Positions 1 through 17,881 of a stretch of DNA of 17,881 nt are shown piece by piece. Each line of letters opens with the position of its first letter. Positions within the stretch are counted from its first letter, which is position 1. The position numbers were made by a program, and so were the translations under genes. The DNA comes from Thermoproteota archaeon (GTDB taxonomy: Archaea; Asgardarchaeota; Jordiarchaeia; Jordiarchaeales; Freyrarchaeaceae). Location of the stretch: contig JAPDJY010000010.1 in assembly GCA_029258835.1 (NCBI GenBank), positions 1 through 17,881 of the forward strand, in the 5' to 3' direction. The notes below the pieces were generated by a model, which was not told the origin of the DNA, did no database searches, and saw nothing but the letters and a program-made list of their open reading frames with translations.

Positions 1-214
1 CCCCCTCCAAGCGTACCATGAGTGCCGTGAGATCAAGGGTTGCAACAAAGGACTGCGGGTCTCTTACTACACGCATAGCCTCAGAGAGTTCAGAGAGATT
101 AGAGGCATAGGACCTCCCTGAGAAAAGTAAGAGATTTAGAATCACTATAAAGCCATCATTTCTTTTTAACGACCTCTTCTGATTCAGATTTTCATCAAAA
201 GCCAGGTATTGTAG

Positions 215-763
215 TTAAATAGCCTTGAGAGCACAGCTTCCGAAGGGACTAAGATTTGGTGGAGGAGGACAACCTAGCTCTTTCATGAGATCATTCAGAT
301 CCACCAGCCTTATCCCGTTGTCTTCCTCGAACTCAAAGCCTGACCTAGAGTAGATAAAGTAGAACTCCTCTCTGCTCCCGATTCTCCACCTGAACTCGCT
401 TGCTTTCCTAATTAGATCATTTAAAACACTTCTTTTCAAAGGCTTATTTGTCCACTTGGCCTCCATGAAGTAGGCTCTTCCTCTAACCTCGTCTATAGCT
501 ATCCCGTCGAGCTCTACGTCCCTGCTCCACCACATCCCAACCCGAGAGGCTCCAAGTCTAACGACTTCCCTTGAGAAGTGCTCCATTGCGACATCCTCAA
601 ACGCTAAGGAGGCATGCTCGTCAATCTGCATTCTGACAACCTCCAAAACCCTCTTCTTTTTCCCCATCTCAAGTAGAGTGAGGTGAGGCCTGACGAACTT
701 GAACCAGAAGACTAGGACGCCGAGGAGCGTCGAAAAAATAAAGAGGGTTTCGAGGTCGATCAC
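215..763 (-). pseudogene. 5'-truncated/chimeric archaeal ATPase gene: DUF234 plus C-terminal PD-(D/E)xK nuclease-like domain; first ~18 codons appear element-derived
   Basis: FWFKFVRP..LEMG, AFE, G.WWS.DVELD.IAI and F.EAKW.NKP motifs are typical of the C-terminus of archaeal DUF234 ATPases. The N-terminal P-loop ATPase domain is missing and replaced by MIDLETLFIFSTLLGVLV. GC and CpG content rise near 700-712. Confidence 0.75.
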
Positions 764-1107
764 CGGCGACCACCCCGTTTGCCCTTCGCTGAGTACTTCT
801 CGCGGTAGATCCTGAACGCACGCTCGGCCGCTCTGTCGTAGACTTTCGCGACGCTGCGGAGGCGCTTCTTTGTCTTGGACTTGAGGCCGCGCTTTTTCGC
901 CGCTGCTTTAGCGCCGTTCGCGGCGTTCTGGAGGGCCCTGGCGATCGCCAATGCACGTTTCTGGCCTATCTTGAGTTTACCTATGTGGCCGCGCTCGAGG
1001 GCCGAGAGGAGCCGCTTCGCTGCCTCCCTGGCCGCCTTCGTCGACTCCCACGTAATTATGTCGCCTAGCCAGTCGTGCTTCGGCTCGTGGAACAGGCTGC
1101 GCGCCAC
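760..1107 (-). CDS. Highly basic K/R/A-rich protein, candidate genome-binding/core protein
   Basis: 115 aa with K/R/A-rich helical segments (AKAAAKKRGLKSKTKKRLR). Lies in the structural operon; stop overlaps the next start. Confidence 0.7.
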   Translation of the reverse strand: MARSLFHEPKHDWLGDIITWESTKAAREAAKRLLSALERGHIGKLKIGQKRALAIARALQNAANGAKAAAKKRGLKSKTKKRLRSVAKVYDRAAERAFRIYREKYSAKGKRGGRR

Positions 1108-1120
1108 CGCGACTCACCCG

Positions 1121-1516
1121 CTAGATGCCAGGGAGGATCGACTTCACCGCATACCAGATGACCAAGACGAAGACGACGAACACGCCGCCGAGGATCACCG
1201 GACTGAGGAAGGCAAAGGGTCCGAGAACGTCGCGGAGCGTGCTGAGCGCTACGTCCCACGACTGCATTAGGACGCGGACCGGGTACGTCATCGCTTCGAA
1301 CAGCGACTTGCCGAGGTCGCTGAGGGAGGTCCCTATCGTGTCGATCACGCCTTGGATTGCCCCGAGAACCGCGTCAACTATCGGCTTCAGGATGTTCTCC
1401 CAGAACCACTCCCACGCCTCCTTGAGTCCGCCGAATATGTCGCCGATTATGTCGCACCTGAGCGCTCTGAACGCCTTGGTGAGCGCCAAGCAAAAAATTA
1501 GGGGGTGGAGATCCAT
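1121..1516 (-). CDS. Small membrane protein, paralog of 17041-17418
   Basis: ATG at 1516 after a GGTGA RBS. Amphipathic helices plus C-terminal TM. Shares FGG..W.W.WEN.LKP and VLGPFAFL.P...K..LP.I with 17041-17418. Confidence 0.8.
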   Translation of the reverse strand: MDLHPLIFCLALTKAFRALRCDIIGDIFGGLKEAWEWFWENILKPIVDAVLGAIQGVIDTIGTSLSDLGKSLFEAMTYPVRVLMQSWDVALSTLRDVLGPFAFLSPVILGGVFVVFVLVIWYAVKSILPGI

Positions 1517-1521
1517 AGTGC

Positions 1522-2313
1522 TCACCACGGCAGCGACAGCTTGCCCTTCCTCTCCGAGATCGCTACGGCTAAGAAGACTACCGCGAGAGCGCCGATGATC
1601 GTCAGGAGAGCGCTGTTGGTCGTCACCGCGAGGAAGGCGCTAGTGAGGGCGGTCGTTATCGCGCTGAGTATCTTCCTGATCGCGAGGACCAGCGCCATGC
1701 CTATGCTGATGAAGAAGCCCCAGATCGTCGACGTCTCGGCGGTGACGGTCGAGTAGAACTCGATCTCCTGCACCGTGGCGCCCAGCGCGTCGACGAGGCT
1801 ACCGCTCTCATCGTAGAACTTGATCACGAACTTCGCGGTGGCCAAGTCGTCGAGGGACTTGAGGTCGTCGGGGTCGACGTCGAGAGCGGCGGCCTTAGAC
1901 TCCTCCTTGATTGCGCCCAGGTAGACGTCTACGGTCCCGTCGGTAGCGTAGACCTTCGCCAGCTCCCACACCGCGACGTCGTTGATCTCGCTGAGGTCGA
2001 CGTGCAGCGTGTTGAACGAGCCCTTGACGTCGGACCACTTGTCCTTCAGCGGGATCTCGACCGTGCTGCACGCGGCCCCCGGCGTAAACTCGAGCGTGCG
2101 GCCGTCCGTGGCCACGTTTGTCACATTAGCATCCACGCCCGTGCTGGTCAAGCACTTGAAAGCGGTCGTGTCGACGCGCTCAGCGTCGAAAACGGGCATG
2201 CCGAGCGCTAGGTAGGCTCCGGCGAACATCGCTATCGCGAGGACTAGGATGGCTCCGAGCGCTGCGAGCCTCTTGTTTACCCTCTGCGCCGTCGAGCGCG
2301 TCCTGCGACCCAT
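1522..2313 (-). CDS. Membrane protein (N-terminal TM/signal, acidic beta-rich ectodomain, two C-terminal hydrophobic helices); candidate major envelope/coat protein
   Basis: 263 aa; basic N-terminus followed by a hydrophobic stretch; two hydrophobic C-terminal segments. First gene of the putative late operon; GGAGG upstream. Confidence 0.75.
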   Translation of the reverse strand: MGRRTRSTAQRVNKRLAALGAILVLAIAMFAGAYLALGMPVFDAERVDTTAFKCLTSTGVDANVTNVATDGRTLEFTPGAACSTVEIPLKDKWSDVKGSFNTLHVDLSEINDVAVWELAKVYATDGTVDVYLGAIKEESKAAALDVDPDDLKSLDDLATAKFVIKFYDESGSLVDALGATVQEIEFYSTVTAETSTIWGFFISIGMALVLAIRKILSAITTALTSAFLAVTTNSALLTIIGALAVVFLAVAISERKGKLSLPW

Positions 2314-2331
2314 AACTAAACTTTTCCCTCC

Positions 2332-2347
2332 GACAACTCAAGTTGTA
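2332..2347. promoter_or_regulatory. Palindromic operator-like site GACAACT-CA-AGTTGTA
   Basis: Inverted repeat ACAACT/AGTTGT with 2-nt spacer. A near-identical site lies at 9063-9078 and an extra half-site AGTTGTAGA at 2373-2381. Confidence 0.5.
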
Positions 2348-2357
2348 GACAGACTAG

Positions 2358-2651
2358 TTAACGGGAAACGGGAGTTGTAGATGCCTTCCGGGCCAAAAAG
2401 AGCCAAGCTCGCCTCTTTTTGCCTCGCCGAGTAGAATTGCGAACCATAACAATAAACAACGCAGCGTGAAGGGGGTCGTGGATGTTGTTCATCGCGTGGT
2501 TCCTCAATCCCGCCTCGGTCGTGAACTTACGGCCGCACACGCACTCCCGATTGACGATATAATACAAGAAATGTTCCCGGAAGTGAGATGCGGCCCGGCC
2601 GTAGGTATTAACTCCCTCAAAGACTTTGCCGCAGCAAGGGCAGACTATCAA
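2358..2651 (-). CDS. Double C2H2-type zinc-finger protein
   Basis: CPCCGKVF...SHFREH and CVCGRKF...LRNHAMNNIH motifs plus a basic tail; this protein type is common in crenarchaeal viruses. Confidence 0.8.
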   Translation of the reverse strand: MIVCPCCGKVFEGVNTYGRAASHFREHFLYYIVNRECVCGRKFTTEAGLRNHAMNNIHDPLHAALFIVMVRNSTRRGKKRRAWLFLARKASTTPVSR

Positions 2652-2655
2652 ACTC

Positions 2656-2877
2656 TCACCCTGTGGGCTCGCCAGAATGTCGGGACATCATCCCCCTCGG
2701 GTCAGATCGGCTTCCTCGCTCATCGCCCCTCCGGCCAGCACTAGGAGCAGCGCCACGCGAGGGTTCCCACCCCTCGCAGACTTCGTAGTTCCTAACGAGG
2801 TCGCGAATGCGAGCACAGATGCCGACGACGGCGCCGATTAGCTTAAAGTAGCGGCAAGTTGCGCAAGCACGTCTCAC
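2656..2877 (-). CDS. Small four-Cys metal-binding protein
   Basis: GTG at 2877 overlaps the upstream stop (GTGA); CATCRYF...GIC...VCEGWEP. Confidence 0.65.
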   Translation of the reverse strand: MRRACATCRYFKLIGAVVGICARIRDLVRNYEVCEGWEPSRGAAPSAGRRGDERGSRSDPRGMMSRHSGEPTG

Positions 2878-3437
2878 TTCTTCCCACCCCAGCACCTCTC
2901 GCACAGCCAAAAGCCGCGAGAGACATCGTAGAACTTAGCTGGCCGCCCGCAGCGCTCGCAGGGAGGCAAGGATCGGTCGACTTTCTCTACCTTCTTCGGT
3001 TTCCTCCTCAGACGGACGACGTAGTGCGTGACCTGGGCGCGGATCGGGATCTCGGAAGGAAGGCCGCCAGTCAGCTTGCCAGCAACGATCCTGCCGCCGA
3101 CGATGAAAGAGTTCAGCATGGAGAGAGCGAGGTCCACGTAGTCGCACTGCGTCATGCCTATCTGCTGCCTCAAGCGCTCCATGGCGAGGTAGTTCTCGGT
3201 CGTTATCGGGACGGAGACCTTCTTGCGGAGACCCTGCCTCAGTTCCTCGCGGATCGAGCGGGAGCGGTTCGAAATTTGAACCTTTGAGGGTGGATGGTCA
3301 CACCCCGATGGAGTGACCAGATTCTCCGACGATGAAGGAGCAAAAAATTGGGGGGAGGGGGTAGGGGTCTCCCTGGGCCTCCGCGAGAACTTTGCTAGGA
3401 TGCGGTCCTTGAGGGCGCTGAAGAGCCTCCTGATCAC
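2874..3437 (-). CDS. Hypothetical protein with RHH-like central segment and C-terminal CxxC...CxxC zinc finger
   Basis: RKKVSVPITTENYLAMERLRQQIGMTQCDYVDLAL has a strand-helix-helix pattern; CERCGRP...WLCERCW. Confidence 0.7.
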   Translation of the reverse strand: MIRRLFSALKDRILAKFSRRPRETPTPSPQFFAPSSSENLVTPSGCDHPPSKVQISNRSRSIREELRQGLRKKVSVPITTENYLAMERLRQQIGMTQCDYVDLALSMLNSFIVGGRIVAGKLTGGLPSEIPIRAQVTHYVVRLRRKPKKVEKVDRSLPPCERCGRPAKFYDVSRGFWLCERCWGGKK

Positions 3438-3622
3438 GGCGCTCCCTCCTTAGCCAACTTCTCGGCGACGGGCGGCGGGAGGAACTCCAAGGCCGTCTCC
3501 TTTATCGCCTCGAACACGATCGAGAAGTACTCGCAGGGGACTTTACACTCCCTGGCGCGGTCGCACTTAGCGCATAGTTCCTCCCTGACCTTCCTTGCCA
3601 CGATCTCGTCCAACTTACTCAC
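3434..3622 (-). CDS. Small Cys-rich protein
   Basis: GTG at 3622 overlaps the upstream stop; LCAKCDRARECKVPC. Confidence 0.6.
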   Translation of the reverse strand: MSKLDEIVARKVREELCAKCDRARECKVPCEYFSIVFEAIKETALEFLPPPVAEKLAKEGAP

Positions 3623-3951
3623 GGTCTCTCCCACCACGCCCTGCGGAACGTCTTGACTCGGACATCGAAACCGAGCGCCCTCAGCGCCTCGATCAACCTC
3701 TGAGTCTTCCACAGCGGCGGCTCGGGGAGCTTGCAGTTCCAGTTGTCGTAGCCGACCCACACGACCTCGGGGCTGACGCTCGCGACGAGACGGATCATCT
3801 CGTCTAAGTCGAAGTCTAGGATCGGCTCGACGATCCCGCGACGTTTGACGTCCAACACGAGCGGGTCGTCGGGTTCAGGGAGGGAGAGGCGCCACTTCGC
3901 GATCGCTGGGTGCGGGACGAGGTCCTCCACCCTGGCGGTCGGGTAGCTCAT
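3619..3951 (-). CDS. Apparent fusion of a ParB/Srx-like N-terminal fragment and a Gp37/Gp68 (DUF5131) radical-SAM-like C-terminal fragment
   Basis: VEDLVPHP...LVLDVKRRGIVEPIL resembles the ParB N-domain. EPILDFDL...PEVVWVGYD...LPEP...LIEALR resembles the DUF5131-like C-terminus. No CxxxCxxC motif. Confidence 0.55.
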   Translation of the reverse strand: MSYPTARVEDLVPHPAIAKWRLSLPEPDDPLVLDVKRRGIVEPILDFDLDEMIRLVASVSPEVVWVGYDNWNCKLPEPPLWKTQRLIEALRALGFDVRVKTFRRAWWERP

Positions 3952-3958
3952 AACCTCC

Positions 3959-4300
3959 TCACCTCGGCCGGACGGCCAAGAGATCCTTCTCGATCGAGCG
4001 GACGACGAGGACGAGGAGGTCCTTGGCGTTTGCGCCAGTGGCCATGCCTACGGCCTTGAGGATGTTCTTTACGATGTCCAAGGCCTGCGTGAAGTCAACA
4101 TGAACATGCGCGATCGGCCTCGAGTTCTTCGGGTTCTCCTTGCAGTAGGCGTCGTAGACGAGCATTATCGGCCCGTAGCGGTAATCGTAGGGGTCGGTGT
4201 AGAGCTGAACCCTAAAGCGAGGCTGGATCTCGGGACGGTAGCCGGCCTGGCGGACATCGGTGTAGCCGACCTCGAGAACCTTTTCCTTGTCGAAACTCAC
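3959..4300 (-). CDS. Hypothetical protein
   Basis: GTG at 4300 overlaps the upstream stop; codon usage matches the operon. Confidence 0.65.
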   Translation of the reverse strand: MSFDKEKVLEVGYTDVRQAGYRPEIQPRFRVQLYTDPYDYRYGPIMLVYDAYCKENPKNSRPIAHVHVDFTQALDIVKNILKAVGMATGANAKDLLVLVVRSIEKDLLAVRPR

Positions 4301-4572
4301 GGACCCCTCACCTCCACGTAGGGCGACTTGCACTTCGGGCAGCTCTTAGTCTCGAGAGCGGACTCGAGGTTGCGGCAGTAGGCCGTGACCTCGCCGCAGT
4401 CGCGGCAAAATACGCGCCACGGGAAATACGCCGAGATGTTGACTCTAGGTACCGATGACCAGTATCGCTCGGTCAGTTTGTCGCTACTGGAAATTTTAGC
4501 GTTTGCGGTACTCACGAGCCGCGCGTCGAGGAGAGATTTATGAAAGTATTCCCTGACTACCTCTTGGCTCAC
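4297..4572 (-). CDS. Zinc-ribbon protein
   Basis: FCRDCGE...SCPKCKS; coupled start/stop overlaps. Confidence 0.7.
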   Translation of the reverse strand: MSQEVVREYFHKSLLDARLVSTANAKISSSDKLTERYWSSVPRVNISAYFPWRVFCRDCGEVTAYCRNLESALETKSCPKCKSPYVEVRGP

Positions 4573-4871
4573 GGGGGCTCACCTAGCGCCGGTCTTTGAG
4601 GGGGGTCGCCGCAGGGCGGGCTCCCGTGGGCCTTCCTACGGGCCTTGAGGATCTGGTTGAAGTACGTGACCTCGAAGTGGCCAAAGCAACCGTAGCAGAT
4701 GACGATTATGCACTTCTTGCGGTGCTCGAGGAAGCCGTGGATCTGCGCGGCCCGCTTCTCCTCTTTCGACCACTGGCGGCCGCACTCCTCGCAGATGCAG
4801 ATAAAGTCGTCGTGGGGGCAAGCGTCGATCTCAGCTTGGTGGCGGGCAATTAATTCGGCCCTAGCGCTCAT
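4569..4871 (-). CDS. Cys/His-rich zinc-binding protein
   Basis: ATG at 4871 in an ATGA overlap; CPH...CICEECGRQW...H...C...CYGC. Confidence 0.65.
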   Translation of the reverse strand: MSARAELIARHQAEIDACPHDDFICICEECGRQWSKEEKRAAQIHGFLEHRKKCIIVICYGCFGHFEVTYFNQILKARRKAHGSPPCGDPPQRPALGEPP

Positions 4872-5104
4872 CGTCCGTACACCTCGCTCAAGACCTCGGT
4901 GATCCATTCCTCGCTGAGGGCTACCATGTGAACAACGACGTTGAACGCCATGCAGTAGCCCTCTCCCTTCTCCTCGCCGACCTTATTACACTCCTCTCTG
5001 AGCCAGCAGTGCTGGCAGATGATGTCGGCTAGGACATCCATGTAGAATTCCCTCGCTTGCTGGTATTCTTCCTCGCTTACCGTAGGCCGCTCTTCGGCGC
5101 TCAT
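4868..5104 (-). CDS. Small acidic Cys-rich protein
   Basis: ICQHCWLREEC...YC; ATGA overlaps at both ends. Confidence 0.65.
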   Translation of the reverse strand: MSAEERPTVSEEEYQQAREFYMDVLADIICQHCWLREECNKVGEEKGEGYCMAFNVVVHMVALSEEWITEVLSEVYGR

Positions 5105-5328
5105 ATTCTCACCACTCTCTCAGGAACCTCCCACCAGCTCTCGACTAGAGCGGTGTGGCCGCACTCGAAGGCCGCGAGCCAGCCCTCGAAAAACCTGTTC
5201 TTGCCGACCTCGCCGATGCGCCTGGTCTTATTGCAGTAGGGACATTTGGCGACCCTGACGCGGCCGGGCTTCGGAGGCGGGAGGAGTTCGTCGACCGGCG
5301 TCCCGTAGAGCTTGCCCTTGAGCGCCAT
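5101..5328 (-). CDS. Zinc-ribbon protein
   Basis: KCPYCNK...FECGHT. Confidence 0.7.
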   Translation of the reverse strand: MALKGKLYGTPVDELLPPPKPGRVRVAKCPYCNKTRRIGEVGKNRFFEGWLAAFECGHTALVESWWEVPERVVRI

Positions 5329-5329
5329 C

Positions 5330-5485
5330 TCAGCTATTCGCCTCCCTCAGCAGCGTGACGAGTTTGATGAAACTCTCCGCGCAACTCTCGCACACATATT
5401 TGACGATGGGCAAGTCACCGCGCTTGTGAACAACCACGACGTTCGGGATAGTGGCAATCTCCTTTCCGCACAGCTCGCATATCAT
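5330..5485 (-). CDS. 51-aa zinc-finger microprotein (absent from the ORF track)
   Basis: Translated by hand: MICELCGKEIATIPNVVVVHKRGDLPIVKYVCESCAESFIKLVTLLREANS. ATGA overlap with 5482-5814; fills the operon gap exactly. Confidence 0.75.
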   Translation of the reverse strand: MICELCGKEIATIPNVVVVHKRGDLPIVKYVCESCAESFIKLVTLLREANS

Positions 5486-5814
5486 CGACCAGCCACCTCC
5501 TTGACAGCCCTCACGACGTCCTCAATGGCGCGCTCCTTTTCGCGGTAGGCTATGCTTTCCAGCGCGCCGATCAGACCATTGATGATCTCGCGGTAAACGC
5601 CGAGTACCGGCCTCAGCTTGAGTTCGACGACCTCGTGCAGAAACGTGTCCCACGCACCTTCCTCGTCGGTGTCGAAGATTACGATCGTGCGGCCCTTGAC
5701 GTACCCGCGCCTCTCCGCGCTCGGGTCGGGGCTCCAGACGACCTCGTATCCTTCGAGGCCGAGGCGCCGAAGGGCCTCCCTCATCTTACTTTCAGTCTTC
5801 GCGAGAGCCGCCAT
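5482..5814 (-). CDS. Zincin/metallopeptidase-like small protein with degenerate HExxE motif
   Basis: RGYVKGRTIVI...DTFLHEVVE follows the zincin strand-helix layout, but the second His is replaced by Glu. Confidence 0.55.
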   Translation of the reverse strand: MAALAKTESKMREALRRLGLEGYEVVWSPDPSAERRGYVKGRTIVIFDTDEEGAWDTFLHEVVELKLRPVLGVYREIINGLIGALESIAYREKERAIEDVVRAVKEVAGR

Positions 5815-5823
5815 CTCACTTCC

Positions 5824-6000
5824 TCACCGGGGTAGCGGGGTCTCAGCGATTAGACCCAACTCCTTTGCACGACGCTCGATGAGGTACTCGACCTCCTTCG
5901 AGACTGAGCGCTTCTCGATCTCCGACAGTTGCTTGAGAAGCCGGTGGTAGGTCACGGAGACCTTAATGGTAGTCTTTTTGGAGTTGCTACTACTAACCAT
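5824..6000 (-). CDS. Ribbon-helix-helix transcriptional regulator
   Basis: KTTIKVSVTYHRLLKQLSEIEKRSVSKEVEYLI. ATG at 6000 lies ~28 nt below a TTTAAATA box. Confidence 0.8.
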   Translation of the reverse strand: MVSSSNSKKTTIKVSVTYHRLLKQLSEIEKRSVSKEVEYLIERRAKELGLIAETPLPR

Positions 6001-6027
6001 GTTCACTTATGACTAAAAATGACTACC

Positions 6028-6041
6028 TATTTAAACCTTTT
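6028..6041 (-). promoter_or_regulatory. Archaeal BRE/TATA promoter for the leftward early operon
   Basis: Minus strand reads AAAAGG-TTTAAATA, 28-35 nt upstream of ATG 6000. Confidence 0.65.
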
Positions 6042-6139
6042 GCACCCGAGCGCTCTCGGCTTCCTTAAACGCCTAATGGAAGTCACTTTAAACGTTGAAG
6101 GTAGAGATTTTAGGTAATGGTATCCATTTCTTACCCAGA

Positions 6140-6517
6140 ATGACTACCAAATACGTCACAGTGAAACTACCCAAAGACTTGGCCGACCTCATCGACGAGA
6201 TGCTGGAGAGTAAGTACGCGAAGATGCTCGGTTACACATCGCGTGTGGACATCATACGCGAGGGAATCAAGAGACTACACGACGAGTTCACACATCGAGC
6301 CCTAGTGCACCTGAATACCTTCGAGGATCACTTGGAGATCCTAGACTTCACGGGCGGTCTTCACCGCATAGCGCGGGTGTTCCTGAAAAAGACGGATAAG
6401 GGTGTCAGACTATATTGCGACGTATGCGAAGCATTCCGTTGTCTTCACGTCGAGTTCGCCCGCTCCTTAGAGGATGTGAGGAAACTGAAAGTGACATTCT
6501 TCGAGGAAGAAGGTTAG
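6140..6517 (+). CDS. RHH (CopG/Arc/MetJ) regulator with C-terminal CxxC..CxH zinc-binding domain
   Basis: YVTVKLPKDLADLIDEML...GYTSRVDIIREGI; LYCDVCEAFRCLHVEF. ATG 6140 is preferred over TTG 6095. Confidence 0.8.
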   Translation: MTTKYVTVKLPKDLADLIDEMLESKYAKMLGYTSRVDIIREGIKRLHDEFTHRALVHLNTFEDHLEILDFTGGLHRIARVFLKKTDKGVRLYCDVCEAFRCLHVEFARSLEDVRKLKVTFFEEEG

Positions 6518-6539
6518 AACTCTCCATGCATGTTTATGC

Positions 6540-6547
6540 TTAAATAA
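6540..6547 (+). promoter_or_regulatory. TATA box for a leaderless Zn-ribbon/RAMP/array transcript
   Basis: TTAAATAA lies 25-32 nt upstream of ATG 6572. Confidence 0.55.
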
Positions 6548-6571
6548 CTCCTCCTACTACTACTCCTATTG

Positions 6572-6700
6572 ATGGTCAAGGTCAAGTGCCACAAGTGCGG
6601 GTACGAGTGGGATTACAAAGGAAGATTGGCAACAGCGACATGCCCTAATTGCAAGTCATCTGTGAGGGTGAGAAAATGGAAGTCTACAGGGTCAAGATAA
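6572..6700 (+). CDS. 42-aa zinc-ribbon microprotein (absent from the ORF track)
   Basis: MVKVKCHKCGYEWDYKGRLATATCPNCKSSVRVRKWKSTGSR; CxxC...CxxC; overlaps the RAMP gene start. Confidence 0.8.
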   Translation: MVKVKCHKCGYEWDYKGRLATATCPNCKSSVRVRKWKSTGSR

Positions 6701-7215
6701 GGGGGACTAGGCCACTCCTCATGCACGCGCCTACCGAGATCGGGGACAAACCCACCCGGCGGAGGGGCGAGCACCTCCCGCCGGAGAAGGAGGCGGAAAT
6801 GTACCTGTACAAGGACGAAGAAGGGCGCATCGTCATCCCAGCGGTCAACATCAAGGCTTGTATACGCGACGCTGGACGGAACTACAAGGTTCGCGGGCGG
6901 AGGACGACCTTCGCGGCTATGATAAGGGCGGGGATAGATATCAGGCCATATCCTTACGTTCCCTTGAAGCACAAAGGCTGGGCCGTAGACTCTAGGCCCG
7001 TCGTCGTGCAGAGACAGCGGATCATCCGCAACCGCCCGCGCTTCGACGAGTGGGAGCTAGAGTTCACGATAGTGAACAAGGATCCGACGGTGATCCACGC
7101 GGACACGCTCAAAAGGATCCTCGAGGATGCAGGCAAGTGGTACGGTCTCGGCGACTTCAGGCCGGAGTTCGGCTTGTTCGAGGTCGTCGAGTTCAAAATA
7201 AAGCAGGAGATCTAA
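6676..7215 (+). CDS. Stand-alone Cas7/RAMP-superfamily-like protein
   Basis: 179 aa from ATG 6676 (GAGGGTGA RBS). RAMP hallmarks in order: YRVKIRGTRPLLMH (beta1), IVIPAVNIKACIRDA (P..S.KG..R-equivalent helix), RPRFDEWELEFTI, and the C-terminal Gly-rich loop GKWYGLGDFRPEFGLFEV. Confidence 0.8.
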   Translation: MEVYRVKIRGTRPLLMHAPTEIGDKPTRRRGEHLPPEKEAEMYLYKDEEGRIVIPAVNIKACIRDAGRNYKVRGRRTTFAAMIRAGIDIRPYPYVPLKHKGWAVDSRPVVVQRQRIIRNRPRFDEWELEFTIVNKDPTVIHADTLKRILEDAGKWYGLGDFRPEFGLFEVVEFKIKQEI

Positions 7216-7223
7216 TACTTTCC

Positions 7224-7323
7224 TGCGTGGCAAGGCTTGGCTGGCTTGGGCGAGGTTTGGCTGGGCGAGGCGCGACACAGCAAGGCTGGGCGAGGTCAGG
7301 CGTGGCAAGGCTTGGCATGGCGA
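7224..7323 (+). repeat. 5-nt-periodic GGY-NN array, candidate non-coding guide RNA for the adjacent RAMP protein
   Basis: 19 in-phase pentamers from 7229 to 7323; 16 begin GGC/GGT (exceptions GCT 7244, GAC 7274, AGC 7279). Preceded by TGC-GT and bracketed by TACTTTC at 7216-7222 and 7326-7332. Confidence 0.85.
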
Positions 7324-7333
7324 GTTACTTTCG

Positions 7334-7438
7334 TTGACAGAAAATGACATACCAGAAGAAACCTACAACTGCGAGCACGTGAGGTTTATCCTCGAGGAGA
7401 AGCCGGAAATAGTGAACGAGATCAAGCGCAGGTTTTGA
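7334..7438 (+). pseudogene. Possible remnant of the C-terminus of an RHH-Zn regulator
   Basis: Frame reads ...YNCEHVRFILEEKPEIVNEIKRRF*, similar to CLHVEFARSLEDVRKL of 6140-6517; only a TTG start is available. Confidence 0.3.
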
Positions 7439-7523
7439 CCAAAATTCACACCCCCTTTTGACTACGTAAAACGGTCATAAGGGTGGGTATTTAGCACATT
7501 CGCATAAGGGGGCCCTTTTGACC
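7433..7523. repeat. Cluster of direct/inverted repeats next to the integrase 3' end (candidate att or recombinase-binding site)
   Basis: CCCTTTTGAC at 7453-7462 and 7513-7522; near-inverse GTCATAAGGG at 7474-7483; CATAAGGG again at 7503-7510; TTTTGACC at 7433-7440. Confidence 0.5.
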
Positions 7524-7528
7524 ACACT

Positions 7529-8800
7529 TTAGAAAGTCCTTCTGACGACGACCTTTCCGCTGTTCAGAGTCGCGACGAAGTCCCACCCATCGGCTAGGTA
7601 AGCAGGGAGATCCTCCTCGCTTATGACTCTCGTTTCTACACTCGCCATGAACCTGCGGAACTTCTCGACGGCCTCGTCGACGCTCTTCGCCCTAGCGAGC
7701 GCCTCCTCGAGCCTCCTGATCTTGTCCTCGCTGAAGCCGAGCAGACGTGCAGTGTCGAGCAATTGCCGCTTCCTCATCTCCTCGGCGCTGAGGTCCTCGA
7801 GTATCGTCAGGAACGGTATCGCTTTCTTATACTCCTCGCGGACCTGCCACTCGGGCGGCCTGAAGTACGACGGGTCGAGCGCGTCGCCGCGATGGCCCAT
7901 CATGAACTCGCGGAAACTCCTCCTCACGCCAGCGACCTCGAGCTGCGTGCGGAAGAACTTGCGGAAGCAGTGTATGTGGATGTCGTAGCGTGGATCCTTA
8001 AGACCCGACAGCCGCCTCAAAGACATGTGCCTCTTCAGCTCGCGCCTGAGGACCTCCTCGAACGTGCGGCCCGTGTACGGCTGGCCGTACTTCGTGACGA
8101 ACAGGTAGCTCTCGGGGAAGAGCTTCTCGCCGCGCTTCTCCCTCTCCGCTAGGTAGAGTTTGAGGAACTTCGCGGCCTCCGGCGTCATAAACGTGTAGTA
8201 CGAGGATCTGGACTTATTGAGGGCCGCCGGAACCGTGATCTTCGGCGGATCCGAGTTAAAGTCGACGTGCTTGAGCTTCAGGCGCGAGAGGGCGCCGACA
8301 CGCAGGCCGGCCGAGCACATCAGCAGGACCGCGGCCTTCTCCTTGAGGCCGAGCGCAGCCAGGAAGTCGCGCAGCTCCTCGCGCGTCGGGATCCTGTCCG
8401 AGTCCTCCCTCGACTCACGCGGGAACTCGAGAAGCGCCGACGGGACCTCGACGCCGTTCTTCCTGAGGAAGGTCTTGACGTAGGGGACGCGGCTGTTCTT
8501 GATCGTCGACGGGGAGACGCCGCGCTCGAAGAATAAGTGGTCGATGTACTCGTTGAGCAGCGCCGCGACGTCGACCTCGCCAGCCTTCGCCTTCGCGACC
8601 AGCTCGCCGGGCCCCATGCCAGCGAATCTGAGGAAGTCCCTCACCGCGTAGAGCGAGACGCGCAGCGACTCGACGCTCCTCGAGCGCTTCCAGACGTACG
8701 CGGCGTACTTGGCGACCTCGGGGCTGTCGAGCATGGGCAAGAGGGCGCGCCCCCTGCCGGCCGCTAGAACCCTCTTCGCGGCTTGGGCTGCGGCTTCCAT
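7529..8800 (-). CDS. int: Tyrosine recombinase/integrase
   Basis: Catalytic set R (AGLRVGAL), K (LNKSR), HxxR (HCFRKFF), H (MMGH), Y (DPSYFRP). SAM-like N-terminal domain and a C-terminal extension ending YLADGWDFVATL.SGKVVVR. Gene is intact. Confidence 0.95.
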   Translation of the reverse strand: MEAAAQAAKRVLAAGRGRALLPMLDSPEVAKYAAYVWKRSRSVESLRVSLYAVRDFLRFAGMGPGELVAKAKAGEVDVAALLNEYIDHLFFERGVSPSTIKNSRVPYVKTFLRKNGVEVPSALLEFPRESREDSDRIPTREELRDFLAALGLKEKAAVLLMCSAGLRVGALSRLKLKHVDFNSDPPKITVPAALNKSRSSYYTFMTPEAAKFLKLYLAEREKRGEKLFPESYLFVTKYGQPYTGRTFEEVLRRELKRHMSLRRLSGLKDPRYDIHIHCFRKFFRTQLEVAGVRRSFREFMMGHRGDALDPSYFRPPEWQVREEYKKAIPFLTILEDLSAEEMRKRQLLDTARLLGFSEDKIRRLEEALARAKSVDEAVEKFRRFMASVETRVISEEDLPAYLADGWDFVATLNSGKVVVRRTF

Positions 8801-8825
8801 CCGAGAAAAGGTGTAGCTATCTACC

Positions 8826-8833
8826 TAATTAAA
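8826..8833 (-). promoter_or_regulatory. TATA box of the leaderless integrase gene
   Basis: Minus strand TTTAATTA lies 26-33 nt upstream of ATG 8800. Confidence 0.5.
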
Positions 8834-8849
8834 TTGTAATGGAATAAAT

Positions 8850-9000
8850 GCAAAACAAGCGGTTGAGAATGGGACATCATCGCCGCACACTCGGTTGGCA
8901 CTTGCTCCATTACACTCTTTCATCGCAAGGCCAGGCCGAGTGCAAGAAACCGATCCCCGCTGCGGCTTAAAACTTTGTTTTGGGGATCGCCGTAGCGGCC
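8850..9000 (-). ncRNA. Candidate structured ncRNA with K-loop hairpin
   Basis: TTATAATA box at 9021-9028 places the start near 9000. Crossed helices at 8951-8998; long hairpin 8888-8942 capped by CUUGC-GAU-GA...GA-GCAAG; U-rich stretch near 8850. Confidence 0.4.
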
Positions 9001-9062
9001 TCCCTCTAAGTTAAGTAACGTATTATAAGGAACAACTGAGGGAGTCGCGAGGAAGGGCTAGC

Positions 9063-9078
9063 GACAACTATAGTTGTC
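9063..9078. promoter_or_regulatory. Perfect 16-bp palindrome GACAACTATAGTTGTC
   Basis: Seen directly; same arms as the site at 2332-2347. Confidence 0.55.
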
Positions 9079-9133
9079 ATTAATAATGTTGTGAAACGAG
9101 AGCGGGCAGCTATCCTTTCCCCTCCTACCCATA

Positions 9134-9997
9134 CTAACCACCGGTAACTTTCAATTTGGGGATCTCGAGGCGCCTTAGGTGCGTGACCTTGAGTTCGACG
9201 CCCTCGGGGAGCTTTATGTTCGCGATCGCGTATTTCTTGCCCCCTCGCATCAGCCTTATCCTATATGTCCGGTCGCTTATGCGCTCTATCTCGCCGTTCT
9301 TCATGATCACCTTAACATAGAGTATGTTAGGTTCTGGTGAGCTGGGGAGTGGGCGCGGCGTCAAGTCTGTCCAGGGCTCCTTCCTCACTCTCGGAAACTT
9401 GACGATCAGAACGTCCTCCTCGAGTTGACATAGGGCCGTGCCTATGCGCTTCTTTCCCTCCTTTCTCAAGAGTGCGAGGTGCTTCAGATAGTTTTTGATG
9501 TGGTTCTTGAGGAAGATGCCGCTCTCCTTGAATATTTTCCTCTCGACGGGGCGCATCGACGTTGCAATCGTGACGTGCGCGTCGCGGAGAAACGTTAGCG
9601 CAGCGCGCGGGTGGTGGAGGACCGTGACTGTCAAGTAGCGGCGCTCCTCGCCCCAAAAGTGCCTGACGTTGGCTATGAAGCGGCAGAGGTCGCGAACCTC
9701 GCGCTCGAGGAAGACCGCAGCGTAAGAGAGGTCGTCGAGGACGAGGGCCACGCGCTTTGCGTCTCTAGGATCGATCGATCTCAAGGTCTTGAGTACGGCT
9801 CCGATAGCATCACCTGAAGGGAGATTTATGTCGTTGACGTTGATGTAGAACGCCGCGTCAGGACGGAACCTCGAGACGAGATACTTCGCTATGTTCGTCT
9901 TCCCGCGTCCCTGCGCCCCGATCACGACAGCGTTAGTGTAAAGATGTTCAGCGAAGACGGACCTTAGAAGGGTGTTGAAAACGCGGCCGCTGGTCAT
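9134..9997 (-). CDS. P-loop ATPase, probably FtsK/HerA/A32/Zot-like genome packaging or extrusion ATPase
   Basis: Walker A VVIGAQGRGKT, Walker B VALVLDD, a later strand TVTVLHHP followed by FLRDA (possible Arg finger). Last gene of the membrane-protein operon. Confidence 0.75.
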   Translation of the reverse strand: MTSGRVFNTLLRSVFAEHLYTNAVVIGAQGRGKTNIAKYLVSRFRPDAAFYINVNDINLPSGDAIGAVLKTLRSIDPRDAKRVALVLDDLSYAAVFLEREVRDLCRFIANVRHFWGEERRYLTVTVLHHPRAALTFLRDAHVTIATSMRPVERKIFKESGIFLKNHIKNYLKHLALLRKEGKKRIGTALCQLEEDVLIVKFPRVRKEPWTDLTPRPLPSSPEPNILYVKVIMKNGEIERISDRTYRIRLMRGGKKYAIANIKLPEGVELKVTHLRRLEIPKLKVTGG

Positions 9998-10359
9998 AAC
10001 TCCTCGACCTTCACCTTGGCGGCTTGCCTCTTGATGTATTCGACGACTTCCCTCGGGAGACCGGCGCTAATCTGAGCCTCAAGCTCCTTGTCGGATCCGT
10101 AGAGCCTCTCGAGGCCAGCGGCGAGCGCGCGCCTGAGCACTATGCGCTTGAGCTGCTTGACTTCACTGTCGTCATCCCACACCTCGCACCAGTCGAGAAA
10201 CTTCGCGACCTCGAGGGGCTCTGCGCTGAGCGCCACGCCAGCGAGCCCGTACTTTTCGCCTAGGACGCCGAGCTGGAGCGCCCTGACATCCTCGAGGCCC
10301 TTGACGGTCCACACGATGTATTCCGTCTCACTCCTCTTCTTCCTCGGCACGCTTGCCAC
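9994..10359 (-). CDS. Hypothetical protein
   Basis: 121 aa; ATGA overlap with the ATPase; codon usage matches the operon. Confidence 0.7.
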   Translation of the reverse strand: MASVPRKKRSETEYIVWTVKGLEDVRALQLGVLGEKYGLAGVALSAEPLEVAKFLDWCEVWDDDSEVKQLKRIVLRRALAAGLERLYGSDKELEAQISAGLPREVVEYIKRQAAKVKVEEL

Positions 10360-11581
10360 CCCTCAGCAGCCTCGCGACGGTCTTGACGCCCATGATCGCG
10401 CCCTTCTCGAGCGCGGACTCGAGCTTCGCGCGGAGCACTGCGTTCTCGGCCGCCAGCCGACGGTTATCCTCGACCAGCTCGTCGAACGTCTTGGCGTTCA
10501 TCATGAACTCGAGCGTGTGCGCGTCTGCTGGCTCGACCTCGAAGACCTCAGCGAGGCGCCTTTCCTTGACGACCTCGAGGCCCTCGGTCTCCTCGGTCCC
10601 GACCTCCTCCTCGACGACCTTCTTGACGAGCCTGGCGCGCCTCGCCACGACGAGCGGCTCGCCGCCGTTGTACTTCCAGAACTCGACGATCGGGACCGTC
10701 GGCGAGAATTCGACGTGCTTGCCGAGGAAGCGCTTCACCGCGTAGATGGAATTTTGCACGGCGACGCAGACCCTCCCCGCGATCGTCCTGTACCAAGGTA
10801 CGGATATCTTCCAGACCTCGCGGTTCGCGATGTCGACCTCGAGCACGTGGAGCAGCGACGGACCCTTGAGGAAGTGGTAAGCCAAGAGGTTAATGGCGAA
10901 GAACACGCCAAAGTAGCCTGCTCCGAACTCGGGATCCGCGCCGACGCTGGCTGCCATGGCGACCGCCAAGACAGGGATCTGGAGCGCGTTGTACCAGTGG
11001 AGCATTTTGGCGCCGTACTTCAGGAAGATGGCGGCCCCGAGGCCAGCCAGGCCGGCGATGAGAGCCTTGCCGAGGACGTCCCACGTGAGCTTCTCCATTA
11101 GCCGCTCGAGCTGCTTTTTCGTCAGGAAGGGGGCCCAGGTGACCTTCGGCGAGACGGGGTTCTCAACGATCGTGAAGGACTTGGTGGCCGTCTTCGATAT
11201 CCTCCCCCAAGTGAGCTGGAGGGTAAACGTTATGATCTTGCCATACTTCTCCGTCGGGATGTTGACCGTGTACTCGCGCATGAACTCTATTTCCTCCTTG
11301 ACGTCGAGAATCGCCTCGTTCTCGATCACGGCCGTGAGAGAGACGACGCCAGGCTGGTTGACCCAGACTTTCACCTTGAGCTGGCCCGTGACCTGGTAGC
11401 CATCTTTGGCGACGACGACCCAGCCGTCGGGGTTGATGTAGTAGACCTCCCAATCGTAGAGGAACTCCTCGACCTTCTGCGCGTGGGCGCTCGCCACGCT
11501 GGCGGCGGCCAAAGCGAGGGCTAAGAGACTAAAGAGGAGAACCATGGCGCCCAGTGCTAATAGGACATCCTGATAGCGCAC
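10328..11581 (-). CDS. Multi-pass membrane protein with signal peptide, Ig-like ectodomain and C-terminal coiled coil
   Basis: GTG at 11581 after GAGGAG. Signal-like LLFSLLALALAAASVASAHA; about three central hydrophobic segments; ELVEDNRRLAAENAVLRAKLESALE heptads. Confidence 0.8.
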   Translation of the reverse strand: MRYQDVLLALGAMVLLFSLLALALAAASVASAHAQKVEEFLYDWEVYYINPDGWVVVAKDGYQVTGQLKVKVWVNQPGVVSLTAVIENEAILDVKEEIEFMREYTVNIPTEKYGKIITFTLQLTWGRISKTATKSFTIVENPVSPKVTWAPFLTKKQLERLMEKLTWDVLGKALIAGLAGLGAAIFLKYGAKMLHWYNALQIPVLAVAMAASVGADPEFGAGYFGVFFAINLLAYHFLKGPSLLHVLEVDIANREVWKISVPWYRTIAGRVCVAVQNSIYAVKRFLGKHVEFSPTVPIVEFWKYNGGEPLVVARRARLVKKVVEEEVGTEETEGLEVVKERRLAEVFEVEPADAHTLEFMMNAKTFDELVEDNRRLAAENAVLRAKLESALEKGAIMGVKTVARLLRGGKRAEEEEE

Positions 11582-11585
11582 GAAC

Positions 11586-14500
11586 TTATCTCCTCGAGCC
11601 ACGCCTCCCACCCCTGCGTTTGGCGTCAAACTCGTGGAGGGCCTCGACGAAGGACTTGTCGACAGTCACGTTGACCACGACCGGCGGACCTGCGGGCTGC
11701 TTCGGTTTCGGCCGAGCACGGAAGATCTTCATCCCGGTGTAGACGACGATGACGGCGATTACGAAGGCCCCGATGCCGGGCAAGAAGGCCCAGCGGCCAA
11801 TCATATTCGCGATCTCTTGGAGCTGCGCGAAAAAGGCTGCCTCGGTGACCTCGTTGTAGATGTCGAAGTAAAAGCTGGCCTCGCTCTCGAAGCCTTTCGT
11901 GTCGGCCGCCCTGACGATCAGCCTAGCCAGCCCGTTCGGGTACTTCAGCGTGTCGACGGTAATGTCCCAAGGCTCGCTCAAGTTCTTCCACTCGGTCTCA
12001 AAGTCCCACCGCCAGATCGCCCAAGCCACTCCAGCGGGGTCGGATATCGCCAAGTCGATCGTGACGGTCCCGTTGAGCGTGGACCCTTGCGGCGGGCTGT
12101 TCAGCAGGATCGTCGGACCCTGGTTGAAGACCGTGAAGCTGTCGCTGCCGGAGGCGTAAACCCTCTCGAACGCAACGACCTCGGCTGTGACGTCGACGAC
12201 CGTCTCGGCGCCCTGCGGGGCGTCGGGAGCCGTGACGTTCGTCAGGATCGTGGCGTTGTCCAAGACGTGCCAGCTAGCGACGAGCGTCCCGCCCACGTAG
12301 AGGTTTATGTCGGCCTCGAGCGTAGGGACGCAGGTGTAGTTGATTTCGACCGCAACGACATCGCCGGTCTCGAACACGCCGCTCTCGCAAGTTACGATCA
12401 CGCTGACGTTCGTGGTCTCAGGCAGGACTAACTTAAAGAGCGCGTGGCCCGGCGTCGATATCAGCATGTTGTTTATTATGGCGACGTAGGCGTACACCGG
12501 CTCGCTCGCGTTGGCCTCTGTCAGCGTCTCATAAGTCGTGATACTGGTCAGCGATGGGTCTAGGTGCTGCATTTTGATAACGCCGTAGCCGACCGGCGTT
12601 ACCGGTGTGAGGATTTGCCACTCGGCCACGTCCGTCCCGTTGGCCGCTTTAATGTATAGGTAGATCGGCATGTCCGGGGACTCCGGGATCGAAAACGTGA
12701 ACAGGTAGACTAGGTAGTTATTGGGCGCGACCGTTTGGATTATCTCGGCCGTGTCTATTATCCCGTAGTATTCCGCGAAGAGCGTAGCGTTGACGACTAT
12801 CTGCTTTTCGATGGTATCGTAGTTCGTAATCAGCACCGAGATATTGACCGAAAGGCCAGATTGCGTAATGTTGACTGCGGTGATCTCGACGACGCCGACC
12901 TTGACTGCAGGCGAGTATTTGTAGAAAGTGCTAGCCGAGGGCTGCATAAAGTAGAGCGCCCAGTCGTGTTCTCCGACGACGCCCGAGCGCGCGGTAGCGT
13001 TAATCTCCATATCGACGCGCTCTAGCGTCCCGTAGTATTCGATCGTTATGTCTATCGCGTTGATGTAGAGCGTCTTAGACCAATTGTAAACCGCGCCGTC
13101 GATGTCGGTGAAGTTGACTAGGATCACGACGTTTACGTCCGGCATCGTAAAGCTGTAAGACAAAACGGGCGAGCCGGTCGCGTTAAGTTGGTCGTTCAAG
13201 TAGAGATAGAGCGCCTGGCTTACGCGCTCACCGGTGTCGTATGTCACGTCTACGCTGATCGAGACGGAGGTGCCAGACGGGTAGTAGTATTGTTCGGGGT
13301 CGATCGTGACAGCCCAGTTGACCGAGCCGCCAACGAATATCTCCTTTAGCCACGAGTCGCTCTTGACGGCGCCGCCCTTATCGAACGCCAGCGACAGCGA
13401 AATGTTGTGGTGGCCGCTCAGCGTGATGTTGAGCGTCAACGTAGCGGTGCCTCCCGAGTAAGTTGTTCCGTTGGCGACAATGGAATCAACTGGAGTACCG
13501 TTGTAGGTTATCCACGCCTCGACGGTAACGTTGAAAGCTACGTTCTTCTGAGCTATGTCTGGACAGTCTACGCTGTAAGCTATGTCGGTCGCTATTAGAT
13601 CCGAACTGATGATCTCGCCAGCGTAAGTGAAACTGGCGTCGGTCGAATTCGCCTTAATGTAAAACAGCGAATCGGCGGACGGGACTGTGATCGTTATTTG
13701 CGCGACGCCGCTAGCGTCAGTGAAGGCGCTGCCGACTACCGTATCGTTGACCCAGAAAGTGACTTCTTGGCCGGAAATAGGGTCGCCGTGGGGGTCGGCT
13801 AAGGTGACGTTAACGGTAACGGACTCCGACAGCAAGAACACCGAGCGCGGTATGCCGATCGACTGGATCGCATTAAACCAAAAGACTGTCGCGGTGTAGT
13901 TGTAAACCGCGCCGTCGATGTCGGTGAGGTTCGCTAGCACGCTAACGTCGCGGTCTGGCATCGTAAAACTGTGAGTCAAGATGGGGGCACCGCTGGCGAC
14001 CAGAGAGTCATCTAAGTAGAGGTAGACGGTTTGAGCGACCCTCTCGCCGGTGTCGTAGGTGACATCGATGCTAATATCGCAGGTCTGGCCCGTGTACCGG
14101 TACCGGTCGGGATCAAACGTGACATTCCAGTTGACGGAGCCCCCCACGAATACCGTTTTGAGCCAGCTGTCTGACTTCGCAGCGCCGCCCTTGTCGAAAC
14201 TTAACTCTAGCGTCACGTTGTGGTGGCCGCTCAGCGTGATGTTGACCGATATCGTGACCGAGCCGCCCGCGCTGGTCGAGCCGTTAACAGTAATCGTGTC
14301 GACCGGTGACGAATCGTAAGTTATCCACGCCTCAACTGTGATGTCGAAAGCGACATTTTTCTGAGCGATGTCGGGGCAAGTGACTGAGTAGTTTATGTCG
14401 GTCGATATCAGCGCCGACGTGTTCCTCAGACCTGCGTAAAGACCCGACGTGTTAGCACAGACGTAAAACAAGCTGTCGTAGGCTGGCGCAGATACGCTCA

Positions 14501-17039
14501 CGGTGGCGTAGCCTTGTGCGTCGCTCGTCGCCGTCGCCACGAGCGTCTCGTTTATCCAGAAGTCGACTTCCTGGCCAGCGATAGGATCGCCATAAGGGTC
14601 TTTCAGAACTGCGGTGACATTGAAAGTTTCGGAGAGCAGGAAGTATACGCGGTCATACTCAGTCGAAACGTCTACGACCGCGTTGAACGCCTGAGCGAAA
14701 ACAGTGTAGTTGGCACCAGACTCTAGGGCATCGCTCAAGATCACGAGCGAGAAGTGAGTTGCGTTGTAATCCTGCTCGACATAGTCAGTGCCAGCGGTCA
14801 GCAGCACAGGGTCGCCAGTTCCACTTGCAGACTCGGCATAAGCGTATTCGATCGTCGCGGTCGGTTCAGGGTCGGCGTACTTGCGGACGTAAACGTAATC
14901 AACGTAAACGTCGCCGACGTAGTTCGCCCCCCACGTCGCAAACCATATTTCAGCCGGGTCGACGGGAATATTCGTCGTGTGCGTAACCGCGAGCGCGCCA
15001 TCGCGGTAGAGACTTGCCTTGGTACTCGTCCACCACATCTCATCGCGGTGGTAATTCGCTGTGTCGGCATCGACCTGAATCGTCGTGATAGTATACGTCG
15101 TCGAGGTGTCCTTCGTTATGAACTCCCAGTCCGTGTTAGAGTCGTGGTAGTCCGCGACCTCTTGGTTCGCAGCACCCTCCGGGGGCCACAGAGCAAAACC
15201 GACGCATGCGCCCGCGAGCCTCACGCGGGCGCCGACGATGACAGGCGGAGAAAATGTTATCGTCGTGTTCACGCTGCTCCCGTCGGGGACGTATAGCACG
15301 CCGCCTGACTCGCTCACATCCCCATCCGGTTCCCACTTGGAGGTATCTATCGCGCCATCGTCGAAATCGTCGAAGAAGTCGAAGACAGCAGCAGGATCCC
15401 AGTAGGGATTGACGTTCGTGGCATTACCGTAGAATAAGAACAACGTAGTGTTGGCGACATCGTAGTACGTGCCTGCTGCAATCTCTGGTATCCTGACCCA
15501 GCAGTAGCACCAAGACCCATCGACTTGCGTCTCGTTCCACGCGGGTATGCGCTCATATCGCTGCGATGTAGCGTTCCAAATAGCAAATCTGATGTCCGAG
15601 AAGTCGCTGACCATGTTAGCTTGGTAGGTTACGTTAAACCACCTCTGATAGTCAGTCAGCGCGCCGCCAGCGGTATTGTTGATTACGATGGGGATCTTGT
15701 GGGTGAACTCTTCGTAAGTGCCCGTCTCAGGGTCGTAGACTTTGTAAGTTGGCGGGTATTGCGCTGTGACGTTTATGAGATCGTAGCCTTTTGGCAGTAG
15801 GATGTTTAACTCGGGGAAAATGCCGCCAGCTGGGATTTCGTAGTTGAGCACGTCGAAGCGGTAAGTGGCGTTGTCGTCGGAGTAAGCCCAGTAATACCCC
15901 TCGATAAGGTACCATTCTTCGTCTTCCAGCCAGCCGATCACGGCGAAGTTGGTTTCGAGGACTGTGCTAGTCTTCCACGTCGCGCCGTTGTCATAAGATT
16001 CGACGCCGTAGCCATCTGCGTAAGACAGTGCCGAATCGTAAGCTAAGAGCCAGCCGTTACCGGCTCCTACGTCTGTGCCTGCTGGCGCAGCAATGCTCAT
16101 TATGATCGCGTAGTCGCCAGCCTCCAGCTCAGTCGCGCTGGGCAGGTCTAAGCGCACCCACGTCAGCGCGGTGCCTACGGTCCCGTTGTCGATGACCCAG
16201 TAAGCTATCGTCTCGCTGGGGTAGCCCCCTGACGTGCGCGTTAAGTTGACCTCTAAGCCGTAACTGGTCGTGGCTTGCTCAGCTATGTGAACTTCTATCG
16301 CCGAGATCGCAACGCGCTCTGAGATCGTGAAGACCTCGCCATACCAATACTCTCCGACCCTGCTCTCCAGCGTGTTGTCGCTGACATCGAAGCGCGTTAC
16401 ATTGGTCTCAGGCAGCGTGCTGTTGAAATACGCAGTGAAGCCTTGGGTCTCGGCGTAGCCTTCTGTCGATGTCACAGTAGGGTCGATGTCAAAGTTACCT
16501 TCGACGGTCCAGCGGACCAGCCACTTCCCTTTAGCCTTAGCACACGATGGAAGCTTACCGTGCTTAACGGCGTCATCCCACGCGAATACGAACCTAGCGA
16601 CTTCGACCCTGTGAAGCTTCTGCTTAAACTCCTTGCCTTTGGCGTCGATGCGCCACTCGAAAGTCGTGCGCTTCGGCGCGTAGCCTTCGACGGACCACTT
16701 GACCGCTGGCATCACGCTGCTGAAAGACCAGACGAACCTAGCCCAGCCCTGGTCGCGCTTACCTTTGACTAGCTCGACTTCCCAGATCACCTTGTTGCCA
16801 ACGCGCTCTAGGCGCACCGTGCTGTTCAGCTTTGCGCCTTTCAGCCTGAAATCCAGGTTGACCGATACGCCGGTCGCAGGGTCGAAGATGCTGATGTCAC
16901 CGGTCGGAAAGAACTTGAAGACGAAGCCGGTCAGGGGGTGCTGAACTTCGATCGATCTCACTGTCCGGGCCTCGAGGAGCGGGGCGGCCAGCACCACTAC
17001 CAGTACCGTAATCATCAGGAGCGTGGAGGCCCGCCTCAC
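11586..17039 (-). CDS. Giant surface glycoprotein/adhesin (spike): signal peptide, DUF2341, lectin-like and Ig-like repeats, C-terminal TM anchor
   Basis: 1817 aa. DUF2341 motif (IPIVINN...DFSDIRF...WVRIP...LFYGN...VFDFFDDF, ~15350-15700); tandem ~270-aa duplication; Ig-like PTILLNSP...SDPAGV; TM plus basic tail; many N-x-S/T sequons. Confidence 0.9.
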   Translation of the reverse strand: MRRASTLLMITVLVVVLAAPLLEARTVRSIEVQHPLTGFVFKFFPTGDISIFDPATGVSVNLDFRLKGAKLNSTVRLERVGNKVIWEVELVKGKRDQGWARFVWSFSSVMPAVKWSVEGYAPKRTTFEWRIDAKGKEFKQKLHRVEVARFVFAWDDAVKHGKLPSCAKAKGKWLVRWTVEGNFDIDPTVTSTEGYAETQGFTAYFNSTLPETNVTRFDVSDNTLESRVGEYWYGEVFTISERVAISAIEVHIAEQATTSYGLEVNLTRTSGGYPSETIAYWVIDNGTVGTALTWVRLDLPSATELEAGDYAIIMSIAAPAGTDVGAGNGWLLAYDSALSYADGYGVESYDNGATWKTSTVLETNFAVIGWLEDEEWYLIEGYYWAYSDDNATYRFDVLNYEIPAGGIFPELNILLPKGYDLINVTAQYPPTYKVYDPETGTYEEFTHKIPIVINNTAGGALTDYQRWFNVTYQANMVSDFSDIRFAIWNATSQRYERIPAWNETQVDGSWCYCWVRIPEIAAGTYYDVANTTLFLFYGNATNVNPYWDPAAVFDFFDDFDDGAIDTSKWEPDGDVSESGGVLYVPDGSSVNTTITFSPPVIVGARVRLAGACVGFALWPPEGAANQEVADYHDSNTDWEFITKDTSTTYTITTIQVDADTANYHRDEMWWTSTKASLYRDGALAVTHTTNIPVDPAEIWFATWGANYVGDVYVDYVYVRKYADPEPTATIEYAYAESASGTGDPVLLTAGTDYVEQDYNATHFSLVILSDALESGANYTVFAQAFNAVVDVSTEYDRVYFLLSETFNVTAVLKDPYGDPIAGQEVDFWINETLVATATSDAQGYATVSVSAPAYDSLFYVCANTSGLYAGLRNTSALISTDINYSVTCPDIAQKNVAFDITVEAWITYDSSPVDTITVNGSTSAGGSVTISVNITLSGHHNVTLELSFDKGGAAKSDSWLKTVFVGGSVNWNVTFDPDRYRYTGQTCDISIDVTYDTGERVAQTVYLYLDDSLVASGAPILTHSFTMPDRDVSVLANLTDIDGAVYNYTATVFWFNAIQSIGIPRSVFLLSESVTVNVTLADPHGDPISGQEVTFWVNDTVVGSAFTDASGVAQITITVPSADSLFYIKANSTDASFTYAGEIISSDLIATDIAYSVDCPDIAQKNVAFNVTVEAWITYNGTPVDSIVANGTTYSGGTATLTLNITLSGHHNISLSLAFDKGGAVKSDSWLKEIFVGGSVNWAVTIDPEQYYYPSGTSVSISVDVTYDTGERVSQALYLYLNDQLNATGSPVLSYSFTMPDVNVVILVNFTDIDGAVYNWSKTLYINAIDITIEYYGTLERVDMEINATARSGVVGEHDWALYFMQPSASTFYKYSPAVKVGVVEITAVNITQSGLSVNISVLITNYDTIEKQIVVNATLFAEYYGIIDTAEIIQTVAPNNYLVYLFTFSIPESPDMPIYLYIKAANGTDVAEWQILTPVTPVGYGVIKMQHLDPSLTSITTYETLTEANASEPVYAYVAIINNMLISTPGHALFKLVLPETTNVSVIVTCESGVFETGDVVAVEINYTCVPTLEADINLYVGGTLVASWHVLDNATILTNVTAPDAPQGAETVVDVTAEVVAFERVYASGSDSFTVFNQGPTILLNSPPQGSTLNGTVTIDLAISDPAGVAWAIWRWDFETEWKNLSEPWDITVDTLKYPNGLARLIVRAADTKGFESEASFYFDIYNEVTEAAFFAQLQEIANMIGRWAFLPGIGAFVIAVIVVYTGMKIFRARPKPKQPAGPPVVVNVTVDKSFVEALHEFDAKRRGGRRGSRR
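13060..14690 (-). repeat. Intragenic tandem duplication (~810-nt unit x2)
   Basis: Protein repeats FLLSE...CPDIAQKNVAF...ITLSGHHN...TDIDGAVYN. Identical DNA blocks at 13084-13111/13900-13927 (28 bp) and 13404-13432/14217-14245 (29 bp). Confidence 0.9.
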
Positions 17040-17040
17040 G

Positions 17041-17418
17041 TCAGATCACCGGGAGGACGAACTTGAGCACGTAGTAGGCCGCGAGGAGGGAGACTACCGC
17101 TATCAAAGCCCACACGAGCGGGAGCAAGAAGGCGAAGGGGCCTAGAACCTTCGCCAGGATCCCGTTGAGGTTGGCGTAGACCCACAGCAGCGCGTCGAGC
17201 GGCGCTTTCAGGATCGAAAGGAGCCCCCCAACGACCTGGCTGACCGCGTCCCCTATCGCGTCGAACACCGATTCGATCGCCATGAGGATCGGGTCAACGA
17301 TGAACGGCTTGAGGAAGTTCTCCCAGAGCCAGTCCCAGAACGCCTTGACGCTGCCGCCGAAGAGCTTGAGGACGTCCTCGAGCGTGACCATCAGCACCGC
17401 GCGGAGGAGGGCGTCCAT
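17041..17418 (-). CDS. Small membrane protein, paralog of 1121-1516
   Basis: FGGSVKAFWDWLWENFLKP...VLGPFAFLLP...LKFVLPVI. Confidence 0.85.
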   Translation of the reverse strand: MDALLRAVLMVTLEDVLKLFGGSVKAFWDWLWENFLKPFIVDPILMAIESVFDAIGDAVSQVVGGLLSILKAPLDALLWVYANLNGILAKVLGPFAFLLPLVWALIAVVSLLAAYYVLKFVLPVI

Positions 17419-17422
17419 GTTC

Positions 17423-17881
17423 TCACTCCTCCGGGAAGAGGCCGCTGCTCGCGAGTTCCCTGATGTCTTTCTCCTCCTCTACCTCCTCGCCTTCCTCGGG
17501 CTCGGTGGGCGGGGCGGGGCGCGACTCGCTCTGCTGCCTCTCCAACACGTACCTCAGCAGGTCGCGGGCGTCGACCGTGACCTCAACCTTCTCAGGTAGC
17601 TTCAACTCGAACGATATCGTCCTGACCGGCCCCTCGCCGTTTGACGTCAAACTCGAGGCCCGGCCGGGCTCGACCCTAAGGCGCCTCAGCACGGCGTCGA
17701 CGACCTGGTCTAGGCTCCAGCCCTTCTCGCCGCGTGGCTCTGGCCCGCTCTCCTCCCCAACCTCTGGAATCCCTTGCGCCCCGCCCCTCTGCCCCCTGTG
17801 GGACCGCGCGATCAGGATGCCTATGAACAGCAGCCAGAGCACGCTGAAGGCGAAGAGCGCGTAGCCGGCCTCAGCTAGGCT
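17423..17881 (-). CDS. Membrane-anchored protein with acidic/Pro-rich tail; 5' end lies beyond the window
   Basis: Frame stays open to the window edge (SLAEAGYALFAFSVLWLLFIGILIARS...); acidic C-terminus. Confidence 0.7.
   Translation of the reverse strand, partial: SLAEAGYALFAFSVLWLLFIGILIARSHRGQRGGAQGIPEVGEESGPEPRGEKGWSLDQVVDAVLRRLRVEPGRASSLTSNGEGPVRTISFELKLPEKVEVTVDARDLLRYVLERQQSESRPAPPTEPEEGEEVEEEKDIRELASSGLFPEE

Follow-up and report, generated by a model that had tools for sequence, protein, structure and literature searches.

VIPR systems, which are related to CRISPR and silence DNA under the guidance of RNA, were first described in bioRxiv preprints of 2026, for the Escherichia phage SUSP1 and for a Pseudomonas fulva prophage. 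They combine Vipr proteins with vrRNAs of 9-16 YNNGG repeats, in which internal degeneracy is frequent, read double-stranded DNA by a 1-nt-skip (xNN) rule and silence transcription; seven types with vap accessory genes are known from bacteriophages and archaeal viruses (10.64898/2026.04.26.720920). One protomer binds each GGY-NN unit, the NN acts as a gapped guide, and the genes silenced are those of rival elements (10.64898/2026.04.26.720920, 10.64898/2026.04.26.720927). Structures of Vipr have been solved, and in that of SUSP1 the residues that contact GGY are H17, R138, D177, W178 and R179 (10.64898/2026.04.26.720927). Guides directed against other VIPR systems have been reported, and no self-targeting was found at ≥80% NN match in the systems of that study (10.64898/2026.04.26.720920). 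A preprint of October 2026 adds guides that target a recombinase active site, where a footprint of six units (18 bp) is treated as a functional target, and both decoy guides and orphan vrRNAs (10.64898/2026.10.15.759431).

We analyzed a stretch of 17,881 bp (hereafter the window), which is an entire contig of a 2.72-Mb metagenome-assembled genome (MAG). Positions 6572-7325 very likely hold a VIPR locus that is carried by an archaeal mobile element with an integrase and that consists of an operon and an array; the array would give one or two vrRNAs, on which Vipr would polymerise to silence DNA. As VIPR has already been described, the locus is a confirmation and not a discovery. The features discussed below are listed in Table 1.

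Table 1. Positions of the VIPR locus, its putative control elements and neighbouring genes in the window
Feature	Position	Strand	Description
RHH (CopG-like, N-terminal) protein	6095-6517	+	140 aa; upstream of the putative zinc-ribbon/vipr operon
TATA-like box	6540-6547	+	~32 nt 5' of the zinc-ribbon start codon (ATG); recognised in the sequence itself
Zinc-ribbon ORF	6572-6700	+	42 aa, CxxCGYxW...CPxC; shares 25 nt with the start of vipr
vipr	6676-7215	+	179-aa single-RRM RAMP protein, GLGDFRPEFG glycine loop
TATA-like A/T box	7192-7203	+	Inside the vipr 3' end, ~32 nt before the first GGY
Putative vrRNA gene(s)	7226-7325	+	20 YNNGG units; units 4, 10 and 11 degenerate
Own-flank match of units 12-19	7367-7389	+	Agreement at 15/16 read bases; 44 nt beyond the array
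Tyrosine recombinase (integrase)	7529-8800	-	Pfam Phage_integrase E 9e-14; phrog_1 E 6e-25
1817-aa protein	11586-17039	-	DUF2341 + Big_1/MG4-type Ig-like domains

The Vipr protein and the genes beside it

The vipr ORF is free of internal stops and ends with a TAA at 7213-7215. As a single sequence its product matches PDB 36pp_D, the "SUSP1 Vipr protein", over residues 2-170 (E = 3.8e-12), and a profile built from 130 family sequences matches the same entry over its full length (E = 1.7e-30). The name VIPR, which the initial annotation of this DNA had proposed, is that of a real system (10.64898/2026.04.26.720920, 10.64898/2026.04.26.720927) to which the window protein belongs by homology. Among the PHROGs the protein falls in phrog_4652, a group of unknown function (E = 1.9e-25), and it has no match in Pfam or among the PADLOC Cas models. 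The family is large, with 264 close relatives at ~64-81% identity and, at E ≤ 1e-3, 2940 representative clusters. Its named members that are closest to the window protein, at 54-70% identity, lie on short contigs in Aenigmatarchaeota, Thermofilum and Thermoprotei MAGs, and two of them come from Guaymas Basin. A scan of IMG/VR with the Vipr protein found no relatives, and nothing near-identical to the DNA of the window was found in a phage collection.

The contact residues of the window protein were read off its alignment to 36pp_D. H17, R138, D177 and R179 of SUSP1 Vipr correspond to H17, R120, D160 and R162, and W178 is replaced by another aromatic residue, F161. R120 is invariant in the 130 sequences and R162 is conserved in at least 90% of them. 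The clamps on the non-target DNA strand, K82 and K88 in SUSP1, are R68 and R75 in the window protein.

Because folding from the single sequence gave a poor model (pLDDT 47), we used an alignment-based AF2 model of all 179 residues (pLDDT 95.8). All of its best structural matches are Cas7-group RAMPs (Cmr4, Csm3, type VII Cas7, Cas7-11 and Csf2; Z 9.5-11.7). Csm3, Cmr4 and type VII Cas7 score Z 10.6-11.7, with the best matches, to Csm3 and Cmr4, at 11.4-11.7 over residues 1-179, and Foldseek pairs the model with Csm3 at E = 1e-6 and a probability of 1.00. The model is a minimal RAMP fold that consists of one RRM core, a thumb and the G-loop GLGDFRPEFG at residues 157-166, with no second RRM. 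A 179-aa RAMP protein with a Gly-rich loop had been proposed from the letters of the sequence, and both the ORF with its loop and the comparison of structures (Z ~11.5 for Csm3/Cmr4) bear this out.

The same annotation had called the gene solitary. This is wrong, since the zinc-ribbon gene that overlaps the vipr start is coupled to it and conserved. Among 11 aligned loci, ten others have it directly 5' of vipr, and the aligned proteins have eight invariant columns, including all four Cys. The Pfam zinc-ribbon matches of the window ORF fall below the cut-off. Other relatives have a ~45-60-aa gene of the RHH/DUF7557 type in the zinc-ribbon position, again overlapping the vipr start. On the basis of this conserved position we regard the zinc-ribbon gene as a candidate accessory (vap-like) gene, and the presence of a small upstream gene fits the pattern of a "predicted DNA-binding vap" in the non-nuclease VIPR types. 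The zinc-ribbon gene and vipr would form one operon, with the TATA-like box at 6540-6547 as its putative archaeal promoter. The RHH protein encoded upstream, which matches phrog_38461 (E = 4.6e-7) and, just below the cut-off, Pfam RHH_1 (E = 7e-4), is a possible regulator, although its place in a VIPR system is uncertain.

No CRISPR-like repeat-spacer array was found in the 17.9-kb contig, and none of the 24 window ORFs scanned, which include part of the small ORFs, matched a Cas family of Pfam or PADLOC. This agrees with the earlier statement that the window has neither cas1/2/3/5/6/10 nor a repeat-spacer CRISPR.

The GGY array and its counterparts in homologous loci

The array downstream of vipr consists of 20 five-base units whose phase is unbroken throughout, with GGY triplets from 7229 to 7319. 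In the best 100-nt frame, GGY occupies 16 of the 20 in-phase triplets; non-GGY triplets are GCT at 7244, GAC at 7274 and AGC at 7279. When the whole window was shuffled 100 times with its dinucleotides preserved, the best 20-unit frame had at most seven GGY, and 2000 local shuffles also gave no more than seven in phase. No second GGY array was found on either strand of the window. A GGY-NN array of ~100 nt, as initially annotated, is thus well above the null, but its distance from the vipr stop had been put at 9 nt and is 10 nt in YNNGG framing (10-13 nt depending on the framing).

The array is either one guide of 20 units or two guides (units 1-9/10 and units 12-20). The degenerate units 10-11, together with the sharp edge of a match to the array's own flank (described below), suggest that units 12-20 may be a guide of their own. 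The array folds no better than its shuffles (z = -1.08). A search of the array against Rfam found no family, Rfam and tRNA scans returned nothing relevant, and neither a conserved 3' tail nor a pseudoknot of the SUSP1-clade type was found at the window array or at the arrays of the archaeal clade to which it belongs. The invariant structured 3' tail that follows the repeats in the SUSP1 clade may be a feature of clades and not of the family. In the clade arrays the A/T content peaks at -35 to -26 relative to the array start, and a TATA-like hexamer is present ~31-36 nt upstream in most of the 41 distinct arrays, that of the window included. This peak and the recurrence of the hexamer point to arrays with archaeal promoters of their own, and the A/T box at 7192-7203 is probably such a separate promoter.

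We gathered 72 homologue loci (54 from metagenomes, 16 from genomes and two via protein look-up), to which ten longer loci around Vipr relatives were added later. When an array was taken to be at least six in-phase GGY units beside vipr, one was present in 44 of the 56 loci from metagenomes and in 14 of the 16 from genomes (58 of 72 overall), and several of the array-less loci have almost no flank. The adjacent arrays with five-base period, fixed GGY and variable NN that the initial annotation had proposed to look for in homologues are thus recurrent. Across 1266 units each NN position has an entropy of 1.94 bits, and the GGY columns are fixed partly by the detection rule. The clade arrays lie upstream or downstream of vipr and on either strand, have 7 to 65 units, are apparently single transcription units and mostly terminate in T-rich tracts.

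Two observations were made along the way in these loci. In L010, L011 and L021, long arrays are split into sub-arrays by a conserved, AAGCRT-like spacer of ~6-7 nt that shifts the phase, and these spacers may be processing sites between vrRNAs. L082, a related contig of 87 kb, carries two TnpB/Cas12f-like (OrfB_IS605) genes at 1270-2658 and 13605-14822, less than 10 kb from its VIPR locus.

By homology with the solved SUSP1 complex, the array just 3' of vipr would be transcribed and processed into one or two vrRNAs on which Vipr protomers polymerise, one for each five-base unit, with the GGY buried and the NN displayed. Some 20 dinucleotides would then pair with double-stranded DNA, every third target base being skipped, and the bound complex would block transcription, as is expected because no nuclease gene lies nearby. 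One subunit per 5-nt unit and dinucleotides that together make a discontinuous guide had been suggested for this locus beforehand, and these features would correspond to what the VIPR preprints report. Most likely, the system serves to silence genes of competing mobile elements that share its host.

It is very improbable that the locus is instead decayed or orphaned, with an intact protein and an array that no longer yields a working guide. Such decay could account for the degenerate units at 7244, 7274 and 7279, for the lack of a recognisable tail or strong terminator, for a T-rich end and a TATA-like box that are weak compared with those of relatives, and for the failure to find an external target. 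However, the phase is kept over all 20 units, the vipr ORF is intact with all key residues present, internal degeneracy is frequent in working vrRNAs (10.64898/2026.04.26.720920), and relatives with clear targets have degenerate units as well.

Gapped matches in the clade and beside the window array

We decoded 90 distinct guides of the clade and compared each of their 10-unit stretches with related loci that total 362 kb. With a skip of one base, 38 of these stretches scored at least 18/20, compared with five at skip 0, one at skip 2 and four in an NN-swapped null; skip 3 detects the arrays themselves only. Extended skip-1 matches on L035 reach 39/44 for the guide of L030, 33/36 for that of L033 and 20/20 for that of L048, and the region matched at up to 39/44 (L035:1721-1785) lies in the gene just downstream of the L035 vipr. 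The guide of L023 matches the integrase of L043 and L044 across its HPHMLRH catalytic motif (28/30; L043:2177-2220), and the guide of L019 matches L043 at 38/46. Where the matched strand has a called ORF at the site, as on L035 and in the L043/L044 integrase, the skipped bases are third codon positions. Judged from these alignments, reading by the published 1-nt skip reveals real matches from one related archaeal element to another. The guides that fall on the integrase HPHMLRH motif resemble the recombinase targeting published for SUSP1 satellites.

For the guide of the window itself, no external target was found in the window, the MAG, the 362 kb of related loci or the IMG/VR seeds. Its best score was 25/40 in the window and 58 loci, which is chance level, and 27/40 in the whole MAG (null 25-27), and three loci with related integrases also gave chance-level scores. 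Seed searches of IMG/VR gave five matches for units 1-9 (best extension 28/40), none for units 12-20 and 31 for units 12-19 (best 26/40), the best scores again being at chance level. Units 12-20 can also be read as a K-W-E-Q-V-N-F-I-like peptide reminiscent of integrase box I, and one of the 31 IMG/VR matches had such a motif. This idea was dropped because the integrase of the element itself has 28 relatives here, none of which contains the motif.

The best match of the window guide anywhere on the contig lies in its own flank, where units 12-19 match 7367-7389. A score of 15 was reached anywhere on the contig by 7 of 2000 shuffles of the unit order, and other skips score lower at this site (13 at skip 0, 12 at skip 2 and 12 at skip 3). 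The match is in frame with a 34-aa, TTG-started ORF (7334-7438) for which no homologues were found in the fetched loci or the MAG, and the skipped bases are at wobble positions. In the same register the array as a whole matches 19 of 40 read bases, and the match stops sharply outside units 12-19. In L003, which is the nearest relative by synteny, a 15/16 match covers the start codon of the gene that immediately follows the array, and six further loci have 14/16 matches within 250 nt. Among 82 guides, seven have a flank match at p ≤ 0.01, where 0.8 would be expected, and ~90% have none. In loci longer than 5 kb, five of the six best own-locus matches (at least 14/16) lie less than 200 nt from the array.

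One reading of this match, which we hold to be somewhat unlikely, is that it is a by-product of rivalry, in that the guide targets a rival's allele of the region beside the rival's VIPR locus and the element's own copy has diverged just enough to escape. The cross-element targets in the clade do adjoin the rival's vipr or fall in the integrase (L035:1721-1785; L043:2177-2220 and 598-665), guides against other VIPR systems have been published (10.64898/2026.04.26.720920), and the sharp end of the own-copy match is consistent with such divergence. However, no such allele was found in the 362 kb of related loci, in the three integrase-related loci or among the IMG/VR seeds, and none of the fetched loci contains a homologue of the small ORF.

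A second reading, tentative and in our judgement unlikely, is that units 12-20 are aimed at the element's own DNA 3' of the array, so that VIPR is in part a cis-acting regulator. It could, for instance, set up a roadblock that separates the VIPR operon from the convergent integrase gene, or repress the small ORF next to the array. The wobble placement of the skipped bases and the rarity of equal scores among the shuffles argue for it, as do the match on the downstream start codon in L003, the excess of flank matches among the clade guides and their closeness to the arrays, and a footprint of 18 bp and six units is treated as functional elsewhere (10.64898/2026.10.15.759431). Against it, just 8 of the 20 units match, the matched ORF is without detectable homologues, most guides of the clade have no flank match, and the systems of 10.64898/2026.04.26.720920 show no self-targeting at ≥80% NN match. 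For the clade as a whole, we consider it quite unlikely that some vrRNA segments are aimed at the element's own DNA beside the array and that VIPR, besides being a weapon against rivals, is also an RNA-programmed regulator in cis of the element's genes, such as those around the integrase.

Silencing of rival elements remains our preferred role for the locus. The recurrent near-array self-match may be the sole part of these results that goes beyond the VIPR literature; if the own-flank match is functional, it would be a self-regulatory use of VIPR, and we found no account of such a use in the three preprints.

The element, its host and comparison with known systems

The integrase gene is convergent with the VIPR operon, and a Candidatus Baldrarchaeia MAG contains the closest homologue that has a name (58% identity). 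Because of this gene we read the contig as an integrative mobile element. It also encodes an AAA-type ATPase and a protein with DUF234, and many of its small ORFs are of the zinc-finger type. The 1817-aa protein, which looks like a surface or adhesion protein, contains an internal duplication of 70% identity (13084-13559 versus 13900-14372). No recognisable capsid or envelope gene was found on the contig, so that the enveloped archaeal virus of the initial annotation is unsupported; what the contig does carry is the integrase, the ATPase and the surface-type protein.

Between the array and the integrase stop (7440-7528), CCCTTTTGAC occurs twice, near 7452 and 7514, each time beside a G/C-rich run. 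The two copies may be terminators, or else sites that bind the integrase or are related to att. Two paralogous small proteins, encoded towards opposite contig ends (1121-1528 and 17041-17418, both on the minus strand), have a W-rich motif in common (FWDWLWEN / WEWFWEN) and a weak likeness to PHROGs of tape-measure proteins or endolysins (E 5e-8 to 8e-3).

The GC content of the contig is 58.0% versus 48.8% for the MAG, whose contamination estimate is 6%, and this gap may reflect a foreign element or a binning error. No terminal repeats were found, nor shared DNA or a spacer-like match between the contig and the remaining MAG, and none of 60 related genomes had a Vipr gene. An Asgard host for the element is possible, the link to the host being uncertain.

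The actinophage members of phrog_4652, which include gp34 of Mycobacterium phage LittleE and gp41 of Gordonia phage Trine, belong to the same family as the window protein, both by the PHROG profile and by tblastn (~30-32% identity), and are annotated only as hypothetical. With the Cas7-group RAMPs (Csm3, Cmr4, type VII Cas7 and Csf2), Vipr has in common the single-RRM fold, the glycine-rich loop and the thumb and, as judged from the Vipr structures, probably also the binding of one protomer per fixed footprint. Unlike in these proteins, there are no CRISPR repeats, spacers or other cas genes, and identity is only 9-18%. The footprint of Vipr is 5 nt with three buried bases, whereas that of the Cas7 group is 6 nt with one flipped base. 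The array, cas5, cas6, large subunit and adaptation genes by which a Class 1 CRISPR-Cas effector is recognised were not found in the contig, and only the Cas7-like fold is common to both.

Compared with published VIPR systems, the locus differs in its archaeal context with TATA boxes of the archaeal type, in the 42-aa zinc-ribbon accessory gene (an RHH protein in relatives), in the match of part of the guide to the element's own flank, and in that neither a conserved 3' tail nor a pseudoknot could be detected; the arrays of the clade also differ in their range of 7 to 65 units and in lying on either strand. In other respects it is like them. The protein is homologous and keeps the GGY-contact residues, the adjacent YNNGG array has variable NN and internal degenerate units, and the locus is minimal and nuclease-free, with a small accessory gene predicted to bind nucleic acid, on a mobile element. 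The clade's matches in rival elements, including those on the recombinase catalytic motif, likewise follow the 1-nt skip and align with the wobble positions. The locus is a clean archaeal example of VIPR on an integrative element that was binned with an Asgard-type MAG, and, from public sequences alone, the published gapped code is seen to hold in a hydrothermal archaeal clade as well.

What the first reader, a model, noticed from the sequence alone, without database searches (positions are those of the whole stretch)
7216..7332. Decoding the array: 20 variable dinucleotides, phase kept through imperfect units, in-phase flanking repeats
NN read 5'->3': GT AA TT TG TG GA TT TG GA GC AC AA TG GA CA GT AA TT AT GA. 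The phase is never lost, even at the three non-GGY units, which argues for selection on period rather than slippage. The NN are AT-richer than the ~60% GC element, hinting at a foreign or promoter target. A 17-bp block GCGTGGCAAGGCTTGGC repeats at 7225-7241 and 7300-7316 (15 units apart), and TG-GA recurs three times, suggesting growth by unit duplication/recombination. TACTTTC flanks both ends exactly 110 nt (22 periods) apart and may mark processing or exchange boundaries. The GAC/AGC units at 7274-7283 could separate two guides. If one target base is skipped per unit, the guide would read codon positions 1-2 and ignore wobble.
Basis: partly seen in the sequence, partly recalled or inferred. 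Interest (0 to 1): 0.8.

Follow-up and report, generated by a model that had tools for sequence, protein, structure and literature searches.

The report
VIPR guide RNA, archaeal mobile element
The five-base repeat array is the guide RNA gene of a VIPR system, a CRISPR-related, RNA-guided DNA-silencing system of viruses first described in 2026 preprints, so it is a new archaeal example of a known kind, and its code most resembles the regulator gene next door.

Summary
This is already in print as the VIPR system (bioRxiv 10.64898/2026.04.26.720920 and .720927). The 179-aa gene ending 13 nt before the first GGC unit is a Vipr protein. It matches the solved SUSP1 Vipr (PDB 36pp) at profile E 6e-28, keeps the GGY-binding residues and has a Cas7-like fold. 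In about 100 related loci the GGY positions are near-invariant and the NN positions carry about 0 bits. Guides from those loci hit rival elements only under the 1-nt skip rule (26 strong hits, against 2, 0 and 0 for other spacings). For this window's guide I found no target at 80% or more in its own genome, in IMG/VR seeds or in 400 genomes of the phylum. Its best match is in frame in the neighbouring RHH/zinc-finger gene (25/40). That resembles the 63-76% 'self' matches of relatives whose rivals match at 80-93%, so I infer that the target is a rival allele of that gene. The TACTTTC flanks and the 'two guides' idea are not supported. This scan has already met VIPR in at least 53 other genomes.

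The parts
6676..7215 (+). vipr gene: 179-aa single-RRM RAMP (Cas7-like) protein that should bind one GGY per protomer
   Evidence: Matches PDB 36pp 'SUSP1 Vipr protein' at profile E 6.2e-28 and single-sequence E 3.8e-12. H17, R120, D160, F161 and R162 align with SUSP1 H17, R138, D177, W178 and R179. The AF2 model has pLDDT 94.8. Top Foldseek hits are Csm3, Cmr4 and type VII Cas7. There are more than 670 close homologs and 4184 clusters at 50% identity.
7195..7203 (+). Candidate archaeal TATA-like box (AAAATAAAG) for the vrRNA, inside the 3' end of vipr
   Evidence: It lies 26-34 nt upstream of the first GGC. Relatives carry TTTAAATA or TTTATAAA at the same distance from their first unit. This is inferred and was not mapped.
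7224..7323 (+). vrRNA repeat tract: 20 pentamers (GGY + NN); canonical units run from 7229
   Evidence: It is the only such array in the assembly.
7274..7283 (+). Two degenerate units (GAC-AC, AGC-AA) that keep the phase
   Evidence: Internal degeneracy of vrRNAs is noted in the discovery paper. In relatives such units pair with targets.
7320..7334 (+). Small 5-bp hairpin formed by the last unit and the 3' TACTTTC copy; a possible minimal 3' end
   Evidence: The fold is weak overall (z -1.9). No conserved tail is seen in relatives, which mostly end in T-runs.
6404..6463 (+). Best 1-nt-skip match of the guide on its own contig (25/40), in frame, inside the neighbouring gene; read as the spared 'self' copy of the target site
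   Evidence: shuffles: P about 0.012-0.015. Peptide-level scan: score 70 against 54 for the next site, and 0 of 40 shuffles reach 70.
6095..6517 (+). RHH/CopG-like protein with a C-terminal C-x2-C-x4-C-x-H motif; candidate target-gene family and possible accessory DNA-binding gene
   Evidence: Pfam RHH_1 E 7e-4, below the cut-off. phrog_38461 E 4.6e-7. No homolog was found elsewhere.

Best explanation
The array is the gene for a VIPR guide RNA (vrRNA), and the gene just upstream encodes its Vipr protein. By homology with the SUSP1 system, one Vipr protomer binds each pentamer. It buries the GGY triplet and presents the two NN bases. The filament then pairs its 20 dinucleotides with double-stranded DNA in which every third base is skipped, a 59-bp footprint, and blocks transcription of a competing mobile element. 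Shown here: family membership of the protein, the architecture and uniqueness of the array, hypervariability of NN, and the 1-nt skip rule in archaeal relatives, with the skipped base on the codon wobble position. Inferred: that this particular RNA is made from its own TATA-like promoter, that it is loaded on Vipr, and that it silences a target. Also inferred, with moderate support: the target is a rival element's allele of the RHH/zinc-finger regulator gene that lies next to vipr, while the element's own copy is spared because 15 of 40 guide bases mismatch.
For: Protein: it matches the solved SUSP1 Vipr, the GGY-contact residues are conserved, the model is confident and the fold is Cas7-like. 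Pfam, NCBIfam and PADLOC have no model for it, as expected for a family described in 2026. Array: in-phase GGY arrays lie beside the homolog in most of 104 loci, including 26-32% identical bacterial and phage loci. Over 2348 units, GGY carries 1.7, 1.65 and 1.03 bits and NN carries 0.06 and 0.03 bits, and this window's NN string is unrelated to all others. Code: 10-unit sub-guides from 107 arrays, scanned against the loci, gave 26 hits of 18/20 or better with a 1-nt skip, against 2, 0 and 0 with skips of 0, 2 and 4. The matches run for 15-24 units. In all 4 sites checked the skipped base is codon position 3, and sites occur on either strand. Promoter-like boxes and T-rich ends flank the arrays of relatives. 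Target class: the guide's best site on its contig is in frame in the adjacent gene (25/40, next best 22, shuffle P about 0.012-0.015). The fully matched units are the Cys, His and other conserved-looking residues of a zinc-finger-like motif. At peptide level that site is the top hit in six frames of the 2.7-Mb assembly plus the 104 related loci (about 0.4 Mb). Relatives show the same split: rival orthologous sites match at 80-93% and their own orthologous sites at 63-76%. Published experiments support the mechanism for the family.
Against: I found no natural target at 80% NN match or more for this guide. Nothing here shows that the RNA is made or bound. There is no conserved 3' tail or pseudoknot like that of type II vrRNAs. 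Four of the 20 units are degenerate. No accessory (vap) gene is shared with relatives: the window's neighbours have no homologs in the other loci. The self-site argument rests on one site with P about 0.01 and on an orphan gene, so the predicted target family cannot be checked against a real rival.
Confidence: 0.93

Rival explanations
1. The array is a protein-binding RNA of the TRAP type. The neighbouring protein binds the GGY triplets for regulation or packaging, and the NN bases are unconstrained spacers that carry no information.
For: NN has almost no sequence conservation, as spacers would. No target was found for this window's guide.
Against: In relatives the NN strings match foreign genes over 15-24 consecutive units, only under one spacing rule and always with the skipped base on the wobble position. 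Spacers could not do this. Published reprogramming experiments show that NN sets the specificity.
Confidence: 0.03
2. The guide acts on its own element. The 25/40 match in the adjacent RHH/zinc-finger gene is a real, weak self-target used for autoregulation, not a spared self copy.
For: The best site on the contig is in the adjacent gene and in frame.
Against: The discovery paper found no self hit at 80% or more and reports that disturbing NN pairing abolishes silencing. Relatives also have 63-76% self matches while true rival matches reach 80-93%.
Confidence: 0.04
3. The array is a slippage-generated microsatellite, or part of a Gly/Ala/Trp-rich coding sequence (ORF 7050-7337), with no RNA function.
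For: An ORF of 95 codons spans the array. Internal duplication of a 17-nt block suggests repeat dynamics.
Against: A 5-nt period is incompatible with a coding constraint. The ORF overlaps vipr in another frame. The array is unique in 2.7 Mb, yet it is conserved beside vipr across distant lineages, on either side of the gene and in either orientation.
Confidence: 0.005

Closest known systems
VIPR systems (Vipr protein + vrRNA), best studied in Escherichia phage SUSP1 and a Pseudomonas fulva prophage (type II); bioRxiv 10.64898/2026.04.26.720920, .720927, 10.64898/2026.10.15.759431
   Same: It has a small single-RRM RAMP protein homologous to SUSP1 Vipr, with the GGY-contact residues kept. It has a tandem GGY/NN pentamer RNA gene next to that gene. 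NN is hypervariable. In its clade the 1-nt skip code falls on the codon wobble position, and the targets are closely related rival elements. No cas genes or CRISPR array were seen in the window. It sits on a mobile element with an integrase.
   Different: The context is archaeal and hydrothermal. There is a single vrRNA of 20 units, against the 9-16 reported for the SUSP1 and P. fulva clades. It lies directly after the vipr stop, with a TATA-like box inside the vipr 3' end. It has no conserved 3' tail or pseudoknot. No accessory gene is shared with relatives. Relatives carry uninterrupted arrays of up to 65 units that hold several guides. I could not assign one of the seven published types, because the type tables are not in the text I could read.
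Cas7-family backbone subunits of class 1 CRISPR effectors (Csm3, Cmr4, type VII Cas7)
   Same: [quoted passage not shown] Both form a filament along a guide RNA with periodic base flipping.
   Different: Each subunit covers 5 nt of RNA and 3 nt of target, not 6 and 6. The scaffold triplet is read sequence-specifically. There is no repeat-spacer array, no Cas6, Cas5 or large subunit, and no adaptation genes.
TRAP (trp RNA-binding attenuation protein) and its (G/U)AG-NN repeat RNA
   Same: Both involve an RNA with a fixed triplet and a 2-nt variable spacer, bound at one subunit per repeat.
   Different: The fold is unrelated. TRAP forms a ring and not a filament, and in TRAP the spacers carry no information. 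This comparison comes from my own knowledge and was not tested.

Membership tests
VIPR system | Vipr protein: a minimal RAMP (one RRM, G-loop, thumb) homologous to characterised Vipr | tested here: met
   PDB 36pp SUSP1 Vipr matches at E 6.2e-28 (profile) and 3.8e-12 (single sequence) over nearly the full length. The AF2 model has pLDDT 94.8. The fold is Cas7-like.
VIPR system | Residues that hold G1, G2 and Y3 (SUSP1 H17, R138, D177, W178, R179) | tested here: met
   The alignment gives H17, R120, D160, F161 (aromatic in place of W) and R162. R120 is invariant, and D160 and R162 are at least 90% conserved in 75 diverse homologs.
VIPR system | vrRNA gene: tandem YNNGG/GGY-NN pentamers (4 or more units) in the intergenic DNA beside vipr | tested here: met
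   There are 20 in-phase units at 7224-7323, starting 9 nt after the vipr stop.
VIPR system | GGY conserved and NN hypervariable among homologous loci | tested here: met
   Information content is 1.71, 1.65 and 1.03 bits for G, G and Y, against 0.06 and 0.03 bits for NN, over 2348 units. The GGY figure is inflated by how the arrays were found. The window's NN string has no relative.
VIPR system | NN string matches foreign DNA under the 1-nt skip rule (80% or more) | tested here: inconclusive
   The feature is met for the clade. It was not found for this window's guide in its own genome (27/40, equal to shuffles), in IMG/VR seeds or in 400 genomes.
VIPR system | No self-target at 80% or more on the source contig | tested here: met
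   The best site on the contig is 25/40, or 62.5%.
VIPR system | vrRNA expressed as a discrete RNA of about 100 nt and bound by Vipr | not testable with these tools
   No sequencing run was listed. Promoter-like and T-rich signals in relatives are only suggestive.
VIPR system | Accessory vap gene beside vipr (typical, not universal) | tested here: inconclusive
   An RHH-like DNA-binding gene lies upstream, but it has no homolog in the other loci. Some relatives instead share a 62-aa ORF overlapping the vipr start.
Class 1 CRISPR-Cas effector | CRISPR repeat-spacer array and further cas genes (cas5, cas6, large subunit, cas1/2) | tested here: not met
   There is no repeat-spacer family in the window. 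Of the 11 window ORFs scanned, the only family matches above a cut-off are phage integrase (Pfam) and the two PHROGs hits; the rest are sub-threshold (RHH_1, AAA_14, DUF815, Ribosomal_L37ae; NCBIfam Xer-type recombinases). Only some ORFs of the window were scanned.

The most novel reading that the evidence does not exclude
In this archaeal clade VIPR works as an allele-discriminating exclusion system between near-identical elements. Guides are written against the rival's version of genes that the carrier also has. Own copies are held at about 62-76% NN match and rival copies at 80-93%. On this reading, the window's single 20-unit guide is aimed at a rival allele of the zinc-finger motif of the RHH regulator next to vipr, a gene that is so far an orphan. 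The idea is partly anticipated in print: satellites target related satellites, and solo guides target relatives' vipr.
Probability: 0.4. Interest if true: 0.5.

Novelty: new member of a known kind. Interest (0 to 1): 0.33.

Why it matters
[quoted passage not shown] It has already been described, and this scan has met it many times. This locus adds an archaeal example in a minimal form: one protein and one 20-unit guide, with no tail and no shared accessory gene. The analysis also gives an independent bioinformatic replication of the 1-nt skip and wobble rule in archaeal virus-like elements from hydrothermal metagenomes. Finally, it offers a testable pattern: guides match rivals' alleles of shared genes at 80-93% and the carrier's own alleles at 63-76%. 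That pattern suggests how self is spared without a PAM.

Tried and rejected
1. Rfam at gathering threshold found no family in the window, and ARAGORN found no tRNA.

2. Target search for this guide.
- Own 2.72-Mb assembly with skips of 0-3: maximum 27/40 under the 1-nt skip, equal to shuffled guides. The only 40/40 was the array itself, under skip 3.
- Sliding windows of 8-20 units over the genome plus 104 loci: at background.
- IMG/VR exact 8-unit gapped seeds starting at units 1, 4, 7, 10 and 13 gave 88 seeds. All extended at chance level. The best was L109 at 28/40, an unrelated contig of 42% G+C.
- 14-unit patterns with up to 3 mismatches in 400 genomes of the phylum: 0 hits.

3. Ortholog of the RHH/zinc-finger gene. 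None was found in the 5.8-billion protein word index, in 40 relatives searched in six frames or in the related loci. An IMG/VR pattern built from the units shared by the guide and the window's own gene gave one hit, which is non-coding and a chance match.

4. Sequencing runs: none was listed for the DNA, and no RNA holder was listed.

5. RNA fold of the array: only weak G-C/G-U pairing, z -1.9. I dropped the structured-RNA and G-quadruplex ideas once the family was identified.

6. TACTTTC as a general boundary motif: at chance level and not conserved.

7. My first working idea, a TRAP-like or centromere-like protein-binding array, was replaced.

8. A first literature search on pentanucleotide repeats found nothing relevant.

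Full report
**Observation.** Reading 6900-7700 confirms the finding base for base. From 7224 to 7323 the + strand consists of 20 pentamers in one phase. Sixteen are GGC or GGT followed by two variable bases. The four degenerate units (TGC, GCT, GAC, AGC) do not shift the phase. The NN list, the 17-nt block at 7225-7241 and 7300-7316, the three TG-GA pairs and the two TACTTTC copies 110 nt apart are all present. The NN bases are 35% G+C in a window of 58%. The window is a whole contig of a 2.72-Mb, 91-contig assembly. A scan of both strands of that assembly for 6 or more in-phase GGY units returns only this array, so chance is excluded.

**What it is.** The ORF that ends at 7215 (6676-7215, 179 aa) had no Pfam, NCBIfam or PADLOC family and only an unnamed PHROG. 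It nevertheless has more than 670 close homologs in metagenomes and 4184 clusters at 50% identity in the large representative library. I fetched 19 viral, 4 genomic and 80 metagenomic loci that encode homologs. Most of them carry the same in-phase GGY arrays next to the gene. The arrays lie upstream or downstream, on either strand, with 9 to 65 units. This holds even in loci whose protein is only 26-32% identical, including a Thiodictyon contig.

A profile of 75 homologs then matched one solved structure, PDB 36pp 'SUSP1 Vipr protein', at E 6.2e-28. The window's protein alone matched it at 3.8e-12. [quoted passage not shown] These consist of a minimal RAMP protein, Vipr, and vrRNAs made of alternating GGY and NN. 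The NN dinucleotides pair with DNA in which every third base is skipped. The targets are competing phages and satellites, and the skipped base usually falls on the codon wobble position.

**Membership.**
- The alignment to SUSP1 Vipr covers almost the full length.
- It places H17, R120, D160, F161 and R162 opposite the residues that the cryo-EM paper reports as holding G1, G2 and Y3: H17, R138, D177, W178 and R179.
- R120 is invariant across the 75 homologs, and D160 and R162 are at least 90% conserved.
- The AlphaFold model is confident, with pLDDT 94.8.
- Its nearest solved folds in the Foldseek copy are Csm3, Cmr4 and type VII Cas7 backbone subunits.
- No CRISPR array or cas gene was seen in the window.

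**The code, tested independently.** Over 2348 units from 107 distinct arrays, the three scaffold positions carry 1.71, 1.65 and 1.03 bits and the two NN positions carry 0.06 and 0.03 bits. The window's NN string resembles none of the others.

I cut all arrays into 10-unit sub-guides and scanned the fetched loci on both strands with 0, 1, 2 or 4 skipped bases. Hits of 18/20 or better numbered 2, 26, 0 and 0. The 1-nt-skip hits extend to 15-24 consecutive units. They show that the 42-unit arrays of L055 and L057 hold two guides against two genes of L096/L097/L098. L061 hits a third gene there, and L069 and L072 hit L074. In all four sites examined the skipped base is codon position 3, and the guide-like strand is the coding strand in three and the template strand in one.

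The carriers and the targets are close relatives that share the targeted genes at 55-95% protein identity. The guides match the rival's site at 80-93% and the orthologous site in their own element at only 63-76%.

**This window's guide.** No site reaches the published 80% threshold.
- Own assembly: best 27/40, the same as shuffled guides.
- Exact 8-unit seeds across IMG/VR: all 88 extend at chance level.
- 14-unit patterns with up to 3 mismatches in 400 genomes of the phylum: no hit.

Earlier notes of this scan prompted me to read the guide as codons. It spells V-[KN]-[FL]-[CW]-[CW]-[DE]-[FL]-[CW]-[DE]-A-T-[KN]-[CW]-[DE]-[HQ]-V-[KN]-[FL]-[IM]-[DE]. In a six-frame BLOSUM scan of the assembly and the loci, the top site is 6404-6463, inside the gene immediately upstream of vipr. 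It scores 70 against 54 for the next site, and none of 40 shuffled guides reaches 70.

At nucleotide level this site is the best on the contig, at 25/40 against 22 for the next. The probability from shuffles is 0.012-0.015. The site is in frame with the skipped base on the wobble position. The ten fully matched units are V, C, D, C, E, A, C, H, V and F of a C-x2-C-x4-C-x-H motif, and several of the others are conservative replacements.

The gene encodes an RHH/CopG-like protein. A 62.5% match at the carrier's own orthologous site is what the relatives show. I therefore infer that the real target is a rival element's allele of this regulator gene. I could not confirm this, because the gene has no detectable homolog in any collection I could still search.

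**Transcription signals.** In relatives, a TTTAAATA or TTTATAAA box lies about 30-38 nt before the first unit, and a T-run usually follows the last unit. The window has AAAATAAAG at 7195-7203, at the same distance and inside the vipr 3' end. It has no clear T-run. The last unit and the 3' TACTTTC can form a 5-bp hairpin. There is no conserved tail like the type II pseudoknot. None of this is mapped, because no sequencing run was listed.

**Side claims.**
- A shared 7-mer or longer in the two flanks of an array occurs in 5.6% of mismatched flank pairs. Among single arrays of relatives no common motif appears. TACTTTC as a boundary signal is therefore unsupported.
- Degenerate units in L055, L057 and L061 lie inside matched stretches. 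They do not mark guide borders there, so the window's array may be one 20-unit guide.
- The AT-richness of NN fits codon positions 1-2 in a GC-rich setting.

**Verdict.** This scan has also recorded VIPR in at least 53 other genomes. The locus is a new archaeal member of a known kind. The modest new content is the independent replication of the code in archaeal elements, the self-versus-rival match pattern, and a predicted but unverified target gene.

Noticed in passing
L055, L057, L061 versus L096, L097, L098 (for example L096:1070-1122, 2098-2168, 3677-3723): Closely related elements share flanking genes at 55-95% protein identity. The guide-bearing ones match three different genes of the others at 80-93% NN and their own orthologous sites at 63-76%. 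L096/97/98 have vipr, but only a short, degenerate in-phase GG run was found near it.
   Followed up: partly
L069:248-570 (-), L050:2449-2932 (+), L044:226-730 (+): Archaeal-clade arrays reach 58-65 uninterrupted units, or are joined by 6-nt AAGCAT/AAGCGT linkers that shift the phase by one. They hold several guides without hairpin spacers. This may be the 'staggered array' form mentioned in the preprint.
   Followed up: partly
L021:465-577 (-) and L021:1355-1432 (+): An Aenigmatarchaeota contig has two arrays in inverted orientation flanking vipr.
   Followed up: no
L009:3590-4160, L011:3640-4352, L024:2581-2955: Bacterial and phage relatives carry 3-8 arrays of 12-20 units separated by a conserved linker of 30-60 nt, like an inverted CRISPR layout. 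This fits the published type II tail architecture.
   Followed up: no
L096:2813-3001 and 26 other loci: A conserved ORF of about 60 aa ends at or overlaps the vipr start in many archaeal loci and may be their accessory gene. It has no homolog in the window.
   Followed up: partly
window:6095-6517 and the other genes of the window: Apart from vipr, none of the window's neighbouring genes has a homolog in the ~100 related loci. The vipr-vrRNA pair therefore behaves as a cassette that moves between unrelated elements. The RHH/zinc-finger gene is an orphan in a 5.8-billion protein index.
   Followed up: partly
window:7529-8800 (-), 9134-9997 (-), 11586-17039 (-): A tyrosine integrase (XerA-like), a weak P-loop ATPase and a 1817-aa ORF with no family match suggest an integrating virus or plasmid. 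The 1817-aa ORF has an internal 176-nt direct repeat (13084-13259 and 13900-14075, 71% identity).
   Followed up: no
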